This document shows positions 1 to 64,000 of a stretch of DNA of 64,000 nucleotides, piece after piece. How positions within the stretch are numbered: the stretch's first letter is position 1; each line of letters begins with the position of its first letter. The notes below the pieces were generated by a model. It saw only the letters and a list, made by a program, of their open reading frames with translations, had not been told where the DNA came from and did not search any database. The position numbers and the translations under genes are program-made. The stretch lies in the sequence record PP942979.1; one strand, 5' to 3'.

Positions 1-234
1 TGATTGAAGCATCCTCATCATCTGCGCCAGGTCAGCTTGCAGTACGTCGCTGTCGGGGTTGACAACGGTGGCAGCCGCTTCCAGTTCTGCGTTCCGCTCC
101 TTCAATTGTTCCAGTTCTTCAAGCTGGGGCAGTATCTTCCACCAAACATAGGCACCGCCTAGGATTAGTAGAACAACAGAGAAGACAGTCGCATAGTTGG
201 ACGCAAGCAACTTGTATAAAATATCCGCCCACAT
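1..234 (-). CDS. Membrane protein with one TM helix and a coiled coil (holin/spanin-like?), truncated at window edge
   Basis: Manual translation from ATG at 234: MWADILYKLLASNYATVFSVVLLILGGAYVWWKILPQLEELEQLKERNAELE...; open to position 1. Confidence 0.6.
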   Translation of the reverse strand, partial: MWADILYKLLASNYATVFSVVLLILGGAYVWWKILPQLEELEQLKERNAELEAAATVVNPDSDVLQADLAQMMRMLQS

Positions 235-239
235 TATAT

Positions 240-524
240 TCAACCCTTACAGGTGTTATCGTTCAGATCAACAATAATCCTCTCGGCACCTGGTTCGTTT
301 ACGTCAGTGGTTTTGTACGTGTGCGCCATCCGAGGCTTGAACTCTAAGCAACTCTGTCCATAACGTCCATCGACAACACAAATGGCAGACAAGCAGCTCA
401 CATCTTCCTTGAGTATCAAGTTTTCAGGAGATTCGTTGGCACTCCTAACAGCAGTGATCACGAAACCAACCACAGCGAGGGAAATGGCAACAGTAATCGC
501 AATCCTAAGTCGCTTGGCTTGCAT
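240..524 (-). CDS. Small membrane-anchored hypothetical protein
   Basis: 94 aa with an N-terminal hydrophobic helix; GAGG RBS and GCTAATTT motif upstream. Confidence 0.7.
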   Translation of the reverse strand: MQAKRLRIAITVAISLAVVGFVITAVRSANESPENLILKEDVSCLSAICVVDGRYGQSCLEFKPRMAHTYKTTDVNEPGAERIIVDLNDNTCKG

Positions 525-559
525 TTCGGGTTATACCTCATGATCCTTTTATCTGCTTG

Positions 560-567
560 AAATTAGC
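560..567 (-). promoter_or_regulatory. Putative phage late promoter GCTAATTT
   Basis: Exact 8-mer in an intergenic gap ~36 nt upstream of the ATG at 524; recurs before five other genes. Confidence 0.6.
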
Positions 568-588
568 GAACCACTCGCATCTAGGAGG

Positions 589-1452
589 TTATTCCTCCAA
601 GACACCACTAATTTCCGCAAACATGTTCTTGTAGACCAAAGAACCATCCAGCTTGTCTAGGCGTTCAGGAAGAACGTATAGCTTAGGTGAAGTACGCATG
701 TTCACCCAAGTTTTCTCATTACGATCAAGTCCACCAAGTATCGGAACAATGACCATACTGAGGTTTCTATTCGCTCTAACAAAGCCAATGTCAATATGCT
801 TCCTGTTAATGCTTATGAACAGCTTGTTGATTGCGTCCAAACCAACAGGCCTATTGAATTCCGTATCGCTAACTGTATTGACCAAGCTAATGAGAATACC
901 CCTGTCTCTGCTTTCTATATCAAACAAATCAGACTTCAAATCAGCAACGGTCGATGCGGAGAAGTAGGAGACGTCATGCCCATAGTCTTTGAGACAAGCA
1001 CCAAGCGCACGGGCTGATTCAATATGTGCTATGTTGTCGTCTCGCAGAATGTAAACTGGAGCGTCGGCCTGATACGTTCTCTGAGTCATTAGGTTGATAA
1101 GATCGCAAGAGGGCTTGCCAACAGCGGCCAAGCCCTTATTCGCAATGTAAAACTTGTCGCGGTACACATCGTACACGTTTGGTGGCATGTACTTCATGTA
1201 ATCGTCGTCCAGACTAAGTATCATGCGAGGCTTAGTGAGCTGAACGACGAGTTGCATACTACGAAGCGAGGCTCTGTATTCCGTGTCAGACAGCACACGA
1301 CTTATAGGAAGATACTGCACAACCACGAATCGGTCATCAATAGAATCGACAACCGACCGTATTAACGTACTGCCTAGCGTTGGCCCAGCAGAGAATTGGG
1401 TAACGATCATTAAGCCGTTTTCAACTAAGCCTTTCGACTCAGATAGCGTCAT
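589..1452 (-). CDS. Hypothetical protein, weak resemblance to periplasmic-binding-type alpha/beta folds
   Basis: Long ORF. The track start at 1614 overlaps the upstream gene, so the in-frame ATG at 1452 (MTLSESKG) is preferred. Motif PRMILSLDDDYMKY. Confidence 0.6.
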   Translation of the reverse strand: MTLSESKGLVENGLMIVTQFSAGPTLGSTLIRSVVDSIDDRFVVVQYLPISRVLSDTEYRASLRSMQLVVQLTKPRMILSLDDDYMKYMPPNVYDVYRDKFYIANKGLAAVGKPSCDLINLMTQRTYQADAPVYILRDDNIAHIESARALGACLKDYGHDVSYFSASTVADLKSDLFDIESRDRGILISLVNTVSDTEFNRPVGLDAINKLFISINRKHIDIGFVRANRNLSMVIVPILGGLDRNEKTWVNMRTSPKLYVLPERLDKLDGSLVYKNMFAEISGVLEE

Positions 1453-1487
1453 GCCGTTACCCGTCTGCTTTACCGCGCGCTCCCACG

Positions 1488-2312
1488 TTATTGAGGGTTC
1501 GTCTCGCTGATCGGCATGTACATTAACTGCGCCACCCCAGAGACAGGCTCCAAGAAGGTAAGCAGCAACACGTTGTCTGGATCGGCTTCTGCTGGATTGA
1601 CCGTGTCCGGCCATAGCACTTCTCCTCTCTCGTCAGTGACGTAAGGAATGCCGGAGCCCTTGCCCAATCCATGACGCAAAGCCCATACGGTGTCGGCATT
1701 CTCCTGCACGAACACTAACCCTTTAACTGTTGCTTCATCTGTAGCCTGTTCCAGAATCTCAACACGCGCACTAAGAAGCTGAGTGTCAGACTGGATGGTA
1801 CGAATCGCAGCAAGGTTAGAGTTAACGCGCTGGTTCATGTTGTTAAACATGGTGAAGAACGAGTTGTTCATCGAAGTGCGAACGCCGTCCGTATAGGACT
1901 TAGGAATCAGTTCATCGTTGTCGTAGACGGTGACGCCTGAGCGCACGAGAACTTTACCGGTAAGACGTCCACCACTTGCGCTGATAATCTGAGGCGCAGG
2001 CAAATCAGCTTCGTCCCAGACTTGAACAGTGGTCATCACCGTATTGTAGTCAGTCTCTTCCTGCCACGTATTTTTGTATGGAGCAGTAGCAGTTTTGGAC
2101 TTACGGCGCATCACTTTTTTATAGTTAGCGCTCGTTCCGTCCGCGATGATCCAGAGACCGTTTAGTGGAAAGACGTGAGTAGTAGGCTCAGCAAACGCGA
2201 GAATAATCGTAACGTCTGCACCAACCTTATACACAATGTTGTTCGACGCTGACAGACCTTGCTGCTGGGCAAGACTAATCAACGTGTCCACGTAGTTAGT
2301 CAACTGACTCAT
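1488..2312 (-). CDS. Hypothetical tail-fibre-associated protein
   Basis: 274 aa, co-oriented; central coiled coil and a C-terminal W.LRHGLGK..P.VTD motif seen in phage fibre-associated proteins. Confidence 0.7.
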   Translation of the reverse strand: MSQLTNYVDTLISLAQQQGLSASNNIVYKVGADVTIILAFAEPTTHVFPLNGLWIIADGTSANYKKVMRRKSKTATAPYKNTWQEETDYNTVMTTVQVWDEADLPAPQIISASGGRLTGKVLVRSGVTVYDNDELIPKSYTDGVRTSMNNSFFTMFNNMNQRVNSNLAAIRTIQSDTQLLSARVEILEQATDEATVKGLVFVQENADTVWALRHGLGKGSGIPYVTDERGEVLWPDTVNPAEADPDNVLLLTFLEPVSGVAQLMYMPISETNPQ

Positions 2313-2781
2313 CCGAGACTCCTAACGATTGAAGAATTGTAGAACTTACATCGGAGAAGGCTTTAGCGATCAGTTTGGCCGCAGCCTTATCGACGACGAG
2401 TGTGCTGATTTTCCCTTTGGTGTTACACACAATAGTTTGTGGTGCGTATTGTGCGAGAGCCAAAGCGAATAGCAGATGGTTGCCGAGATCACCAGTGATA
2501 CTTACCTCTACGTCAAGTTCAGGCACGTAGATGTTCTGATTGATTCCGGCAACAAACTGCGCCAGCGCAACAGGGTCGAAGACAGGAGGCGCTGTGTCGT
2601 AATCCTCAGCAAGGTCAATTTGACCCGTCTCAGGATAGAAGCGAAAGGCCGCAGGGTCACTGATGATTCTGCCAAATAGTTCATCACTGACTTCAATGCA
2701 ATCGTTGCCTGTCACTTCACGAACACGACCAACAATAGCGTTGGTCGTTAGGTTGATTCGAATTATCGGCATATTAATCAC
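2296..2781 (-). CDS. Hypothetical protein (possible fibre assembly chaperone)
   Basis: 161 aa, translationally coupled to both neighbours. Confidence 0.6.
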   Translation of the reverse strand: MINMPIIRINLTTNAIVGRVREVTGNDCIEVSDELFGRIISDPAAFRFYPETGQIDLAEDYDTAPPVFDPVALAQFVAGINQNIYVPELDVEVSITGDLGNHLLFALALAQYAPQTIVCNTKGKISTLVVDKAAAKLIAKAFSDVSSTILQSLGVSDESVD

Positions 2782-3595
2782 CTACCGCAGTATACCAGAA
2801 GTCCCAACCAGCAGTGTTCGTGCCAGTAGACTTGATGGTGAAACCGCCTAACAAGGCGTTCTCATTCATCGCGCTCGTACCGTCCAGATTGTAGAGCTGG
2901 TAGGTCTTCGCTTGGTTGAGTGCAGCGTTCACGAAGGTAATCTGAATGCTGATACAACGGTTGATGAATGCCGTGTTAAACACAACGTGGATTGTATCAG
3001 TAGTTGACGCGTTCACGACTCGACCCATGTTCTGAGTAAAGCCAGTGTTCATATCGCGGTTACTACCAATCCATGCGTTCGGTATTACAGCGCCGGTCAC
3101 AGGGTTAAGAGCTTGTGCTGTACGATATTCGTCGATAGCAGCATCTCGACCAGGACTACCGGTAGGTCCAGTAGGTCCAGTAGGACCCACAGAGCCAGTA
3201 TTACCAGTAGCGCCGACAGGCCCAGTGTTACCTGTCGGTCCATTACGACCCCTCGGACCACGAGGGCCCGGGCAGCCGTCTTCACCGTCACGCCCATCAC
3301 GACCGTTAGCACCAGGAAGGCCACGCAGACCTTCTTTACCCTGTTTACCTTCGCGTCCTGACTTGAGCTGGTCGGCAGTAGGCAGTCCGATAACACTAGA
3401 CTGACTACCATCTGGCCAAATGACTGTTAGAGTACCTGTAGTTGTGTCGAACTCCACACCCTGAGAGCCGGGAATCTTCGCAGCTTCTGTAGGGTCAATA
3501 AACTCTACAGATGTGCTAGTCTTCTTACCTAACACTTTACCGATAGGGTATGCACCGCCGTCGATAAGTGAAGGATTAATCTTTGTAAGAGACAT
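2774..3595 (-). CDS. Collagen-like fibre protein
   Basis: About 23 Gly-X-Y triplets (GREGKQG...GSPGRD) and a C-terminal beta domain ending WTAVGD-like (WYTAVGD); paralogue of 8759, 9261 and 9893. Confidence 0.85.
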   Translation of the reverse strand: MSLTKINPSLIDGGAYPIGKVLGKKTSTSVEFIDPTEAAKIPGSQGVEFDTTTGTLTVIWPDGSQSSVIGLPTADQLKSGREGKQGKEGLRGLPGANGRDGRDGEDGCPGPRGPRGRNGPTGNTGPVGATGNTGSVGPTGPTGPTGSPGRDAAIDEYRTAQALNPVTGAVIPNAWIGSNRDMNTGFTQNMGRVVNASTTDTIHVVFNTAFINRCISIQITFVNAALNQAKTYQLYNLDGTSAMNENALLGGFTIKSTGTNTAGWDFWYTAVGD

Positions 3596-3606
3596 GGGCT
3601 AAACTC

Positions 3607-3810
3607 CTAACCAGTCAGTGTTGTCCAATCAGGTTGGCCCGCCTGTCCGGTTTCTGGATTCTTGACTTTCGTGTTATTGACTGTCATACGAACCCAACGC
3701 ACACTTCCGTCTGCATCTTGAAATCGAACCTTCGTTCCACCGTAAGCTAAATTAGCTACCCACCTGTCTCTGCTTGGATCTTTGAATGCTAAACGTGCAT
3801 AAGCAGGCAT
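3607..3810 (-). CDS. Small fibre-associated hypothetical protein
   Basis: AAGGAG RBS before ATG at 3810 (MPAYARLAFKDPSRDRW); N-terminus resembles that of 6740..8749. Confidence 0.65.
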   Translation of the reverse strand: MPAYARLAFKDPSRDRWVANLAYGGTKVRFQDADGSVRWVRMTVNNTKVKNPETGQAGQPDWTTLTG

Positions 3811-3820
3811 ATGAATCTCC

Positions 3821-6724
3821 TTAGTGCAGAATCTCGTCAGGTTCCCAGCACAGGATAGGTCTGCGCCATACTTGGAACACACCGATTGGTGACGCGCGAG
3901 CATCATCAATGAAGCAATCCATGGTTCGTCCACCACTGTTACCGCTTTTCATCAACGTCTGCAAGTCAGACAACCAAGAAGCACGGCCACCAGAGTCAGC
4001 TTCGAACAACCCTTCCCAGACCATATCGAATGCACCATTCCATGCGTTAAAGTGGTGAGACGAATACGCACCATCACTGACTGTACACAGCACCATGTAC
4101 TGATAATCTTTGACACAAGGGATCATGTAGTTGTTCCCGCGTGGCACAGTGGTACTGTTATTGTTGAAGATACATTCCCAGCCCGTGCGGTCAGCAGAAC
4201 CTGTAGTGAGATACAACGGTCTACGAATGATCATCATAATACCGTTCTCACCGCCACGGTCGCTAGACTTCTCGCAGTACGCATTGCAGCGCAGGGAACG
4301 GTCAACAGTAAACGTGGTAGAGTTCGAGAAGTCACGGGTGTAGTAGTTCGATCCCCACTTCGGCAGATACTCTGCTGGTGGGACAAAGAAATGACGTTCA
4401 GCCAGCTCAAGGTCGCCGTAACGGTCATACGAGAATACGATATACTCATAACCCGCATCAATCTGAATGTTATGGCCTTGAGAGCCTGGTCCACTCCACT
4501 TCCAATGCACCTGCCAGTCGTTTGAGTCACGAGCAGGTACGCCAGTGATCAGATTGTATTTGCGCTCATAGATATGCCACACTTTCCCTTCTTCGGTTGT
4601 ATTGATATACAACGAGTTCGGGTCATTGATGTTACCATTTTCAGTGCCGCAGTAGATCTTATGGGACGCACCCGCAGAGTTATAGATAGTACCGCCACCG
4701 CCGCTACCGAACATCTCCCAGTTCATCATCAGGTGAGAGGTACACATTTCGTTCTGCCCACTACCATCAGACGTTGTAATCAGATACTCATTCAGGTCTT
4801 TGAACGGGTACTTAACGTAGCGGTTGTTAGCGCGATTGACAACATGTACCCAATCGTGAGACTGAACCAGAGGCTTAGGAGCGCATGGGTTTTCGACAGA
4901 GATAACGAACGTCTTTGTCTCATACATCGGCAGCTTCTTGAATCGGTTGTCACGGAACGTTGACGTGTATTTGGCACCAAAGAATTTGCTCATGTCAGGC
5001 ACGTCAAGAGTCTTACCGTAGCGAATGCGCATACCACGTCCGTTCTCAAGTGCAGCTTGGTTAATCTGCGTCTGAGGAGTGATAGCATTCGTGCCTGTCA
5101 CATACGGCCAACCATTACCGTCGAAGTCAAACCCTACATCGAACGTAGCATTCGGGTCATTATCCTTTTCGCCCTTGAGCATCTCAACTATGGCGTTACC
5201 TTCTCCGAGTCCAGGACTGCCGAAGCAGCAATAAGCAGCACGATAGTAGAAGTTCGGACCGTCAAAGATACGGCGTGAGGCACCGATGCGATACATAGCA
5301 GCTTCAAGGCCACTAGCTTTGCGGTTGTAAGACGCTTCATCGAACATCGTAATCAGCACCCAATAGGCACTGCTAATCGAGTTCAAGTATGCAGCCATCT
5401 GACCGGCATTAACCAGACCACTCCCCTGACCCTCACCACCATCACCATGCACATCAAACTGGCGACGCTCAACAACCTGCAACGACACTTTATCAATCTT
5501 GTAGACTGAATAGCTTCGCGCTTCTGCGTAGCGAGTACCGTTGATGATCGTATAGCCTGGGTTGGTCTGAGGCGTATAGCCTGAACCGGAGCCAGGCACA
5601 CCATAGCCTACAGCGTGGAAGAAGATACGACCACGATTGACGAGCGACTGATCGGTGTTGTTATACCACGAGATACTATGCGTCTTATTTGCAAGGCCAG
5701 CAGCCCAGTTATCAGGCTTGGACGGGAACGTGTACGCATCGAAGTTGGCTTCGTATCGCGTCCCTGGGTCTACGCAGCATACGTCACTAAAGAACGGAGG
5801 CGTATATGCCTGAGTGTCATCGTTAATATCGACAGTACCACACCAGAACGGAATCCATGTGCCCGGCTGCCCTGACATTGAAGTCTGACGAGCACCACCT
5901 GTATCGGCGAAGCGATAGCCCTGAGCACTACGGAAACCCTGCGTAAGATGAAGCTGGCCGACTTGGTTCCACGCAATATGATCACCGTACTGAGAGACTT
6001 GGCGATTACGCGCTGTCTTGGTGGCAACAATGCTTGTGGTCTTCTGCGTACTAATGCCAATCTGAGAGAAGATGGCGTTAAAGTTAGCAGCACCTTCACC
6101 AGGACCTTTTTGAAGCACAACAAACGAGATACCCTCTTTGATGGCATTAGCAATCGCGTTGCACATCTGCGCAGGCATCGTCTGAGAAGTCGCCGATAAA
6201 CAGAAAATGGTGAGAGCAAACTGTTTAAAGTATTGCTTGTCACCATTGTAGCCGAATGCACCGGCCTGTATTTCTGCGAGTGTGTGACTGTAGACGTTGT
6301 AACGCTCACGCTCAAGATAGCGAGCGAACTGGCCCCAGTTGTTATAGGCTTTCGTCTCAGTCACAGAAGCACCGTCGGACATGAGTAGAATATCATACCC
6401 ATGAGTGAAGTTGCAGTTCATATCCATCATCAGGCGTATATGGCGCAGCGCACCAACAGCTTGGTTGAACTGAGTGTTGTTGAAGTTACCAATCCAGCCG
6501 TAACCCTCAACGATGTTAAACGAATATGGCGTAACAAAATCGCCGTTCATGAATGCACTACCGAAGCCACAGATGTAGCCTGATGCGTGTCCATCAACTG
6601 CGATACTCGTTAGCGTTGAGAAATCTGGGCTCATGCCTGCGTCAGCGGAGCCAGGGTTATTCGAGGCTGACCCCGAATAACCGCTGGTGATTCCACGCAG
6701 ATATAGACAGCTTTGTTTCAGCAT
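3821..6724 (-). CDS. Large tail/fibre protein with an ILEI/PANDER-like domain
   Basis: 967 aa; segment RRQFDVHG...MAAYLNSI...VLITMFDEAS...LEAAMYRIGA...YRAAYCCFG fits the ILEI pattern. Confidence 0.75.
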   Translation of the reverse strand: MLKQSCLYLRGITSGYSGSASNNPGSADAGMSPDFSTLTSIAVDGHASGYICGFGSAFMNGDFVTPYSFNIVEGYGWIGNFNNTQFNQAVGALRHIRLMMDMNCNFTHGYDILLMSDGASVTETKAYNNWGQFARYLERERYNVYSHTLAEIQAGAFGYNGDKQYFKQFALTIFCLSATSQTMPAQMCNAIANAIKEGISFVVLQKGPGEGAANFNAIFSQIGISTQKTTSIVATKTARNRQVSQYGDHIAWNQVGQLHLTQGFRSAQGYRFADTGGARQTSMSGQPGTWIPFWCGTVDINDDTQAYTPPFFSDVCCVDPGTRYEANFDAYTFPSKPDNWAAGLANKTHSISWYNNTDQSLVNRGRIFFHAVGYGVPGSGSGYTPQTNPGYTIINGTRYAEARSYSVYKIDKVSLQVVERRQFDVHGDGGEGQGSGLVNAGQMAAYLNSISSAYWVLITMFDEASYNRKASGLEAAMYRIGASRRIFDGPNFYYRAAYCCFGSPGLGEGNAIVEMLKGEKDNDPNATFDVGFDFDGNGWPYVTGTNAITPQTQINQAALENGRGMRIRYGKTLDVPDMSKFFGAKYTSTFRDNRFKKLPMYETKTFVISVENPCAPKPLVQSHDWVHVVNRANNRYVKYPFKDLNEYLITTSDGSGQNEMCTSHLMMNWEMFGSGGGGTIYNSAGASHKIYCGTENGNINDPNSLYINTTEEGKVWHIYERKYNLITGVPARDSNDWQVHWKWSGPGSQGHNIQIDAGYEYIVFSYDRYGDLELAERHFFVPPAEYLPKWGSNYYTRDFSNSTTFTVDRSLRCNAYCEKSSDRGGENGIMMIIRRPLYLTTGSADRTGWECIFNNNSTTVPRGNNYMIPCVKDYQYMVLCTVSDGAYSSHHFNAWNGAFDMVWEGLFEADSGGRASWLSDLQTLMKSGNSGGRTMDCFIDDARASPIGVFQVWRRPILCWEPDEILH

Positions 6725-6739
6725 ATCTTCTGCATCCTG

Positions 6740-8749
6740 TTATTGATATACGACCTCAACGTTGATACGAAGGTCGATGTACTGCTCGCCGCTTTCTGGC
6801 GTGTACACAGTCACGATGCCAATCCAACCGTTAGCCGCTGTTGGTACCTGCACAAGCTCAGTCTGATATACGGAACCAGTCCAAGTGTACGAAGTCTTAG
6901 CGCTTACGATTGTACGATCACCGATGCTAGTGCCCCACGGCTCATACTCAAGCGTACCCCACAAGTCGCCGTGTTTCGTTTCGTTCGTCTTCTGGAAGTA
7001 ACCACCAGTTGCTGCAACACGAGGCGTAACGTCACGGCCGTAGCCAGAAGTAACGATACGAATACCATCGTCGGTGCAGATACGGAAGTTGAAGTTAACG
7101 GTGTGGTCAACGTTACCGTAGTAGCGCAGAACACCTTTGCTCAACGTCCAACTGCTGGAAACATCATCAACGGACAGACAGCGATATGGAACAAGATAGT
7201 CAACCACGTCAAACTTAGGCGGTTGAATCGGGCAGTATACAAAGTAAGACCAATCACATCCGATAGGCGCTGTCGCTCTGACTGTTATGTTAGAGCGTAA
7301 CGTGTGCTCTGGGTACTTCCAGAACTCAAGAGTACCTGTCTTACCTGCCGCTACATATTCAGTATCAAGCAGGTTCATGTCTTGGTCGAACACCTCAAAC
7401 TTGGTGTCAAAGGAGTTCGCTACGCAGACGACAAGAACAGCGCGTTGATCAGTTTGTGTTCCTAACGCAAAATTATCTTCTGTCGTTGGGTGGCCGGCAG
7501 AGTAGACGCTGTAACTTTCACAAGGGTGCATGTATTCACGCGCACCACGTTCACCAGGACAATACAGGCTGTAGAAGCAACTCGCAAGTGACGCAGCGTT
7601 ACCGAAGTCTTTGCTGACTACGCGCACCATAATGTCACAGGCAACTCCCTGTGGGTCAAAGTAGAAGTACAGATAACCTTCACCCGTCTTCGCGTCAAGC
7701 GTTGTTGCGATACGACGCCCTGCCTGATACACCTCGATGAAGTCAAACGTTTCCCACGAGGTGTAGTCGAGATACATCCAGCCTGCTGTCCAGCCAATGA
7801 AGTGATAGTATTCAAAGGCGTTAGCGTTCTGAATACGTTCAGCGATAGGCCAAACAGTAGCGTGACACGGAGCAGGGAAGATAGGGCTGCCGATGTAGTC
7901 AGGATGAATAACGTCAGGGAAGTTGATAACGTCATATGATGCCTGACTGTCGAGCGCTAACCCACCACGGTCAGACGGTGCTGCAAGACGAGGCGGATAG
8001 ACTTCGAGACTCCAGCCATACCCCTGAGTTGTACGCACACGCACCATGATACGCATATCAGCAGCATCAGGGTCAAACTGAAATTTGATACGAGAGCGTC
8101 CAATCAGTTTACCACACGTTGAAGCAACACGCTCGCCCATGTGATATACATCAACGCTTGCTCCAGCAGGCGCATACGAGGCAATCATCAGCTCAACGTA
8201 GCCTTCAATAGCAGGCATCGCATAGACTGTCTCGGTAATCGTTGCACCACGTCCATGAACAGACGCATACGGCACGTTAGGGTTAGCATAGGTGCCTAGC
8301 CCTGCGCGAGAAGCAACACCAGAAGGGTCGTATGATTCGATGGTCTTGATGCCGGGTCGGTTAATAGATCGACCAGTAGGAGGAGCAAAAGAGTTGACGA
8401 GACCGAAGCCAGTGCGACCAGCATCAGGTAAGTCGAACCCTGCAGGATAGCCTTTGAGTATATCGTATTTCTCACGACCGCCACTCCCTATCCCGTTACC
8501 AGAACCCTTGGTTGTTGATGTAGGACCGCCGCCACACGCGCCCGTGTCAAGATTAGAGCACGGGTCATCGTATGTAGGGTCGAACGAGTCATCAATAAGA
8601 TGCCAACGCTGACCCCATTGGTTACGCACACTAAACTTCTCTGGAGTTAAAGGCGTCCAGTCCCCCTCTCGTGTGCGTATGAACATAGGCGTGTCCACAC
8701 AGTCATGCCAACCGTTATTCGCAGCGTTACGAACGCGAAAACGAGCCAT
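6740..8749 (-). CDS. Tail/fibre protein with three repeated beta-sandwich-like domains
   Basis: 669 aa; three repeats of ...VY..G.R.A(S/T)T...F.FDP....I.VRV...Y(C/P)P. Confidence 0.75.
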   Translation of the reverse strand: MARFRVRNAANNGWHDCVDTPMFIRTREGDWTPLTPEKFSVRNQWGQRWHLIDDSFDPTYDDPCSNLDTGACGGGPTSTTKGSGNGIGSGGREKYDILKGYPAGFDLPDAGRTGFGLVNSFAPPTGRSINRPGIKTIESYDPSGVASRAGLGTYANPNVPYASVHGRGATITETVYAMPAIEGYVELMIASYAPAGASVDVYHMGERVASTCGKLIGRSRIKFQFDPDAADMRIMVRVRTTQGYGWSLEVYPPRLAAPSDRGGLALDSQASYDVINFPDVIHPDYIGSPIFPAPCHATVWPIAERIQNANAFEYYHFIGWTAGWMYLDYTSWETFDFIEVYQAGRRIATTLDAKTGEGYLYFYFDPQGVACDIMVRVVSKDFGNAASLASCFYSLYCPGERGAREYMHPCESYSVYSAGHPTTEDNFALGTQTDQRAVLVVCVANSFDTKFEVFDQDMNLLDTEYVAAGKTGTLEFWKYPEHTLRSNITVRATAPIGCDWSYFVYCPIQPPKFDVVDYLVPYRCLSVDDVSSSWTLSKGVLRYYGNVDHTVNFNFRICTDDGIRIVTSGYGRDVTPRVAATGGYFQKTNETKHGDLWGTLEYEPWGTSIGDRTIVSAKTSYTWTGSVYQTELVQVPTAANGWIGIVTVYTPESGEQYIDLRINVEVVYQ

Positions 8750-8758
8750 GATTTCTCC

Positions 8759-9250
8759 TTATGGACGTACCCAGATGGCGCCGGGTTCGATCTCTTGATC
8801 CATTGACGGGTCAGTGTCTTGAATGAAGATTTGCAGTACACCAGGATTACCAGGAGCACCAGTAGGACCCGTCGGGCCTGTAGGACCAGCAGGGCCTCTG
8901 TTACCTACCCAGCCTTGCTTGCCTTGCAGACCATCATTACCACGAGGGCCGGGACAGCCGTCAGTACCACGACGACCATCGTTACCCATGAGACCGTCAA
9001 TACCGTCACGACCAGATGGACCTACGCCACCAGCAGGACCGTAACCGATACTATGAATCGTAGGCAGCCCAGAAATTTGCAGCTTGCCAATATTGGGGAT
9101 GTTGATTGCTAACAGACCGGTAAGCTGATCAAAAGAACCGGTAAGCTGGCTGTCGTCTTCTGACGTATCAACGTTAATCCCACCTTGAGTCGCAACAACA
9201 GGGCCAGATGCGTTGGCCTTGATAAGCGATATATCAACCTTCTCTACCAT
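8759..9250 (-). CDS. Collagen-like fibre protein
   Basis: Gly-X-Y tract with GCPG; GLPT motif; C-terminal GAIWVRP. Confidence 0.85.
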   Translation of the reverse strand: MVEKVDISLIKANASGPVVATQGGINVDTSEDDSQLTGSFDQLTGLLAINIPNIGKLQISGLPTIHSIGYGPAGGVGPSGRDGIDGLMGNDGRRGTDGCPGPRGNDGLQGKQGWVGNRGPAGPTGPTGPTGAPGNPGVLQIFIQDTDPSMDQEIEPGAIWVRP

Positions 9251-9260
9251 AACAACTCCC

Positions 9261-9893
9261 TTATGGCCAAGTTATATTCTGATCTTTGGTCGGGTCTACC
9301 CAGATGGTGCCAGCAGCAACGTTCCCTGGGTTCGTAGCACTTACGATGATAGACAGACGACCGGCAGGACCCGCAGGGCCAGTTGGTCCGGTAGGGCCTG
9401 TAGCACCTGTTGCGCCAGTAGGACCCGTACCGCCACGAGGGCCAGTAGGGCCTGTAGGACCCATTGGGCCTGTGCGACCGTCTGGGCCAGTAGGACCGAC
9501 AGGCCCGGGTAGACCATCACGACCATCTGGGCCGGGAAGACCCTGCTCACCATCAGGTCCGATATTACCGTCACAACCCTGCTCACCTGGACTGCCGTCT
9601 CGCCCATCACGACCATCTTTACCATCAGCACCCGTTTCACCTCTGCCTCCCTGTCGTCCTTCAGGTATATCCGCAGCGGTTGGGAACCCACCTACTTTAA
9701 TCGACTGCCCGTTAGCGAACTTGAGAGTAAGAATACCAGAAGTCGCATCAAACGAGGAGTCAGCAGTTACCTCTGAGGGCACATCGGCATCGTTTGGGTC
9801 TATCGAAAGAACTCCAGACTGAGCGCGAATTGCAGCAGGCGTAGACGAAGAACCAGCCTGAATGAGACCGGTCTTAACTTTAATCAGACTCAT
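9261..9893 (-). CDS. Collagen-like fibre protein
   Basis: About 35 Gly-X-Y triplets; GFPT motif; C-terminal GTIWVDP. Confidence 0.85.
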
Positions 9894-11335
9894 TACTTTT
9901 TCTCCGCTTTCGCAACAATATCCGTGTTGTGTGCGAGTACATCACCAACGAAGTAGCAGTCAAATGGATCGACGTCAATATCAACAGTCTGCACCAAATC
10001 GTCTACACGTCGGAACTCATAAACAGACACTGGTCCTTTACGACCTAGCACTGTATGTCCTGGCTCTACTTCTCGCGCAGGAACGTAACGCCACACGGAT
10101 TGATCATATATCAACACTGGATGCTCGTGTGTGAACTTCTGTCCGTTGATAATGAAGTAGTGGTCTTCCTGTCCGTACTTGAGAGCAGTCACAGTAGCGT
10201 TTACCAGATTGCCTTTCAAGCTCTTAGAAGACCAATCACGGAACTCTTTCGGCTGATTAGAGAAGCTACGCAGGCTATCACCTACACGCAAGTTCTCAAC
10301 AGCCTTCGGTCCAGTAATCGTTTCCACCTCAGAACCAAACACGATACAGCCAGATGTTGAAGTATTGACAGGGTTACGCGCCACGACTGTCAGAGCAGAA
10401 CTCACAGTAACAGTCGGACGTGACGTTTGACCCATATCAGTTACTACGCAGCGGATAGTGCCTTTGATTGTACGATCAGCACCAAGTCCGAGACGCAGAT
10501 AGAAGTTAACAATACACGTTGAGGTAGTAGTCGCATCGAGCGTTACGCCCTCAGTAGTTGTGATGGACCACTGATACTTATATGGGCCCACACCACCACG
10601 CGCATTGACAGGAAGATATGCGAGCGAGGTAAACACATCAGAGCCTTGCACGGCACGTTGACCTACCATGTACAAGCTCGACACTGACGCAGCAAGAGGT
10701 GTTATCGTAGGCAGAGGCGGAGCAGGCGTCACGTTGGCAGTAGGGTACAACCACACGAATACTCGACCATCTGTAGGCTGTGCAGACGATAGAACAGCAG
10801 TAGTGATTGGCGCTGGTCCAGTGGGACCTGTAGCTCCAGATATACAGCTTGCTCCAGTAGCACCACGAGGACCGAGAACGCCGGGAGGACCATCAGGACC
10901 GTCGGGACCAGTAGGGCCTGTAGGACCCTCTCGTCCAGTATCACCCGTCTGACCATCAGGGCCATCACGTCCCGGTTCACCTACAGGGCCTGTCTTGCCT
11001 CTATTGCCTACAGGGCCAGGACAACCCGGTCTGCCTGTCTCTCCATCACGACCATCACGCCCGTCTCGGCCAGGAGCACCGGGAGCGCCTCGACGTCCCG
11101 GTTTCCCTTCACCAAACATAGCTACAGTCGGAAGGCCGGGAACGTTTACTACATTCCCGTTCTTCTTGATGAATACTAACACACCTGTCTTGCTGTTAAA
11201 CCTTACGCTGGCAATCTGAGTATCTGTCGCTAAGTCACTCGACTCAAACCCGACACTACCATCAACACCAACCAGCGATTTACCTTCATCGTTAGCAGTT
11301 GTTTCGATTTGCGAAAGTTTTAACTGTGTTGTCAT
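9893..11335 (-). CDS. Collagen-like fibre protein with C-terminal Hint (intein-like) domain
   Basis: Gly-X-Y tract, then a beta domain, then a Hint domain with block A CIVFGSEV, block B THEH and block F/G DIDV...[11 protein letters not shown]. Confidence 0.85.
9926..10348 (-). other. Hint / mini-intein domain (141 aa, Cys1 to His-Asn, +1 Thr)
   Basis: Cys codon at 10346-10348; His-Asn at 9926-9931; next residue Thr; no homing endonuclease insert. Confidence 0.8.
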
Positions 11336-13668
11336 TTCGGTTCAACCTTAATGCACAAGTTACCAGACAGTTTCGAACCGTAGCTAGTGATCTGCGCATT
11401 GGTGATACGCACCTTAGCTACAATGTCGATGAAGCCTTGAGGCTGGTTCTCTTTCAACACGGTGAACATCTGCGTCAGGCTAACGTTTGAGTAGGCAATC
11501 ACTTCCGTTAGACTTGCATCAGAAGTAACAACGTTAAAGCCAGCGCTGCCCGTGCCTTTAAGACCACGACCATACTCAGCCTCTGAGGTGCCCGGCGTTT
11601 TGAACGACAGGACATACTCGATATGCTCTTTACCGCTGGTGGCCGCAAAGCCTGGGCCCAGTTGACACTGGAAGTCAGCGATACAAGTAAGCATCACACC
11701 CTTTGTGAACTCGATTCGTTGAACGATGGTCAGTTCTTCGGAATCGCCAACAGTCTGCTGGATGTTATACATGTTCTTCGGGTCAGCTTCTTCGGCGAGA
11801 GCCTGAGTGTTACTGATCGTAATCTCCGGCCACGTGCCTTTAATCTGAATACCTTCGCCCTGAATGATAGCAGGTGTTGCGATAGGTACGTCGATAGGCG
11901 GCAGACCTTGACGTTTGAACATGTAGCCTGTCGGTGTTGGGATAGCATCAATGATGACTCCATCTACCGAGCTGTCTTTCGAACCCACAGCCATAACGTT
12001 CTCAAAGATTGTGATCTCAATGAGTGTATCGGCAGGGATAGGAGTCAGCGTTTTCAGCGCATTACCAGCAACGGTAAACTCTTGCGTGTGTACTGTCAGG
12101 CCACTCATTGCCATAACGCAGTGCGCTTTATTCAGCGGAGTAGTAGGCAGAACAAATGTATCAGCATCATAAGGCAGGCGATACTGAGCAACACGAATAC
12201 GAGTAGACCAGTTGGCGCGTTCTTCATAGCGAGCTACATAGAAAGTGTATTTCTGACCAGATGGGATTGCTTCGGTAAGCGTGACGCTATTACCATTCGT
12301 GAGTTTATACACGGTGGTAGGCTGCCACGTACTACCGACAACGCAGAAGATCATATCGACGCTTTCAATCGGCTTGCTGCCAAGTTTAAACAAAGCAGTC
12401 TGGCCGTCACCGACACCTTCATACGTTTCAAACAGAACAACGTGACCCTGCGATGGTTCGATACGGAACTGACGCATATCAAGCTGCATACGTTGCTCAG
12501 GGTAGGACGAAAGCAGAAGCTGATCGTCTACTACGCTATATGCCGTGCGCGGCTGGAGAACGCCAGATGTACCAAGCAGTAAGTCAGTTGAGCTATCGAG
12601 AATCTCGGACAACGTGTAGCGTAACTTATCAGGCGTCGCAGTGGTCACAACTGAACTAAACAACATCTTGCCTGGAGGTACAAACAGCGTGCCTGTAGTC
12701 TGACGAGCACCACCAGCAACAGGTCCCCAATATGGCTGCAAGTCTTTACCGCGATACAACGCCCATGCTTCTGGTACATCGTTGTTGAGCGGCCACGGTA
12801 TGCCAGCAGTAGGAGTTGTTGGGTTAGTGATACGACGCCAAACAGCAATCGTTGTCTGAGCGCTCACGAAAGGAATCGGGTCGTCCATGTTAACGAACTG
12901 ACCTTTCGTGTATTTAAAGTGACGACACGCACCAGAGCCTGTGCCTGAGATTGTCTGAATCAGAACAACCTCTCCCTCTTTCACGCTGGTGATACTTGCG
13001 ATCTTGAAGGTGTTTGCGTTGATGAATCCAGATGCAGTAATCTGCCCGCTGAACACACGGTCATGTTCGCTGAATGCCCAGTAGAATGAGCCAGCACCAT
13101 AACGATAAGCAATACCTGGAGAGCGAGTGCCGTCAGAGTTAACGTGCATATCAAGAACCGACACGGCGTTGAACACGTTATCGTTCAAGCTCGGCAGATT
13201 CTGGAGTGTGGCAGCACTTGGAATTGAAGTGTAATCCGCCATCTTTACAGCAAGAATCTTTTGAATGTCCTGCTGAATATGTACGAGAAGGCTAACGCGG
13301 CTGATAGAGTTTGGCACTGCGATGATTGGCTCTTCCAGAACAACGTGACCAAAAGGTCGGTTGTCTTTGAGCATAATCAATAGCTCACCAACACGTTTCA
13401 GCGACTCACCTGCAACGTAATTGACTTTAATATCGAAGACAAAGCGGGCACTGTTCTCGGTAAGAACCTGAACATACGACAAAGCGCCCGACGCAAGCTC
13501 GTTGCCAAGTAACTGCTCTGGAACCACAGACGGGTTAGAGCCTACAAAGTCACCTGCTTTAAACGACACTGGCTGAACTGCAAGTCCACCAGAGTTAGCG
13601 TTCGCAACGGCCTGTTCTCCCTGAGGCGTTAGACGCAATGCGTCAACGTAGATAGATTCAGTGGCCAT
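11332..13668 (-). CDS. Tail fibre/baseplate-attached protein with a fibre-attachment-type N-terminus and repeated beta modules
   Basis: N-terminus [12 protein letters not shown]...F..GD resembles tail-collar/fibre attachment domains; three repeats of G.(L/W)QP.T.Y.(V/L)....L; GGAG RBS. Confidence 0.75.
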
Positions 13669-13697
13669 CAAAGAACTCCTTGGGTTTTAACTGTTCT

Positions 13698-13705
13698 AAA
13701 TTAGC
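13698..13705 (-). promoter_or_regulatory. Putative phage late promoter GCTAATTT
   Basis: Immediately after a terminator and ~30 nt before the ATG at 13668. Confidence 0.65.
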
Positions 13706-13706
13706 G

Positions 13707-13752
13707 TAAAACAAAAAGGGAGCCAGGAACATAGCGCTCCGGACTCCCTTTA
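13707..13752 (-). terminator. Rho-independent terminator
   Basis: AAAGGGAG/CTCCCTTT stem followed by TTTTTGTTTT on the minus strand, right after the stop of 13755..18290. Confidence 0.75.
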
Positions 13753-13754
13753 TT

Positions 13755-16700
13755 TTACTGATAGCGCACTGTGATAACTGAGGAGCCAAATGCACGAGCG
13801 TTGGTGCGATAAATCAAGACGTTTTCTGTCAGGTTATCATACACCACTTTCCCTACAATCGGACCCTTCTTGCCGTTATCTCCAGTTACAGGCCACTGAG
13901 CACCGTCGAAACCCTGCCACCCTTTGTTTACTGTTCCCGTACCGTCTGCGGCTGCTGAGAATACAGCGGTACCGTATGACTGTCTGACGACAAAGTAACC
14001 GTACTCGTCTTGTTTGGTAGACAACACGAACTGGCCACCTGTCTTAGAACGTAAACGCGTTGGCAACTGAGCAAGTGCAATACTCACGCCAGTAATGCCG
14101 AAAGGCGCAACACCGAAGCGTGGATAAGATGACATGGCTTTCATGAAGTGCGTCTGCGTAAGCGTCTGCTGTCCTTCGATATAGATAGCCTTAACACCAA
14201 AGTCTGTATCGTTAAGCAACGAGGCTATGGTCAGTCGTCCAGTTTGAGCATTGATAGTGATGCCTTGAACATCAACCACATCGCCTTTACTGTTGGTGAT
14301 CTGCCACAGACACTTGGCACTAACATCATCCTTAACGAACGTACCAGTACGGCCGAGTAATGCGTTCATCTGCATTGAACTGTCGTCTCGCACATTCGTA
14401 TATCCGCCTACTGTCAGGTCTTGTGGGAAGCCAATGCCAGGGCAAGTGATTTCCTGAACGAGACTGATTTCAGTACGCTGCTCGGTGATGATACACTCCA
14501 CTTTAACCTTCTGCGGGTCTTTTGATGCAGGGAAGCGGAAGGTACCGTCCTGAGCAAGAGTAAAGCCACTGACAGACTCAATGATGTTCCACTTGAACTT
14601 CACGCTGTTTGCATCAGGCAGACGGCTTGAGCCGGTAGCACCAGAGCGACGCGTATAGAACGCAGTGAAACGATAATCAGTGTTCGGACTGATATTGCCC
14701 GCAGGATTCTCGATGTAGCCGTTGAGAATAGTATTCTGCGTTTGGAGCTCAATGGTGCGCGTACCGATAATGGTTTCATCAGCGAGCGACATTGGGTTCT
14801 GCTTGGTGAACACAGCGCGTAGGTTAATAACACCGTCCGACAACTGCGACTGACCAATGAACAGATGGCCGTTCAGTGGATCGATTGATACGCCGTCAAC
14901 ATTTGTCTCGTCACCAATAGACCAGATAGCGTCAGTGGTCGTGAGTTCGTCATCAGGCTCAATGATAACACGCAGACTGTAGGGAACGTACCAGCGTCCG
15001 TTTTCATATCCGATAGTTGGGTTACGATCAGACACGTCCCACACAACATCAGGACCAACGATGCCAATTTGACGGAGATAAGTGTTAGCCTGCACAAGGA
15101 ACACGAGCAACGTCTTCTCAATCTGATACTGGTCGCACGTAAAGCGAGCGCGAAGCAGCACAGCACCGTTGACGTTCTGACTCGGTGTGAGTGAACCATC
15201 GGCATCAATCTCTGCAATACTGTCTGTTGTTGGGATAAGCACAGGCGTATTGTTGGGACCATCTTGCGTGTAGTAGCTCTGCACGACTGCCCATTCAGAA
15301 TCGACTTCTAGGTCAAACGTCTTTGGTGTTTCCTCAGCGTAAGAGCCATCAAGAGTGCGCATTACGCCACCAGTCTTATACGTGTTGACCAGAGTGTATG
15401 ACTCGGACAGCACATCAGCACTGATTTGCGTTGCACCTTCAATACGGCTGTTGACGATATTGTTGATACTCTGCTTAGGTGCAGGAGAAACGACCAGGTC
15501 AATCTTGTTGCTCACTCGGAAGAATGAGGCAATAACCTGAGTGTAGGTGTCGTACTCATATTGCAGCTTGCCCGTTTGCAGAATAGCACCGTCGTAATAC
15601 GCTTTATTCAGATCAGCAATGCTACCAATCGCGTTGAACATCGGCAGTTTGCTAACGTCCATTGCACGGAAGTCTTTGTAGTCGCTTGGTGTGCGGCCTT
15701 CGATGATCTCAACGATAGCCATACCACTATAGCGACCAGGCGAGAACTGTAAGAACTTATACTCGTCCGTGTCTTTGTCTGGCCAGTTGCCTACCCACTC
15801 AGCGGCTGTCACATACTCTTGACTACCATCAGCGTAGGTTGCAAGCAGACGAACAAAGGTGCGCGTCTTCTCGTACATCACGTCTGGACATTCAATGGTG
15901 ATACTGTCCACCAGCGCTCGTGTTGGAATGAGTTGCAGGTCACGGTAGTTTGAGAGTTTCGTTCCGTCGTACTCATACTCCATGCTGATACGCGCAGAAC
16001 CATGCAGGTCTCCCTGATAGTAAAGCACATACTCTTTAACGCTTCTGCCCATGATTGGGTCGTATACCGTGTTGTTGCTCAGGCTGACGTTCAGCGTTAC
16101 CCAGCGAGCATAGTCAGGATGATCAGGGTCATACTGGCTTGGGTCTTGGCCCTGCTCAACTGCTTGTTGCTGTAACCTGATTGTACGCTGTCTCGCTTCT
16201 TCGATAGCAGAGTCCGACGGAATATACTCGACTTTCACAGCAGCCGCAGCCGCATATGACAGGCCGTTGTTCCACAGGCACACAGTAGGCAACATCAACG
16301 TCGCGCCGCTACTGATAGTAGGAGACGAGCGCAGGTCAATCGACTTCGGAATCATGATCGTATCGTTAACGAGAATGATTCGGTTGAACGTCACTGTAGA
16401 GTTACCATCAATGAACGTGAAGTTCAGGGCATATTTAACAGCATCACCACTGACCAGAGGTGCTTCAAACTCACCGGTTTGCGTATTAACAAAAGGTATA
16501 GCGTTGACCGATGTTGCTTTGTCTTCGCTACTGAACCAGAGGCCAAACACTTCGGTATAAGCAACCACGATCGATGGGTCACGCGCATCAATCTCTGCCT
16601 GAGTAGCAGAAACAAGAACATAGAGAGCCATTGCTTTTGGTCGAACAATATCACGCTCAACAACAGTCGCAGGAACAACGAGGTCAATCGTAGCCAGTTT

Positions 16701-18290
16701 AATCTCAGGCGCCTTCATCGTTACTTGCTTTACAGCCTCAACAGGAGTAACTTCACCAAAGACTGCGTAGATGGAAGTCAGATAATCTCCACGCATAATC
16801 TTAGACTTGAGGACGTTCTCAACGATCTCTGTATGCTCGCTGGTGGTACGAGCCTGAGCGGTACCCAGCTTGGAAGTACCGTCATTGTACGTGATTGCAT
16901 ACTTGAGTTCTACTTCTTCGCCTTGAGGCACTTCATCGTCCACGATAATACGCAACTCGGTTGGCACCAAATCTTTAACACTGCGATTGACGTCGAACTC
17001 CTGAGTCTTGGACATATCGAACTGTCCTTGATAGGAGACGCTTATATCAATCTTGGAATCTGCTTCGACACTAGGCAGAGACAGCGTTGTGCCGTTAAAG
17101 ATGCCCAGCGTAGAACTGAGAGCGATCATACCACTGTCAGTTAATTCTTTGGTCGCACCTGTAGCGAGATACTTACCGTAGACGCGCACCTTAGCGCTCG
17201 CGTTACCGTACAACGTTGGGCACTCAATAGAAAGCTCGTCAGGATCAGGCTCAACCCCCATAGGGTAGATGCGAGACTCAAGTGCCTGCTGAGTACCATT
17301 GTAGGTAAGAGTGAGGTTGATAACAGAGATGGCCAAAGGCTCATTGAAACGAACAGCATTACCATCACGCTCTGCAATCCAAGTAGAGTCTTCTACCCAC
17401 ACCTCAACTGTCTGCTCGGTGCCGTCGCTGTATTTGACGATAGCGCCAAACGTAGTCCACTCACCGCCGCGAATAAACTCAGGCTGAATGAACGAGATGG
17501 ACTTCTGCAAAGGACGGCCGACGTTGAAACGCTTAACAGGCTCAACAACAACGTGAGCGCCAAGATACAACTTAGCACCCAAGTTAATAGCAGCGTACAC
17601 ACCTTCGAGAACTTCTTCGATAGGCGCCCATTGATAAAACAGGTCTGCGATTCGGCGATAGAACATTGCGCTACGTGCGGTATACTGCTCAACGTCGTTG
17701 TTCACAGGCTCAAAGCCAATGTGATTGTTGAACCAGTCTTCCGCTTCCTGTTGCGTCATGCCTACTTCTTGCAGTGCGTTAACAACGTCTTTCTCTGCAT
17801 CTTTGGTGATAGTCAGATCGAGGCCGCCATCAATCAAATGTGCATCTACTTCGAGATTGACCTTGTTCGACTTATACCACGTACCGCCGTCTTGAATCAG
17901 AGTACCAAGAGGAGTAGGCACAAAGGTCTGATAGTCAGCGGTATACAGGCGAGAAGAATCGAACTGACCGCCGAGCAACATACCCACGAACTTAGGCCAC
18001 TGAGTTGTACCAGAGACTTGCTGCCAGTCAGGCAAGCAGTCGATAACACGTTTCAACGAAGGTAAACGATACTGCATCAGGTCACGCGTGATATTGATGC
18101 CGAGCTGGCGAATACTTGCTTCGGCCAACTCGTCGTTTGTGTCACCGCTGATGCGACGAATATTCAACAGTTGCTCAATGGTCTTGAGGTTCTGCTCGTC
18201 GTTGTGTGCATCGAGAATCTCGAACAACTCTGCCCAGGCTTCGTTAGCTTCAAGGAAGTCAATGTTAAAGGCTAGAGTGTTTGATTTCAC
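13755..18290 (-). CDS. Large baseplate wedge-associated protein with Ig-like repeats
   Basis: 1511 aa, directly after the baseplate J/gp6-like gene; multiple (L/I).I.(G/C)P..V......Y.DG repeats typical of Ig-like domains. Confidence 0.75.
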   Translation of the reverse strand: MKSNTLAFNIDFLEANEAWAELFEILDAHNDEQNLKTIEQLLNIRRISGDTNDELAEASIRQLGINITRDLMQYRLPSLKRVIDCLPDWQQVSGTTQWPKFVGMLLGGQFDSSRLYTADYQTFVPTPLGTLIQDGGTWYKSNKVNLEVDAHLIDGGLDLTITKDAEKDVVNALQEVGMTQQEAEDWFNNHIGFEPVNNDVEQYTARSAMFYRRIADLFYQWAPIEEVLEGVYAAINLGAKLYLGAHVVVEPVKRFNVGRPLQKSISFIQPEFIRGGEWTTFGAIVKYSDGTEQTVEVWVEDSTWIAERDGNAVRFNEPLAISVINLTLTYNGTQQALESRIYPMGVEPDPDELSIECPTLYGNASAKVRVYGKYLATGATKELTDSGMIALSSTLGIFNGTTLSLPSVEADSKIDISVSYQGQFDMSKTQEFDVNRSVKDLVPTELRIIVDDEVPQGEEVELKYAITYNDGTSKLGTAQARTTSEHTEIVENVLKSKIMRGDYLTSIYAVFGEVTPVEAVKQVTMKAPEIKLATIDLVVPATVVERDIVRPKAMALYVLVSATQAEIDARDPSIVVAYTEVFGLWFSSEDKATSVNAIPFVNTQTGEFEAPLVSGDAVKYALNFTFIDGNSTVTFNRIILVNDTIMIPKSIDLRSSPTISSGATLMLPTVCLWNNGLSYAAAAAVKVEYIPSDSAIEEARQRTIRLQQQAVEQGQDPSQYDPDHPDYARWVTLNVSLSNNTVYDPIMGRSVKEYVLYYQGDLHGSARISMEYEYDGTKLSNYRDLQLIPTRALVDSITIECPDVMYEKTRTFVRLLATYADGSQEYVTAAEWVGNWPDKDTDEYKFLQFSPGRYSGMAIVEIIEGRTPSDYKDFRAMDVSKLPMFNAIGSIADLNKAYYDGAILQTGKLQYEYDTYTQVIASFFRVSNKIDLVVSPAPKQSINNIVNSRIEGATQISADVLSESYTLVNTYKTGGVMRTLDGSYAEETPKTFDLEVDSEWAVVQSYYTQDGPNNTPVLIPTTDSIAEIDADGSLTPSQNVNGAVLLRARFTCDQYQIEKTLLVFLVQANTYLRQIGIVGPDVVWDVSDRNPTIGYENGRWYVPYSLRVIIEPDDELTTTDAIWSIGDETNVDGVSIDPLNGHLFIGQSQLSDGVINLRAVFTKQNPMSLADETIIGTRTIELQTQNTILNGYIENPAGNISPNTDYRFTAFYTRRSGATGSSRLPDANSVKFKWNIIESVSGFTLAQDGTFRFPASKDPQKVKVECIITEQRTEISLVQEITCPGIGFPQDLTVGGYTNVRDDSSMQMNALLGRTGTFVKDDVSAKCLWQITNSKGDVVDVQGITINAQTGRLTIASLLNDTDFGVKAIYIEGQQTLTQTHFMKAMSSYPRFGVAPFGITGVSIALAQLPTRLRSKTGGQFVLSTKQDEYGYFVVRQSYGTAVFSAAADGTGTVNKGWQGFDGAQWPVTGDNGKKGPIVGKVVYDNLTENVLIYRTNARAFGSSVITVRYQ

Positions 18291-19750
18291 TGGTTCATCT
18301 TCCTTTCGCTATAGGTGATATTGATGCGAAGGTTACGCAGCGCAACATACTCCAGCACGGTGTTAGGGATGATATCCTGAACAGGGCTTTCAATGTTGCA
18401 GTAATCGACTTCTGGTCGACGCGCAGGACGGTCTGGGTCAGTCCAGTCATACAGCACACGGTCTGTTATGTCGGACATTGCGAGACGTTTACCCAGCAGA
18501 CCTGGACGACGTTCAAACAGTTTAAGCACCGATTGCTCAAGAACGGCCTGATTAGACTCACGCGTACCAGGAGCATCGGCATAAAGAGCCACATTCAGAA
18601 TGCAGTCGATTTGCAGCTTATCAGGATTCCATGCCTGAACGTCGAGCGGGCTATTGAATTGAGCCAGCCAGTTCAGGAATTTATTCCATTGCGCAGAGCT
18701 TGGGTTAGGGTTGATGCCTCCCCAGGTGCTTGTGTTACGAGGCAGAACAGCGACACGCACAACACCCTGCCACTCTTTATCGTTCGGTGCAATCTCTGCC
18801 TGACCCTGAACTACCACATCAGCAACGTCAGGATAAAGCGCAATAGCAGCCTTCCATTCATCACGACGAATCAGCTTCTTGCGACTGCGGCCAACGATTG
18901 GTGCATAGTTACGATAGTAGTCAACAGGCGTTTCATCAGAGCCACCTAAGATAGCGCTCACTGTCTTACCCTGTAGCTGAGAGTTAGACAGGCACTGTAC
19001 CTTCAGGCCTATACTGTCTGTGTTGCCACTAGCGCCAAGCGACTTGATACCCTGCACCTTCATCGTGTAGCCAGCTGGTGGCTGTGCTCCCCACTGCTCA
19101 CCACCGAACTGAATCTCAACGTCACCTTCATCGGTTGTTACATCGAGGAAGATTTGCTGTTCTGCGTATGCTTCGAACAGGCATTTGTTGAAACGCTGAT
19201 ACTCAATCTTAGTGCCAGTCGGATGCTCAAACCAAACACGTAAGTCATCAGTCAGTTGGAAATTCTCAGTGCCCAGCTTAATCGACATATAATCAATCGG
19301 CTGAGGAACAATTTGGCTGAACGTAAACACTTCACCAATGATGAAGTCCACGTTCTTTATTTCGCCCGGCTCCCACTGCGTTACTTCTGCCAGCAGTGCA
19401 TTGAAGTTACCGATAGTGAACGGTGTGTTTTTATCGTATGACTGTTTCACTGAACTCAGGTTAACAACAGCCGCAGTTACCGTAGACACAGACTTGCGGC
19501 CAATATCCACACCAAGATAACGAGCGTTAGCAAGGATAGAGGTGTTGCGTCGAGCCAAACGACTAAATGCTTCACGCGCAGCAATCAGGGAAGCATAGGC
19601 ATTCGTTACACCAAGGTCACCAAGTGCGTCGGCAAGTAACGCAGTCAGTGAGCTTACCTGACTGTCCGTCCAATAGCTGGACTTATTGATACGACTCAGG
19701 AAGTCTTTCGCAAACTCCTCATGAGTCGTGTATGTGTTAAGCATGGACAT
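18287..19750 (-). CDS. Baseplate wedge protein (T4 gp6 / P2 gpJ-like)
   Basis: Motifs AARE.F...ARR..SI...ARYLG, IQFGG...G..P, GG.DET...YR..AP; position after the gp25-like gene. Confidence 0.85.
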   Translation of the reverse strand: MSMLNTYTTHEEFAKDFLSRINKSSYWTDSQVSSLTALLADALGDLGVTNAYASLIAAREAFSRLARRNTSILANARYLGVDIGRKSVSTVTAAVVNLSSVKQSYDKNTPFTIGNFNALLAEVTQWEPGEIKNVDFIIGEVFTFSQIVPQPIDYMSIKLGTENFQLTDDLRVWFEHPTGTKIEYQRFNKCLFEAYAEQQIFLDVTTDEGDVEIQFGGEQWGAQPPAGYTMKVQGIKSLGASGNTDSIGLKVQCLSNSQLQGKTVSAILGGSDETPVDYYRNYAPIVGRSRKKLIRRDEWKAAIALYPDVADVVVQGQAEIAPNDKEWQGVVRVAVLPRNTSTWGGINPNPSSAQWNKFLNWLAQFNSPLDVQAWNPDKLQIDCILNVALYADAPGTRESNQAVLEQSVLKLFERRPGLLGKRLAMSDITDRVLYDWTDPDRPARRPEVDYCNIESPVQDIIPNTVLEYVALRNLRINITYSERKMNQ

Positions 19751-19751
19751 G

Positions 19752-20174
19752 TTACTGTGCCCTCATTGCAAACGTAATTGATTGTTTGTCTTCGAGCTTA
19801 GGACAACGCCATGTGATTACACACACGTAGGTCTGCTCGTATTGATCGCTCATGGTGCAGGCTGTCTTGACGCTGGTTACGTCCTGCGTGAGACCGTTGT
19901 ATGGGTCTTCTAGGGCAAGACGCATGTACGTTGCAATCCAGTCAGCCGTTGTTTGATCGAACGGCTCAAACAGATACTGATATACATCGGCACCGAAGTT
20001 CTCACGCCATTTGCGAGACTTCTTACGCGTACCGATTACCATCAGAATCTTCTGGACGATGCTGTCCATGTTCTGCACGTTATCACGCGGTTCAAGTTGA
20101 ATCCACGCATTAATATCACAATAGATGCGCTCGCTAATCGGCACATCTATCAGACGAACTCCGATTCCAGCCAT
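19752..20174 (-). CDS. Baseplate wedge protein (gp25/gpW-like)
   Basis: I..VIGTRK.SR.WRENFGAD...YLFEPFD matches the gp25 family pattern. Confidence 0.85.
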   Translation of the reverse strand: MAGIGVRLIDVPISERIYCDINAWIQLEPRDNVQNMDSIVQKILMVIGTRKKSRKWRENFGADVYQYLFEPFDQTTADWIATYMRLALEDPYNGLTQDVTSVKTACTMSDQYEQTYVCVITWRCPKLEDKQSITFAMRAQ

Positions 20175-20464
20175 TAGCCAAATCTCACATTAGAACTACC
20201 ACTCGAAGCTGTGTCGCCGCAACTGTTAGCGTCACCAGCACGTTGCGCAGGCTTACCGTTGACACGCACACTAGAACTTGAAGTAGCTTTCCCGACATGA
20301 GGAGGCTTCTTTGGTTTCCAGTGAGGACGATAACTATCGCCTTGACGAACACTCCCTTTTCCATTCACAAGCACGTTAGAAGATGCCTGAGCAGGGACAA
20401 CAGGAAAATAACCATTGTGTCCAGTAGACAGATCTGTGCCTAAACGAATAGCTTTCTGACCCAT
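20174..20464 (-). CDS. PAAR-domain spike tip protein
   Basis: AIRLG.D.STGH, V.VNGK...R.GD, H..H and CGD motifs of PAAR proteins. Confidence 0.9.
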   Translation of the reverse strand: MGQKAIRLGTDLSTGHNGYFPVVPAQASSNVLVNGKGSVRQGDSYRPHWKPKKPPHVGKATSSSSVRVNGKPAQRAGDANSCGDTASSGSSNVRFG

Positions 20465-20487
20465 GTTAATTCTCCTCTGTTAGGCAC

Positions 20488-20495
20488 AAATTAGC
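20488..20495 (-). promoter_or_regulatory. Putative phage late promoter GCTAATTT
   Basis: Just downstream of a terminator, ~24 nt before the PAAR ATG. Confidence 0.65.
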
Positions 20496-20508
20496 TTGTT
20501 ATGCAGTA

Positions 20509-20544
20509 GAAACGAAAACGGGCAACCCGAAGGCCGCCCGTTTT
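20509..20544 (-). terminator. Rho-independent terminator with UUCG loop, closing the putative ncRNA
   Basis: Minus strand AAAACGGGCGGCC-UUCG-GGUUGCCCGUUUU followed by CGUUUC. Confidence 0.85.
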
Positions 20545-21760
20545 CTTTGCTTGGATTTGTGTCGCTTAACTCCCTCACACCCGAAGCGAGTGCTCGGTAG
20601 CCGAAGCCACTAAGCCGGAGTTAATGGCCGAGAGTGAAGCCGCACGGCGCGGCAACAGCATGTGACTCTCGGGACCAGATAGCAAGCGACCAAGCATCGC
20701 AATTGCTATCAACGACACGAAGAACAAAATCATGTTTGCTCCTGTGTCTCTACTGTAAGGTAAAACATTTGCAAATGTCGATCAAGTTACTTCAAGTTGC
20801 CCTTCGCCCAACTTCACTAGGGTTTCAACTCTCTTTCTCTCGTTACCGCCTGGGTTGCGGAGACCGCGCACAAGAACAACGCTTCAACGATACGTGGGCA
20901 GGAAGACACGTACCGCATTCACATCGCTCAAGCGAAGGAGGTTACCCATCGGTGATCTGCGGTGGTTAATACACTCTTTAACAATCGCTCTTGTTGTGCA
21001 TTAGATCGTGGTAGGAACGCGATTGACCGCTAACAAGTCCTATACGATATTTCACTACCCGAGAATGGGTATCAGCTATGGCAGCACGTCAACAGCAGCG
21101 GGGCAGCGGACACACTCCATTAAGCATTGTTAAGGGCAATGCTCAACAGGCTGTGAACAGCTTTGACCAAATGCAGAGTCGCTCGTCGCCCGACTTCACT
21201 TGAGTATCTCGTCTGCACTCTTTTACTCCCTGAATACCGTACAAGGAAGACGGCACCCATGAGGGTCTGCGGATGTTTATCACATTAAGACTCTAGCCAA
21301 CTTAATCCCGTACGCAGTGTGTTGAGTCGTCCGCTGGATGACACACTACATACCCCTCACGTTCGTGCATAAGTGGGATATAGCTGGTGGAAGGTTGTCA
21401 TGAAGATTGCATCGCCTGGAGGCTTGCCGTTCTTCCCAATGCACACACGGTGAAAGGCATATGTGCATCAGGCAGCGTAGCTGCAAACTGCTATCCCGAT
21501 AAGAGGGGCCACAACGTTGAGAGTACGTTCCGCCTGTCTTACGCGCCTAGAGGCAACTGCCGTGCCATGTCTGAAAAGAATGAAAAACGCTGGGCCTTGT
21601 GAGCGTCAGCAGCAGAGCAGCAGTCTATCGCGTGGGTGCTGGGGTTAATCCTCACGATTACAGAGCATCACACTCTAACCAGCTGGAGGCTTGCCTACTG
21701 TGGAACGCAGCGACAAGTTTACAGTCAAACAACGTCCGCTAAGTACGCCATCTGACTGGG
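20545..21760 (-). ncRNA. Putative large (~1.2 kb) structured non-coding RNA, family not recognised
   Basis: Only large gap in the window; no minus-strand ORF of 60 aa or more; more than 15 helices, several with G-U pairs that work only on the minus strand; UUCG loops; internal repeats; 3' terminator. Confidence 0.7.
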
Positions 21761-21800
21761 ACAAGTTGATATTACTATCTGCAATTTTTATTTACAGATT

Positions 21801-23564
21801 TTAGAACGCCTTACGCTCAATATTTGAATAAAGAGTATCGTAAGGTTCTGAGTACAGTTCAGGTCCGCGTTGTGCGCGAATCGTCACGTAGCCTGTGTGA
21901 CGGTTGAACGCTGTGATTTCGACAGTCGGCTGTTTAGGCTTGATAGTCGCATAAATCGGAGCATTCAACGTTGGCTCGTCTGTCTGAATCTTATTTACAG
22001 ATTGCAGTGCAGCGCCAGAGATAGCAGGCAGATTAAAACGCAGTTCAGCACGTTTCTGGCCGAATGCCGCGCGAATCATACCGTTCTCCAACTCTACACC
22101 GTTCTGCTTGAGATATGCAGCGATGCGACGTCCGATACCAGTAAGCTGATCGCGAGTGCGCGGGTCAAACGTGCCTTCGAAGCTGATTGCTTCTGCGGGC
22201 TGACGTACAGACAAATGCAGGCCTGTGTTGAAATAGCCTTCGGTCAGCAGACGCAGGATTTCTTTCACGACTTCTTTGGTGTTCGTCTTGATAGCAGCGA
22301 TACGCAGTTCAGGAACGTCCACTTTAATCGGGTCACGAAGCTCGGTCTGGTTGTCCATATAGCCGAGTGAGATATGCTTCGCATTGGCATACGTGTGTTG
22401 CAGCACACCAGTCGCGCGAATCAATACAGAGCCACCTTTTGCAAGGTCATAAAGTTCATCGCTGGTGGTTGTGCTGAACAGGTAATAGTCCGTAGGTACG
22501 GCCATGCGATTAACAGCTTCAATCGCTTTGGTTTGAGCTTCTTTGACAGTTGAGCCAAAGACTACGCGACTACGATTCGGCTGGGCAGCAGATACAGGGA
22601 AGAACGCACCATAGACAACGCTAACGTTTTTCTTAATCGGACGTTCAGACTGAATCTTCTTACCGCCAGGCAGAGAAGGTAGCTTAACGCCCACCAGCTT
22701 ACCTTTGACGATAGCTTTGTTCTCTTTGACCGGCTTGAGGCTGTCAATGAGTTTCGCCAGATCAGCACCGCTAAGAATCTTCTCCAGCGGAACAGCGAGG
22801 TTCTGCGGCAGATAGTGTTTCTTGCGGAACATATAGATAACGGTGTCTTTCTTGATCTGCACGGGCGTAGCCATGTTGCGACCAATAACACCTACCGGCT
22901 GGAACGTGTTTGCTTTGTCATCACCGATAGAGCCGAACTGCTTAGTGAACTCAGTCTGGCCGATGATGTTAGCAGCGCGTAAATGACCACGAATGATGAA
23001 CACGATTTTCGGGTCATCTTTCATGCGCAACTCGTAGCGGTCACGGTTCAGATAAACCATGCTGTACTTGTCGCCTTTCTCCAGCTCCAGATCGTACTCG
23101 TCGTTAGCGTCATCAACAACGACTTTCTTACCTACGTAGGTACCGTACGTGCGCTGGCCAGCAGACTCAGAAGCAATCTGCAATGCTTTGCCACTGTTAG
23201 ACAGGGAGGCAGCGAAGTCCATAACAGCGGGCATCAGGTCTAAAGACGATGCTACAGCGTATGGCTTGCGCTTCTCACCAAGATGCAAATGAACAGCGCT
23301 ACTGCTGGACATGAACACGGTTGTGCCTACATCTTCGTGTGTACCAGCGAAGTGCATACCGCTAATACGTTCGATGATGTTTGCGTTGAGCGATTGGAAG
23401 TTTACTTCGCTACCTGCGGTGAAGTCATAAATTTCACCGTTACGCCACGCATAGGCAACGTTGTTTGAGCTTAGACCTACGAACGCATCACCCAACTGAC
23501 GCACGGTCAACGGCATGATGCTCAGGTCACGAATAATCGAGGACTGCTTTTGAATGAGGTTCAT
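21801..23564 (-). CDS. Hypothetical protein (putative virion/internal head protein)
   Basis: 587 aa; carries a copy of the beta-rich domain shared with 36068, 44631 and 51868, and S-x-S motifs. Confidence 0.75.
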   Translation of the reverse strand: MNLIQKQSSIIRDLSIMPLTVRQLGDAFVGLSSNNVAYAWRNGEIYDFTAGSEVNFQSLNANIIERISGMHFAGTHEDVGTTVFMSSSSAVHLHLGEKRKPYAVASSLDLMPAVMDFAASLSNSGKALQIASESAGQRTYGTYVGKKVVVDDANDEYDLELEKGDKYSMVYLNRDRYELRMKDDPKIVFIIRGHLRAANIIGQTEFTKQFGSIGDDKANTFQPVGVIGRNMATPVQIKKDTVIYMFRKKHYLPQNLAVPLEKILSGADLAKLIDSLKPVKENKAIVKGKLVGVKLPSLPGGKKIQSERPIKKNVSVVYGAFFPVSAAQPNRSRVVFGSTVKEAQTKAIEAVNRMAVPTDYYLFSTTTSDELYDLAKGGSVLIRATGVLQHTYANAKHISLGYMDNQTELRDPIKVDVPELRIAAIKTNTKEVVKEILRLLTEGYFNTGLHLSVRQPAEAISFEGTFDPRTRDQLTGIGRRIAAYLKQNGVELENGMIRAAFGQKRAELRFNLPAISGAALQSVNKIQTDEPTLNAPIYATIKPKQPTVEITAFNRHTGYVTIRAQRGPELYSEPYDTLYSNIERKAF

Positions 23565-23572
23565 ATAAATCC

Positions 23573-24007
23573 CTAATACGAAACAATGCGGAAGGCGTTC
23601 TGCTTGAGCAGGTTGAGATTACCCAGCATCAGGCTATACGCAAGAGTACCGTGCTGTTCAATCAGACTGTCAGGTACAATTGACCCGAAGTAAAGAGCCT
23701 TGTCTGGTCGAACGTTAATCTCTTCGCCGGTAGACTTCATTGCGTCAGGGACAACGAAGCACCACGGTTCAGCAACGTACTTACCTTTGACGTACTGAAT
23801 CCTATAACCAACAGCCATGTGCTGGTCTTTGGTAGGACGGTACGCGAAAACATCCGTGTTCTGCTTACGCGATTTGCGGACCGAGAACAGAGCCATAGTG
23901 AGGAAGCGCTGTTCGAACTGCGGTATGAACGCATTGTCTTCGCAAATCTTTTTTAGTACCGCCTCTTGTCGTGCGCGGGGCATCGACGCGTAGAGGTTTA
24001 GATTCAT
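23573..24007 (-). CDS. Hypothetical protein
   Basis: 144 aa, ATGA-coupled to tmk. Confidence 0.7.
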   Translation of the reverse strand: MNLNLYASMPRARQEAVLKKICEDNAFIPQFEQRFLTMALFSVRKSRKQNTDVFAYRPTKDQHMAVGYRIQYVKGKYVAEPWCFVVPDAMKSTGEEINVRPDKALYFGSIVPDSLIEQHGTLAYSLMLGNLNLLKQNAFRIVSY

Positions 24008-24618
24008 GACAGCTTGGCGAGAATTTGACGGACAACATCAGACACCGAATTAACCTCAGTGTCGATAATCAAATCGAAACCACCAGGTACTTCGAGGTAG
24101 CGTTGGTTGTATTGCTCATACACTTCTTTGGTCTGACGCTTCTCAATACGGTCTTCACCGCCAATGCGAATCTTCCGACGCTCGATAGAAGTTTCATAGC
24201 TACACGTCAGCAGCACGGTCAGGCGGTTCTCAGGAGCAAGTGCTTCCCAAGTATGCTGGTAGATGTGTGCGTTAACGTCGGACTCACCAGCCTGATAAAC
24301 GTAGGTTGATGGGTACCCGCGATCGGCAATAATGATCGTGTTTGGTTGATTGTCGAGGATGCGCTCATACGCAGTCATCGTTGAGGAGCGCGCGGCAAGG
24401 AACAGGAGCAGTTCAGTACGGGGGTCCATGTCCTCGTTAAGAGGGTTCGAGTTGGACAGCAGAACATCACGAATGTGTTCAGCTAACGGCGTACCGCCCG
24501 GCTCACGTAAGCGCAAAGTATTAATGCCACGCTGCGTCAGTATTTCAGAAAGAGCAGTACATACGGTAGACTTACCACCGCCTTCGCCGCCTTCGATTAA
24601 AACATAGGTTGGTTTCAT
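24004..24618 (-). CDS. tmk: Thymidylate kinase
   Basis: P-loop IEGGEGGGKST, REPGGT, ELLLFLAAR and DRG motifs. Confidence 0.95.
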   Translation of the reverse strand: MKPTYVLIEGGEGGGKSTVCTALSEILTQRGINTLRLREPGGTPLAEHIRDVLLSNSNPLNEDMDPRTELLLFLAARSSTMTAYERILDNQPNTIIIADRGYPSTYVYQAGESDVNAHIYQHTWEALAPENRLTVLLTCSYETSIERRKIRIGGEDRIEKRQTKEVYEQYNQRYLEVPGGFDLIIDTEVNSVSDVVRQILAKLS

Positions 24619-24629
24619 AATGCGATTCC

Positions 24630-25121
24630 TTAGGCAAATCGCCCACCACGCCCTGCGGCCTTAATGAGCAACTTCGCCACGATTTCGTTCTTCATTGTCT
24701 TTCGCTTGGCATTGCTTCTGACAAATGCAGAGCCGAACTTATTCACGACAATCAAACCGCAACCAAGGTCCTTGATACGGTCAATGATTTTATCGCCATG
24801 AGATTCAAACAGCCGTTCATCAATGATGAAGTACATACGCATACAGAAAGGCAAATACTTGTGCCACTTCTTATCGGTATTGAAGTCAGCCCAGCAACTC
24901 TTTACCTCAGTGATAATCATATCGCATTTGGTATTCAGGCAGAACACGTCAGCCCTTAAGTTACCGTGCTTAATCAGTCCAAGTTCAACGTGGCATGAAT
25001 AGCGTTTGTCAATCCAGTAGCGTTGTGCAGCTTCGGTAAGAAAGGCCGTCTTATCAGGACGGCTCATTGATTTAAATACAGCGGTCTGAATGGGTTCAGC
25101 TTTGCGCCGCTTATAGGCCAT
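24630..25121 (-). CDS. MmcB-like PD-(D/E)xK nuclease-fold protein
   Basis: RAD......IITEVKSC.ADF.TD.KW..YL.FC..MYF pattern of the MmcB family. Confidence 0.8.
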   Translation of the reverse strand: MAYKRRKAEPIQTAVFKSMSRPDKTAFLTEAAQRYWIDKRYSCHVELGLIKHGNLRADVFCLNTKCDMIITEVKSCWADFNTDKKWHKYLPFCMRMYFIIDERLFESHGDKIIDRIKDLGCGLIVVNKFGSAFVRSNAKRKTMKNEIVAKLLIKAAGRGGRFA

Positions 25122-25569
25122 ACGAGTCGATAATGTCCAGGGCTTGCTCTACGATAGGACGAAGTTTCTTATCCAGTTTACGCAGAGCCTTATCCGCTTT
25201 GAACCATTTGCGTTCACGCGTCAGGGCTTCGTCGTACTCGGTCAGCATAGTCTTGACCTTCATGACGTACCATTCAACGTGTTGCTCACGGCCGGTCTTG
25301 CCTTTGACGTAACGCATAATGTCTACGAAATCTTTTGGCTTACCGAGGACACCAGCTTCTTCCATGGCCTCTTTCAGAGCACTGTCTAGGGGAGTCATTC
25401 CCTTCTCCACCCCACCTTTCGGCAGACCCCAGTTGCCAGCGTGAGTGGTACGAATCAACAACAGCTCAATCGTACCATCACTTCTTTTTCTGTATGGAAT
25501 AACGCCCGACTGTTTGCGAGGTTTCTTCTCGCTTGGCAGTTTAGCAGACAATGATACGTTGATCATCAT
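25111..25569 (-). CDS. Nudix hydrolase
   Basis: Nudix box GGVEKGMTPLDSALKEAMEEAG, with SGVIPYR and WGLPKG flanks. Confidence 0.9.
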   Translation of the reverse strand: MMINVSLSAKLPSEKKPRKQSGVIPYRKRSDGTIELLLIRTTHAGNWGLPKGGVEKGMTPLDSALKEAMEEAGVLGKPKDFVDIMRYVKGKTGREQHVEWYVMKVKTMLTEYDEALTRERKWFKADKALRKLDKKLRPIVEQALDIIDSYGL

Positions 25570-26069
25570 AATGAATCGAGTCCCCGTGGCAGGTCAACAT
25601 CCCAGCTACCGGCATTGTCTTTCCACAGGCCCTGATCTTGCAACGTTCTGTAGGCATCAAACAGAGTTGCACGGGCTTGCACAGAGACTTCATTTGAACC
25701 GGCGGCACCTAAACTATAGCTGTACATACAGCCTGGGAAGTATTGTAGACGGCAGGACTCAAACGTGTCAAACACAATTTGGCCCTCTGCGTCAGCTACA
25801 ACGCAGTGCGATGCCATACCACCTTGACCCAGAACAACGATCTGATAGTCAGGATGTTTGTTGTAGACTCGCTGAATAAACTCGGCTGCTTCTGCAAACG
25901 GTCGGGCTACTTGCGCAGCACGGTGACAGTTCTGTTCTACCGCAGACTCAGAAAGAGAGCGAGCGCCAGTCAGATTCATAGCCGAGGCAAAGATAAGAGT
26001 TGTGAGCGCTTCAGGCTCAACAGCAGTGGGGAAAAACTTTGTGCCCCACGCTTGAGATAGCGAAAGCAT
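25566..26069 (-). CDS. Hypothetical protein
   Basis: 167 aa; AAGGAG RBS and GCTAATTT upstream. Confidence 0.75.
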   Translation of the reverse strand: MLSLSQAWGTKFFPTAVEPEALTTLIFASAMNLTGARSLSESAVEQNCHRAAQVARPFAEAAEFIQRVYNKHPDYQIVVLGQGGMASHCVVADAEGQIVFDTFESCRLQYFPGCMYSYSLGAAGSNEVSVQARATLFDAYRTLQDQGLWKDNAGSWDVDLPRGLDSL

Positions 26070-26098
26070 GGACGTCTCCTTATACGATAGTCTCAGCT

Positions 26099-26106
26099 AA
26101 ATTAGC
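26099..26106 (-). promoter_or_regulatory. Putative phage late promoter GCTAATTT
   Basis: In a 38-nt intergenic gap, ~30 nt before the ATG at 26069. Confidence 0.65.
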
Positions 26107-26107
26107 G

Positions 26108-26398
26108 TCAGTCGTGCGGACAGTTAAGCACTTGCTTGCGATTCTGCATAAAATCACGCGGAGCCGGGCCAGAGATTACGACAGCATGTTTAACACGATG
26201 CTTGGTCGGTTTCTTTGATACATTGCAGCCCGCATGAGACAGCGCATCAAAAGCGTCAGTAGCGGCAGGACCAGAAATAACGAGCATATGAGCAAAGAAA
26301 GGCTTACCAACTTTCTTCATTGTTCTGCCCATCAGTTCGTAGATATGTTGCGCTTCTGCAACAGACGGCACAGCACCACACCAAATATCGAACGTCAT
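26108..26398 (-). CDS. Hypothetical protein
   Basis: 96 aa, ATGA-coupled to the upstream gene. Confidence 0.6.
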   Translation of the reverse strand: MTFDIWCGAVPSVAEAQHIYELMGRTMKKVGKPFFAHMLVISGPAATDAFDALSHAGCNVSKKPTKHRVKHAVVISGPAPRDFMQNRKQVLNCPHD

Positions 26399-27120
26399 TT
26401 AGTGTTCTCCTTAATCAGAAGGACACCATTGAAAATACCGAACTTATCAGTGAAATCGCCGAGGACGTTATAGAGACTGCCGTTATCACCAGGGCTGCCG
26501 TAAGGATCAAAAGTTGCGACGTCGATTTGCAGATGTGATGAACTGACGGTATCGCGTCCCTTTTCCGAAAGAAAGATGGTATGGTCAGAAAAGCGCTGCT
26601 TATCAGTAATGAACACACCCATGTTATGCCACGTACGGGAAGAGGTTTCCAGCACAAAGACAGACGCTTCGAAAAAGTTGCATCCCAGGTCAGGCTTGAT
26701 CTCTTCGATGTAGTGTGCATCTTCATGATCAGCAACAACAACGTCCACCGTAATGTAATCAATCGCATCGCGGCGGTTTCGCAGCCAGATTTGCATACAG
26801 CGTTCAAAGTAGTCAGCCATCGCACAACAGATGCAACTAAAGTTGGTCGGGTTTTTCTTGGCGCGGGGTATGGCTGTAATGCTGCGTTCATCAAATTTCC
26901 AGCTAATGTGATCGGTAACAAGAGTACCGCCCTGCATCTCAACGTCTTCGTCGTTAATGAAGAAGATTTTGGTGCGTTGCATAGCGATGTTGGACATGAC
27001 GTGAAGTGCGCTGCCCTGCAGGCCCAACGGGTGCTGAATCATAACACGAGCAGTAACGACACGAGGAACTCCGCCGTCCAAATAAGCGAAGTTCATTACA
27101 CGTTGTAACACGGTGCGCAT
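26395..27120 (-). CDS. Hypothetical protein
   Basis: 241 aa ORF filling the gap after the spike gene. Confidence 0.65.
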   Translation of the reverse strand: MRTVLQRVMNFAYLDGGVPRVVTARVMIQHPLGLQGSALHVMSNIAMQRTKIFFINDEDVEMQGGTLVTDHISWKFDERSITAIPRAKKNPTNFSCICCAMADYFERCMQIWLRNRRDAIDYITVDVVVADHEDAHYIEEIKPDLGCNFFEASVFVLETSSRTWHNMGVFITDKQRFSDHTIFLSEKGRDTVSSSHLQIDVATFDPYGSPGDNGSLYNVLGDFTDKFGIFNGVLLIKENTK

Positions 27121-27130
27121 AATGCGTCCT

Positions 27131-27919
27131 TTAGTTCAGGTTGATTGTCTGTCCATTTACAGATACATCTTGACCTGCTTCAATGCTAACAGCACCTTTC
27201 ACATCAAGCACGTCATCGCCTTTAACAGTGACCTTGCGGCTGCCGCCAATCTCAACAGTCTGGTTGCCTGTAATCTTGGTGTACTGATTACCACCATCAC
27301 CCTTCGCAGTACCTTTAAACTTGATACGCTTCTTGGGGTCAGGCTTGAGATTCTTAGGCGTCATTGTTGGGTCATTCAGAATGTAGTCAGGAATATCATT
27401 CTTCGTACCTGTGATGATCAGTTGCTGGTTGCCAACAATCGTTTGGTTAACGTCGCCCATAATCGTCATGTGAAAATCACCAGACGTCACGAGGAAGTGT
27501 TCGTTGGTCATACGATCAATGATAAGCTGGGTACCGGTGGACAGACGAATACCCATGCGATGTGGATAGTTCACCTGAAACTCAGGTAACATGTCGGCTT
27601 GCGTCATGCGCACGTCAGTAGTATAGATACCTTCATGCAACTGACCAGTAGGAAATTTAACGCCGACCTTACCGCCGCGAGTAGGAATGAACTGAGCGCC
27701 AAATACGACGCCTTGACTCCCACCCTTAAGTCCTTCCAGATGACCAACAGCCGGGCGAATCCACGGAATAGACTCGTCAGGAATATCGTCAGTCAGACCC
27801 ATAATACGCGCACGAATCTGGCAGATTTTCTGAGGGTCGTTATTGTCGATAACGATAGCCTCATACACCATCTGCGGGTCGATGCCTTTCTTTGAGTTAA
27901 CTGTATTGAGTGGAATCAT
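27131..27919 (-). CDS. Baseplate central spike (gp5/gpV-like OB fold and beta-helix)
   Basis: AIVIDNNDP.K..QIRARI.GL.....PW, then I.G...Q.I.G repeats ending I.L.N. Confidence 0.9.
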   Translation of the reverse strand: MIPLNTVNSKKGIDPQMVYEAIVIDNNDPQKICQIRARIMGLTDDIPDESIPWIRPAVGHLEGLKGGSQGVVFGAQFIPTRGGKVGVKFPTGQLHEGIYTTDVRMTQADMLPEFQVNYPHRMGIRLSTGTQLIIDRMTNEHFLVTSGDFHMTIMGDVNQTIVGNQQLIITGTKNDIPDYILNDPTMTPKNLKPDPKKRIKFKGTAKGDGGNQYTKITGNQTVEIGGSRKVTVKGDDVLDVKGAVSIEAGQDVSVNGQTINLN

Positions 27920-29811
27920 TTGTTCACCCGTGGTAAATACATTTCAAGTTTCTCACCGTCAGGCGTACCATTCTTACCAGAGCCATCAACAGTACCATCA
28001 CCGAGAGAGCACAGGAAGTTACGCAGGTTCTCTTCCTGTTGACGAATGAGTTGTGCAAGGTTGGTGCTTGGTCCAAGCAGCTTGCTAATAGAGAACGCGT
28101 CGAGACACTTATCAGGCAGAGCGTCATCGAGCATACGGTTCATGTCCTCCAGTCTGTTACTGACACAGCGCTGGTTGATTTGAGGACCATCTAGGTACTC
28201 AGCCGGAATATCACCGTTAGCTATCAGGCCGTTCACGTCATTAGTGAAACCACCGAGCATGTTTTCCATGCTATCAATACGCGAGGCAAGCGCACCAAGT
28301 ATGCTGCCTTTGTAGTTGATTGCCAGATTGACACTCAGCTTCTCCAGACTGTTCAGAGCGTTACAGATGCCAGTAAGATACTTGGCCATGTTGAACTCTT
28401 GCATCAGGCTATTCAGATAGTCAGCGCCTTCGCCATACTTCGCAGCCAGCTCAGGGAACTTGAACATCTCACTATCAGTCTGGAACTGGTCGAGCATAAC
28501 GTCAAGCTGTAGGCTATGTGTCTGCGCTAACCAGTCGATAGGGTTCGAGCCATCAAGTGCCTGTTTGATGTTCGAGTTGATCTGAAATGGACGTAGAATA
28601 TTCGCAACAGTGGACAATGGCGTTTGAATGATGTTTGAGCCACCGCCAATGTTTGACGTGCCTTCAACAGGAGTAAAGTTGCGACTCAGCAGGAAGGCTT
28701 CACTGTACATGCCACCAACGTAAACGCGTGTACGACCAATCACAAGCCACTTGCCTGACAGCTTAATGTCAGTCTCAACTTCACGCTTACCGTTTATCAC
28801 ACCAGCAGATACGTCAACAATATCAAACAGGTCTACCTCAGGGCAGCCGCCAAGAACAAGAGCGCGAGCAGTCTCGGTATAAGCCATAGACTGACGTTTG
28901 TTCGAGTAGTATGCCTGCATGTACTTGTCGTGGATATTTATATCGTTGGTGGGTCGGGCATACGCTTTACGTGTCCCAGCAATATCACCACGAACGTCGC
29001 TGTTAATGTTCAGAGGATCGCGGCTCTTAACGGTCACGGTTGCAAGCTCATTCGTCTTGCCACTCGAATCAGTCCACAACAGCTTCTCACCGTAGTTGGA
29101 CATACCGTTAAAGATACCACTCATTGACTTCGGACGGAACTCATGCAGATTGTACAGAGGAGATTCGCCAATAGGCTTATGGTTGAACAGCCAGTACGCC
29201 TTAGGGTCTTCGTCAAAGAGTTTGTTTATGTCACGCACGACCATGCGCTTGTCTGCCGTAATGAACATCTTCGGCAACGCTTCTTCCGAGATCCACATAT
29301 GCTGTTCGATCTCATGCGCAAACTTCTTAGGCGAGCACGTTGCAGATACCCAGTTCATGATATCCGACGTTTGCACATCACCGAAGTCAGGCGTTAAGCC
29401 ACCGAACGAGGCAACTTGTTTCAGAGCGTCAATGGAGGTTCCGCGAATGCTAAAGCTACGCGTATCGAAGATGAAGGCGGGAGCGTCGAGAATACACAAC
29501 ACGTTAAGCATTGGTGTTCCGCCTTCACCGTACTCCCTGACTGCATAGACAGAGAACGTAAGCGTAGACGCTGACTCCTGATCAGGACCCATCACCATTG
29601 TTATCTTCGTGCCGTCTACAATCGCGTGAGTGGATCGTAATACGTTCGTCTGGTCAGAGAATATGATCAGAGCGCAGGGCAATGCAAATGTGTTTTCGTA
29701 CACATGAACGGAGCGGATAAGGTTAGGCATAGACGGCGGTGCTTTGCCGTCTAACAGAATACCGAAGTAACCTTGATCCTTTACGCCACCAGAAGTAGCT
29801 TGATCAGACAT
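27916..29811 (-). CDS. Baseplate hub protein (gp27/gpD-like) with C-terminal helical extension
   Basis: Immediately upstream of the spike; LSGKWLVIGRTR-type hub motif; 631 aa. Confidence 0.7.
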   Translation of the reverse strand: MSDQATSGGVKDQGYFGILLDGKAPPSMPNLIRSVHVYENTFALPCALIIFSDQTNVLRSTHAIVDGTKITMVMGPDQESASTLTFSVYAVREYGEGGTPMLNVLCILDAPAFIFDTRSFSIRGTSIDALKQVASFGGLTPDFGDVQTSDIMNWVSATCSPKKFAHEIEQHMWISEEALPKMFITADKRMVVRDINKLFDEDPKAYWLFNHKPIGESPLYNLHEFRPKSMSGIFNGMSNYGEKLLWTDSSGKTNELATVTVKSRDPLNINSDVRGDIAGTRKAYARPTNDINIHDKYMQAYYSNKRQSMAYTETARALVLGGCPEVDLFDIVDVSAGVINGKREVETDIKLSGKWLVIGRTRVYVGGMYSEAFLLSRNFTPVEGTSNIGGGSNIIQTPLSTVANILRPFQINSNIKQALDGSNPIDWLAQTHSLQLDVMLDQFQTDSEMFKFPELAAKYGEGADYLNSLMQEFNMAKYLTGICNALNSLEKLSVNLAINYKGSILGALASRIDSMENMLGGFTNDVNGLIANGDIPAEYLDGPQINQRCVSNRLEDMNRMLDDALPDKCLDAFSISKLLGPSTNLAQLIRQQEENLRNFLCSLGDGTVDGSGKNGTPDGEKLEMYLPRVNK

Positions 29812-29813
29812 GA

Positions 29814-30227
29814 TTAACCCTCAGCGTCAAGCTCAATCGCAATGGCTTTCAGCTTCGCAGCGAGCAGCTTAATATCGGCAGACTTCGCTTGCATGTTAAA
29901 GCCACCACGACCGGGCTTGATTTCAGAATCGTTCTTGGTATTGTACCACTTACGCACTTCCACGACACGGTTACCGGCATCGTCATTGACGAGATCTACA
30001 GACAGGAAGCCATGTGCGCCAATCTGAATACGAAACAGCTCAGGCTCAGAAGTCTCTACACGAGTTTTCTTCTTGGCCTTTTGCGGCTTCTCTTCTTTCT
30101 TGGCTTTCTTTTCCTTAGGACGCTTGAGTTCAGTGTCTTTCTCGGTAAGAGGCTTAGACTTCTTTTTCAAACTGTCTTTGATCTTCTTTGCCTTAGCGCC
30201 TACGATTTTGCCGTTAACCATTGCCAT
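29814..30227 (-). CDS. PC4-like ssDNA-binding protein with Lys-rich N-terminus
   Basis: V.VRKWY.TK..EIKPGRGGF matches the PC4/YdbC pattern. Confidence 0.7.
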   Translation of the reverse strand: MAMVNGKIVGAKAKKIKDSLKKKSKPLTEKDTELKRPKEKKAKKEEKPQKAKKKTRVETSEPELFRIQIGAHGFLSVDLVNDDAGNRVVEVRKWYNTKNDSEIKPGRGGFNMQAKSADIKLLAAKLKAIAIELDAEG

Positions 30228-30520
30228 TAGATTTGCGTCCTCTTAACTTTCTTGATAGCAGAACTCGGACGCTTCTGAGGTATCGCCATGAGCATCCCTG
30301 CCTGCATCTCAGATGGATGAAGCAGAGCGTTCGCAATAAGCAACAACACCCAGTTAGCGTTCGAGCCGTATGTAATGTGCGACAATAGTTGAGGATTGCC
30401 CTCCATTGAGGCGTCGATTCGAGTTGGCGTGGTATACAGCGCCGTGTCTGCATCCTCAAACACCTTCATACTTAGAGGGTCAATTCCCCACTTGTCGATC
30501 ACGCCTATTGTTTCAGCCAT
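30227..30520 (-). CDS. Baseplate wedge protein (gp53/LysM-like)
   Basis: GNPQLLSHITYGSNANWVLLLIANALLHP..M.AG..M.IP pattern. Confidence 0.75.
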   Translation of the reverse strand: MAETIGVIDKWGIDPLSMKVFEDADTALYTTPTRIDASMEGNPQLLSHITYGSNANWVLLLIANALLHPSEMQAGMLMAIPQKRPSSAIKKVKRTQI

Positions 30521-31311
30521 TTCTTCAAGTCCTCTCGCGTTACAGCAAAGTAGCTACTGACCTGCAGGATGAAGTCCACGCTGATAGGGTTACCAGTACC
30601 ATCTTCCCACACGTTATCGAAGTTAGCGCTCACGCTATCAACAACACACGGACTCATGGAGAAGAAATTACCAATATCAACGAAGAACGCCTCGCTGTCC
30701 TCTAAGATGTTACCTATTGCAGCGTTAGCCGCATCAGCACCCCCGCCACCAGCAGCCAGTGTGAGTGTTTCCATACTGACTGATTTTAACGGGCTTGGGC
30801 CAGGAGGCATCAACAGGCCGCCGTTCTCAGAAGGTGCACATAGCGACAGCAGGTTGATGGTCGTATCAACAACTTCGCTTTTAGTGTCAGAGTAGGCATC
30901 GACGAAGATAGGAAGGTCGATTGATAGATAACTCGGACCTCCCCATACGCGAGCACTCGCCAACTTGTGCATAGAACTGGCGCCAGCGAATCGCAGCGCT
31001 TTATCCATTGCACCAGCATTGTTGCCGATGAATGCACCGGCGGCACCCAACTTACCACCTACAGTTGACAGAGCATCACCGCCTTTAGCGGCAACGTCAG
31101 CAAGTGAAGTGTTAGCAAATGGTGCGTCCCACTGAGAAGACAGGCTGAACGAGAAGTCTGGTGGAATGAAACCAGTGAACTTGATTGTACCACTCTTGTT
31201 GTAGATCTTCACACGATACATGTTATCGACAGAGATAATATCGTCACGCGACCGTGTGCTACCTACAGCAGTGGCTTGCCCACCATCGGCAGGCATTAAA
31301 TAGTTAGCCAC
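30505..31311 (-). CDS. Baseplate/tube-initiator protein (gp48-like)
   Basis: W.GPSYL..DLPI; C-terminal C.V.SVS..FD.....G.P..V...L; follows the tape-measure-like gene. Confidence 0.65.
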   Translation of the reverse strand: MANYLMPADGGQATAVGSTRSRDDIISVDNMYRVKIYNKSGTIKFTGFIPPDFSFSLSSQWDAPFANTSLADVAAKGGDALSTVGGKLGAAGAFIGNNAGAMDKALRFAGASSMHKLASARVWGGPSYLSIDLPIFVDAYSDTKSEVVDTTINLLSLCAPSENGGLLMPPGPSPLKSVSMETLTLAAGGGGADAANAAIGNILEDSEAFFVDIGNFFSMSPCVVDSVSANFDNVWEDGTGNPISVDFILQVSSYFAVTREDLKKWLKQ

Positions 31312-31323
31312 ACAAACTCCTTA

Positions 31324-34014
31324 TCACATGTAGCCCATAGTAATCATGTTCATCATCGGATCATCCATAAACACTGGAATTGAGTCGAGCGAATGTGAGT
31401 TACTAGGACTTGCGTTGCTTGAACCGCTAGAGCTTGGACGAGACACAGCGCCACCTTTCGGCATCTCAGGCGCAGGTGCTTGAGCTGGTGGTGGCGGAGC
31501 AGGTGCTTCTGTACGAGCAATATCACCCTCAGTAACGAGTGGCTGTCTCGCAACAGTTTCTTCCGGCTTGACTGTAGGCTCAATGCGTTTAACATCAGGT
31601 GCAGCCGCGGCAACAAGGTCATTCAAGCGACGCTCATGCTCTTCTGGTGAGGACTTAGGTGCTACAGGTCCTCTACCTGTGAAGTCAGGCAGCGAATTGG
31701 GATCAGTTTCAGAATACGTCTGAGGTTCACCCTTAGGCAGGTCTGGGAATCGAGCAGCAATACGTGCATCCTGCTCCGCTTCCGTTTCAGCCGGCTTAGG
31801 AGTATTTACAGCTTTCTTCTGACGATCTGCCTCAGCTACCTTGAGCAATACGTCCTTCTCGTTCTGCGCTCGCGTGGCAACGGACTGCCTTGTCTGAGCA
31901 TCAGAGGACTTGAAGTATTTGTCAGTCGTTGCAGCTTTATAATCCTGGATGGTCTTAATCAGTTCATCGTCGGACATGCTGTTAACGTCTTTGCCTTGCA
32001 GCGCATTCGAGATAACGCTGGTGCCTGCTCCGTACTGAACGGCCGTGCTATACATCAGCTCTTTAACACCTGCACCACGCTTCGTCAGGTCAACACCTAC
32101 TTCGTTCTGCATCTTCGCAGCAAGCGGCGCATAGTGAGTACGCGTGATATAGTCAGACTGCGCTTTATCAAAAGCCTCACCCTGAGTGTTTGCCACATCT
32201 TTATACACGGAGTTGAACTGAGATGTTCCCGGAGCAAGGCCACCGAAGCGTTCTAGGAACGGTTTACCTTCAGGGCTGTTCAGGAAGTTCATCATACTGC
32301 CGTTGTTTGTGGCAAGCTGGTGCTTACCATACGACACACCGCCGTAGTCACCTTTACCAGTAGATACAGTGCTGACGCCTCGACCACCAGACTCGAACTG
32401 TTCACTAACAGAACCAAGACCACCCTCAGCAATCGCTTTGTTGGCAATATCAGTTACCTGTTTGCTGTCATATCGCTTGGCAGGCTGCGCTCGCATCGGT
32501 CCTTGATACTGACCACCACCGCCTCCGACACCAGCACCCATTCCCATCATACCCATAAAGCTGAAAGGTGAGACAGTGGGCTGCGGGAACTTGGACTTGT
32601 TCTCGTTCTCGTCAGTGGTCTTGTTGTAATCCTCCATCTTCTCTTTACGGTCTTTCTCGCCGTCAGCAAGCATCGTGTCGGTTTCATCAGTTATCTTGTC
32701 AGCAACGTATTCGCCGACAGAGTTACCGAAGTAGTCACCCAAGATGCCCCCCAACAGACTGCCAAGAGCAGCACCGGCAGCGGTACCAACGACAGGAACA
32801 ACTGAACCCAGCGTACCGCCAATCCACGCACCAGCAATAGCGCCTGTTGTACCACCAGCAGTACCGCCAATAGCTCCGCCAGTCGCTTTCTTCTTCTCGT
32901 GCGCCTTCTCAGCGTCAGTAAGAGTTTCGTCTGCGTCGATGTGCTGCATATCATTCGCAAGGCCGATACTGTTACCTAAAGCAGGACCGATGACAGGAAT
33001 CTTCTTAGACGCACCAGCCAGCAACATTGAAGCGCCAGCTACAGCAGCATCTTGTGCTTGTGAAGGAGGCTGAGGCGTATCACCCTTAGCAGCTTCTTCG
33101 GCACGTTGAACTTCTTGGGGCTGTGCTACAGGCTGAGGCTGGGCCGGAGCTTCTGGCATACCTGCACCAGAGTTCTCTGCGTTGTCCTGCTCAAACTTCT
33201 CTTGTGATCTTTCTTTCAACCACAAGCCACCAGCAGTTGCAGCACCAATACCAACCAGTGCCATTAACGCACCAGCTTTGCCTCTCAGTCGCGGGAAGCG
33301 AGAACGTGGGAGATTGCGTCCGGGTCCTCTACGATTACCGGCGCCTCTACCGTAACGTCTGCCACGGCGATTACGACGACCGGTACGGCGACGACGATTA
33401 TCGTTACCAGAATCACCGAGATCACTACCGCTATCATTATCCGGGCCGTTGTCGTCATCATTAGCACCCGTGTTAGGACCACCAGCACCAGGCTGTTGTC
33501 CATGTGGATCTGACTTAGCGCGATTCTTCTCTTTGAACGCCTCGCGCTTTTCCCACTCAAGCCAATCTTCGAGAGCTTTCTGCGTCTTGGTAGAGACTGC
33601 ATTGCCTTCTTTGATTGCCTTAACAATATCGTCACCAGACTTCTCGCCTGCAATGAACAGGTCTTCGAGTGCTGACTCTACTTCGCGGGAATTAGGTTGT
33701 TGTGCTACAGGACGAGGAGATGTTGGTATCGCTTCGCTATCATTGACATAGCGCACACGCTGATTGGCCATCTTCTCGCGCATAGCTTTCGCTGCACGGT
33801 TCTTCGCTCTTGATCCAGGACCGACGTAGACAACTTCCTCTTCGTACATCTCTGGGTCGTAATCGCGTTCGTAATCAGCCTGCGTAGGATAATCATTCGC
33901 AGCCTTACGTTTGCGACGAGCTTTAGGCATACCCGCTACAGAAGGACTAACGCTGTCCGCATGTTCGATCATTAGTTCGAGTGCGGACAACTCTTTTTCT
34001 TGTGGCTTAGCCAT
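31324..34014 (-). CDS. Tape-measure-like protein with a peptidoglycan-hydrolase (VgrG3-C-like muramidase) domain
   Basis: Gly/Ala-rich hydrophobic segments; LGSVSEQFESGG.G..TVSTG.GD.GGVSYGKHQL motif; position after the hub chaperones. Confidence 0.7.
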   Translation of the reverse strand: MAKPQEKELSALELMIEHADSVSPSVAGMPKARRKRKAANDYPTQADYERDYDPEMYEEEVVYVGPGSRAKNRAAKAMREKMANQRVRYVNDSEAIPTSPRPVAQQPNSREVESALEDLFIAGEKSGDDIVKAIKEGNAVSTKTQKALEDWLEWEKREAFKEKNRAKSDPHGQQPGAGGPNTGANDDDNGPDNDSGSDLGDSGNDNRRRRTGRRNRRGRRYGRGAGNRRGPGRNLPRSRFPRLRGKAGALMALVGIGAATAGGLWLKERSQEKFEQDNAENSGAGMPEAPAQPQPVAQPQEVQRAEEAAKGDTPQPPSQAQDAAVAGASMLLAGASKKIPVIGPALGNSIGLANDMQHIDADETLTDAEKAHEKKKATGGAIGGTAGGTTGAIAGAWIGGTLGSVVPVVGTAAGAALGSLLGGILGDYFGNSVGEYVADKITDETDTMLADGEKDRKEKMEDYNKTTDENENKSKFPQPTVSPFSFMGMMGMGAGVGGGGGQYQGPMRAQPAKRYDSKQVTDIANKAIAEGGLGSVSEQFESGGRGVSTVSTGKGDYGGVSYGKHQLATNNGSMMNFLNSPEGKPFLERFGGLAPGTSQFNSVYKDVANTQGEAFDKAQSDYITRTHYAPLAAKMQNEVGVDLTKRGAGVKELMYSTAVQYGAGTSVISNALQGKDVNSMSDDELIKTIQDYKAATTDKYFKSSDAQTRQSVATRAQNEKDVLLKVAEADRQKKAVNTPKPAETEAEQDARIAARFPDLPKGEPQTYSETDPNSLPDFTGRGPVAPKSSPEEHERRLNDLVAAAAPDVKRIEPTVKPEETVARQPLVTEGDIARTEAPAPPPPAQAPAPEMPKGGAVSRPSSSGSSNASPSNSHSLDSIPVFMDDPMMNMITMGYM

Positions 34015-34859
34015 TATCCACCTCTACGGCCTCTCTGCGCTGCTAACGCAAGTGCTCGCTGTTCTTCGGCTTTGTTCTTATCGTGAACATAAGCACTATG
34101 CCAGTAAAGCAATTTGTTGATCGTTATATCGTCTGGCACGTAGATGTTCTTGGCGCTGGCGAGGTCAAGCGTCATGTTCATCATTGACGTGTCAGAGAAC
34201 ACACGGAAGTAGCCGAGAATATCAATTGGACTTTTGTAGGTGTATGTACGGAAGCAACGGTTGCACTTGTGGGTGGTCTCCAGTTCGCAACTCACATACA
34301 CGTAGTTACTGGCGTTAAGCAGTTCGATTGGGTCTGCATACTCAAGTGTCTGCGCAAGAGGAATATCGCTGTCGATATACATCGCGTTCATTACCTGAGT
34401 ACGGTTCTCATGCTCAGCCAGCAACTCTGCATCAATCCAACGCTGAACAGTAGGATGGCGCAAGCCCTTTGGAAGGTCGCGCCATTTGTGCTGAACTATT
34501 CTTTGTCGCATGACTTCTTCGGTGTTGAGCAGGCCGCAGTCTACTTCAACGAACTTGCAGCCTCTTGGCCTATCGTAGTAACGCTCACCACGCATATCAA
34601 CAAAGAAGGGCGTGGTGCATCGCCATTCATACAGACGATGCGATTGCGGCCAACTATTTCTGTCGAACATTGCCAGCATATAGCGGAAGTCTTCGAGGTA
34701 CATCTCTCTGACCTTCACGTTGGTGAATCGCTGCAACGTATCAACAAAGAGTTCAGGCAGTTTGTGTTTCTGCGCGTTAAACAGACTCGACATTGCATCT
34801 GCCGTTATTTGGCTGATACGACAATCTGACCTGCCTGAAGGGAGATAGATCTCTAACAT
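34014..34859 (-). CDS. Baseplate hub/tail assembly chaperone-like protein
   Basis: I.LPSG start and CxxC (CNRC) near the C-terminus; paralogue of 34859..35542. Confidence 0.65.
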   Translation of the reverse strand: MLEIYLPSGRSDCRISQITADAMSSLFNAQKHKLPELFVDTLQRFTNVKVREMYLEDFRYMLAMFDRNSWPQSHRLYEWRCTTPFFVDMRGERYYDRPRGCKFVEVDCGLLNTEEVMRQRIVQHKWRDLPKGLRHPTVQRWIDAELLAEHENRTQVMNAMYIDSDIPLAQTLEYADPIELLNASNYVYVSCELETTHKCNRCFRTYTYKSPIDILGYFRVFSDTSMMNMTLDLASAKNIYVPDDITINKLLYWHSAYVHDKNKAEEQRALALAAQRGRRGG

Positions 34860-35542
34860 TAGTTGACAAAGACCGCTGGGTTAAGATCCCATGCGCGTGT
34901 GCTGCGGCGTTGGCAGTGCGGGCACAGAAGTTCAATATCAGTCAGCAGGCCATGACGGGAAGCACGTACCCACTCAGACAGTTCAAGCCAGAGAGTCAGG
35001 TCGGACTGTTCTTCCAGACGCGCTACGTTGGCATCGAAGTTACGACCCATGTGAGCTACGTGCCAGCTAAACATATCTTCCGACGCACGTTCATAGTGAC
35101 GCATACGAGGAAGGTCAAAGTGTTCGTGCTCTGCGTTAAGCATTGCGATTGTCATTGACGTTTCATCAATCACGCCAACGTTGTTTGCATCGCAAGGGAA
35201 CGTATTGATAACGCCACCTTCAGGACGCAACTCATTCACAATGCCGTCGGAATATTCAAACAGCGGCTTCTTGCAGTTCCAGTATGTACGCAGTGGCATA
35301 ACAGTGTTCATCCACATACGCTGCTGGAAGACCAAAGCAAACGCATCAGGCACGGTCAGTTCTTCGAGTTTGATATTGAGACACGGCGCCAGAGCATCGA
35401 GCAGGATGTACTTCATATCCTTTGCATCAATAGCCTTAGCAATAGCACGGTTCTCTTTACCGCCGAAACGACGCATCTCAAAGGCTGTAGGCAGTTCAGC
35501 CTTATAGCCACGAGAAGGTAAACTCGCTGTTTGAATTTCCAT
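34859..35542 (-). CDS. Baseplate hub assembly chaperone (gp26-like)
   Basis: LPSRG.....F..R.F...E motif and CPHC. Confidence 0.7.
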   Translation of the reverse strand: MEIQTASLPSRGYKAELPTAFEMRRFGGKENRAIAKAIDAKDMKYILLDALAPCLNIKLEELTVPDAFALVFQQRMWMNTVMPLRTYWNCKKPLFEYSDGIVNELRPEGGVINTFPCDANNVGVIDETSMTIAMLNAEHEHFDLPRMRHYERASEDMFSWHVAHMGRNFDANVARLEEQSDLTLWLELSEWVRASRHGLLTDIELLCPHCQRRSTRAWDLNPAVFVN

Positions 35543-35552
35543 AGTTGTTATC

Positions 35553-36065
35553 TCACATCATTGGTCGGGAAACATCAAGAGCCATTTGCACAGACCACAT
35601 GCCTCTACCGCCGGTGCCGTTAAGCTGAATGCTTTGACCACCGATAGGCCAGCAGTTGCGTAGCTGTTGTTCGCCAACCATTTGCCCTTGGTTGTCGTAT
35701 AGCTCAATGATAAGGTTTTTCTTATACACAGACGGCAGACGGAAGCCACCAGTGTACGGATTCTGAATCAGACTCTGCCACGCATTGAAATATTTCATCA
35801 CTGCGAGCTTCTGGTCGATACCAAACAGCAGACTGAATCCGTCAACGCTCGAACCATGTGGCCAGTTGATTTGCACCGTGGCCACTTCTTTTGATTTCGA
35901 TTGATAGACGGAGAATGGCAAGTCTACTTCTTCACACGCGAACGGGCTTAACGATATATTACCAATAACAGGAAATTCTCGCACACGCCACTTGTCTTGC
36001 ATGAAGGGATCGTCAAGGCCAGGAGCAGAAGAATCATTCAGGTCATCAAGCGTCGGCAGCGGCAT
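35553..36065 (-). CDS. Tail-tube-like protein (gp54/gp19-like paralogue)
   Basis: L.DP....KW, Y..AW...I.N and ELYD..G.......L.NCWP tube-family motifs. Confidence 0.75.
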   Translation of the reverse strand: MPLPTLDDLNDSSAPGLDDPFMQDKWRVREFPVIGNISLSPFACEEVDLPFSVYQSKSKEVATVQINWPHGSSVDGFSLLFGIDQKLAVMKYFNAWQSLIQNPYTGGFRLPSVYKKNLIIELYDNQGQMVGEQQLRNCWPIGGQSIQLNGTGGRGMWSVQMALDVSRPMM

Positions 36066-36067
36066 GA

Positions 36068-36742
36068 TTAGTCCTCTACAATAACAAGCACAGGCCTAAC
36101 GGCATCGTCGAACTTGAGGAACGTAGCACCAACCAGATAGCCACCACTCTCAATCTGCTTAACGACTGCTTTCTCGTAGTCCGTTTCCCACTTGTCACGC
36201 TGATTGGCTTTGTAGCCATCAAACGTTTCTGACGCGTCGTAGTAGTTATACGTTCCGCCAGTTGGCATTGGGATTCGAGCAAGGAACTCAATACGACCAG
36301 CGTTCTTAAACTTGGCCTTACGTAGCTCTTGAGTCAGCTTCGTGTTCTCTGCTTTAGAGCCAGGAACAGCTTTGAATGGTTTCTTTGGTTGTGGTTCTTT
36401 CGGTGCAGCAGGAAGTTTCTCACGCGCTGGAGTATTCTTGTCGCTCGCTTTCTTAATGCGAATGCCGGACACTGTACCAGTGAACGGACGGCTGCGGCCA
36501 AGCAACGAACGTGCTGTAGGCGCATCGACTTCAAACACTACTGACGGGTCATCCTTATGCAGCACATAGAACTTGTTGCGCTTTGCAGCCAAGATACCGA
36601 ATACATCTTTTTCCTCGATATCGGCTTCATGCTCCTTGTTCTCAATGCTTACCTTGCGCTTACCTTCGAAGCGATACCAGTCGCAGTCTTGAATACCTAC
36701 GGCAGGTGTCTTACGTGCGCTTTCGCTCAGTAGAATAAGCAT
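36068..36742 (-). CDS. Hypothetical Lys-rich protein (putative internal head protein)
   Basis: N-terminal LLSES motif and shared beta-rich domain; GGAG RBS. Confidence 0.75.
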   Translation of the reverse strand: MLILLSESARKTPAVGIQDCDWYRFEGKRKVSIENKEHEADIEEKDVFGILAAKRNKFYVLHKDDPSVVFEVDAPTARSLLGRSRPFTGTVSGIRIKKASDKNTPAREKLPAAPKEPQPKKPFKAVPGSKAENTKLTQELRKAKFKNAGRIEFLARIPMPTGGTYNYYDASETFDGYKANQRDKWETDYEKAVVKQIESGGYLVGATFLKFDDAVRPVLVIVED

Positions 36743-36751
36743 AGTCTCTCC

Positions 36752-36786
36752 AAAACGAAAAAGGGCCAGAACGAATCTTGGCCCTT
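36752..36786 (-). terminator. Rho-independent terminator after the tail tube gene
   Basis: AAGGGCCA/TGGCCCTT stem plus TTTTTCGTTTT on the minus strand. Confidence 0.8.
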
Positions 36787-36793
36787 GTGTTTC

Positions 36794-37306
36794 TTACGAT
36801 GCGAGTTCGGCGTAGTCGAAGGACCATTCGATTGATACCGGAACAGCCTGTGCAGCACCAGAGAACTGCAAATCAGGAACCTGTTTCGGCCACACACCGT
36901 AGATGTTGTACTCAGCAACTACAGAACCGTCCATATCGAAGATACGGAAGATTCCTTTCGTTGCGTAGTCTGCCTTACGTGCGCCCAGCTGGGTTTGAGT
37001 GTTACGCACAAACTGGTGCCACTCTTCCAGTTGTTTGTACACGGCCATCTCTGAGTTTTCGTTGTACTCAGTGGACAGAGCGTGAGAGAAGATCTTACGG
37101 CCAGCGTAGTTAAGCTGGTGGCCGAACGCTTCTTTCAGAACTTCTTCGAGCGTTGAACCAGGCTTAACGCCAGTCTTACAGAACAGACGCAGAGTACGCG
37201 CATAGTCCGTACCACCGACAGGCGGGTTAGGGATCAGGAACTCGAAGTTGTCATCGAGTAACGGATCTTTCGTAGACGCAAATTCGTCAAGAGTTACCTT
37301 TGGCAT
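36794..37306 (-). CDS. Tail tube protein (T4 gp19-like)
   Basis: DPL....FEF.IP, AGRK.F....T.Y.E and Y...GVWP..V.DL.F motifs; follows the sheath. Confidence 0.9.
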   Translation of the reverse strand: MPKVTLDEFASTKDPLLDDNFEFLIPNPPVGGTDYARTLRLFCKTGVKPGSTLEEVLKEAFGHQLNYAGRKIFSHALSTEYNENSEMAVYKQLEEWHQFVRNTQTQLGARKADYATKGIFRIFDMDGSVVAEYNIYGVWPKQVPDLQFSGAAQAVPVSIEWSFDYAELAS

Positions 37307-37317
37307 CTAAAAGCTCC

Positions 37318-39003
37318 TTAGAGTGCACCAGAGTTAATCAGTTGCAGCGCGTACTGAATATCACCGACAGGCGGTACGATAGCAGTTACGTGAATGCGTT
37401 TAGTGTAGCGAGTCGGGTCAAGGAACACGTCGATGATCAGATCGCCACGCGCTTCGTCTTCTGCGGTGTTGTTCTTGTAGTCACACTGGACTGCATACCA
37501 ACGCAAACCACGACCGGTCTTAATCGGTTCGAGGATTGCTTCCATCGCAGACTTCTGGCGCTGTTTCAGAATGTCATCGTTCGGTTCGAACACGGCACTC
37601 AGGTTGTTTGCACGAGCAGAAGCATGAAGCATTGCCAACAGGCGACGAATACCGATATCCTGCAGCGGGCTCTTAGTGGTGTACGTTGTATCAGCACCCC
37701 ACATGAAGATGCCTTCGCCGTCGAATACAGCAATCGGGTTAATCTGGTTGTCTACCAGAACGTCGCGGTCGCCTTGTTTAAAGCGATAGCGCACGTCAGT
37801 AGCGAAGTCCAGCTTACCACGATTCAGACCGCCTGGTGCTAACCACGATGCTACTTGGTCGGCAGTCAACATGCAGTATGCCATACAGACAGATGCAGGC
37901 ACGTAGTAGTCACGCGCATTGTCGTTGTCACGGGCCTTAACGTCAGCATTCGAGATAGCCGACCAAGAACCAATGATGGAGAACTCTGCTTGCTGATACG
38001 GTTTGTTGCCACGGCGATACGCCACAGCATTGTCACGCGCTTGCAGGCTGACAGGGACGCCGTGAGTAGCGATACAGTCCATGCGGCTCTCAGCCAGTTC
38101 ATCGATCTTGTTCGCAATCACAGGATGCTCAAGGCCACCAGCACACAGAATGCCTGCCTGAACGTCTTCCCAGTCTCGGTAGTTATCCCACGCAGTCAAC
38201 ACAGCAGACAGACTCTGGTTAGCGATAGTCGCATCAGAATGATCTACGTCGATAACAGCGCCGTCGCTACCGCCAGTGAACTGACCATTAGGAGCAGTCG
38301 GGTTCGTTGGGTCAGCCGGGCCACCGCCGATGGAGTTGATAACCACATAGTTCGGGTCTTCCAGCAGCTTATAGTGGTTTTCGTTCAGCTTAACGCGGAT
38401 GTACTTGGAGTTAACGTTGATCACGTCTTCGAGGAAGAACTGATTGCCCGCTTCGTCTTTGTAGTAGCGCGTAGTCACGGTATGAGACTCAAGAGGAGTC
38501 AGGTAACCGATACGGTACACTTTGATGATGGACTTAATGCCCAGCGCATCAGTCACGTCAGGTTCAAACGTGATGTACATATCGTTCGCCGCTGCGTACT
38601 GAGACATTGCATAGACCAAACAAATATCACGATCAGAGAAGGCAATCTGCTCAGGGTCTACAAGTCCAGCGTCACCCAGAGGGCGGCAGGTGGCGAAGTT
38701 GTTATAAGTTGTGATATACACACCTGCGTATTTCACGGAGAGAGCGACACGCGTAATGTTCAGCTTGGTTGCTTTCGTCATCAGAAGTTTTGCGTTCTGG
38801 ACGTTGTTAGCGTACTGCCCCGTTGCTGGACCAAAAATTGCGTCGATCTCATCCTTAGAGGTAACAGTTGTGTTAACACCCACAGGTCCGCGAGGGAATG
38901 GCAGAACCAGAGTACACATGCCGTACTGCACAAGTGACGCTTGGTTGCTGCGATCATTCTCCTGCGAATAGACCCCCGGAGAGGGGTGATTAGGTTGTAA
39001 CAT
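37318..39003 (-). CDS. Tail sheath protein
   Basis: SPGVY..E start; F.GG.DG, W.APGG..RG, L....INPI and RRLL motifs. Confidence 0.95.
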   Translation of the reverse strand: MLQPNHPSPGVYSQENDRSNQASLVQYGMCTLVLPFPRGPVGVNTTVTSKDEIDAIFGPATGQYANNVQNAKLLMTKATKLNITRVALSVKYAGVYITTYNNFATCRPLGDAGLVDPEQIAFSDRDICLVYAMSQYAAANDMYITFEPDVTDALGIKSIIKVYRIGYLTPLESHTVTTRYYKDEAGNQFFLEDVINVNSKYIRVKLNENHYKLLEDPNYVVINSIGGGPADPTNPTAPNGQFTGGSDGAVIDVDHSDATIANQSLSAVLTAWDNYRDWEDVQAGILCAGGLEHPVIANKIDELAESRMDCIATHGVPVSLQARDNAVAYRRGNKPYQQAEFSIIGSWSAISNADVKARDNDNARDYYVPASVCMAYCMLTADQVASWLAPGGLNRGKLDFATDVRYRFKQGDRDVLVDNQINPIAVFDGEGIFMWGADTTYTTKSPLQDIGIRRLLAMLHASARANNLSAVFEPNDDILKQRQKSAMEAILEPIKTGRGLRWYAVQCDYKNNTAEDEARGDLIIDVFLDPTRYTKRIHVTAIVPPVGDIQYALQLINSGAL

Positions 39004-39045
39004 CGTGAATCTCCATAAGAATGGGCATCGTGTAACGACTGTATG

Positions 39046-39053
39046 AAATTAGC
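39046..39053 (-). promoter_or_regulatory. Putative phage late promoter GCTAATTT
   Basis: Intergenic, ~43 nt before the sheath ATG. Confidence 0.65.
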
Positions 39054-39059
39054 GAGAAC

Positions 39060-39404
39060 TCAATAGCAAACCAGATTAACTCGCTGATCCACGTCACTTA
39101 CCAGAACGGATTGTGCCATCTTTCCTGTCAGGGTGAATTGCCCTTCGATAATCATTTGACCACCAGAGAACTGGAGAATGATTGGCTCTGCGGTATCAAT
39201 GTACAGCAGACCTTTAATCTCAGGCAGCGCATATCCTTTAGGGCCGACGATGATACTCTGCATCTGATATTCACCATCGAGGGGAATACCTACGGCATGT
39301 GATTGTCGTTTTAGGATAGAGTTCTGGTTAGAAGTGACAGCACGTACACGACTATCAATGACCAGAGTACGATCCAGCTTACGATACTTCTCGCGTGTGT
39401 ACAT
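39060..39404 (-). CDS. Hypothetical protein
   Basis: 114 aa, coupled to the upstream gene. Confidence 0.7.
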   Translation of the reverse strand: MYTREKYRKLDRTLVIDSRVRAVTSNQNSILKRQSHAVGIPLDGEYQMQSIIVGPKGYALPEIKGLLYIDTAEPIILQFSGGQMIIEGQFTLTGKMAQSVLVSDVDQRVNLVCY

Positions 39405-40087
39405 TAGTCTACTTCCTCCTCGTCTTCGACAGCGTTGGCGCGAGGACCTAAGTCCATATCGATCTCAACGTTATCGGTGATTTCACCGTAGTTGTTGATC
39501 TTCGCCTGCTCCATATTAAAACCAATCTTGGTATGAATCGTAATTGGGATCTCAAGCTCGAAGCTACCTGGTGTGCTGCCGTCATCGAGGTCATCAATGT
39601 TAGGCAGAGGGATAGAGTCATCGAGTTTAACACGCACAGTCCATTTGGCGGTAGGCATCTCGATAGAGAAGCTCATGAGATCAGTCAGGCCTGCGATAAG
39701 AGCCTGCTGCACAAACAGCAAGGCATCGTCGATGTTCATGAACTTAACGAACAACGAACCAGTGAGTGTCACAGGAAAGTAGTAGTTCGTCACAACGATG
39801 GCGTTAGTATCATCTTTCCCTAATGCCCAGCCTGAGCCGTGTCGTGCAATGTTCTTGATCGGAACAGACTCGTCACGGTTGAATGCCATTGTAGGCAACT
39901 TGAACCATCCATACGGATAGTCAGTGCTTTGATTGTTCGTTGCACGAATACCCTGTTTCGGGTTGTTATGCACAGACCAAACAAAACGCTTTAAGTTGAA
40001 CCCTTGGCGGAACTGACGTTGAAAGCCAAACAAGGTAGCTTTCAGTGACGTACTGTTCTTGAGCATACCTGCAAGGTTAGCGCTCAT
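39404..40087 (-). CDS. Putative tail terminator/neck protein
   Basis: 227 aa between the capsid and sheath genes; assigned by position only. Confidence 0.55.
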   Translation of the reverse strand: MSANLAGMLKNSTSLKATLFGFQRQFRQGFNLKRFVWSVHNNPKQGIRATNNQSTDYPYGWFKLPTMAFNRDESVPIKNIARHGSGWALGKDDTNAIVVTNYYFPVTLTGSLFVKFMNIDDALLFVQQALIAGLTDLMSFSIEMPTAKWTVRVKLDDSIPLPNIDDLDDGSTPGSFELEIPITIHTKIGFNMEQAKINNYGEITDNVEIDMDLGPRANAVEDEEEVD

Positions 40088-40105
40088 TTTCTTGCTCCAG
40101 ATACG

Positions 40106-40133
40106 AAAAAAGGGCGGCCGAAGCCACCCTTTT
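40106..40133 (-). terminator. Rho-independent terminator with UUCG loop
   Basis: AAAAGGGUGGC-UUCG-GCCGCCCUUUUUU. Confidence 0.85.
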
Positions 40134-40152
40134 GGTTACCCTTAATCGGGTG

Positions 40153-40566
40153 TTAGTCGAGTCGTAAACGAATCAATGAGGAAGGGGCGGATGAATCGGA
40201 TTCGATTGCATCATCTGCATCGTCCTCTTCTTCATCACTAAGCTCGTCTTCCAATTCGTCTTCTTCGTCGCTATCAGAGTTAAGGCTGATAACTTCGTCG
40301 TCGCACAACGACACGGCTGTTTCTTCCTCGGCATTAAGCTCTAAAGCAGCGGATAACGCAGCGACGGATTCGTTCAGTCCAGACGCGTTGCTCACAGAGT
40401 TTACCAAGCAAGAAGCCTGGAAGTTATCCGCGAGTTCGCATTCGAGAAAGTCCTCAGCGTCCGGCGCATACGCAGCTTGCGAGAGCAAACGCGCAACGTC
40501 AGTCCACTGTCCTTCACGCGCCGCGACGATTGCCAGTGCAGCTAAGGAACCAGATAAAGTCTTCAT
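40153..40566 (-). CDS. Small acidic head-associated protein
   Basis: 137 aa with an acidic C-terminus and several S-x-S motifs; directly after the capsid gene. Confidence 0.7.
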   Translation of the reverse strand: MKTLSGSLAALAIVAAREGQWTDVARLLSQAAYAPDAEDFLECELADNFQASCLVNSVSNASGLNESVAALSAALELNAEEETAVSLCDDEVISLNSDSDEEDELEDELSDEEEDDADDAIESDSSAPSSLIRLRLD

Positions 40567-40583
40567 GCTTGGTCCTCAGTAGT

Positions 40584-40605
40584 GAGGGCAGCCGAAGCCA
40601 CCCTC
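40584..40605 (-). other. UUCG stem-loop 3' of the major capsid gene, without a U-tract
   Basis: GAGGGUGGC-UUCG-GCUGCCCUC, 13 nt after the stop; probably an mRNA-stabilising or processing hairpin. Confidence 0.7.
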
Positions 40606-40617
40606 GGCAATCAATCG

Positions 40618-41718
40618 TTAACCACGAACAGCTTTAGCTACAGAGCGCACGTTCGCCAGAGTGAAGGAGAAGGTGCTAGACAGCAGCCAGCCGCGGTCGG
40701 TGTTACCCTGGTTCGCGCCGGAAGTCGGGGTAGACTGGGTGCCGCCACGAGTGGTGTACACTGCGTGGTAGTCCTGGTCAGCCAGAACGTACAGTTCGCC
40801 GTCGTGCAGTACGCGGTGTTCCGGAGCGCGGAAGCCATCAGTTACCAGTTCCATACCCAGCAGGGTACCCAGGCGACCAGTGGTGATCAGGTCGTATTTG
40901 CTTACCGGGTCCAGAGCAGAGGAGAACTGATCGTTACCAACGATATCGTTCCAGTAGTCCTGCGCCATCACAGCGGTGCTAACAGGCAGCGGCCATGAAG
41001 ACACAGAATTTTTCAGAGTAGACAGCAGACGCGGAGTCAGGTCGCCGTGTACCCAGGTGATCGGGTTAGCAACACCGACTGCCTGGTCACAAGCGCGTTT
41101 CCACAGACGGTCTTCTGCAACCATGATAGAAGACAGGCCGTCCTGTTGAGCGCGGTCCAGCAGATCGCCGTTGATTTGGTCCAGGTCCATTTTGCTAACA
41201 CGAATGTTAGATTTCAGTTCGAACTCAGCAGGCGTGTAAACACGGCCGCGGAATTGACGGTAACCGAAGTCAGTAGGACCGGTCGCGATTACAGCTTCTG
41301 CCTGGTGGATTTTCAGTTCGATACGAGCAATGTCGCCCTGACGAACGGTAGCGCCTTTACAAACTTTGCGCAGCAGGCCCGCACGTTCAGCACGGTCTTC
41401 GATAGATGCAACGATAGAAGCACCCAGAGAAGCCCACTTCTCGCCGCTGCTATCAGCAACAGCTTCCTGAATCAGCTCAACTTTCTCAGCGTCGGTCAGA
41501 CCGTTCTGAGCGCCGGAGTGTGAGTGAACGATGTTGCCGTTGGCAGCTTCTTCCATCAGACGGCTGATGTTACGCAGGAGGTCTTTGTTCGAGTAGGCGT
41601 TGATTTCGCCGGTGCTCTCACTCAGAGCCAGATCGCCTTTACCACCGAAGCGCAGGTCTTCGATTGGGGCACCGTTACGCAGAGTTACTTTAGCGCCGCG
41701 CATTAAGGAATTGTTCAT
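40618..41718 (-). CDS. Major capsid protein (HK97 fold)
   Basis: 366 aa with strong codon bias; position after protease, scaffold and decoration genes; G.LG.LLGM.L.TD motif; 3' hairpin. Confidence 0.85.
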   Translation of the reverse strand: MNNSLMRGAKVTLRNGAPIEDLRFGGKGDLALSESTGEINAYSNKDLLRNISRLMEEAANGNIVHSHSGAQNGLTDAEKVELIQEAVADSSGEKWASLGASIVASIEDRAERAGLLRKVCKGATVRQGDIARIELKIHQAEAVIATGPTDFGYRQFRGRVYTPAEFELKSNIRVSKMDLDQINGDLLDRAQQDGLSSIMVAEDRLWKRACDQAVGVANPITWVHGDLTPRLLSTLKNSVSSWPLPVSTAVMAQDYWNDIVGNDQFSSALDPVSKYDLITTGRLGTLLGMELVTDGFRAPEHRVLHDGELYVLADQDYHAVYTTRGGTQSTPTSGANQGNTDRGWLLSSTFSFTLANVRSVAKAVRG

Positions 41719-41776
41719 TAGTTGCTCCTGAGAATAATCTCGTAGTTTCAGTTCAAACAGTTACGGTGCGCGACGA

Positions 41777-42484
41777 TTAGGCGCCGTAAGAGGAAGACAT
41801 TTCGATGACAAGGAAGCCGCGCTCAGAAGTAGGCGCTTCTTTGATGATGCAGCCTTTCAGCTCGGTACCAGCACCGCCGATAGTCAGCAGGCCGTCCGGA
41901 CCCAGGCTCGGGTGCATCACGTTGTCAGCAGACCAGTCAGCAGTCGGGTCAAACATAGAGGTAGCGATGTTACCCAGTTTGATATAACCGATACGACCAG
42001 CGATGTTAGAAGCCAGGCCGCCGATAGGGGCGTCAGCAGTGTAAGAACGCGCTTCGGTAACAGTCAGCTCGTAACCATACTGGATGCGAACTTTCTTACC
42101 TACGTCGTCAGCGTGGAAGTACAGGTCAGCGCCCTGCACACCAACTTTACCGGCAGCAGAGGCAGAAGCGGTAGCTTCCTGCTCGGCTTTAGCGCCGTCG
42201 ACTTTAACCAGCATAGCGCCAGCGGTCGGTACGCGAGATGCAGTGAACTTTTTGGTAGAGTCAATAACGAACTCTTCCACGCGGTTCATGTGCGAAGGAG
42301 GCATAGAGCGAGCCAGTGCGAAGCCAGCGAAGACTTCTTCGGCAGCGCCAGTAGACAGACGCAGGTAGGAGTGACCGCCTTCGCGGGCCCAAACCAGTGC
42401 AACGCCTTCTTCGTGGATTACTTCGCCCGGCAGCAGGTCAGCTTCCTGGGTCTGTACGATATCGGTAGCATTTTGAAACAGCAT
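41777..42484 (-). CDS. Head decoration / minor capsid protein
   Basis: GGAG RBS before ATG at 42484; immediately upstream of the capsid gene; strong codon bias. Confidence 0.65.
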   Translation of the reverse strand: MLFQNATDIVQTQEADLLPGEVIHEEGVALVWAREGGHSYLRLSTGAAEEVFAGFALARSMPPSHMNRVEEFVIDSTKKFTASRVPTAGAMLVKVDGAKAEQEATASASAAGKVGVQGADLYFHADDVGKKVRIQYGYELTVTEARSYTADAPIGGLASNIAGRIGYIKLGNIATSMFDPTADWSADNVMHPSLGPDGLLTIGGAGTELKGCIIKEAPTSERGFLVIEMSSSYGA

Positions 42485-42510
42485 GATGTTTCTCCAATAA
42501 GAGAGATTAA

Positions 42511-42518
42511 AAATTAAC
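42511..42518 (-). promoter_or_regulatory. Variant putative late promoter GTTAATTT
   Basis: One mismatch to GCTAATTT, ~27 nt before the ATG at 42484. Confidence 0.5.
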
Positions 42519-42535
42519 TGTCGTGCAGGCCGCAA

Positions 42536-44554
42536 TTACATGCGGCGCAGACGGGACAGCTTATCTTCGAATGAGCCAGTGGAAGCTGAACTCTGGGATT
42601 GAACAGGTACGTCGCTCTGAGTCAGCAGTTCAGCGGCGTTGACCGGAGCTTTAGGCTGCGCGGCTACAACTTGCTGTTGAACAACTGGAGCACGTTCTGC
42701 GGTAACAGTACCAGCAGCCGCGTCGATAGACTCAGAGATTTCGTTCTGCGCGACTTCGGACTTATTCATCAGGTCCATCGCTTTTGACAGCGCGGTCGTC
42801 AGGAAGTCTTTGCCGTGGGCGATGAATGCGCGTTCGACTACAGCGCGTGGTTCTTTGATGCCTGCTGCGGACAGCGAGCTAACCAGGCTTTCGACGATTG
42901 GGTTACGCACATCACCCCAGAAGTTTTTGGTAACGCCCAGCTGGGATGCAGACAGAGCAGCGACGAAACGATCAGTGTATGCTGAGGTCGCTTCTTCGAT
43001 AGTGCCCGTAACGTTCGCAGTAGCTTCGCTAATACGTGCGTCAGATTCTGCCACCAGCAGTGCATCTACCGGCATTTCGATCTGATACGGCATAAAGCCG
43101 AATGCTTCACAAGTACCGGTCACGCCAGCGCTGTTAAGCGAGTGTGATACTGCACGGATGAAATTATCAGATGCGAAAGATTTCGCAGCGTTTTCTTCGC
43201 CAACTGCACCAGACACAGAAGCGAATGTTGCGCGAGCAATCGGCTGGCCGTCATAGTACATATGTACAGTGTCGAGCTTACCAACAGCGCGGCTCAGGCT
43301 AACCAGCTGAGGGTCAAGCGTGCCGTGTTGTGCTTGCGCAGTGGACAGGCTGTTGAAGACGCGGCTGACGGATTTGCTTTCAGAATCAAAATCATCTTCG
43401 TCATCGACGTCGAGATCATCTTCTTCCAGTTCTTCCTCGTCGTCGAGGTCTTCATCATCGAGGTCTTCATCGTCCTCGTCAATGTCGTCTTCTTCGTCGA
43501 GATCGTCGTCAGAGCTGGATTCTGAATCGAAGTCCTCGTCCTCGTCTTCTTCTTCGAGTTCGTCCAGGTCTTCGTCATCTTCCAGATCTTCATCGTCAAT
43601 GTCGTCCAGATCGTCTTCATCCAGATCTTCATCGTCGAGGTCGTCTTCGTCATCAATATCATCTTCATCATCGTTAGACGATTCAGAGTCGAAGTCTTCG
43701 TCCTCGTCATCAGACGAATCATCTTCGTCCTCGAGGTCTTCTTCTTCGATAATATCAATGTCGCTATCGTCGTCGCCAGATTGGGATGCAATCGGCTCGT
43801 CGACCAGCGCGGCAGAACAATGCGCACAGAACACAGGCTCTTCATCAGAGCTTACAGTGAACGGCTGTTCGCAGTTAGCGGAGCAGCTATAGATGTGCGC
43901 TTCGACTTCGCCATTGGCCGCGTTGCTGGACAGAGCAGTGATAGCTTCTGGAGCTTCCTGCGCTTCGCAGTTCTCAACGGCCTGGCCGGTGTACGGGTCG
44001 AAGTTTACGGTAGTAGCAGCGTTGAAGCTACCAGTACCGGACAGTGCGGTAAACGCGTGTGCGTTGCTCAGAGCCAGAGCGAAGTTGCGTTGTGCATCTT
44101 CGGCAGTCTCGCCGGTAGCAACCAGACCAGCGTGTTCAATCTGTTCGTCAGCAGAAGCGGATTCGGCCAGGAACTGAGTAACACGTTCGTCGGTGATTTC
44201 GGACAGGTCAGCAGAGCACGATGGGCAGCAGCCCTGAACCAGCGCGGCAGAATCAGAGATAACGTGGCTACCACAACCATCAAGACAGATGGTGTAATGA
44301 GCTTTCACATCACCAGCAGAAGACTGCGACTGGACTTCGGCTTTCTCAACCAAATCAGGATGCTCCACCAGCAGTTCTTCACCGCCGTTCGGATTGTAGA
44401 GGTCAGCGCCACTTTGCGAAGCAAAGCCTACACCTTCAGTAGAACCATAAATCATCAGGTTCTGACCGGTTGCAGTGCGGCGAAAATTCTCTACTGCCTG
44501 ATTATGGTTTTGACCGACACACAGGATACCCGCGAGTTGGGTAATCTTTGGCAT
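42536..44554 (-). CDS. Scaffold/core-like protein with two Zn-ribbons and a long Asp/Glu tract
   Basis: CxxxC...CxxC twice; ~130-residue D/E tract with three FDSES repeats; lies between the protease and capsid genes. Confidence 0.7.
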   Translation of the reverse strand: MPKITQLAGILCVGQNHNQAVENFRRTATGQNLMIYGSTEGVGFASQSGADLYNPNGGEELLVEHPDLVEKAEVQSQSSAGDVKAHYTICLDGCGSHVISDSAALVQGCCPSCSADLSEITDERVTQFLAESASADEQIEHAGLVATGETAEDAQRNFALALSNAHAFTALSGTGSFNAATTVNFDPYTGQAVENCEAQEAPEAITALSSNAANGEVEAHIYSCSANCEQPFTVSSDEEPVFCAHCSAALVDEPIASQSGDDDSDIDIIEEEDLEDEDDSSDDEDEDFDSESSNDDEDDIDDEDDLDDEDLDEDDLDDIDDEDLEDDEDLDELEEEDEDEDFDSESSSDDDLDEEDDIDEDDEDLDDEDLDDEEELEEDDLDVDDEDDFDSESKSVSRVFNSLSTAQAQHGTLDPQLVSLSRAVGKLDTVHMYYDGQPIARATFASVSGAVGEENAAKSFASDNFIRAVSHSLNSAGVTGTCEAFGFMPYQIEMPVDALLVAESDARISEATANVTGTIEEATSAYTDRFVAALSASQLGVTKNFWGDVRNPIVESLVSSLSAAGIKEPRAVVERAFIAHGKDFLTTALSKAMDLMNKSEVAQNEISESIDAAAGTVTAERAPVVQQQVVAAQPKAPVNAAELLTQSDVPVQSQSSASTGSFEDKLSRLRRM

Positions 44555-44630
44555 GGTTAAAACCCTCATAGAATTTAGTCGTTGAATCGACAGGTTGAAA
44601 TTAAAATATGCAGAAAAAATTCAGGTATTT

Positions 44631-45755
44631 TTAAATTTTTCTGCTATCAATGTCAGTTTGAGGAATATATCTGTTTTCGAAGTATTTCGAGACAATTTCA
44701 ACACCATTTAAGGTATATACGTTGCGCAGGCTATATCCCCAAACCATCAGCTCCGCAAGCGTTGCGAAGTGCTCGGCGGGTACCGAACTAATGGTTCGCG
44801 CATTAAGCGAATCTGGATGGATTTTCTTACCCTTGATAGCCTGATCGAACTTCATGCGGTCAACGTTACGAATCATCGTATGGTCCACAAAATGGGCCAG
44901 TTCGTGAGTAATAACGTGAGCCATACTCAGACTATTATAGCCACCAAGTAGATGCACCAACTGCGCAGGATGGATTGAAATAGCGCCATACAGGAAGCCG
45001 TGTACGCGATACGTTGCGATATGGCTACCACCACTATCCGAGTTAGCTTTTAACAGGCCAACATACAGACGTTTGAATGGCAGTGCTATGTTCAGACCAA
45101 TGCCAGGCATGACGTTTTCCTGAATGTCTTTAAGAACATAATCAGGAGGACTAACGCCGTTCTTCTCAAGCGTAACGCCCGGCACACGCAGGTCATCCAT
45201 ACCCATTATTTCAAGATGCACTTTACCGCACTTCTTAACAGGCTTGGTGGCGTAGTTGTTTGGCGTACCACCAGGATAAATTGCTGAGGCATATTGCAGT
45301 GGTTTAAAATTACCAAAATCAGGCATATCGCCAACACGGCGCTGAATAGCCTTTAATGAATCAGGTGTGTCTTCCTCAGCAGAGTCCTCAACAGGTGCTT
45401 CCGGCTCAGGTTCTGGTGCAGGCTTTTTCTTAATAGAAACTGGTTTGGGTTTTGGTGCTGGTGGCGCAGGCTTCTTCTGCTTCTCCTCATAAGGAGTGAA
45501 GTCAAAGCCAGGCTTAAAGAGCGCATCAGGTTTTGCAGTGAATGGGCGACTGTTCTGAATGAGCTTGTCACCGTCTTCTCCACTGATTGCATATGCCTGA
45601 TCGTATTTAGGATGGGCTATGTAGTACAGGTCGCTGTTCACTTTGAGAAGGCCAATGACCTCGCGCGGTTCCATGTGGACTCCGTTTGAGATCATTGCCG
45701 CCTGACCGAGATAGCGATAGTACGAATAGTCAGCTATTGCTAAACCTTGTGGCAT
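44631..45755 (-). CDS. Zincin-type metallopeptidase-domain protein
   Basis: THELAH plus downstream PAEHFA; N-terminal shared beta-rich domain and Pro/Lys linker; start coupled to the protease stop (TGATG). Confidence 0.7.
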   Translation of the reverse strand: MPQGLAIADYSYYRYLGQAAMISNGVHMEPREVIGLLKVNSDLYYIAHPKYDQAYAISGEDGDKLIQNSRPFTAKPDALFKPGFDFTPYEEKQKKPAPPAPKPKPVSIKKKPAPEPEPEAPVEDSAEEDTPDSLKAIQRRVGDMPDFGNFKPLQYASAIYPGGTPNNYATKPVKKCGKVHLEIMGMDDLRVPGVTLEKNGVSPPDYVLKDIQENVMPGIGLNIALPFKRLYVGLLKANSDSGGSHIATYRVHGFLYGAISIHPAQLVHLLGGYNSLSMAHVITHELAHFVDHTMIRNVDRMKFDQAIKGKKIHPDSLNARTISSVPAEHFATLAELMVWGYSLRNVYTLNGVEIVSKYFENRYIPQTDIDSRKI

Positions 45756-46534
45756 CAGGCCATCCTTAACAGATGTTCTTTGTACGTTGCAGCACACGCG
45801 AACGCTGGGTCGTCCACGCTACTACACTCAAAGCCTGTCAGCATCTTACAGTCACGGTAGACCAAGCGGCCTGTACGCGCATCAAGATACGTTGGTTTGT
45901 TGAACGCCGTATGCGAACAGAAGTTACGATGTTTAGGCGTAACCAACTGACCACAGATACTGCACTTATACGCACGGTAGGTTGTACCTTTGCTGTACGT
46001 GTTCAGTTCACCGCTCATGATACGATCACAGCGCTCAGGGCAACGAGAACGGTCGAAGGCCAGCAGCAACGTCAGACGCGCATGATCACCACGGAAGTTC
46101 TTGAGCTTAGACAAGTTACTGTCGAAGATCATGCCCATGGCTTGGCGGTAGTCTTTGTTGTTGTGTTCGATAAACGTCGGCTTACCAATGAACGTCTGAT
46201 ATGCAAGACGGCCCTGGTCAGGGTTGAACGTTAACCACTCCTGCAGGCTAAACGCATCACCATTCGTGTTCGGCAGTTCAGTGATGTTTACCGGAACAGG
46301 CACGATGATGTAGTCGCGGATGTTGCGTGACGTGTTATACATCTCAGCAGCTTTAGGCAGCCACACGTTCACGTCAAGATTAAAAGAGCCTGTCTCGATA
46401 CCGAAACGCGACGCATCCACACGGATAGACTTAGCTGTACGGCTAACATCTTCCTTGTGCATATCAATCGCGTTCAGTCCGACGAGGCCCATGTCCGAGG
46501 TATCAAACGACTCGGAGCGAATGGACTGGTCCAT
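45755..46534 (-). CDS. Prohead (maturation) protease, HK97-like, with a Zn-finger insert
   Basis: N.NGDAF, GKP.FIEH, SGEL..YS.G, CSICG...CSH and FECSSVDDPAF motifs. Confidence 0.8.
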   Translation of the reverse strand: MDQSIRSESFDTSDMGLVGLNAIDMHKEDVSRTAKSIRVDASRFGIETGSFNLDVNVWLPKAAEMYNTSRNIRDYIIVPVPVNITELPNTNGDAFSLQEWLTFNPDQGRLAYQTFIGKPTFIEHNNKDYRQAMGMIFDSNLSKLKNFRGDHARLTLLLAFDRSRCPERCDRIMSGELNTYSKGTTYRAYKCSICGQLVTPKHRNFCSHTAFNKPTYLDARTGRLVYRDCKMLTGFECSSVDDPAFACAATYKEHLLRMA

Positions 46535-46544
46535 CGTGTACTCC

Positions 46545-46955
46545 CTATTGGAATTTGTCGATATTGCTCTGCGTATTGGTTAAACGCACCTGACCTTCAT
46601 CTGCTTGGAAGCAGTCGAGGCCATTAACGCTGTTCAGCCAGTAACGTAAGCGGCCATTAGAAATTACTGCACTTTCGACAAATGCGGGAATTTCGAAGCC
46701 TTCTTTTGTCTTCACTAATACTTCGACGCCTGGGTAAAACACATCGAAGGACTTCGTGCTGAATATCGGTTTAACGATAGCAGATTCACAAACAGGGTGC
46801 TGGGCGTAGCGGCTGCTTATCATATAGATCGCCTCTTCCTTACCGATAAGGATAGAGTTGATAGTGCCACGCAAAATACACGGCGAACAATGCTCCGAAG
46901 GAATCTCGAACGAAACAATGTCGCCTATGTTGTAGGCAAAAGAAAATTGCGGCAT
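46545..46955 (-). CDS. Hypothetical protein with two SH3/Tudor-like repeats
   Basis: F.Y.IGD.V... and F.PG.EV... repeats; GAGG RBS. Confidence 0.65.
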   Translation of the reverse strand: MPQFSFAYNIGDIVSFEIPSEHCSPCILRGTINSILIGKEEAIYMISSRYAQHPVCESAIVKPIFSTKSFDVFYPGVEVLVKTKEGFEIPAFVESAVISNGRLRYWLNSVNGLDCFQADEGQVRLTNTQSNIDKFQ

Positions 46956-46956
46956 G

Positions 46957-47838
46957 TTAACCTCGCAGCGCACCACGCGCCCACGACTTAGCGAGAGCCA
47001 GAGTCATACGCGTCGGGTTATGAAGTTTGACTTCACCTTTGTGGACGGCAGTGAACGGCTCATGAGGATTCTGACTGCGGCCAGAACGATAGGCAGCTTC
47101 ATTGAATCCATCAAACAGCGTCACCACCCAGCCAGTAGATTTGTCAGAGCATTCACCACAGGCTTTGTCCCACGCAATCTTACCGCACACACGTCCACCA
47201 GCGTTAATCGCATAGCTGACCTGCTCAGTGCCTTTATAAATGTCAGAGGCTTTGAGCGTTTTGAAGGTCACACGCGACGATGACTCAGAACGTGGCATCA
47301 TCTTTTCTTTGATTGCTTCAACATCAAGCGAACCCCAGAAAGATTCAAACAGCGCGGCAAACTTCTGCTCAATAGGAAGTTCGATTGCGTTGATTTGTGC
47401 GATAGTGCTGGAGCTGTCTTCCAGCACACGATTAAGGAAGTAGCCGCCTAAGATCACAGGCATCTGAGTGCCTTGTGAACCAGCAGTCAGGCCAGCCTTC
47501 TTACAGTAGATTTCAGACAGGCCGATAGCCAGACGCGCAAGAGTCATGAACGTCTGCTTCTCGGTCGAGTTAGCAATCTCTGTGTAGATACGCGCAGCGA
47601 TGGCAGGAACAACAGTACGTTTCGCCACGCTCAGAATATCTTCCGGCTTAATGGGCTGGCCGAGCTTTTTACGCGCGGCCAATTCGAAAGCGTTAATCAG
47701 GCTGGCTTTGTTCGCTGCCGTCAACGACTCGCCTAACTTGATAGTCGTCAGCTCCGCGCTGCCCACTATCCCCTGTTGAGGCGTTTTCTCCAGTCGGCGT
47801 ACTCCCGACGTCGATCTCACCAATCGCTTTACTGTCAT
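46957..47838 (-). CDS. Hypothetical protein
   Basis: AGGA RBS before ATG at 47838; overlaps the end of the GT gene by 146 nt. Confidence 0.7.
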   Translation of the reverse strand: MTVKRLVRSTSGVRRLEKTPQQGIVGSAELTTIKLGESLTAANKASLINAFELAARKKLGQPIKPEDILSVAKRTVVPAIAARIYTEIANSTEKQTFMTLARLAIGLSEIYCKKAGLTAGSQGTQMPVILGGYFLNRVLEDSSSTIAQINAIELPIEQKFAALFESFWGSLDVEAIKEKMMPRSESSSRVTFKTLKASDIYKGTEQVSYAINAGGRVCGKIAWDKACGECSDKSTGWVVTLFDGFNEAAYRSGRSQNPHEPFTAVHKGEVKLHNPTRMTLALAKSWARGALRG

Positions 47839-48946
47839 TTGTTTGTTCCTGAGTAGCAGGCTGCTGCATGTAAGCAAGCAAACCAGAGTTCTGAATTGCT
47901 TCACCCAAATCTTCACCACGGTGCATGGTAAGTTGGGCAAGGTAGTTGAGAGCAGGTTCAACCATACCGAGATTACGACAGCCCCAATAAGCTGTTTCGT
48001 AACATAGGTCTAAATTAATAGAGGTCTGGTCAAACAAGAAACTTTTTGGATTCTGCTTGGTCGCTTCGATGCCTTGAATGGCCATGCCCACCGCATTCAT
48101 CATATCGTTGTGGCGATAGAAAATGTCAGCGAGCATACCGTAGCACTCAACGCGATCAGGGCGGAATGCAATCGCGCGGTAACACGCAAAGATAGACTCC
48201 TGAGTGAATCCCTGTTTGAATGTCGCTTTCGCCAGTTCAATATTAGCGATAGCCACATAGTCAGCCCAGCGAGCAATGCCAGCGAGGCGATCTACTTCAC
48301 GACGAGCATCATCAAGCAGGTCAGCACGATCACCGTAGCACACGGCATAGCAGAGTTCACGCGCATAGTAGAAACTGCAACGATCATCATGTGGATAATC
48401 ACCCACGTCCAGACCAAGCTCAAGCAGATAACCGCGCGGCTTTGTGTTGTCAGGGTAGTGGTCAGTTGCGAACGTTGCCTCTACAGTACGCAGACGCTGA
48501 TCGGGTTTGCGAGACGACAGGACTTCATGCGCACGATACTTCCAGAAGTAAGAGCGACGACGATACGCTTTCATCTGCTGGTAATGACTGTCACCGTTAC
48601 GCATCAGAATCCAAACAGCTTCGGCATGTTTGATGTGTTTGGTATTGCGAAGTGTCTCAACCCAATTAGGGTCATCGAAACGTTCGTCAATGTCAAGCCA
48701 CACAACGAGGTCGTCCTCGGAGAACGGCGTAGCGGCCAGTTCACGACTCGCACCTAGATTGCGTTCCTCTGATACGTCGAACACATGATACAGGTTAGGG
48801 TGCGTGAACGCCGAGATGATGTTTGTGGTTTGGTCTTCGCTACCAGTGTCAACGATACTGATTGCATCAGCACCAGCAACGTGCTTCAACCACTCACCGA
48901 TGTTCTTTTCTTCATTACGGCAAATAGCCGCTACGCAGATTCTCAT
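47693..48946 (-). CDS. Family 2 glycosyltransferase with TPR-like C-terminus
   Basis: I..NEE.NI..WL......D...IVDTGS.D.T, WLD.DE (DxD) and HE motifs, followed by helical repeats. Confidence 0.9.
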   Translation of the reverse strand: MRICVAAICRNEEKNIGEWLKHVAGADAISIVDTGSEDQTTNIISAFTHPNLYHVFDVSEERNLGASRELAATPFSEDDLVVWLDIDERFDDPNWVETLRNTKHIKHAEAVWILMRNGDSHYQQMKAYRRRSYFWKYRAHEVLSSRKPDQRLRTVEATFATDHYPDNTKPRGYLLELGLDVGDYPHDDRCSFYYARELCYAVCYGDRADLLDDARREVDRLAGIARWADYVAIANIELAKATFKQGFTQESIFACYRAIAFRPDRVECYGMLADIFYRHNDMMNAVGMAIQGIEATKQNPKSFLFDQTSINLDLCYETAYWGCRNLGMVEPALNYLAQLTMHRGEDLGEAIQNSGLLAYMQQPATQEQTNDSKAIGEIDVGSTPTGENASTGDSGQRGADDYQVRRVVDGSEQSQPD

Positions 48947-48962
48947 ACATGCCTCATTTGGG

Positions 48963-49880
48963 TTATACTAAAATGTTGCCGCTATCCCACCACTGCTTGC
49001 CGTAAATATCAGACAGGCGATAGTCAAGAATAAGTGGCAGGTCAAGGTCGACTTGCGTTATGGTTCGCATCAATGAAGGACTCCAAACTGTTTTCTCCTC
49101 AGTGTAGAGTCTAATCTCCAGTTCAATGTCGCCTTGTGAGTTCTTCGGTACGAACGGACTGGAGAAGTCTCCATCAAAGCCCGCACCAAGAGAGTCGTCA
49201 AAGTAAGTGTACGCACGAATTTCTTCCGCAGTATTAATCACGGTCGGCGCATACGTCTGACGGTTATAGTAGGACGTGTAATCCGCAACGGTTGATTGAA
49301 GAGGCACACGTCGCTTGTAGATACGTGTTACACCTTTGCTGTCTGTCTCTGCGCGGTACTGATTGTAGTACCAGTTTATCTGCGCAAACTTAACAGGCTT
49401 CAAAGTCTCCTGACCAGCAGCATACTTCATGAACGGCTTCGCAGTGAAACGGTGGTATGTCTTCTGCGTGTTCAATCGGTAAAGCAGAATCTGGTACGTG
49501 TACCACTGATAAACATCAAGGGTAATCGTTCCTGAGTCAGACTGTTGCGTACCGTTAGTCAGGATGTAGGAGAAGCAGTCAGCACCAACGTAACCACTTC
49601 TCGAACTGTAGATAAACGCTTCGTTGAAAGTGTTTAGCCGCACAGTGCCTACCATAGGGTCATTGACCTTAATAGCAGAAAGGCGCCAACCCCTTTGAGC
49701 TGGCACCTTATCAAGCACACCCTCAGTCGGGCTATGCAGTGTCACTTCATCACGAGCGCCCTGTAAGATCTTTTCGAGTGTTATCTCAGTTTCACCTGAG
49801 TTACGCACCCGCACTGTCAGGTTCGGAGCCAGTGGCTTATAGTTACGCCAGTAGTCGAACGTACAAGGCAAAGAGAGCAT
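48963..49880 (-). CDS. Ig-like (Big_9/cadherin-like) domain protein
   Basis: FIY....GYVG.D.FSY.LT.G......TITL.V motif; GGAG RBS before ATG at 49880. Confidence 0.7.
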   Translation of the reverse strand: MLSLPCTFDYWRNYKPLAPNLTVRVRNSGETEITLEKILQGARDEVTLHSPTEGVLDKVPAQRGWRLSAIKVNDPMVGTVRLNTFNEAFIYSSRSGYVGADCFSYILTNGTQQSDSGTITLDVYQWYTYQILLYRLNTQKTYHRFTAKPFMKYAAGQETLKPVKFAQINWYYNQYRAETDSKGVTRIYKRRVPLQSTVADYTSYYNRQTYAPTVINTAEEIRAYTYFDDSLGAGFDGDFSSPFVPKNSQGDIELEIRLYTEEKTVWSPSLMRTITQVDLDLPLILDYRLSDIYGKQWWDSGNILV

Positions 49881-49882
49881 AA

Positions 49883-51829
49883 TCACTCCAGTTTGTATTT
49901 GCTCTTGAACTCCGCAATGCTCATAACAGGAATGCCCTTGTCAATCGCTTTCTGTAGCTTCGCGGAACCAGAGCCAGGGTCTTTAGCGATCAGTATCGTC
50001 GTATCAGCTTTCATGCTGTCAGACGCCGTACCGCCAAGTTGGACAATACGCTGCATCAATTCTTTATCGCGGATGCCGGTGAATGCTACGTTAATCCCTT
50101 TCAGTTTGGCGCTAACCACCTTCACCTTCTTCGGAGCAACGAGAGTCACTTCCATCTCAACAGCCATCAGATAAGACTTAATGGCCGCATCTGCGATCTG
50201 TGGCGCCAGCTTATCAACACCGTGCATACTGCTAATCTTTGTTGCTAGGTCAGCAGTATTACCTTTCTTCAAATAAGATTCGAGGTTAGGCACAGCATCA
50301 ACAACCTTATCAAACGTTGTGTTAGCGCCGCGCATGAAGTATGAAGCGGTAGCTTTAAGCCACGTATTCATCGGCACGCCAGCTTTCAACGCTTTCAGGT
50401 CTTTGGCAAGTTGACGACCACGAGAGTCACCAACGATCTCACGCAGCGTTGCCATAGGAGTCATGAACAATTGCTGAGGAGTTTTAACGCCAGAAGCAAC
50501 AAGCAGCTTACACGTACTCGGTCCAGTGTTCGCAACGTCAAGCCCTTTCAAGAACGAGCCAAGCATACGAGAGTCAGCAGCACTGGTCTTCGTCTTAGCA
50601 ACGAACTCAACGCCATTGATCTTGTACTGTACGTCAGGCAGCTTAGGCTTCTTAGCAGGCTTGAGAATCTCCATGATGTATGGGATTACCTTGCCGCTTC
50701 GAATCAACTTAACCTTAGCACCTGGGCCAAGAGGACGCTTAGGTCCCATGACAGCACCTTTCTTCTTCGGCTTGAGATAGCCGTGCTCAACGTAGAAACC
50801 GTTGTGCGCAGAAGCACGTTCAACCGTAACACCGCCAGGCATAACAGTAGGCGGGAAGATTGCAACAGGAGCCAGCACACCGTACTTGGACTCTTGATAG
50901 ATTACGTCTTTGACAGTCACGATAACAGTGTCTGACTCAACGTTCATCTTGAACTTGAAAGCGTGTTTAGGATTGCTCGCAGTAGCTTTCGGCGTAGGAA
51001 CATCACGGGTCATTACGATGCCGTCGAGTTCATACTTCGCCTTAGCGATGCGTTTATCCAGCCACGGAATGAGTTCTTCTTCCGACTCAAAACGCATAGG
51101 GCCGAAGTGGCGAACTACTTCGAATCCCCATTTCTCCAGCAGCTTGAACTGCGAAGACTGTTTGAGCGTAGCACCTTTACCGCCGATGATACCGAAGCAC
51201 ACCATGTGGACGTACTTGAACTCTTTGGCTGTTTCGAAGTTACGAACAAGACCCGATGCAGCGTTACGCGCGGCTTTGAAGCGACCACCAGCAGACTCAT
51301 GCAGCTTTGCCATAAAGGTCTTGTATGGGATTAACGCTTCACAGCGTAACACCACTTGGCCCTTCTCAGAGATCTTCTGAGGAATACGCATAGCAGGCAG
51401 ATGCTGCGACACGTCTTTACCATGAGTTGCATCACCACGAGTAAGCGCACGAACAGGTACGCCACCTTCGTAGACGATTTCAATACTCAGGCCGTCGAGC
51501 TTGTCAGTCAGAATCCAGTCCACGTCTTCGGCGAGAGCTTTTGTTAATTGCTTACCACCAAGTGTGAACTGGTCAAGACTTGCCATTGGCACAGGCAGCT
51601 TAACGTCAGAGTCATCACGCGCACCGACTTTACGCGCCAGCTTAGACTTAGGCCAGCGCTTGTCTATGTATGTACGGATGTAATCGTACACCGCGTCCGA
51701 TATCAGACCTTCCGAATCAGTGTGGAACGCATCATCAAGATGCGCCACAAGTTTCGTTGCCTGCGTCAAATTGAGCGTGTCGAGAATCTTATCAGGATTC
51801 TTTTCGAGCCGCTTCAAAGAGATTTGCAT
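49883..51829 (-). CDS. ligA: NAD-dependent DNA ligase
   Basis: ISD..YD, KLDG adenylation motif, TRGD...G.DV, DGIV, AFK and C-terminal BRCT domain; GGAG RBS before ATG at 51829. Confidence 0.92.
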   Translation of the reverse strand: MQISLKRLEKNPDKILDTLNLTQATKLVAHLDDAFHTDSEGLISDAVYDYIRTYIDKRWPKSKLARKVGARDDSDVKLPVPMASLDQFTLGGKQLTKALAEDVDWILTDKLDGLSIEIVYEGGVPVRALTRGDATHGKDVSQHLPAMRIPQKISEKGQVVLRCEALIPYKTFMAKLHESAGGRFKAARNAASGLVRNFETAKEFKYVHMVCFGIIGGKGATLKQSSQFKLLEKWGFEVVRHFGPMRFESEEELIPWLDKRIAKAKYELDGIVMTRDVPTPKATASNPKHAFKFKMNVESDTVIVTVKDVIYQESKYGVLAPVAIFPPTVMPGGVTVERASAHNGFYVEHGYLKPKKKGAVMGPKRPLGPGAKVKLIRSGKVIPYIMEILKPAKKPKLPDVQYKINGVEFVAKTKTSAADSRMLGSFLKGLDVANTGPSTCKLLVASGVKTPQQLFMTPMATLREIVGDSRGRQLAKDLKALKAGVPMNTWLKATASYFMRGANTTFDKVVDAVPNLESYLKKGNTADLATKISSMHGVDKLAPQIADAAIKSYLMAVEMEVTLVAPKKVKVVSAKLKGINVAFTGIRDKELMQRIVQLGGTASDSMKADTTILIAKDPGSGSAKLQKAIDKGIPVMSIAEFKSKYKLE

Positions 51830-51867
51830 GTTATTCTCCATTCGTCAGTAACACTGGTATTTACAGT

Positions 51868-53739
51868 CTAGCTGGCGATTGGGTCTTTGTTGACGGGATA
51901 ATCTTCGGCCATGTCGAGCACACGATTGAACAGCTTAGGCGCCATATCCTTCACATGTTCTGCATAGTCAAAGAGGTTCTGTTTACGCGCACGGTTAACA
52001 CGTACCTGACGCACTTCATCAGGACTGTTGGTAATATCGTACAGCGTATAGATAACGATGTTGTCGGACTTGGAGTGAGTGCTAACACGCAGCACAACCC
52101 AATCACGTTTCAACTTAGCGTCAGCGCGGAACTGGAGCACGTCGCCTTCTTCTGCCTCTTCTGCGCGAGCGCTTGGAGTAGATTTGTTGGCAGCAGCGAT
52201 TTTCTTCGCTGTCTCTTTCGATTCCTGCTCGGCGGCAGCAACATCAGAGTCCGTGTCTTCGTCAGCGGAAGTTTCGTCTACTGCATCAGATGCGTCTGCA
52301 TCATCCTCGGCATCGGAGGTATCTTCGTCGCTGTCGTCACCTTCTGAATCAGCTCCTCCGTCGTCGGCATCGTCATCATCCACGGATTCGTCGTCGGAGT
52401 CATCTCCCTCATCAGAATCGTCTGTATCGCTATCGTCAGAGTCTTCTTCCACATCGGTGTCTTCCTCTTCTTCGCCGTCATCTTCGGAAGTGTCTTCATC
52501 TTCTGAAGGTTCTTCTTCCTCATCCTCTTCTTCGGCCGGAGCAGGCGAAGCTTTCTTGCCTTTAGCACGAACCTTAGGCGGAGGTGTATCTTCCTCATCC
52601 TCTTCCGGTTCGTCAATATCAGACAGGTCGAGAGAAGGTTCTTCGTGGTCTTCTGAGTCATCACCACCAAACAGTGAGCCTACAGAATCTTCGATGTTGA
52701 ACGCATCGCCAGCGAATGGACTGCGAGACAGAATATCTTCCAGCTTCTGCTCGTCAAGATCAAGATCGATACCTACTTCTTCGATCTCGTCATCCAGAAT
52801 TTCTTCTTCAACCACACGAATACGCTTACCGCGACGGTCGATACCATCTTCGTAGACAGTACGCACTTCGGCTTTAGGTGCTTCGATCTCACCTGACTTA
52901 ACCTTGTTGCGCAGGTCACGCATTTCAGCAGAACGCTCTAAGGCTTTCTTACGCGCTTCTTTCTGGAGTTCTTTGCGTTGTTGCTTCTGCTCCAGAACTT
53001 TTGCGTTGTTGGCCAAGCGTGTTGCTTCTTCCTGCTCTTCCTGAGAACGACGACGAGCACGACGCACAACACGACGATAAGCCTTAATCGTATCTACGTC
53101 AACAGTGCCTTTCGGCCAGTCATTCATAGGAAGAATATTGGTGTCATGAATCAACAGGTCGTATTGCGCGTCGTCAACTTTCAGGAACATGCCCTCAGAG
53201 TTAATGACGATGCCGCCTTTACCCTGACGCAAGAAACGAACACCAATCATATCGTTCTTGTACAGCTTGGTGATACCCTTAGAAGTCTTCACAGGGTATT
53301 CAGGACTTGCGACCATGCGCCACTGGTAGTTGTCAAAGTCGATGCCGTAAACAGCTTCTGACTTGACCTTACGCGGGCTGAAACGTGCTGCATCAAACTG
53401 AGAGCGCATCAACTGACGCTGTAGCGTCTGTGCACCAGCAGTCTTGGTGCGCTTGCCATCACGATTAACAACGTCTGGCACTTTACGCAGTTTAGATGCG
53501 CGTTCCATCAGGAACAGGCCAGTTGCTTTATCGAGCGGGAAGTCAACGTGCGGCATATCTGGGAAAATGAGAGTGTAGCGTCCGCCATTTCTCAGCGGAA
53601 GGATGCCGAATATATCGCCTTCACGAATCATGCGCTTATGCGTTCGTTGTGCGACTTCTTTTCCACGAGGACCTGTATACTTCATCCACGCGTACTTCGA
53701 CACGGCATCCTGATAAGATGCAGATACGGAAAGTACCAT
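51868..53739 (-). CDS. Acidic hypothetical protein (putative internal head protein)
   Basis: Two copies of the shared beta-rich domain, a coiled coil and a ~200-residue D/E-rich tract; GCTAATTT upstream. Confidence 0.75.
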   Translation of the reverse strand: MVLSVSASYQDAVSKYAWMKYTGPRGKEVAQRTHKRMIREGDIFGILPLRNGGRYTLIFPDMPHVDFPLDKATGLFLMERASKLRKVPDVVNRDGKRTKTAGAQTLQRQLMRSQFDAARFSPRKVKSEAVYGIDFDNYQWRMVASPEYPVKTSKGITKLYKNDMIGVRFLRQGKGGIVINSEGMFLKVDDAQYDLLIHDTNILPMNDWPKGTVDVDTIKAYRRVVRRARRRSQEEQEEATRLANNAKVLEQKQQRKELQKEARKKALERSAEMRDLRNKVKSGEIEAPKAEVRTVYEDGIDRRGKRIRVVEEEILDDEIEEVGIDLDLDEQKLEDILSRSPFAGDAFNIEDSVGSLFGGDDSEDHEEPSLDLSDIDEPEEDEEDTPPPKVRAKGKKASPAPAEEEDEEEEPSEDEDTSEDDGEEEEDTDVEEDSDDSDTDDSDEGDDSDDESVDDDDADDGGADSEGDDSDEDTSDAEDDADASDAVDETSADEDTDSDVAAAEQESKETAKKIAAANKSTPSARAEEAEEGDVLQFRADAKLKRDWVVLRVSTHSKSDNIVIYTLYDITNSPDEVRQVRVNRARKQNLFDYAEHVKDMAPKLFNRVLDMAEDYPVNKDPIAS

Positions 53740-53772
53740 GTTATTGTCTCTATGTTGTACAAACACACGATG

Positions 53773-53780
53773 AAATTAGC
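53773..53780 (-). promoter_or_regulatory. Putative phage late promoter GCTAATTT
   Basis: Just after a hairpin, ~34 nt before the ATG at 53739. Confidence 0.65.
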
Positions 53781-53791
53781 TTGCGCAAGGT

Positions 53792-53814
53792 AAAGCGGGG
53801 ATTAACCCCCGCTT
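53792..53814 (-). terminator. Probable terminator hairpin
   Basis: AAGCGGGG/CCCCGCTT stem overlapping the stop of 53802..57938; short U-tract. Confidence 0.55.
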
Positions 53815-56800
53815 AAATATCCTCTCGCGGCACAGGACATAGAACCACAAGATTCTTCGCACACGGTAATCTGCGCCCAAGTCCAGTAACCATTAGGCTG
53901 CTGGATAGCATATACCACAGAAGGATCGAAGCCCCAGACCTGAGTAGCGTTTTGTAGCGCCTCAAGTTCCGTAGCAAAATAGCCCTCTTCAAGAGGCTTA
54001 TCAATCGAACCGTGGTTAGGCTCTACAGTCCACGCCTCAACTACAGGCGCAAGAACTGCATAGACTTTACTGTTAGCCTTACGCGTCTTCTGAATCTCAA
54101 CACGAATAGGCTTAGGCGTAACAGGATTACCTGCCTGACGAGCAACAGCGATGACCTTGCTTGAGTTGATCTGACGTCCCTTCATCTGATCAGTCTTGGC
54201 GGACTGACTTGTACCGATGTTCTGACCTTCGATCAGGTGACGATACACGATAGGGTTGTCATATGCAGCAGGACCATACGCCTCTACTTGTCCAGCAATC
54301 AGCTTCGTCTGATACCAATCGCCTTTTGCCGTATCTACCTTGTACCACACAGGATGCTCAGAACGCTCAGGCGTCGAAGGGTCCAGATGATAGATTGGTG
54401 AGATAGGTGCGCGACGCACAAACGGAATCTCAGGCAAGAACAGAACAATCGGATGGTAGATAGGGTCAACATACGCAGCAATCATTGCGTCTACTTTGTA
54501 TGTCGGTGACTCTGCTATCCATTGAGGTCTTGCCCACCCAACATGATATACCGCAGCTGGTGGAACATAACGCGCTTCGGTCATCTCTTGTGAATACACA
54601 CCACCAACAGATGCTTGGCGTGGCACAAGTGGGTCAACATGATTTAGGCCCAGATCCGTAACGTATCTCGGCACAAGACCATCAGCAGGATAAACACCCT
54701 TAGGCTGCGTGTACTTCGGCAATATCTGATCAGACTTAGCCTTGATGCCAGAGCGGTACTGAGGCTTACGCACTTCGAAATACTGAGGTGCTTCATCCAG
54801 ATGCTCAATGAAGTTGTTGATGAACGTGTCACTAACAACGTAAAGAGCCTCAGTGAAGTCAGGCCAGAACGTATCTGAGACGACAGCAGGACCTTCGATT
54901 GCCTCGAACAGTGGGAATGAGTCTGGCGTATCAACAGTGCCTTGCGTCAGTTCAAACAGAGGGAAGGTGTCTGAGGTAACGCTCTCGGTCTTATCGACAA
55001 ACGCAGGAAGAGGTGTCGTTGTAATAACGTCCTTCTGGCCTTGCGTAAGCTCGAACAGGTCGAACTTGTCGAGTACAATGTCCGAGCGAGCAATAAGATC
55101 AACCATGCGGAAGTTATCCACAAAGTATTTATGCCCAGTGATGAACTCAGGACCCGCAACTGTCTGACCGATGATAGCAGAATCACTCTCAATCGTACGG
55201 CCAGTAGAATCCCCAACGTGCGTCTGCGCGTCTTCGAACTCAAGCCATTGTAGCTGTCTGTCAAGCTCAGGGTCATACACAGGCGTGACAACAACCACAG
55301 CGCTGCCTTGCGCTTCATACGATCTGGCGGCGAACGCATCGAATGCCTGTGCTACACCATCGACGTATGAGGCATCGAACTCTTGAACGGAGTGTTCAGC
55401 GTAAGCAGTGTACGACGGATCAACCGTCATATCATACAGCCAGCCGAACGGTGCATTACCAAACATTAACGTGTGCGGTTGATCGTGTGACGGCAGCCCG
55501 TATATCTTGAGCATTGTGTCGGCACACTCAAACGGACCTATATGCAGTCCCTGCTCTTTGTACACGCCACGCGAATCAAGTTCCTGTTCGACACGCACAC
55601 CATCAACGTCAAGCAACATACCTGCAGGAGCGGTGATGTACGTCCAGAAGTTATCTGGGATGTTATCGACAAACAGGTCACCACTATCGCCCATGACATA
55701 ACGCTCTGCGCGTTTAGTAGGAGCTGGCGTACCAAGCCACTGAGCATCAGCCCACACGTACCATTCATAGCTATACTGGTCAGAATGGAATTTAATCGTG
55801 TACTGCTTATTCTCTGTGGGCGTGAACTTGATGTTGGTAGTGCCGTTCACAGGCAGGGTAACCGACTGGCCACCTTGAGCGAACTCTGCATCAGTCGTGT
55901 CGATAGTCAACGTCAGAGGGATTGTGCCAGTGTTCTTGAACACATCCGACTGAACTTGCTTACCGACAGGCATATATGCCCAATGACGACCCACTTCAAT
56001 CTGCGCTTCGACAACGGTAAACAAACCAAAGCGAGAACTGCCTTGACCTACCGTTACATCAATATGCGTGGTGTCGTTAGCGTGGAGAACTTCAAAGCCC
56101 AGCTTTTGATTGTTGCGAATGAATACAGGCATTGCTGCTTGCACACCATCCACATAAATCTTAACTCGGTCATAGTCCTCTACACCATCCACCAGCACAG
56201 ATACAGGCACGGACACGTTGATGCCACTGATGGTAACATCTTCGGTGCGGTTCCATGTATCATTGTCGATGCCTAAGATGTTCTGCCACGCAAAAGCGTT
56301 AGGCGTATCGTCAGCTTTCATCTCGAACTGATAAACAGATCGACCGATAGAAATCGGGAATGACGTGCTGGTGATATACGCATGGCTCAGCGTGATAGTA
56401 ACTTCCTGACCGTCGAACACTTTCGTTACAGGTACGGTCGTGGTAGTCGTAACCTCTTTGCCGTCAACAATATCAGTCGTGATAACATCAATCGTTGCAG
56501 CAACGGTCACACCTGCAGGCGCAGTGATAGGAAGACCGATATCAGGGTCACCAGCGTCAACAACCACTTTGAACGTAACAGTCTGGCCTAAGTTGATAGC
56601 ACTCAGGTCAGGCATGTTCACCGTGTAATCACGGATAGCGATATGCTTCAAGCCAGTAGTAGGACGCGCTGCATAATAGAACAGACGGTCATACGTATCT
56701 TCCTGACTGTACGGCGGCGTCAGGAGTTCGATATACGGCCAACCAGAGCGCGTCTGAGTAGGCGTATCAGCAGTAGTGAAATCGAACAAAGCATTGCTGC

Positions 56801-57938
56801 CGTTCGTGTCCATACCAGCAACTAACTTACCACCGGCTGAGGTCCATGATGCAGTCGTGTTAAACACAACGAGGTCATTCGCCACCATAGGACGAGCCGC
56901 TACGTTCTGTACGTTATCACGCAGGTTGAACTGATAGATGTTCGTACCATCATGGCCGAATACCAGCAATGAACTTGGGACGAACTGATACCAGAAGACT
57001 GATGCAGGTGCAGCGGCAGTGTTACCGCCAATCAGTCTACCATCAAGCGTTGAAAGCACATCGTAACTGTCAGAGCCGTTAACGTAGAAGTAGTCTGACT
57101 TAACAGACGTTTCAGCAAACGAGGCATTCAGGTAATGCGCACGTCCTTCCTTGTCAAACGCAACATAGCTATCAACAGTGTTTGAACCAACACCCGCACG
57201 ACGACACACAACACGGTTGACTTCATATCCGAGTTGCTTAGGCTCACCGAACTGCGTCATCGCTTCATCAAGCACGTCAATCTGACCGGACTCGTGGAAG
57301 ACAACGGCGCTACGCTTACCTGTAGAGTCGTAACTGATCTTATAGCCTGCAATATCAACGTCGTACATGCCGCCGAAGATTTTCGTATTCGACACGTCAC
57401 CGTCAGTGTGGATGTAATACAGAGTACGAGCCGCACGGTCGTGGACGATTGATACAGGCTTGGTTAAATCAAAGAACGTGGAATCAAAGTCCGAGAACTT
57501 AGCCACGCTGCCCTGTTGCATGTCCTGCACGGTAGGGATTCGAACACCCCCACCAAGTACAAGCCCGCCGTAGGTAGGGTTGACAGCAGCGCCCAAAGGC
57601 ATTGCATCCATACCTTTCGTCACAAGACGATAGTCCAACTCTTTCGTCTGTGGTCTGACGAAGATGCGAGACAGTGAATGCACAAGCACCCACAAATCAC
57701 CGTCCTTGTAATACAGCAGAACAGGTTGCGTCGCAGAGGCAGAGACCGTTACTGTAGCAGCGAGAGCAACAGCATAGTCAGAACCAGAACTCGGCGAGAT
57801 ATCCTTTTCTGTAGTTGAATCAGCAAACGTACCGCCAGATACACGGAACGTTAGTGTATCAGTATGGCCGGGAACAGATACGTTACCAGACCAGGACTGA
57901 ACACCGGTAGCTGATACAACAGGAATCATTTCAGCCAT
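53802..57938 (-). CDS. Large virion structural protein (tail/fibre-associated)
   Basis: 1378 aa, beta-rich; DDTPNAF.W module, internal short repeats and a Cys-rich C-terminus. Confidence 0.7.
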   Translation of the reverse strand: MAEMIPVVSATGVQSWSGNVSVPGHTDTLTFRVSGGTFADSTTEKDISPSSGSDYAVALAATVTVSASATQPVLLYYKDGDLWVLVHSLSRIFVRPQTKELDYRLVTKGMDAMPLGAAVNPTYGGLVLGGGVRIPTVQDMQQGSVAKFSDFDSTFFDLTKPVSIVHDRAARTLYYIHTDGDVSNTKIFGGMYDVDIAGYKISYDSTGKRSAVVFHESGQIDVLDEAMTQFGEPKQLGYEVNRVVCRRAGVGSNTVDSYVAFDKEGRAHYLNASFAETSVKSDYFYVNGSDSYDVLSTLDGRLIGGNTAAAPASVFWYQFVPSSLLVFGHDGTNIYQFNLRDNVQNVAARPMVANDLVVFNTTASWTSAGGKLVAGMDTNGSNALFDFTTADTPTQTRSGWPYIELLTPPYSQEDTYDRLFYYAARPTTGLKHIAIRDYTVNMPDLSAINLGQTVTFKVVVDAGDPDIGLPITAPAGVTVAATIDVITTDIVDGKEVTTTTTVPVTKVFDGQEVTITLSHAYITSTSFPISIGRSVYQFEMKADDTPNAFAWQNILGIDNDTWNRTEDVTISGINVSVPVSVLVDGVEDYDRVKIYVDGVQAAMPVFIRNNQKLGFEVLHANDTTHIDVTVGQGSSRFGLFTVVEAQIEVGRHWAYMPVGKQVQSDVFKNTGTIPLTLTIDTTDAEFAQGGQSVTLPVNGTTNIKFTPTENKQYTIKFHSDQYSYEWYVWADAQWLGTPAPTKRAERYVMGDSGDLFVDNIPDNFWTYITAPAGMLLDVDGVRVEQELDSRGVYKEQGLHIGPFECADTMLKIYGLPSHDQPHTLMFGNAPFGWLYDMTVDPSYTAYAEHSVQEFDASYVDGVAQAFDAFAARSYEAQGSAVVVVTPVYDPELDRQLQWLEFEDAQTHVGDSTGRTIESDSAIIGQTVAGPEFITGHKYFVDNFRMVDLIARSDIVLDKFDLFELTQGQKDVITTTPLPAFVDKTESVTSDTFPLFELTQGTVDTPDSFPLFEAIEGPAVVSDTFWPDFTEALYVVSDTFINNFIEHLDEAPQYFEVRKPQYRSGIKAKSDQILPKYTQPKGVYPADGLVPRYVTDLGLNHVDPLVPRQASVGGVYSQEMTEARYVPPAAVYHVGWARPQWIAESPTYKVDAMIAAYVDPIYHPIVLFLPEIPFVRRAPISPIYHLDPSTPERSEHPVWYKVDTAKGDWYQTKLIAGQVEAYGPAAYDNPIVYRHLIEGQNIGTSQSAKTDQMKGRQINSSKVIAVARQAGNPVTPKPIRVEIQKTRKANSKVYAVLAPVVEAWTVEPNHGSIDKPLEEGYFATELEALQNATQVWGFDPSVVYAIQQPNGYWTWAQITVCEESCGSMSCAARGYLSGG

Positions 57939-57962
57939 TGTTCACCTCACGAAACAGAAACT

Positions 57963-57986
57963 AAAAAGGGCGCCCGAAGGCACCCT
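57963..57986 (-). terminator. Rho-independent terminator with UUCG loop
   Basis: AGGGUGCC-UUCG-GGCGCCCUUUUU. Confidence 0.85.
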
Positions 57987-57993
57987 GTGAGGA

Positions 57994-59175
57994 TTAGGCT
58001 CCGGCGCCTTCTGGGGCTTTATAGCCTTGCAGGAAGAAGATACGCATACCGGTGTTGTTCGGACTGTTAGCAGTCAGAGCTTTGTAGGTACGCTTCTTCG
58101 CAGTGCTGCCGTCGTCTTCGGTCTCGTTATAGACCTGAACGTCGATCAGAGTACCGTTGGAGATAACGTCAGCAGACGCATAACCAACCATATCCATTTC
58201 GTACGGATAGCTATAGCGCTGAGTGTTGAAGCCAGCAGGCAGACGGAAGTCGAAGTGGTTATCTTCGGAGAACGGAACCATCTGATACGGGTTCAGCACA
58301 GCAGAGCTATCCGCGCTGTGGACATGCGCAGGTGCCGGCAGAGTCGGTGCGTTAACATCAGACTCACGCACAGTATAGCGCATGATCTGGTACGAGCCAG
58401 GACTGCCTGGGACAGGACGCACTTCGTCGTTGTTGTTCATGGAGCCACCGCCGTTCACAGAGAACATGCAGAACAGAGGAGCTTTACCATCGACAACCAC
58501 AGTACCATCGGAGTTGATAGCACGTTGAATTACCAGCCACGCGCCGCGGCAGCCATCAGAGTCACGACCTTCAATCTGAATGTGAATCGCAACGCCGTGA
58601 TCAGACAGAGCGATGTGGTACGTGAACGGAGTAGCTTCCGGGTCAGCGAACACAAGGCTATCAGAGCTGGTCTGGCCAGTAGGCTGAGTAGTAGCAGGCG
58701 GATATGCCATGGTGCCTGCGTAGAACGTGGTGTTACCCTGATTAGCGATACCGCGATGCCAGAAATACACTTCGTTGTCACCGGAACTGGCGTTGAACTG
58801 GTTGCTGGTAGAACGACCGCCAATCTGACCAGCGTATTCGTTAATGGTAGTGCCGCCAATGTTCACAGCACCAGTCTTAGAGATGATGCCCATGTCAGAG
58901 ATCTGCTCAGGCGCAGCACAGAAAAGCTGAGTACGCTTCTCTGAGCCTTTCATCGCCAGACGCCAGCGCTGTTGACCTGCACCAGTACCAGCGATCGGGT
59001 CGATGGTGTTAGTAGCCTCAACAACAAACGACTGGAGGTCAGTCGAAGGGATAGTTGAAGAAATAGTGCCGTTGACACTCACCAGCTTGAAGCCGTTATC
59101 AACCAAATCCTGCAGGATTGATTTCCACATTTTCAGGTTGCTGGTGAAGCCAGATTTCACGATCAGTTTGTTCAT
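57994..59175 (-). CDS. Abundant tail-associated structural protein (paralogue of 59194..60180)
   Basis: Shares DL...GF.L..V.G, DHG.A.HI..EG.D, P.....NP.Q.V and D..GY.SADV with its neighbour; strong codon bias. Confidence 0.75.
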   Translation of the reverse strand: MNKLIVKSGFTSNLKMWKSILQDLVDNGFKLVSVNGTISSTIPSTDLQSFVVEATNTIDPIAGTGAGQQRWRLAMKGSEKRTQLFCAAPEQISDMGIISKTGAVNIGGTTINEYAGQIGGRSTSNQFNASSGDNEVYFWHRGIANQGNTTFYAGTMAYPPATTQPTGQTSSDSLVFADPEATPFTYHIALSDHGVAIHIQIEGRDSDGCRGAWLVIQRAINSDGTVVVDGKAPLFCMFSVNGGGSMNNNDEVRPVPGSPGSYQIMRYTVRESDVNAPTLPAPAHVHSADSSAVLNPYQMVPFSEDNHFDFRLPAGFNTQRYSYPYEMDMVGYASADVISNGTLIDVQVYNETEDDGSTAKKRTYKALTANSPNNTGMRIFFLQGYKAPEGAGA

Positions 59176-59193
59176 GAGTTGTTATCCCCTTAA

Positions 59194-60180
59194 TTAAGCC
59201 GCGTCGCCCAGGCCGATAGGAAGCATCAGACGCATACCACGGTTGTCTTTACCGTTAGCGTTCATGCCCAGGTATTTGGTTTTGTTCGTTGCTTTCAGAG
59301 GGTTCAACTGCACTTCGGAACCAGCGGAGAGAACGTCAGCAGACGTATAACCCAGCATGTCCAGTGTAGCGAAGTACACATAGCGCTGAGTGTTGATCAT
59401 CTGCGGGAACAGAACGATAGCACGGTTGCCTTCTGCGATCATAACCTGCTGGAGCGGGTTGATGATAGGAGCAGAGTCAGGCGTAGGCTGAACAGCAGAC
59501 AGTGGAACCGTAGCAGAGTAAATACCCTCTTCGATTACAGTGTAACGCTGAATAGCTTCTGGCTTGATGGTATCAGGGTCACCACCAAGTCCGCCGCCGC
59601 AGGAGAAGATGGCGAACAGCGGGCTGTGATCGCCAGGCGTAGTGTCGCTAGCCTGTACGCCACGCTGAACAACAAACCAGCTAAATGCAGTACCGGTGTT
59701 GTCGAAGCCTTCTGCGTTGATATGCAGAGCAATACCGTGGTCGGTAGTGATGAAGTCATACGTCAGCGGGTATGCAGACAGGTCAGCGGTCGTGTCCATC
59801 TTCCAGTCGTTGACCAGATCGATGAAGAAGTTCGCAGCCAGACCAGACTTGGACATACGGCCAACTTCTACAGTTGCAGAACGTTTAGCGGCAGTGAAGT
59901 CAGTCTGATTTACCTGATTGTCAGGCAAGACGTTGATCGACAGGGTTTTACCTGTGTTGTCAGCAGCGAGGATAATGCCCCACTTCTGAGTGTCATACAG
60001 GGGGTCAACCGCATCGGATGCTTCCAGATAGAAAGACTTAGCGGTCGGTGTTACGGTGCTTCCGGTCTTGCCGTCAACAGCAATCAGCGTGAAGCCGGCC
60101 GTAATCATTTTGCTGACCAGATCGCGAGTCAGAGCTTCCAGACCCACGAGCTTAGTAGCAGTTACACGTTGAATAGCCAT
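59194..60180 (-). CDS. Tail-associated structural protein (paralogue of 57994..59175)
   Basis: Tandem paralogue; shared motifs listed for 57994..59175. Confidence 0.75.
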   Translation of the reverse strand: MAIQRVTATKLVGLEALTRDLVSKMITAGFTLIAVDGKTGSTVTPTAKSFYLEASDAVDPLYDTQKWGIILAADNTGKTLSINVLPDNQVNQTDFTAAKRSATVEVGRMSKSGLAANFFIDLVNDWKMDTTADLSAYPLTYDFITTDHGIALHINAEGFDNTGTAFSWFVVQRGVQASDTTPGDHSPLFAIFSCGGGLGGDPDTIKPEAIQRYTVIEEGIYSATVPLSAVQPTPDSAPIINPLQQVMIAEGNRAIVLFPQMINTQRYVYFATLDMLGYTSADVLSAGSEVQLNPLKATNKTKYLGMNANGKDNRGMRLMLPIGLGDAA

Positions 60181-60187
60181 ACGGTTA

Positions 60188-60973
60188 TCACTCCATTACC
60201 AGATAGGTTACAGTGAGTTTCGGTTTCGACGGTGATGTGCCGATGTTCTTCATGCGCCACGAAATCGTAGGCGTATTGTCTTTGTTAGACAGGAAGGAGT
60301 ATCGACGCAGCTTACGAATGATTGGATTGCCTTCGCTATCTTCATCCGTAAACACACCATCATCTTCGAGAAAATTAGCAGAGGAACGGAATATATACGG
60401 GTTTCTGTCGTCTCGCAGTGAACTTTGATATGCGGTAAGTTCCACATCAAAGGCATTGAGTTTAACAGAAAGGAGCATAACCGTTTTATTCATTGCCAGA
60501 TCGAAATCAAGCTGTTGGCCAGGAGTGATATAGTTGGCGGCTTCGTACTCTACAGTCTTACGCACACCAGCCTGTTCATTACCACTCATATCAACCCAGA
60601 ACATCGTACCGTTAGCACCAGACATGAGGGTCATACCCGCATACTGAGGTTCAGGCACTTGCTTACTAGGGTCGAGGCCTACAATTGTCAGACCTGTTTC
60701 ATCCACAGCAGTCACGAACGGCGACTCGAACTTATATTCAGAGCCACCGAATTTCGCTTCTTCCCACGTTACGTTATCTGCACCAAGCTGATACATCGTC
60801 TTGGTCTCAGTGACGTAGCACAACATCCCAGGCTTTTTATTGCCGACAGACATTGTATCACGATCATTGAGCGTAGGCAGACAGCGCATACCCCCTCGAA
60901 GATATTTATCCTCAAGGAGGTATGGGAGTGCTGCGGATGCGGGCAACAGGAACGAAGTCATGTTAACCGGCAT
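60188..60973 (-). CDS. Fibre-associated protein
   Basis: N-terminal DKYLRGG.......RD......K.GML.YV......YQL module common in phage fibre proteins. Confidence 0.7.
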   Translation of the reverse strand: MPVNMTSFLLPASAALPYLLEDKYLRGGMRCLPTLNDRDTMSVGNKKPGMLCYVTETKTMYQLGADNVTWEEAKFGGSEYKFESPFVTAVDETGLTIVGLDPSKQVPEPQYAGMTLMSGANGTMFWVDMSGNEQAGVRKTVEYEAANYITPGQQLDFDLAMNKTVMLLSVKLNAFDVELTAYQSSLRDDRNPYIFRSSANFLEDDGVFTDEDSEGNPIIRKLRRYSFLSNKDNTPTISWRMKNIGTSPSKPKLTVTYLVME

Positions 60974-60983
60974 CCTATTCTCC

Positions 60984-63900
60984 TTACGCGATACCAGAAC
61001 CTGGGTTCGATGAACCGTAGGTCAGTTTAAACGTATACGCCAGATTATCGAACGGGAAGTCGTTACGATAGATAACGTAATCAACACCGTTGATAGTCAC
61101 TTCGGCAGGACCAGCAAAGTTGAAGTCATCAAACTCCAACGCACCATCCCATGAACCAGCAAAGCCCTGTACTGACTCAACGAAGTAACCGTAGCCGAGA
61201 GACTTCGGCCACGCAACGTAGAAGAACACGTTGTTCGTTGAGGTACTGGTGTTTGCAGGACAGTTCAGGAGCTGTTGTCCAGTCGTAGTCAGCGCGGTTT
61301 GCAGGCCCTGTACGAACGCAGCATCATAGCCAGCTACAGATTTGATCTTAGAGTGAGAGCCGAAGCGAGCACCCAAGTCGGAAGACTGTTGCGGTTTGAG
61401 CGTAACGTCTTTGGTTGCAGTAACTGTCTTACCGTTCTTAACGTAAGTAACGGTGATAGTCACCACAGCATCAGCAGTCACAGCGTTAGACTTCAACGAA
61501 CCGCCAGTAACGCTCAGGCCAGTTGCGGTGCCGGACTTCACAGCCACCGCCCACGTTGTGCCACTATCAGCAGTCACGTCAGGCGTAGTGCCGTCAGACA
61601 GCGTAGCAGTCGCAGTGTACGCGGTAGTCACACCACCGATGATTGACGAAGGACCAGTGATGGTCACAGAGTCAGGAGTCGCAGGCGCTGGCGTGTTCGT
61701 TACAGTCAGGTTCGCAGTTTGCGATTGGCTGTTGTACGAAGCAGTACCAGTGATGATTGCGCTCTGCACGGTGCTTACCGTGTTACCGATGATGGTGTTA
61801 TTGCCTGGGTACGTGAACGCTGTAGTAGAACCAGAGCTACGTGTGATAACAGGCGTCAGGTCGACAGTGGTACTATCAGAGAACGTCAGGCGGAGAATGT
61901 AGGTACCAGTCTCACCTTTGTTCACAGCGGCAGGACCAATCAGCTCGCGCTTAGTGATCGTTGCAGCCTGATTGATAAGCGTAATCACTTTTTCAGGAGC
62001 GTAGGTCTTACCATCAACGGTAACGGCAGCAGCACGGAGCGTAGCAGTCTGGTTCTGGCTAATCGAGTTAGCAGGTACGGTCAGCTTCACGCGAGTTGAA
62101 GTAGAACCGACAGACATAGTTGCATACGCAGCGCCCTGAGGCAGTGACCACGTTGGCAGTGAGGCGTACTCGTTTGTTGCACCCGACAGGCGAGTAACAC
62201 GCACGAAGTAATCACCAGATACAGTGCCCTCAGTGATAGAGTCATCACCGATGATTTCCACTTTCGACACGTCATCGGTTGGTCCAACAACGGTGAACTG
62301 CACGTTACCGGTCTTCGATACAGTACCAACAGTCGCAGCTACGTTGAGCTGGAAAGTCAGAGTGCCGTAGAAGCCGCTCAGTGCTTTCTTGGTGCGAATG
62401 CGCCAGCCAGTTGTTCCACCAGCAACGATCTCAAAGTATTCTTGAGCCGCGGTGGACAGCGTGTAAGACAGTTCGCCGCTAGTACCCTCACGAGTAGTAG
62501 AGTCAGAGAACGTCAGAACGCTATGCAGGTCGCGAGTCACACCGACAGCAGTACCGAAGTCATACACAGGCGATGGCGCTTGCGGCTGAACAGACAGCAG
62601 GCTGATAACGATGATGTTCTTAACAAGCACGGACTTCTGGGCGTTACGTCCGTCGTAGGTTGCACGAATCAGAACAGTTGTGTCCTGAGTCACTTCACCA
62701 GCAGACAGCACACCAGTTTGTGCGATGCTTGCGACGGCACTACCCTGAATCACAGACCACGTCGGTGAAGCTACCTGACGGTCAGTACCATCAGAGAGAA
62801 TTTCCCACGCGGTGTATTGCGCAGTAGTGTTCTCGTTCATCGAATCGTTACCGCGAATCTCCAGAGAGGTCACAGTCGGTGGGTTACCAACGATGGACAC
62901 AGGCAGGGTGGCAGTCTTCGTGATGCCGTTCTCAGTGTACGAAGCGTACAACGTTACGCTGGTGTTAGCGATAGGAACAGCGCCAACAATCAGTTCAGAC
63001 TTATCAAACGTTGCGTAGTTCGAAGCCTGCTGCAAACGGAACTCGTTAGGGCTGATCGTTGCAGTGTGTCCGTCAGAGTAAGTAGCCAGCACTGTATACG
63101 GAGTGGTTGTCTTCTCTTGAACAGACGACGGGCCGACGATCTTAATGCTCGACAGGTCAACGACAGGTACAACATTCACGATTGTAATATCGAGCGTTGC
63201 GGTCTTCGTGATACCGTTCTCCGTGTACGTTGCAGACAGCTTCACAGGAATGTCAGAAGACACTTTGCCTGCGTTGACGGTCTTGTTCACGATAGTAACA
63301 ATATCCAGTCGGTCAGCCGTAAACGTAGTCGGGTCAACCAGCTTGGTGTGGCCGTCAGAGTACGTAGCGAGGAACGTATAGTTCGCGCTCTCTTCACTGC
63401 GGATAGTGTTCGCACCCTGAATAGCAAGAGAGGTCAGCGTTACCGCAGCAGTCTCTTTCAGGATAGTAACGTTCTTGTTACCAGTGACGGTCTGATCTGC
63501 CGTGATGTACGTCGCAGTCAGGACGATGCTGCGGTCCTGCGTTGTCTCTTTCTTCGCAGTCACCACGTTGCCACTGATAGTGGTGTACGTAGTCGGTGCA
63601 GCAACGAAAGAGTTCGGCGTAATCATTTCAGTGTCGCCATTCGACCACGTAATCTTAAACGTGTAGGCTTCACTTTGCTGAGAAGCAATGGTAGAAGAAC
63701 CAAGCACTTCGAGCAGCGTGATCAACTGAGCCTTAACGGTGACGTTCTTTGTCGCGCTAAAGGTCAGGCCGTTATACTGATAAGTAGCAGTCAGTTTGAC
63801 CACGGTATCAGTAGAGACTTTCTTCGCAGTACCCTGCAGGCCAACGAGAGACAGAGCGTTCGCGTTATCCACCGTGAAGTTCGACGGCATGATAGTTGCG

Positions 63901-64000
63901 ACGTTACCGGACTTGTAGCGAGCAGTCACGGTGTAGGTCTCTTTCTGCTTATAGATCAGCGTGTCAGCACCAACGATGGAGATAGATACCAGCTCGTCGT
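60984..64000 (-). CDS. Ig-like repeat (Big_2-like) fibre protein, 5' end beyond the window
   Basis: About nine ~90-aa repeats (L.SL.I.G...I......Y...ATYSDG). The frame stays open to 64000 (...DELVSISIVGADTL...), so the GTG at 63929 is internal. Confidence 0.85.
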   Translation of the reverse strand, partial: DELVSISIVGADTLIYKQKETYTVTARYKSGNVATIMPSNFTVDNANALSLVGLQGTAKKVSTDTVVKLTATYQYNGLTFSATKNVTVKAQLITLLEVLGSSTIASQQSEAYTFKITWSNGDTEMITPNSFVAAPTTYTTISGNVVTAKKETTQDRSIVLTATYITADQTVTGNKNVTILKETAAVTLTSLAIQGANTIRSEESANYTFLATYSDGHTKLVDPTTFTADRLDIVTIVNKTVNAGKVSSDIPVKLSATYTENGITKTATLDITIVNVVPVVDLSSIKIVGPSSVQEKTTTPYTVLATYSDGHTATISPNEFRLQQASNYATFDKSELIVGAVPIANTSVTLYASYTENGITKTATLPVSIVGNPPTVTSLEIRGNDSMNENTTAQYTAWEILSDGTDRQVASPTWSVIQGSAVASIAQTGVLSAGEVTQDTTVLIRATYDGRNAQKSVLVKNIIVISLLSVQPQAPSPVYDFGTAVGVTRDLHSVLTFSDSTTREGTSGELSYTLSTAAQEYFEIVAGGTTGWRIRTKKALSGFYGTLTFQLNVAATVGTVSKTGNVQFTVVGPTDDVSKVEIIGDDSITEGTVSGDYFVRVTRLSGATNEYASLPTWSLPQGAAYATMSVGSTSTRVKLTVPANSISQNQTATLRAAAVTVDGKTYAPEKVITLINQAATITKRELIGPAAVNKGETGTYILRLTFSDSTTVDLTPVITRSSGSTTAFTYPGNNTIIGNTVSTVQSAIITGTASYNSQSQTANLTVTNTPAPATPDSVTITGPSSIIGGVTTAYTATATLSDGTTPDVTADSGTTWAVAVKSGTATGLSVTGGSLKSNAVTADAVVTITVTYVKNGKTVTATKDVTLKPQQSSDLGARFGSHSKIKSVAGYDAAFVQGLQTALTTTGQQLLNCPANTSTSTNNVFFYVAWPKSLGYGYFVESVQGFAGSWDGALEFDDFNFAGPAEVTINGVDYVIYRNDFPFDNLAYTFKLTYGSSNPGSGIA

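Follow-up and report, generated by a model that had tools for sequence, protein, structure and literature searches.

The window analyzed here, a stretch of 64,000 nucleotides from the record PP942979.1, contains a minus-strand gene (9893..11335) that forms an intact, unbroken open reading frame encoding a collagen-like virion or fiber protein of 480 residues. The gene, SHZ78_104 of the Erwinia jumbo phage phB78 (100% identity to PP942979.1), is labeled 'virion structural protein' in the record, and its product matches phrog_38766 with an E value of 2e-250. All features described below lie on the same strand. The protein opens with a domain (residues 1-75; 11111..11335) that a three-paralog alignment shows to be common to both downstream paralogs, which is presumably the attachment end and which AlphaFold models with beta strands at residues 41-65 at moderate pLDDT. 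A collagen Gly-X-Y region follows (residues 76-175; 10811..11110; Pfam Collagen, E 1.4e-14), and the ortholog representatives P0001-P0004 carry unbroken runs of 28-29 Gly-X-Y triplets. Residues 176-322 (10370..10810), assigned by AlphaFold and profile search, comprise a post-collagen segment and an Ig-like beta-sandwich (approximately 215-321; pLDDT 80-94) with profile matches to the phage decoration proteins 5lxk_A and 8zvi_a (E ~2e-4); if the domain that follows is removed, this segment would be the distal domain of the mature fiber. The model and the ortholog alignment next place a disordered linker (residues 323-329; 10349..10369; pLDDT <50 at 324-327) that varies in sequence among orthologs and ends in Gly329, immediately before the predicted scissile bond (-1), a position held by Gly in most of them. 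The protein closes with a Hint domain of 141 residues (Cys330..Asn470; 9926..10348), of the bacterial intein-like (BIL)/PT-HINT type by Pfam, phmmer, profile search, AlphaFold and Foldseek, and with a 10-residue tail (Thr471..Lys480; 9896..9925) delimited by the ortholog alignment and AlphaFold. The tail codons contain a GGAG ribosome-binding site (9902..9905), and the stop codon overlaps the start of the next gene in a TAATG (9891..9895). A first-pass annotation had put a Hint domain at the tip of a collagen fiber. Its coordinates coincide exactly with Cys330..Asn470, the end of the reading frame is as it quoted, and the C-terminal position and the 10-residue tail stand, but the domain is not seated directly on the collagen helix, from which it is separated by about 150 residues that include the Ig-like sandwich and the 7-residue linker.

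Open reading frame, Pfam and alignment analyses show that the two downstream paralogs, of 210 residues (9261..9893) and 163 residues (8759..9250), are also collagen-like and lack a Hint domain. The 163-residue paralog is short of 11 triplets; a heterotrimer of the three collagen paralogs was considered. Beyond them lies a gene for a 669-residue protein (6740..8749), likewise without a Hint domain by Pfam and by comparison with phage NCTB, and no further Hint domain was found elsewhere in the window. Homologs of this 669-residue neighbor carry the label 'large intein domain protein', for which Pfam gave no support in the window protein or in those of phages Yoloswag and Afa-NA1. The label is traceable to NCTB, whose far longer homolog (1304 residues) does end in a Hint domain, arranged as polyGly, Cys1, Hint, His-Asn and tail.

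By profile matches and predicted fold, residues 330-470 are a real Hint domain with the Hint beta-fold, and its closest relatives are the bacterial intein-like domains of the A type. Among Pfam models, PT-HINT (PF07591) fits the protein best (E 8e-6), with 24.9 bits for the full-length sequence and 26.6 bits for the isolated domain against a gathering threshold of 27.7, and PF07591 appears in the precomputed Pfam annotation of several close orthologs. The BIL of Clostridium thermocellum (2lwy) was matched over the full length by phmmer (E 5e-6), by the family profile (E 1.4e-16) and by Foldseek (E 1.6e-8, with the best TM score, 0.80), so that the profile check proposed with the first-pass annotation returned Hint matches well above chance. 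The AlphaFold model has a pLDDT of about 90 over residues 330-470, and among its 54 Foldseek matches in the PDB at E <1e-3, ranks 1-29 are all BILs, inteins or Hedgehog proteins, as are most of the later ones. The Tetrahymena BIL2 structures (6y75 and 6tmm; E 6.6e-11 and 7.9e-8) and 2lwy outrank every intein in both the profile search and Foldseek. Each residue that had been listed from the sequence is present: Cys1 is Cys330 (10346..10348), the block B TxxH is Thr402 (10130..10132) and His405 (10121..10123), the block F Asp is Asp459 (9959..9961), the terminal His-Asn of block G is His469-Asn470 (9926..9931), and the +1 residue is Thr471. The absence of a homing endonuclease also holds, as the Pfam search gave no endonuclease match and 141 residues leave no space for one. 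The residues that an N-S acyl shift at the Gly329|Cys330 bond and a cyclization of Asn470 would need are thus all kept.

These residues are retained well beyond the close orthologs. In an alignment of 62 sequences reaching down to approximately 16% identity, Cys330, Thr402, His469 and Asn470 are invariant, while His405 and Asp459 are kept in at least 90%, and the same catalytic residues are retained in a second set of 65 aligned relatives. The dN/dS of the Hint domain is about 0.08-0.13, similar to that of the remainder of the gene, and the domain is under purifying selection. It occupies the identical site in orthologs from at least six phage lineages of several genera, and every one of the 56 phage records with the ortholog has it, apart from one derived loss. 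The two Hint-less orthologs, JA11_096 of Dickeya phage JA11 and that of a metagenome contig (L025), both end ...ARNPK, 7 residues short of the Cys position, and are missing linker, Hint domain and tail together, with no tail-like sequence left. They nest within the Hint-bearing orthologs in 100 of 100 bootstraps and represent a derived loss, in which a single lineage shed the entire cassette at once. The linker, the Hint domain and the Lys-bearing tail make up a C-terminal cassette of the fiber protein that is fixed and passed on vertically.

This pattern bears directly on whether the domain could be a selfish mini-intein, now devoid of an endonuclease, whose presence close to the gene end is simply tolerated. 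The window protein holds the complete class-1 residue inventory, +1 Thr included, and canonical mini-inteins do occur among its lower-ranking structural matches, but the Hint-less alleles also lack the supposed C-extein, where an intein-free allele of a class-1 intein would have contiguous exteins (JA11_096 and L025 stop at ...ARNPK). Neither a homing endonuclease nor the sporadic distribution of a class-1 intein was found, the orthologs outside the one derived loss all having the domain, and a dN/dS near 0.1 and nearest relatives that are BILs rather than inteins point the same way. Nor is the +1 nucleophile that class-1 inteins conserve maintained: Thr471 is present in 21/21 close ortholog clusters, but outside the Erwinia clade the position holds Ser, Ala, Val or Met (Val in Yersinia phage fHe-Yen9-02, Ala in a near-identical metagenome relative and Met in Afa-NA1), and only 12/114 family members have Cys, Ser or Thr there. 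Such rare retention of the +1 nucleophile is a hallmark of BIL domains, which yield mainly N- and C-cleavage products (PMC7664689; PMC7765530). The same cassette is, moreover, found on unrelated N-terminal domains and always at the extreme C-terminus. We therefore reject the selfish mini-intein, to which we would assign only a very slight likelihood, chiefly because of the tail missing from Hint-less alleles, the vertical inheritance and the dN/dS. The first-pass view of a domesticated autoprocessing domain is supported by the lack of an endonuclease, the shared site, the purifying selection and the loss of the tail with the domain. Its description as splicing-competent is not supported in that form, the +1 Thr being limited to the Erwinia clade, and the Hint domain is not a conserved splicing element.

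Beyond the window, polyGly, Cys1, Hint, His-Asn and a short, almost always Lys-bearing tail form the C-terminus of hundreds of metagenomic phage proteins. The Hint domain has 328 homologs among 1.8 billion representative proteins, and clustering at 50% identity leaves several hundred clusters with the cassette, which lies in phage-like contexts; polyGly before the Cys is usual, and the tails after His-Asn run from 1 to 25 residues. A locus search with the ortholog alignment returned mostly collagen-driven matches. The N-terminal partners include collagen, Ig, fn3, PKD, Calx-beta, BACON, PASTA and tail-fiber domains, and with partners so varied and no constant neighbor the cassette is autonomous. 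It is common on phage fiber and decoration-like proteins, where we found no account of Hint or BIL domains in full-text literature searches or fiber-domain surveys. One relative, P0099, has the architecture collagen-Hint-Peptidase_S74, which places the Hint domain in the niche of a known self-cleaving chaperone, and 13 relatives carry long C-terminal extensions that hold further Hint domains, PKD, fn3, DUF7289 or S74.

These architectures also speak to a possible origin as what is left of a polymorphic-toxin release module after its C-terminal toxin domain disappeared. PT-HINT is not only the best Pfam model here but matches 37/65 family members (best E 3e-23). Against this, no toxin domain follows the Hint domain in the window protein, in any ortholog or in the 13 long-tailed relatives, the short tail is a conserved feature rather than a decaying stump, and the context is a virion fiber module. 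The toxin-release architecture was rejected on the missing toxin domain, and we regard a remnant of it as highly improbable.

For the function of the cassette, the first-pass annotation had offered a self-removing folding chaperone, splicing onto the decapeptide, or covalent attachment of another molecule. We rank self-removal first, and give roughly even chances to a domesticated autoprocessing cassette of the BIL type that cuts itself away from Gly329. After translation, Cys330 would convert the Gly329-Cys330 peptide bond into a thioester, which would be resolved mainly by hydrolysis, and cyclization of Asn470 would release the tail. The fiber in the virion would then end at Gly329, just past the Ig-like tip, as a product of 33.3 kDa, and a Hint domain of 16-17 kDa would be thrown away. 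Before its removal, the Hint domain may act transiently at the C-terminus, either by helping folding or assembly or as a timer, much as Peptidase S74 intramolecular chaperones do on other phage fibers. The Hint-less orthologs end where N-cleavage would leave the protein, which suggests that it works with that end, and the JA11 lineage evidently assembles its fiber without the domain, so any chaperone role would not be obligatory. No proteomic study of virions from these phages turned up in our literature searches.

The Hint domain could instead stay on the virion as a distal knob of the fiber, either as a purely structural or binding domain or as a latent, spring-loaded thioester triggered only by contact with the host surface. 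Receptor-binding domains are typically distal on fibers, and stand-alone Hint-like open reading frames, devoid of Cys1 and of the His of block B, are conserved beside the orthologous fiber gene in phage NCTB and in a TARA contig (L014), which suggests that Hint folds within the fiber module need not be catalytic. BIL2, for its part, is switched by a ligand, Zn (PMC8616854). A purely structural role would, however, leave unexplained why Cys1, Thr/His, Asp and His-Asn are so strictly kept in very divergent members, and one lineage has dispensed with the domain altogether. Receptor-binding tips are usually more variable than the proteins that carry them, whereas between Erwinia, Dickeya and Yersinia phages the Hint domain varies no more than the remainder of the protein. 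Retention is, in our estimation, improbable.

Self-removal by hydrolysis does not by itself account for the distal end of the cassette. The invariant His-Asn and the near-universal Lys tail would be needless for N-cleavage alone, and Hedgehog Hint domains do without both, which indicates chemistry past simple hydrolysis. Nearly all orthologs keep Asp at +2 and Lys at +9 of the tail (D472, E478 and K479 are each conserved in at least 90%), and the Lys at +9 persists across ortholog tails of 9-18 residues. In this gene, the codons of E478-K480 double as the ribosome-binding site of the next gene and the tail dS is 0-0.47 as opposed to 1-2.7 in the Hint domain, so the local conservation is in part exerted at the level of DNA. 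For the family as a whole, an artefact of gene ends or of ribosome-binding sites was rejected by comparison with 144 control ORF ends drawn from these phage loci: 57% of tails have Lys in the final or next-to-final position as opposed to 10% of the controls (Fisher p 5e-16), 96% of 110 short tails contain it, and 7/8 one-residue tails consist of Lys.

A Lys-bearing tail and the precedent of Tetrahymena BIL2 keep alive the proposal that the cassette ligates rather than disposes, the Gly329 thioester passing to an amine or hydroxyl instead of to water. Three variants can be envisaged. An isopeptide could form onto the Lys of the protein's own tail, as in BIL2, followed by cyclization of Asn470, giving a fiber with a branched decapeptide cap; the fiber could be transferred to a Lys or other nucleophile on another virion protein or on the host surface; or, in the Erwinia clade only, class-1 splicing through Thr471, which all of its close ortholog clusters retain, could give a product of 34.35 kDa. 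The enrichment and constancy of the tail Lys favor ligation, as do the invariant His-Asn, the Gly or polyGly before Cys1, and BIL2 itself, the second-closest solved relative, which joins its N-extein to a Lys epsilon-amine through the C-terminus as an isopeptide and conjugates several substrates (PMC8616854). Weighing against it, the addition of a peptide of 1-10 residues to a fiber has no evident benefit, the Lys follows the C-terminus rather than the active site, and tail residues 473-480 are disordered in the AlphaFold model. The ribosome-binding site and low dS of the window tail, the exchange of the +1 Thr for Ala, Val or Met in orthologs and the absence of tail-like sequence from the Hint-less orthologs further count against this reading, and taken together we consider ligation unlikely. 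By analogy with BIL2, we also put forward, as a rather doubtful generalization, that the polyGly-Cys-Hint-HisAsn-Lys-tail cassette acts in phage virion proteins as a ligase module, complete in itself and independent of ATP, which would pass the C-terminal Gly of the fiber to a Lys amine on its own tail, a neighboring virion protein or a host-surface molecule.

Comparison with known systems sets the cassette, self-removing or otherwise, most closely beside the A-type BILs. The domain shares with its best match, the C. thermocellum BIL, Cys1, the block B Thr..His, the block F Asp and the His-Asn, and like A-type BILs in general the family has neither a conserved +1 nucleophile nor an endonuclease. 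BILs are found not in conserved enzymes but in non-conserved proteins, surface or secreted, whose variable regions harbor them (PMC7765530), and the collagen, Ig, fn3 and other partners of the cassette are a setting of this kind. The phage cassette differs in being encoded by phages in virion fiber genes, in its extreme C-terminal position, in its tail of 1-25 residues almost always bearing Lys and, in the clade of the window protein, in a +1 Thr. BIL2 of the Tetrahymena thermophila BUBL locus, which also lacks the +1 nucleophile, is flanked by two ubiquitin-like domains in a eukaryotic polyprotein and finds its acceptor Lys in a folded C-extein, whereas in the phage protein a disordered peptide of about 10 residues takes that place. 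PT-HINT domains are likewise autoproteolytic-type Hint domains near the C-terminus, although their carriers are secreted bacterial toxins and the phage carrier is a structural protein. The Hog domain of Hedgehog (1at0; Foldseek TM 0.73) has the Hint fold in common and is also C-terminal, and it cleaves Gly|Cys through a thioester and transfers the N-terminal product to a nucleophile (PMC7664689); Hog domains have a sterol-recognition region after the Hint and no terminal His-Asn, while the phage domain has the invariant His-Asn and 10 residues after it. Class-1 mini-inteins such as gp41-1 (6qaz) share the fold and residue inventory, including a possible +1 nucleophile, but the phage domain does not lie within a conserved host-protein site, its +1 residue varies and it is inherited vertically. 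The catalysis of Peptidase S74 relies on a Ser-Lys dyad, as opposed to the Cys thioester and Asn cyclization predicted for the phage Hint domain. Fold and chemistry are unrelated, yet the position is the same and so is the proposed logic; no Pfam match to Peptidase_S74 was obtained in the window protein. S74 is described as a C-terminal intramolecular chaperone of tail spikes and fibers that is needed transiently and cleaves itself off the mature fiber (Schulz et al. 2010, as cited in PMC12143355).

The natural role of BIL domains has been a question since their description, and those characterized come from a handful of bacterial proteins and a single polyubiquitin locus of a ciliate. A BIL-type cassette on a virion protein of cultured, easily grown phages makes this question testable, as the processed state can be read by mass spectrometry. 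Under either outcome, the labels 'contains intein domain' and 'large intein domain protein' in these genomes are misleading and partly wrong, and the cassette merits its own family definition. If it removes itself, it would be a second disposable C-terminal maturation module on phage fibers, beside S74 and chemically unrelated to it. If it ligates, it would be both a post-translational modification new to virions and a compact tool for Lys-directed ligation, and some phage fibers and decoration proteins would be matured through isopeptide formation rather than simple cleavage.

The 480-aa collagen-like protein of Erwinia phage phB78 (PP942979.1), a jumbo myovirus of 262 kb in the genus Alexandravirus, is encoded by an intact ORF at 9893..11335 (-) (record coordinates are window coordinates plus 62000) that is annotated as a virion structural protein. 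The gene lies in a baseplate/fibre module, whose other products are a PAAR protein and baseplate wedge proteins, a tail protein of 1440 aa, two proteins of 779 and 669 aa, the two shorter collagen-like paralogues and more fibre proteins; none of the genes in this region is broken. The N-terminal domain (residues 1-75), common to the two paralogues by alignment, is followed by a Gly-X-Y collagen region recognized by Pfam (residues 76-175), by a post-collagen segment with an Ig-like beta-sandwich (residues 176-322), confidently modelled and weakly similar to phage decoration proteins, and by a linker (residues 323-329), variable among orthologues and disordered in the model, whose last residue is Gly329. 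The Hint domain (residues 330-470) and a tail (residues 471-480 of the translation) complete the protein. The last tail codons hold the next gene's ribosome-binding site (GGAG), and the stop codon overlaps the ATG of that gene. The three collagen-like paralogues lie in tandem (9893..11335, 9261..9893 and 8759..9250, all (-); 480, 210 and 163 aa) and have in common the ~75-residue N-terminal domain, a Gly-Cys-x-Gly triplet with a conserved Cys, and a short motif after the collagen; the collagen run is equally long in the 480-aa and 210-aa proteins and 11 triplets shorter in the third. This trio is kept across Erwinia, Dickeya and Yersinia jumbo phages and ocean metagenome contigs, and its members are candidates for the "hairs" of hairy myoviruses, the proteins behind which are stated to be unknown (PMC6143709).

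Residues 330-470 are a real Hint domain. The first-pass annotation had proposed one at 9926..10348 (-), which is precisely Cys330 to Asn470, and the C-terminal sequence it quoted matches the translation exactly. The proposal is borne out by Pfam, where the suggested profile check matched both PT-HINT (E 8e-6, one bit below the curated threshold) and Hint_2 (E 3.5e-5), and by phmmer against PDB sequences, where 2lwy, a bacterial intein-like (BIL) domain of Clostridium thermocellum, was matched end to end, finishing on His-Asn (E 5e-6). A profile of 62 relatives ranked 2lwy (E 1.4e-16) and the Tetrahymena BUBL domain BIL2 (6.6e-11) above all inteins, and Foldseek with the AlphaFold model of the domain (pLDDT ~90) placed 2lwy (TM 0.80) and BIL2 on top, then mini-inteins and Hedgehog. 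Pfam agreed with the annotation in finding no endonuclease in the domain, and the 64-kb window contains no Hint domain beyond these residues.

An orthologue with both paralogues behind it is present in 48 Erwinia phage records, in Dickeya phage AD1, in Yersinia phage fHe-Yen9-02, in phage NCTB, in the Alcaligenes (Afa-NA1) and Salmonella (Sen-NF) records and in several metagenomic jumbo-phage contigs. The Afa-NA1 (PV550095.1, 78 kb) and Sen-NF (PV359490.1, 108 kb) records give identical matches to the Hint and Ig-like domains, with equal identity and E-value despite different stated hosts, and look like one partial jumbo-phage-like sequence in two deposits. Cys1, the first Hint residue, and His-Asn are present without exception in Hint-bearing orthologues, and block B Thr-x-x-His is kept with a single exception (Gln for His). 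The Hint dN/dS is 0.08-0.13 (non-saturated dS only), with other domains in the same range; tail dS is far below Hint dS, as expected from the ribosome-binding site embedded in the tail codons. The +1 Thr, initially counted among the residues needed for cleavage or splicing, is held in 21/21 close clusters of the Erwinia clade, but other orthologues carry Ser (P0001), Ala (P0002 and P0003), Val (fHe-Yen9-02, near-identical to the metagenome relative P0002) or Met (Afa-NA1 and one metagenome relative); a +1 nucleophile is therefore no conserved requirement.

BIL domains have no +1 nucleophile and give products mainly from N- and C-terminal cleavage (PMC7664689), and A-type BILs keep His-Asn and are located in variable parts of proteins that are not conserved (PMC7765530). 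The window domain shows the features given in both papers, and our reading from its sequence is that of a putative BIL-type autoprocessing cassette. Processing would begin with a thioester between Cys330 and Gly329, which would be resolved by water, or possibly by an amine, and the tail would be freed through Asn470 cyclisation. By calculation, the precursor weighs 50.35 kDa, residues 1-329 weigh 33.27 kDa and the Hint 16.02 kDa, and residues 1-329 with the tail joined on would weigh 34.35 kDa. We judge the chances to be even that self-removal of the Hint would be the prevailing outcome, and retention of the Hint on the virion to be improbable; a full-text literature search found no published virion proteomics for this phage group.

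The tails follow a lysine rule, which we examined in 110 short-tailed representatives, with the ends of 144 other ORFs at the same phage loci as control. At least one Lys is found in 96% of these tails, including 7/8 of those one residue long, and Lys makes up 13% of tail residues versus 3.8% in the bodies. Lys is last or penultimate in 57% of short tails versus 10% of control ends (Fisher p 5e-16); because the representatives, taken at 50% identity, are mutually related, such p-values overstate independence. The orthologue group of the window retains Asp at +2 and Lys at +9 though tail length varies from 9 to 18 residues. The nearest precedent is BIL2, in which an isopeptide is formed between a Lys epsilon-amino group and the C-terminus and the N-extein is conjugated to several substrates (PMC8616854). 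Ligation in any form is a minority prospect for the phage cassette.

The arrangement extends well beyond the orthologues. With the C-terminal 155 residues as query, a search of 1.84 billion representative proteins retrieved 328 relatives (E <= 1e-3), among which Cys1 is near-universal and usually preceded by a glycine run; His-Asn was located in 144, and 111 of these end no more than 25 residues after it. The preceding domains resemble those of adhesins or fibres (collagen, Ig, fn3, PKD, Calx-beta, BACON, PASTA, tail-collar fibre N-terminus), all 8 inspected contigs are phage-like, with tail or lysis genes adjoining the Hint protein in 4, and similarly built proteins labelled "uncultured Caudovirales" are numerous in BFVD. 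The terminal placement, varied partners and phage contexts argue that linker, Hint and tail form a C-terminal cassette that moves among the surface proteins of phages. A toxin remnant, for which the PT-HINT match might be cited, is very unlikely: the 13 relatives with long post-Hint sequence contain no toxin domain there, only further Hints, PKD, fn3, a DUF or nothing, and in one (P0099) a Peptidase_S74 chaperone domain directly after the collagen-Hint unit.

The P0099 gene (L097:6001-7329) adjoins 2OG-Fe(II) oxygenase, GT25-type glycosyltransferase and sulfotransferase genes, in what looks like a viral collagen-modification cluster; 2OG-Fe(II) oxygenase genes also lie downstream of a Hint-ending protein on contig L015. 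Tandem Hints, separated by His-Asn-Lys-Gly(n)-Cys linkers, occur on phage-like contigs in P0030 (L016:6001-7806; neighbouring RNA ligase, polynucleotide kinase and queuosine-pathway genes), P0016, P0041 and P0090. In the distant orthologues P0006 (L010:8001-10121) and L026:1366-3540 (706-725 aa), additional sequence, Calx-beta in P0006, stands between the Ig-like domain and polyGly-Hint, so new domains were apparently gained upstream with the cassette still terminal. Three IMG/VR jumbo contigs (L028, L037, L040) carry the same N-terminal domain and collagen scaffold with a different C-terminal domain of ~250 residues that Pfam does not match and in which no Hint is present. The fibre family is modular at its distal end. 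The 1304-aa protein of phage NCTB (L099:5554-9468) ends in the same polyGly-Cys-Hint-HisAsn-tail cassette, and its N-terminal part and the 669-aa protein of the window (6740..8749 (-)) share 35% identity over 466 residues. The "large intein domain" label of the NCTB protein was copied onto Hint-less homologues in Yoloswag (gp98) and Afa-NA1, in which Pfam found no match. Stand-alone Hint-like ORFs of ~152 aa (L099:3729-4190, NCTB BN7874_135; L014:7534-7992, a TARA contig) directly follow the orthologous fibre gene and are conserved between these two distant contigs. Although Cys1 and the His of block B are missing, they still close with His-Asn-Lys and two further residues, and they look like a non-catalytic Hint protein of the fibre module. 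Nothing in the window corresponds to them.

Neither the Hint superfamily nor BIL domains nor PT-HINT is new, and intein-domain notes stand in the GenBank records of phages Y3 ("contains intein domain") and NCTB. Our full-text search, which included fibre-domain surveys, found no paper dealing with domains of the Hint or BIL kind on the fibres of phages. Four things appear to be undescribed: the terminal placement with no toxin behind it, the fixation of this arrangement in the gene of a phage fibre, its metagenomic breadth, and the tail lysine rule, a new observation.

In the Dickeya JA phages (Salmondvirus) and on metagenome contig L025, the orthologue is 324-332 residues long and ends in ARNPK, 7 residues upstream of the Cys330 position, with linker, Hint and tail all absent. 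In a neighbour-joining tree (a simple distance tree) of the non-collagen N-terminal parts, these orthologues nest within Hint-bearing ones, and the clade that unites JA and L025 with phB78 leaves out five distant Hint-bearing relatives in 100/100 bootstraps. This nesting argues that the cassette is ancestral and was lost once, as one unit. The tail therefore belongs to the Hint and not to the fibre, which is contrary to what an intein placed between two exteins would show; a selfish intein, for all the similarity to mini-inteins in Foldseek, is accordingly a most improbable account. The loss of the ancestral cassette as a unit further indicates that the fibre is functional with its end where N-terminal cleavage would put it.

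What the first reader, a model, noticed from the sequence alone, without database searches (positions are those of the whole stretch)
20545..21760. Candidate undescribed ~1.2-kb structured ncRNA inside the virion gene cluster
Seen: this is the only gap over 200 bp in 64 kb, and it has no minus-strand ORF of 60 aa or more. Read as minus-strand RNA it forms dense helices. These include 13 bp GUAUGUAGUGUGU/ACACACUGCGUAC (21341-21353 with 21310-21322, 2 G-U), 10 bp UGCACAUAUG/CGUGUGUGCA (21458-21467 with 21440-21449, 2 G-U) and 8 bp at 21751-21758 with 21722-21729 (1 G-U). There are 7 bp at 21137-21143 with 21123-21129 and at 20907-20913 with 20890-20896, and 8-bp helices at 20703-20710 with 20678-20685 and at 20665-20672 with 20628-20635. 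An 8-bp helix (20617-20624 with 20566-20573) encloses two UUCG hairpins. The wobbles are G-U only on the minus strand (A-C on the plus strand), which favours RNA over a DNA cruciform. A possible 5'/3' closing helix UGUCGCU/AGCGACA (21709-21715 with 20560-20566) is suggestive only. A UUCG terminator follows, then a fresh promoter motif for the PAAR gene, so the unit looks self-contained. No tRNA, tmRNA, RNase P or group I/II hallmarks were found. Known: phages encode large orphan structured RNAs such as GOLLD and ROOL. Inference: a new large RNA class, possibly a scaffold, packaged RNA or anti-defence decoy.
Basis: partly seen in the sequence, partly recalled or inferred. Interest (0 to 1): 0.92.

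Follow-up and report, generated by a model that had tools for sequence, protein, structure and literature searches.

The report
New giant structured phage RNA
A 1.3-kb protein-free stretch of an Erwinia jumbo phage encodes a previously undescribed, heavily base-paired RNA that is kept in shape by compensating mutations across related phages, which makes it one of the largest structured non-ribosomal RNAs known from a bacterial virus, although its job is still unknown.

Summary
The window is Erwinia phage phB78 (Alexandravirus, 262 kb). Positions 20465-21800 are the only large ORF-free gap, and a gap of 1.1-1.46 kb sits at the same place in every relative examined.

Read on the minus strand, it is a conserved, densely base-paired RNA:
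- 132 of 301 predicted pairs carry compensatory double changes.
- The alignment fold lies 17 sd below column shuffles.
- A structure predicted from 8 sequences holds in 12 held-out ones: 72% of double changes stay paired, against 30-41% in slid controls.
- G-U far outnumbers A-C, and only the minus strand folds better than shuffles.

No Rfam 15 family, tRNA or tmRNA matches, and no paper found mentions it.

The unit runs from a 33-nt nearly invariant promoter-like block, through about 1 kb of non-coding body built partly from a duplicated about 130-nt module, to a conserved 47-53-codon small ORF, then an intrinsic terminator. The PAAR gene follows with its own, different promoter-like motif. 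Diverged versions of the module lie in the same gap in Yoloswag-, SNUABM_5- and JA11-like phages.

The 5'/3' closing helix does not, and the small ORF was missed. Function is untested; I favour a trans-acting architectural RNA over a giant leader.

The parts
21768..21800 (-). Promoter-like block, the best-conserved stretch of the locus. Its core CTGTAAATA lies at 21789-21797.
   Evidence: At least 90% of 20 sequences carry the window's letter at all 33 positions. The core occurs 4 times in the window, always on the minus strand, against 0.3 expected. One copy sits about 25 nt before a gene start. The same core follows the neighbouring gene in most of the more distant relatives checked, seven of eight loci. 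Promoter function is inferred, and the transcription start is not mapped.
20775..21767 (-). Non-coding structured body of the RNA, about 1 kb.
   Evidence: No codon periodicity: column entropy is about 0.7-0.8 at all three phases, against 0.28/0.24/1.09 in the PAAR gene. The whole locus has 47 helices of at least 3 bp holding 166 covarying pairs, and most of them lie in this body. Alignment-fold z = -17. Held-out test.
21690..21758 (-). Two 5' hairpins. The second is H3, 21710-21717 with 21690-21698.
   Evidence: Nearly all of the 23 sequences fold into two consecutive hairpins here despite little sequence identity. H3 has 8 of 8 pairs covarying.
21541..21689 (-). 5' multi-helix domain (H5-H9), including a 20-bp interrupted helix.
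   Evidence: H8 has 15 of 20 pairs covarying and H9 has 4 of 7.
21399..21539 (-). Domain modelled by R1: a three-way region with a long hairpin (H10-H13).
   Evidence: In 19 sequences 96.9% of cells are paired and 14 of 29 pairs change on both sides. No shuffle of 500 reached this, and slid controls gave 2-6. Weak syntenic matches in distant genera.
21311..21352 (-).
   Evidence: 10 of 10 stem pairs covary, with 4.3 pair types per position. The hairpin is absent, together with module 1, from one metagenomic relative.
21160..21287 (-). Module 1, modelled by R2.
   Evidence: 147 bits in the window. 22 of 28 pairs change on both sides when modules 1 and 2 are aligned together.
21083..21161 (-). 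Small hairpin, long hairpin H23 and H24.
   Evidence: H23 has 9 of 13 pairs covarying. Model R1 weakly matches the corresponding stretch in L037 (3061-3190, 18 bits, which also overlaps the end of module 1) and in the window (21113-21157, 11 bits).
20961..21059 (-). Domain H25-H29.
   Evidence: H26 has 6 of 10 pairs covarying.
20775..20978 (-). Module 2, a copy of module 1 with an insertion of about 75 nt (H32-H36).
   Evidence: The module 1 model matches it over its full length: 33 bits, E = 5e-6. The same holds in six relatives. H33 has 7 of 12, H34 8 of 11 and H36 9 of 12 pairs covarying.
20739..20743 (-). Shine-Dalgarno sequence AGGAG of the small ORF.
   Evidence: It lies 5-8 nt before the ATG in 15 of the 17 full-length sequences then in hand.
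20575..20733 (-). Small ORF of 52 codons plus stop, with a hydrophobic N-terminal half.
   Evidence: It is open in frame 0 in 19 of 19 sequences, while the other two frames are closed in nearly all. Length changes come in threes. In codons 1-20 the second position is conserved (entropy 0.78/0.31/0.73). Codons 21-52 show no periodicity. Translation has not been shown.
20568..20711 (-). 3' hairpins H38-H43, overlapping the small ORF.
   Evidence: Covarying pairs: H38 8 of 12, H39 6 of 8, H40 4 of 6, H41 3 of 5, H42 5 of 9, H43 3 of 5.
20505..20545 (-). Intrinsic terminator: a 14-bp stem with a 4-nt loop and a U tract.
   Evidence: Found by the terminator scan. Conserved with 2 covarying pairs and 98% of cells paired (H46).
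20488..20495 (-). GCTAATTT, the promoter-like motif of the PAAR gene. It marks the edge of the unit and is not part of the RNA.
   Evidence: 8 copies in the window, all on the minus strand, against 1.6 expected. Five of them, including this one, lie 20-50 nt before starts of annotated genes, mostly in the virion cluster.

Best explanation
SHOWN. The minus strand of 20505-21800 specifies a conserved, densely base-paired RNA of a family that is in neither Rfam 15 nor the papers I could search. About 1 kb of it does not code for protein. It contains a duplicated structural module of about 130 nt. It is present, with its pairing kept by compensatory changes, in all Alexandravirus and Sasquatchvirus genomes and in related metagenomic phages. 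Diverged copies of the module lie at the same place in three more genera.

INFERRED FROM ANATOMY. It is its own transcription unit. A nearly invariant promoter-like block (core CTGTAAATA) starts it and an intrinsic terminator ends it, giving a primary transcript of roughly 1.25-1.3 kb. The PAAR/baseplate genes downstream restart from a different motif (GCTAATTT).

INFERRED, LESS SURE. The transcript has two functions. Its 3' end is translated into a 47-53-residue peptide with a hydrophobic N-terminal helix. The 1-kb body acts as RNA in trans during infection. It would fold into a compact multi-domain particle, and its repeated modules and long hairpins would dock on each other or bind several copies of a phage or host protein. 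That makes it an architectural or scaffold RNA in the manner of the large 'ornate' phage-associated RNAs, not a regulator of one gene.
For: Covariation:
- 132 of 301 pairs carry double compensatory changes.
- The locus has 47 helices with 166 covarying pairs.
- Held-out test: 594 of 820 double changes (72%) stay canonical, against 30-41% in slid controls.
- Tool controls gave 0 of 500 shuffles for two domains.
- Alignment-fold z = -17.1.

Strand and RNA nature:
- Alifold energy is -625.5 on the minus strand against -532.7 on the plus strand, with G-U 734 against A-C 84.
- Single-sequence z is -2.25 on the minus strand against +0.75 on the plus strand.

Non-coding body: stops in all frames in 15 genomes, no codon periodicity, and no gene called there in the contigs looked up through the protein collection, L064-L068 and L070.

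Unit boundaries.

Duplication: the module 1 model matches module 2 at E = 5e-6.

Breadth: 46 phage records, new metagenomic lineages, and syntenic module matches in distant genera at 19.6-27.3 bits.

Not a known family.

Independence from the small ORF: in Yoloswag-like phages several genes and a second copy of the promoter-like motif separate the RNA-like region from the ORF.
Against: - There are no expression data of any kind. The start site, the 3' end, and the abundance and stability of the RNA are all unknown.
- The promoter role of the conserved block is inferred from position and recurrence only.
- phB78 has no terminator between the upstream gene and the block, so read-through transcripts are possible.
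- The RNA lies directly upstream of a conserved small ORF on the same strand, which is also what a leader looks like.
- In Yoloswag-like phages I found no terminator between the RNA-like region and the inserted genes (a crude scan).
- Unpaired columns are not better conserved than paired ones: 11% against 26% are at least 95% identical. This gives no special sign of a ligand pocket or active site.
- One metagenomic relative lacks hairpin H15 and module 1 altogether, so those parts are dispensable or that phage is defective.
- No covarying pseudoknot or long-range helix was found.
- The docking or scaffold idea rests on analogy alone.
Confidence: 0.55

Rival explanations
1. Giant cis-acting leader. 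The 1-kb structure is the 5' untranslated region of the mRNA for the small hydrophobic peptide (and, in other genera, for whatever genes follow it). It controls that mRNA's stability, translation or termination. It could do so by hiding or exposing the Shine-Dalgarno sequence, or by coupling translation of the small ORF to the terminator that lies 30 nt behind its stop codon.
For: - The RNA is on the same strand as, and directly upstream of, a conserved ORF with a Shine-Dalgarno sequence.
- The ORF is kept open in 19 of 19 sequences.
- Consensus folds pair the region around the Shine-Dalgarno sequence (H37).
- CCUCC stretches complementary to the phage's own AGGAG-type ribosome-binding sites occur at 21685-21689 and 20937-20941.
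- In Yoloswag-like phages the RNA-like region is followed at once by genes, with no terminator found.
Against: - The body is about 1 kb, with more than 30 covarying helices and a duplicated module. That is far beyond any described bacterial leader for a peptide of about 50 residues.
- In four distant lineages the small ORF is preceded, 65-85 nt upstream, by another copy of the CTGTAAA core (extended into the longer motif in Yoloswag). In the Yoloswag-, SNUABM_5- and JA-like ones inserted genes separate it from the RNA-like region, so the two parts are separable.
- H37 has only 3 of 14 covarying pairs.
- No alternative (switching) structure was detected.
Confidence: 0.25
2. DNA-level element. 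The gap is a replication origin, packaging site or other protein-binding DNA region, and the hairpins form in DNA.
For: It is the only large non-coding stretch in 64 kb. It starts with a 33-nt nearly invariant block that is partly palindromic in phB78.
Against: - The pairing is strand-specific: G-U 734 against A-C 84, and only the minus strand folds better than shuffles. A cruciform would need both strands.
- There are no iterons. The only direct repeat is one 13-nt pair.
- G+C content is the same as the genome's and there is no GC-skew turn.
- The palindrome in the 5' block is not kept in two relatives.
- Covariation runs through 1.2 kb, not a short site.
Confidence: 0.03
3. Relic. The gap is a decayed gene, or the remnant of an intron or mobile element, with no present function.
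For: It is unannotated, or annotated with different spurious small ORFs, in different genomes.
Against: - The gap is retained at 1.1-1.46 kb, with compensatory changes, through lineages whose RNA identity falls to 50-60%. Neutral DNA would not keep its pairing.
- The flanking genes are complete in all relatives, so it interrupts nothing.
- There is no transposase, reverse transcriptase or homing endonuclease next to it.
- No intron model matches.
Confidence: 0.02

Closest known systems
GOLLD and ROOL RNAs: large 'ornate' RNAs of bacteria and their phages, both in Rfam. Cryo-EM shows homo-oligomeric assemblies (PMC12286853).
   Same: All are very large, multi-domain, covariation-supported RNAs of unknown function. 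They are carried by phages or prophages, are not translated over most of their length, and are flanked by their own expression signals.
   Different: - Neither sequence nor covariance models match.
- This RNA is longer, with a body of about 1 kb and a transcript of about 1.25 kb.
- It lives in lytic jumbo phages of Enterobacterales rather than in the bacteria and prophages that carry GOLLD and ROOL (host range as I recall it).
- It is not next to tRNA genes: none occur in 64 kb.
- It contains an internal module duplication and ends in a small ORF.
- Oligomerisation is untested.
OLE RNA, an ornate large RNA of extremophilic Firmicutes that works with small membrane proteins.
   Same: Both are large structured RNAs genetically linked to a small membrane-type protein.
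   Different: There is no model match. OLE is a cellular RNA, not a phage RNA. Here the hydrophobic peptide is encoded inside the same transcript, and no interaction has been shown. The resemblance is recalled from my own knowledge and is a lead, not a test.
Dual-function RNAs (for example SgrS/SgrT, RNAIII/delta-haemolysin, SR1/SR1P).
   Same: One transcript combines a structured, RNA-acting part with a short translated ORF.
   Different: Those RNAs are 200-500 nt long and act by base-pairing with target mRNAs. Here the structured part is about 1 kb and no target is known.
Type I toxin-antitoxin mRNAs (hok/sok type).
   Same: Both have a small hydrophobic peptide of about 50 residues encoded on a strongly folded mRNA.
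   Different: No antisense RNA gene or plus-strand promoter-like conservation was seen. The upstream fold is several times longer than in those mRNAs. The C-terminal half of the ORF evolves under RNA-structure constraints, not protein constraints. Toxicity is untested.
phi29 pRNA, the packaging RNA of a phage.
   Same: Both are phage-encoded structured RNAs that could serve virion assembly. This one lies among virion genes.
   Different: pRNA is about 170 nt long and sits at a genome end. There is no similarity, and no evidence here for association with the packaging motor or with particles.

Membership tests
Any Rfam 15 family (4227 models, including GOLLD, ROOL, OLE, group I/II introns, RNase P, tmRNA, 6S and riboswitches) | Covariance-model score at or above the family's gathering threshold | tested here: not met
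   No hits in the whole window at gathering thresholds. In 20400-21900 the best score was 16.6 bits against thresholds of 42-75, and those matches fall on the terminator or are chance. There were no hits at E < 0.1 in four relatives.
Large ornate phage-associated RNAs (GOLLD/ROOL type, taken as a descriptive class) | More than 500 nt, many helices supported by covariation, and no protein-coding potential | tested here: met
Large ornate phage-associated RNAs (GOLLD/ROOL type, taken as a descriptive class) | Frequent placement next to tRNA genes | tested here: not met
   ARAGORN finds no tRNA or tmRNA in the 64-kb window.
Large ornate phage-associated RNAs (GOLLD/ROOL type, taken as a descriptive class) | Self-assembly into homo-oligomeric particles | not testable with these tools
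   This needs structure determination of the transcript.
Independent ncRNA gene | Own promoter and own terminator on the strand that folds | tested here: inconclusive
   The terminator is met. The promoter is supported only by a conserved, recurrent, strand-specific motif. No start site has been mapped.
Cis-regulatory leader or riboswitch | Lies in the 5' UTR of the regulated ORF and has an expression platform with mutually exclusive structures | tested here: inconclusive
   The position is met, with the small ORF directly downstream. No alternative structure was found, and the pairing around the ribosome-binding site has little covariation (H37, 3 of 14 pairs). The element is separable from the ORF in other genera.
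Group I or group II intron | Interrupts a gene whose exons join into one reading frame, with the core ribozyme domains present | tested here: not met
   Both flanking genes are complete and full-length in all relatives. No intron model matches.
Type I toxin-antitoxin locus | A small hydrophobic peptide ORF together with an overlapping or adjacent antisense RNA gene | tested here: inconclusive
   A peptide-like ORF is present. The plus strand shows no better-than-random fold and the scan found no conserved promoter-like site. An antisense RNA cannot be excluded without expression data.
Replication origin or packaging site | Repeated protein-binding sites (iterons), a composition shift or a skew inflection | tested here: not met
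   There is one 13-nt repeat pair only. G+C is 0.50, the same as the flanks, and the cumulative skew does not turn.

The most novel reading that the evidence does not exclude
This is the founding member of a new class of RNA longer than 1 kb, specific to a clade of jumbo phages of Enterobacterales. It was built by internal duplication of an ancient module that is shared across at least five genera. It folds or assembles into a large RNA or RNA-protein particle with a direct role in infection, for example as a scaffold in tail or baseplate morphogenesis, as a packaged RNA, or as a decoy against a host defence. It does not regulate a neighbouring gene.
Probability: 0.3. Interest if true: 0.92.

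Novelty: categorically new. Interest (0 to 1): 0.85.

Why it matters
Very few structured RNA classes above 500 nt are known outside ribosomal RNA. Each one found so far (RNase P, group I/II introns, OLE, GOLLD, ROOL) has revealed new RNA architecture or chemistry.

This one has a body of about 1 kb and more than 30 covariation-supported helices. It has a clear internal duplication, and a natural variant lacks one copy.

It also occurs in cultivated, lytic phages of well-studied laboratory-tractable hosts (Erwinia, Dickeya). Expression, structure and partners can therefore be measured directly. That has been a long-standing obstacle for the orphan large RNAs known mainly from metagenomes.

It also shows that annotation of jumbo phage genomes by ORF calling alone hides at least one conserved gene. 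In nine of the 15 related genome records examined, one or more spurious 'hypothetical protein' genes are annotated inside the gap instead.

Tried and rejected
- **Stop-codon reassignment or a hidden long ORF.** All three stop codons occur in all six frames in 15 genomes. Rejected.
- **Known RNA families, tRNA, tmRNA.** Nothing found.
The 5' arm pairs locally and varies while the 3' arm is invariant. Rejected.
- **Covarying pseudoknots or extra long-range helices.** A scan for stacks of at least 5 bp with at least 3 covarying pairs outside the nested model found none. Power is limited with 19 sequences.
- **Origin or packaging-site signs.** No iterons and no skew turn.
- **Host mimicry.** blastn found no similarity to 5,426 E. 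coli genomes or 72,556 plasmids. An Erwinia genome collection was not on hand.
- **The module elsewhere.** A 20-nt motif scan of 185,579 species genomes and a 17-nt scan of IMG/VR gave only this phage lineage plus chance matches that the covariance model rejects.
- **The neighbouring 587-aa protein (Pfam PF20294, KMPT-N) as a clue.**
  - There is no named PHROG and no PDB sequence match.
  - The AlphaFold2 model has mean pLDDT 82 but no Foldseek match below E = 0.05.
  - Its most distant homolog (31% identity) has no such gap.
  - It led nowhere.
- **Small-ORF homologs.** Only five, all from close relatives, with no family.
- **Literature.** Nothing in papers on AD1, Y3, Alexandra, Yoloswag, the JA phages or PaBG, nor in surveys of large RNAs.
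Full report
**What the window is.** The region is identical to Erwinia phage phB78 (PP942979.1, genus Alexandravirus, 261.8 kb). Window coordinates equal record coordinates minus 62,000.

- All 49 annotated genes in the first 49 kb of the window are on the minus strand and tightly packed. They are mostly virion genes.
- Positions 20465-21800 lie between the PAAR spike gene (20174-20464) and a 587-aa protein of unknown function (21801-23564, Pfam PF20294).
- This is the only internal stretch of 200 nt or more without a minus-strand ORF of at least 70 aa.

**Is it really non-coding?** Yes, for most of it.

- blastn finds the region in 46 phage records at 100-70% identity, and 34 of them cover at least 80% of it.
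- I fetched 15 distinct relatives: Alexandravirus species, Dickeya phage AD1, Sasquatchvirus Y3 and the SNUABM_14 group.
- All have a gap of 1,267-1,456 nt at the same place. It is either unannotated or carries different short spurious ORFs on either strand.
- In all 15 genomes, all six frames contain all three stop codons, so a reassigned stop codon cannot rescue a gene.
- Column variability over the body shows no three-base periodicity. Entropy is about 0.7-0.8 in each phase, against 0.28/0.24/1.09 in the neighbouring PAAR gene.
- In the metagenomic contigs looked up through the protein collection, no gene is called in the gap.

**Is it a structured RNA, and on which strand?**

- RNAalifold on 15 sequences predicts 301 pairs, and 132 of them keep pairing through changes on both sides.
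- With RIBOSUM scoring the minus-strand alignment folds to -625.5. The plus strand gives -532.7.
- The minus-strand model holds 734 G-U cells against 84 A-C cells. Even the plus-strand model holds 258 A-C cells, which are G-U on the minus strand.
- Twenty-four conservation-preserving column shuffles give -396 ± 13.4, so z = -17.
- As a single sequence, the minus strand folds better than all 20 dinucleotide shuffles (z = -2.25). The plus strand does not (z = +0.75).

To avoid circularity I predicted a structure from the eight phB78-clade sequences only and scored it on 12 held-out lineages.

- Where both partners differ from the training consensus, 594 of 820 cells (72%) still pair. With the 3' partner slid by 1-3 columns the figure is 30-41%.
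- 176 of 407 predicted pairs show at least one compensatory change in the held-out set.
- The session's own counting tool agrees for two domains. For domain R1, 96.9% of cells are paired and 14 of 29 pairs change on both sides, no shuffle of 500 reaches this, and slid controls give 2-6. For the modules, 22 of 28 pairs change on both sides and the covariation score is 0.45 against 0.185, again with 0 of 500.
- A helix table on 20 non-redundant sequences lists 47 helices of at least 3 bp with 166 covarying pairs.

The 5' hairpin that the alignment could not handle appears when the sequences are folded one by one, in nearly all of the 23.

**Anatomy (minus strand, 5' to 3').**

1. **Promoter-like block, 21800-21768.** This is the best-conserved stretch of the locus. 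Its core CTGTAAATA occurs four times in the window, always on the minus strand, against 0.3 expected. One copy lies about 25 nt before a gene start. The same core follows the PF20294 gene in Yoloswag, SNUABM_5, JA13/JA29, fHe-Yen9-02 and two of three metagenomic phages checked. The partial palindrome in the block is not kept in two relatives, so it looks like a DNA signal rather than an RNA hairpin.
2. **Structured body, 21767-20775, about 1 kb.**
3. **Shine-Dalgarno sequence (20743-20739) and a 52-codon ORF (20733-20575).**
4. **Intrinsic terminator, 20545-20505**.
5. **GCTAATTT motif, 20495-20488, then the PAAR ribosome-binding site.** The motif has eight copies, all on the minus strand, against 1.6 expected. 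Five of them lie 20-50 nt before annotated gene starts.

No transcript ends have been measured.

**Internal duplication and modularity.**

- A covariance model built from 21160-21287 (module 1) matches 20775-20978 (module 2) over its whole length: 33 bits, E = 5e-6. It does the same in six relatives.
- When both copies are aligned together, the shared helices covary.
- The long hairpin of domain R1 (H12) and hairpin H23 look alike. The R1 model matches the H23 stretch only weakly (18 bits in L037, 11 bits in the window), so this second resemblance is a hint, not a finding.
- One metagenomic relative (L066) lacks RNA positions 405-639, that is hairpin H15 plus module 1, and keeps the rest.

**Breadth of the family.**

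- Protein-guided searches with the PF20294 neighbour added lineages whose RNA is 50-76% identical to the window's: L037, L053/L068 and L064-L067.
- In phages whose PF20294 protein is only 42-51% identical (Yoloswagvirus, Rivsvirus SNUABM_5, Salmondvirus JA phages, fHe-Yen9-02, and contigs L038, L039, L062, L070, L071), the interval to PAAR is 1.3-2.4 kb.
- That interval starts with the same promoter-like core in most of them. Non-coding stretches of 0.6-1.3 kb follow.
- nhmmer sees little there.
- The covariance models do find the module and the long hairpin, on the gene strand and in the gap. R2 gives 27.3, 22.2, 21.6 and 19.6 bits (E from 4e-5 to 4e-3). R1 gives 23.2 bits (E = 7e-4).
- The most distant PF20294 homolog (31% identity) has no gap and no PAAR synteny.
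- The module motif is absent from GTDB species genomes and from other viral contigs. The RNA has no blastn similarity to E. coli genomes or plasmids.

**The small ORF.**

- It is open in 19 of 19 sequences, while the other two frames are closed in nearly all. Its length changes only in steps of three. An AGGAG precedes it in 15 of the 17 sequences examined.
- In codons 1-20 the second codon position is conserved and positions 1 and 3 vary freely (0.78/0.31/0.73). That is the signature of selection for hydrophobic residues.
- Codons 21-52 show no periodicity. They coincide with hairpins H39-H43, which covary. Even H38, inside the hydrophobic part, has 8 of 12 covarying pairs.
- Homologous small ORFs exist in Yoloswag, SNUABM_5 and L039. 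In Yoloswag and L039, and at the corresponding place in JA29 and L071, another copy of the CTGTAAA core lies 65-85 nt upstream. Inserted genes separate these ORFs from the RNA-like region.
- I read this as a genuine but weakly constrained peptide gene embedded in structured RNA, and separable from the 1-kb body. Translation is not shown.

**What it is most likely to do.** Three things are shown: a new, conserved, minus-strand structured RNA of about 1 kb; a duplicated module; and a flanking promoter-like block and terminator.

I infer that it is its own transcription unit, about 1.25-1.3 kb long.

My preferred mechanism (confidence about 0.55 for the whole statement) is a dual-function transcript whose body acts in trans as an architectural RNA. 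The reasons are its size, the number of independently covarying domains, the repetition of modules and hairpins, and its separability from the ORF in other genera.

The main rival (0.25) is a giant leader controlling the small ORF or downstream genes.

- CCUCC stretches complementary to the phage's AGGAG-type ribosome-binding sites, and the terminator 30 nt behind the ORF stop, are compatible with that rival.
- A DNA element (0.03) and a relic (0.02) are contradicted by the strand asymmetry, the lack of repeats or skew change, and the covariation.
- Against my own reading: there are no expression data, unpaired columns are not better conserved than paired ones, and no pseudoknots were detectable.

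**Comparison with what is known.** In kind, it resembles the orphan 'ornate' large RNAs GOLLD and ROOL, which are phage-associated and form multimeric particles (PMC12286853), and also OLE. It matches none of their models. It is longer, lies in lytic jumbo phages of Enterobacterales, is not near tRNA genes, is internally duplicated, and ends in an ORF. It is therefore not a member of any described family. I found no mention of it in papers on these phages or on large RNAs.

- The 587-aa neighbour gave no functional clue. There was no PDB sequence hit, and a confident AlphaFold2 model (pLDDT 82) had no Foldseek match below E = 0.05.
- I stopped and entered none into any tool. None is printed or relied on here.

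**Verdict.** This is a genuine, apparently undescribed class of very large structured phage RNA with unknown function. Interest 0.85.

Noticed in passing
L005:2371-2497, L006:2376-2497, L007:2376-2497, L008:2374-2497 (AD1, 2910A, SNUABM_33, SNUABM_3): These four genomes carry an extra stretch of about 125 nt, with a 40-42-codon ORF, inserted between the GCTAATTT motif region and the PAAR gene. phB78 and the other relatives lack it.
   Followed up: no
window 21992-22006 (minus strand), inside the 3' end of the 587-aa gene: A second copy of the extended promoter-like motif (15 nt shared with the block at 21785-21799) lies about 200 nt upstream of the RNA's own block. It may be a tandem or internal start signal.
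   Followed up: partly
window 560, 3749, 13698, 20488, 26099, 39046, 53773, 60372 (all minus strand): GCTAATTT occurs 8 times against 1.6 expected, always on the gene strand. Five copies lie 20-50 nt before annotated gene starts and two of them directly follow terminator-like hairpins; 53773 lies just upstream of the start of a long ORF. This is probably the late-promoter motif of the phage family.
   Followed up: partly
window 13755-18290: The tail protein SHZ78_106 is annotated as ending at 18077. The ORF runs on to a GTG at 18290 (1,511 aa), matching the 4,536-nt genes of the relatives. The annotated start in phB78 is probably too short, which also removes an apparent 209-nt gap.
   Followed up: partly
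L009:3824-3899, L010:3823-3898, L065:5265-5301, L068:5271-5308: Three lineages have a 37-76-nt insert between the 587-aa gene and the promoter-like block. It holds a tiny ORF of 7-20 codons that ends with the same four residues (G-E-G preceded by an aromatic residue) just before the block. Its meaning is unknown.
   Followed up: no
window 21685-21689, 21418-21422, 20937-20941 (minus strand): CCUCC stretches, two of them in well-conserved blocks, are complementary to the AGGAG/GGAG ribosome-binding sites seen before the window's genes. One energy-only fold pairs the first with the PAAR ribosome-binding site. There is no covariation to test this. The 21416-21428 copy is a 13-nt duplicate of 21683-21695, found only in the phB78/SNUABM_1/SNUABM_17 lineage.
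   Followed up: partly
L066:5259-6370: A metagenomic relative has a 1,112-nt version of the RNA. It lacks the equivalent of window 21162-21396 (hairpin H15 and module 1) and retains the other domains, the small ORF and the terminator.
   Followed up: partly
L030:6485-7275, L031:6401-7857, L032:6513-6824, L033:6780-7091: In Yoloswag, SNUABM_5 and the JA phages one to seven small genes of unknown function sit between the RNA-like region and the small-ORF element. This spot appears to accept insertions.
   Followed up: no
window 21801-23564: The 587-aa PF20294 (KMPT-N) protein is conserved next to the RNA in every relative. It gives a confident AlphaFold2 model (mean pLDDT 82.4) with no significant match in the PDB, so it may have an undescribed fold.
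   Followed up: partly
window 1488-2312: An HNH endonuclease gene is annotated inside the tail-fibre gene cluster.
   Followed up: no

Follow-up and report, generated by a model that had tools for sequence, protein, structure and literature searches.

Only a few large phage RNAs with an intricate fold and no known function have been described. Two phage RNAs, GOLLD and ROOL, have recently been reported to form unexpected RNA-only cages. Both are several hundred to ~1000 nt in length, with dozens of covarying helices and conserved loops, and both assemble via kissing loops and A-minor bridges; large ornate RNAs possess many contacts of the A-minor or loop-receptor type (PMC12286853). In the tandem glycine riboswitch aptamers, two homologous domains fold within one transcript, ahead of an ORF that has a Shine-Dalgarno sequence, and the phi29 pRNA, a packaging RNA of ~120-170 nt located among virion genes, multimerises by loop-loop pairing between two mutually complementary loops. 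The D-arm of tRNA has a 4-bp stem and an A-R-Y-Y-G-G loop containing the G18-G19 dinucleotide.

An RNA encoded by an Erwinia jumbo phage resembles each of these in part. GOLLD and ROOL are the nearest known kind of object, and the RNA shares with them a phage origin, a comparable length, numerous covarying helices and conserved loops, but it is a member by no tested feature: it has no Rfam sequence or structure match, does not neighbor tRNA genes, is fixed between a KMPT-N protein gene and a PAAR gene in enterobacterial jumbo phages, and has twin hairpins within an internally duplicated domain. As in the tandem glycine riboswitch, two homologous folded domains precede an ORF with a Shine-Dalgarno sequence (here 52 aa), though this RNA is much bigger, its ~450-nt 5' region lacks a counterpart, it matches no Rfam riboswitch, and its domains, of 150-200 nt, differ in their arms and allow no ligand pocket to be inferred. 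The likeness to the phi29 pRNA is that of a phage RNA among virion genes in which conserved hairpin loops would be the contact points; here, however, the loops are alike and not complementary, and an Rfam match is again lacking. The apical hairpin of one module type described below (type II) has a 4-bp stem and an AGUKGG loop, a resemblance to the tRNA D-arm that is offered as a lead only. A tRNA reading was rejected because a cloverleaf is lacking, ARAGORN detects neither tRNA nor tmRNA anywhere in the 64-kb window, and the type I loop has 8 nt; a Csr/Rsm sponge, with its many GGA loops, was rejected because there are only two modules per genome and the loop motif is WGUNGG.

The window (the whole 64,000-nt stretch of DNA that was analysed) matches Erwinia jumbo phage phB78 (PP942979.1, Alexandravirus, 262 kb) with 100% identity. 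Two repeated motifs to which an earlier note had drawn attention both sit on the minus strand, in a gap of 1336 nt that carries no annotation (Table 1). Beyond KMPT-N, the 587-aa protein encoded on one side of the gap has no recognisable domain; its PHROG is of unknown function, and sequence comparison gives no relative in the PDB. A homologous gap (1.27-1.46 kb) is present in 46 phage records at 66-100% DNA identity, and the synteny around it is retained down to ~41% identity of the 587-aa protein, with homologues of 41-51% identity in Yoloswag, SNU5, JA11/13/29/33 and fHe-Yen9-02. Gene callers place no consistent annotation within the gap across the homologous records, and no conserved ORF spans the structured-RNA region.

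Table 1. Features of the KMPT-N/PAAR gap of phage phB78 and of its flanks, in window coordinates; pairs and loops on the minus strand are given 5' to 3'.
Feature	Position	Strand	Description
587-aa protein gene	21801-23564	-	Upstream of gap; KMPT-N is the sole recognisable domain
Structured-RNA core	about 20750-21770	-	RNAalifold consensus; ends approximate; holds both modules
Repeat 1a	21683-21695	-	Core CCUCCAGC at 21689-21682 (alignments and helix list)
Repeat 1b	21416-21428	-	Tip of hypervariable hairpin; stem 21435-21432/21405-21402
Domain A	21160-21300	-	Closing helix GACC/GGUC, arm, A-rich linker, module 2a (RNAalifold)
Domain A, arm and box		-	Pyrimidine-rich loop CUUCCUUGU in arm; box AGUGAUAAACAUCCGCAG precedes domain
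Module 2a (type I)	21169-21221	-	In domain A; R1 match 21174-21216, 55.6 bits
2a outer helix	21220-21212/21177-21169	-	Plus G21208-C21181
2a bulge and inner stem	A21207-U-A21205; C21204-U-C21202 with G21184-A-G21182	-	
2a large loop	21201-21185	-	Contains the 14/15-nt repeat, 21200-21186
2a apical loop		-	GAAGUCGG; probably closed by G21199-C21188 and U21198.G21189
Domain B	20780-20985	-	Box AGUGUAUUAACCACCGCAG, AUGGG, CCUCCUUCGC, then extra ~100-nt arm
Domain B, after extra arm		-	GGCGGUAA, A-rich linker, module 2b
Module 2b (type I)	20792-20834	-	In domain B; R1 match 58.5 bits
2b outer helix and bulge	G20831-G20826 with C20799-U20794; 20825-20823	-	Bulge AAA
2b inner stem and loop	C20822-U20819 with A20803-G20800; 20818-20804	-	Loop is the 14/15-nt repeat
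2b apical loop		-	GAAGUUGG; probably closed by G20817-C20806 and U20816.G20807
Small ORF	20575-20733	-	47-53 aa among homologues (52 aa here); downstream of RNA; Shine-Dalgarno present
Compensated helices, small-ORF region	20672-20628, 20653-20639, 20609-20598, 20590-20574	-	RNAalifold helix list
Terminator-like hairpin and U tract	20514-20545	-	Intrinsic type; conserved in all homologues
PAAR spike-tip gene	20174-20464		Downstream of gap, followed by baseplate genes

There is strong support for a large structured RNA encoded in the gap on the minus strand. When 16-19 homologous gaps were aligned, the RNAalifold consensus of the core comprised 281 pairs, with 94.3% of the pair cells canonical. 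Both-side changes were found at 116 pairs, amounting to 427 cells as opposed to 130 +/- 11 in shuffled alignments and 43-78 in a control in which the 3' partners were slid. The minus strand is assigned as the RNA strand based on its folding energy (-453.9 vs -373.1 kcal/mol) and on the excess of G.U over A.C cells (632 vs 60). Rfam 15 returned zero matches for the whole window at gathering thresholds, and at E<=10 the interval 20300-22000 matched only STnc320, snoU82P and MicX, all at chance level and far below the cut-offs; among the papers searched, none describes this jumbo-phage RNA. It would seem to constitute a family of its own, so far undescribed and confined to one clade of jumbo phages that infect plant-pathogenic and enteric Enterobacterales, characterised by an ORF-poor KMPT-N/PAAR gap with bulged WGUNGG hairpin modules, of which the window has two by the covariance model of the type I module (R1). 

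In two RNA libraries, an insect metatranscriptome and a marine oligo-dT library, short contigs of 100% identity occur only inside the RNA region (20899-21355), with zero contigs in 4 kb of flanking genes. Depth was low and both libraries had been selected using this stretch itself, such that contamination or selection bias is possible and the contigs are a hint of expression only.

Both pairs of repeats had been described in the earlier note as duplicated structural modules, a description that holds for the second pair (duplicate domains, compensated stems and two copies kept beyond the genus) and fails for the first. The protein-binding sites or multimerisation contacts that the note proposed would fit the evidence. 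The 14/15-nt repeat, AGTGAAGTYGGGCGA, does occur exactly twice in the 64 kb (21186-21200 and 20804-20818), where shuffled sequences give an expectation of 0.00, and the longer match of 32 nt around it has 78% identity (21177-21208 vs 20795-20826; self-comparison E 0.005). The repeat forms the apical, best-conserved portion of a bulged hairpin of ~45 nt, one per homologous domain. This type I module is built from an outer helix, a bulge of three nucleotides (A-W-A), the stem C-Y-C(W)/(W)G-R-G and a 15-17-nt loop, within which the apical loop ends in WGUNGG; the sequence of the outer helix drifts freely with pairing retained, while the apical loop is near-invariant. In an alignment of 23 distinct module copies from 14 phages (A1), the covariation score was reached by 0 of 500 shuffles. 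One pair of the inner stem is U-A in 13 copies, C-G in nine and U-G in one, and the next is C-G in 20 with one each of A-U, U-A and U-G, leaving none unpaired. RNAalifold on the same alignment recovers the stem independently and adds invariant G-C and U.G pairs, which are predicted to close an 8-nt apical loop, GAWGUYGG.

Compensations among the homologues are seen for each of the two phB78 copies. For module 2a, the outer helix changes, for example, from TGCAGA/TCTGCA to CGTAGA/TCTACG and to GGT/ACC. For module 2b, for which the module structure is also the single-sequence minimum free energy (MFE) fold in ViennaRNA (frequency 0.73), the inner stem is found as CCC/GGG, CUC/GAG, CCA/UGG and CCUA/UAGG, and the outer helix changes from GAGUUG/CAACUU to GAAUCG/CGAUUC and GUUCUG/CAGAAC. 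A kink-turn was rejected, as the A-W-A or AGA bulge is followed by C-G pairs in both module types (CYC/GRG and CCUG/CGGG) in place of tandem sheared G.A/A.G pairs. Copy 2a does have a possible tandem GA, but on the 5' side of the bulge, and neither the 2b modules nor type II share it.

A different pairing had been proposed within the second repeat, AGUYG with a downstream CRACU, in which the single difference between the copies would be a compensated C-G to U-A swap. The local complementarity does exist in phB78 (AGUCG/CGACU and AGUUG/CAACU), but it is not a conserved pairing: across the 23 module copies from 14 phages the observed covariation value was reached by 293 of 500 shuffles. The supposed swap is not supported among the homologues, where the pair reads UG in 10 copies, UA in nine, CG in two and a mismatch in two (C:A in SNU1 and SNU17). 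The helix was rejected for its lack of covariation, these mismatches and the broken pairing in the SNU18 group. The downstream CAACU pairs instead with GAGUUG upstream of the module and not with the loop, in a helix with compensations such as GAAUUG/CAAUUC, GAAUCG/CGAUUC, GUUCUG/CAGAAC and GUACG/CGUAC. The single-sequence MFE of copy 2a in phB78 uses the AGUYG:CRACU pairing, and it was noticed because it is a thermodynamic alternative for that copy in phB78 alone.

The first repeat, an exact 13-mer on the minus strand (GGCAAGCCTCCAG), likewise occurs twice in the 64 kb (21683-21695 and 21416-21428; 0.05 expected from shuffles), with an E of 0.75 for the pair in a self-comparison of the gap. 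Sixteen of 17 phages, Y3 and SNU14 among them, carry the core of repeat 1a, CCUCCAGC, and the GCUGG that follows this core pairs with CCAGC at 21642-21638 in a covarying helix. Its 5' part, GGCAAG, falls in a variable covarying helix with a different sequence in every lineage and is specific to phB78. The motif of repeat 1b is limited to phB78, SNU30 (one mismatch) and SNU1, has decayed in SNU17, and is replaced elsewhere by unrelated short tips at that hairpin or by none. The two copies are thus not co-conserved, with 1b in a variable tip that most homologues lack. We read the 13-mer pair not as functional modules but as a likeness confined to one lineage: copy 1a is a conserved junction of single strand and helix, and 1b, in the tip of an expansion hairpin, either resembles 1a or was copied from it.

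The duplication that gave rise to the twin hairpins extends beyond them. When an HMM of domain A (21300-21150) was run with nhmmer against the domain-B region, it matched in two collinear pieces separated by the ~100-nt arm of B: domain-A positions 6-54 against the start of B, covering AGUG..AAC..CCGCAG and AUGGG (E ~0.002), and positions 44-125 against the linker and module (E 6e-7 to 1e-3). The domains also have a common plan of closing helix, pyrimidine-rich-loop arm, A-rich linker and module. Based on the collinear matches and the common plan, the duplication covers whole domains, and the 14/15-nt repeat is, on sequence comparison, the best-preserved trace of it. This is evidence that domains A and B arose by an ancient duplication and that the RNA would have grown through domain duplication.

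The two-copy arrangement is found well beyond phB78. Searches with R1 recovered exactly two modules in the 64-kb window, in the closest phage genome compared, of 264 kb and sharing 77% of the window's sampled words (G001), and in each of 17 loci of the Alexandravirus and SNU14 groups, and the module pair ranges over at least five named genera of Erwinia, Dickeya and Yersinia jumbo phages. In more distant phages, an nhmmer profile of the whole RNA gave only weak fragments, which led to a reading of those gaps and thereby to the recognition of a second, diverged form of the module (type II) in phages of the Sasquatch-, Yoloswag-, Rivs- and Salmondvirus genera, in Yersinia phage fHe-Yen9-02 and in metagenomic jumbo phages. 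In this form the outer helix is followed by the bulge AGA, the stem CCUG/CGGG and a helix of 4 bp that carries the hexaloop A-R-W-K-G-G; compensatory changes occur at all eight outer pairs, one pair of the apical helix is C-G five times and U-A five times, and the loop end WGUNGG is common to both types. Type II modules usually occur in two copies and always lie between the same two genes, though the fHe-Yen9-02 record ends before the PAAR gene.

A scan of 2.9 million viral contigs with the type II pattern returned 10 loci, at least eight of which are on jumbo-phage-sized contigs or have the same gene order (L244 is a short contig for which gene order was left aside). With a covariance model of the type II module (R2), two modules were counted in each of Yoloswag, SNU5, JA29, mg240 and mg247, two plus one weak match in mg239, one in each of JA13 and mg244, and one in fHe-Yen9-02, whose record is cut; Y3 has one type II and one type I. 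Exact-pattern scans for both types found none in 185,579 bacterial and archaeal species genomes (one per species). On metagenome contigs, the 15-nt pattern was too short, with at least 120 chance matches; filtering with covariance models left L023, a partial true homologue from the viral-contig scan, and L174, which was rejected as pattern-selected, inside an ORF and most likely chance.

Among these genomes, type I/I is found in the Alexandravirus and SNU14 groups, type II/II in most of the distant genera and a mixture in Y3, a distribution that looks like a type switch spreading to the second copy; like types within a genome would follow from both copies fitting one partner, or from gene conversion. 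Two copies are not obligatory, since JA13/JA11 and mg244 have one detectable module. The Salmondvirus phages JA13 (L227, 4277-5012) and JA29 (L228, 4277-5279) have gaps that differ by ~270 nt, with one and two type II modules, respectively; one of these phages has thus recently gained or lost a domain, a natural experiment on the need for two copies. In the 257-kb metagenomic jumbo-phage contig mg239 (L239), a third weak module-like hairpin (1593-1637; 21.5 bits with R2, 13.4 with R1) sits midway between the strong copies in a flanking-gene gap of 2.2 kb, and the RNA may be larger in this contig.

Several elements at the edges of the RNA are also retained among the homologues. The terminator-like hairpin and U tract probably mark the 3' end of the transcription unit. 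The small ORF, unannotated in phB78, is open in 19 of 19 homologous sequences. The N-terminus of its product is hydrophobic and conserved (MILFFVSLIAIAMLGRLLS), the C-terminal half varies, and covarying hairpins, in which indels are of 15 nt and in frame, overlap the 3' half of the ORF. Judged from these sequences, it may encode a genuine small membrane protein, its mRNA doubling as structured RNA. Directly after the stop codon of the 587-aa gene, a 33-nt element (AATCTGTAAATAAAAATTGCAGATAGTAATATC; 21768-21800, minus strand) is near-invariant in all homologues and contains an 8-bp hairpin, with counterparts at L225 5802-5823, L226 4329-4355 and near 4284 in L227/L228, and in Yoloswag one copy instead lies immediately upstream of the small-ORF region. 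The element could be a promoter of the phage or a hairpin with a regulatory role; TCTGTAAATA is not enriched within the window. Immediately before the small ORF, a palindrome of 14 bp without mismatch (ACATTTGCAAATGT; 20765-20778, minus strand) overlaps a sigma-70-like promoter match (20752-20781, minus strand; TCGACA, 18 nt, TACAGT); phages of the phB78/AD1 clade conserve it, those of the SNU18 clade do not. Together, these may form an operator-controlled promoter of the small ORF.

Partners for the loops were sought within the RNA, in the phage genome and in rRNA. A 6-nt Watson-Crick complement of the apical loop was found in cis in one of 17 cases compared to ~7.5 expected (uncorrected for base composition), a deficit suggesting that the loops are kept unpaired. 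Among individual candidates, UGCCUGAU (21474-21467) and UGCUUGGU (20696-20689) were rejected as mostly G.U pairing with both sides invariant, and GCCCAGC (near 21590) and UCGCUU (near 20930) for having no consistent compensation across variants, UCGCUU being unchanged where the loop becomes GGGCAA or GGACGA. The apical loops are near-invariant, with too little variation to reveal covariation with any other site. In trans, one-mismatch matches in the G001 phage genome were close to a reversed-pattern control. The idea of rRNA mimicry, which arose by eye (the module resembling 16S h35-h37 and the 5' domain the 3' end of 23S), was rejected, with local alignment scores against E. coli 16S of 26 (shuffles 23.0 +/- 2.8) and 23S of 24 (24.1 +/- 2.1). 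An E. coli 23S hairpin at ~666-705 (L230 2825-2864) shares the outline of module 2b, with an outer helix, CGAAA bulge, CCC/GGG stem and ~14-nt loop containing GUGAU, at a covariance-model score of 13.3 bits (E 0.78), which is chance level.

On balance, the favored explanation is that the twin bulged hairpins in the duplicated RNA domains contact one shared type of partner. The two hairpins would be equivalent, solvent-exposed recognition elements at which the same kind of partner is met twice. A shared partner is inferred because the loops are alike, are held while the stems drift by compensation, and are usually kept as a pair; the likeness of the copies within a genome could stem from gene conversion instead. 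The likeliest partner would, tentatively, be two subunits or copies of a protein, for example a dimer, followed by an RNA homo-oligomer using the same contact, to which a rather low probability is assigned.

It is unlikely that the loops serve only in tertiary docking in cis, each in a non-Watson-Crick receptor (A-minor or loop-receptor) of its own domain, with the repetition reflecting the domain duplication and not an external partner. The lack of a Watson-Crick complement in cis would fit such docking, as would the other elements that the homologous domains have in common (CCGCAG, AUGGG, the pyrimidine-rich loops and GGNGGUAA). However, if the loop type changed in both copies, two receptors would have to change in parallel, the arms of A and B differ strongly, with the extra ~100-nt arm in B, and the candidate local partner UCGCUU did not compensate for loop changes. 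An intermolecular role, in which the twin hairpins are the bridge elements of a symmetric RNA homo-oligomer like GOLLD, ROOL or OLE, is improbable. As with GOLLD and ROOL, a large, intricately folded phage RNA is found without a recognised protein partner, and it would present two equivalent protruding hairpins with conserved loops that lack a cis partner; but the loops lack self-complementarity and have no complementary counterpart in the same RNA, making a kissing-loop bridge unlikely, and both Rfam similarity to GOLLD/ROOL and nearby tRNA genes are missing.

Conserved single-stranded loops of 6-8 nt with GG, of a type that differs between phage genera, might also be two identical antisense seeds for host or phage mRNA, tRNA or rRNA, yet the absence of complements above the control in the G001 phage genome, 16S and 23S similarities within those of shuffles, a single 23S covariance-model match at E 0.78 and the shortness of the loops for a seed make this very improbable. 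That the repeats, known from DNA with the RNA read from sequence, are DNA-level elements (protein sites or origin-like) or chance repeats in a decaying gene is scarcely credible given the 116 compensated pairs, the predominance of G.U over A.C on the minus strand only, the covarying module stems, the lack of a conserved ORF and a motif found exactly twice in the 264-kb G001 genome.

The twin hairpin is the most conserved feature of the RNA. It provides a search signature that reaches homologues missed by sequence searches, and its loops (21197-21190 and 20815-20808) are two precise small targets, so that the function of the RNA is directly testable. It is conceivable, though doubtful, that the RNA is the scaffold of a symmetric RNP or RNA-only assembly late in infection, with the WGUNGG hairpins as its repeated contacts. 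Were this the case, the RNA would represent a new class of phage RNA machine, with a possible tie to baseplate and spike assembly or to the downstream small membrane protein.
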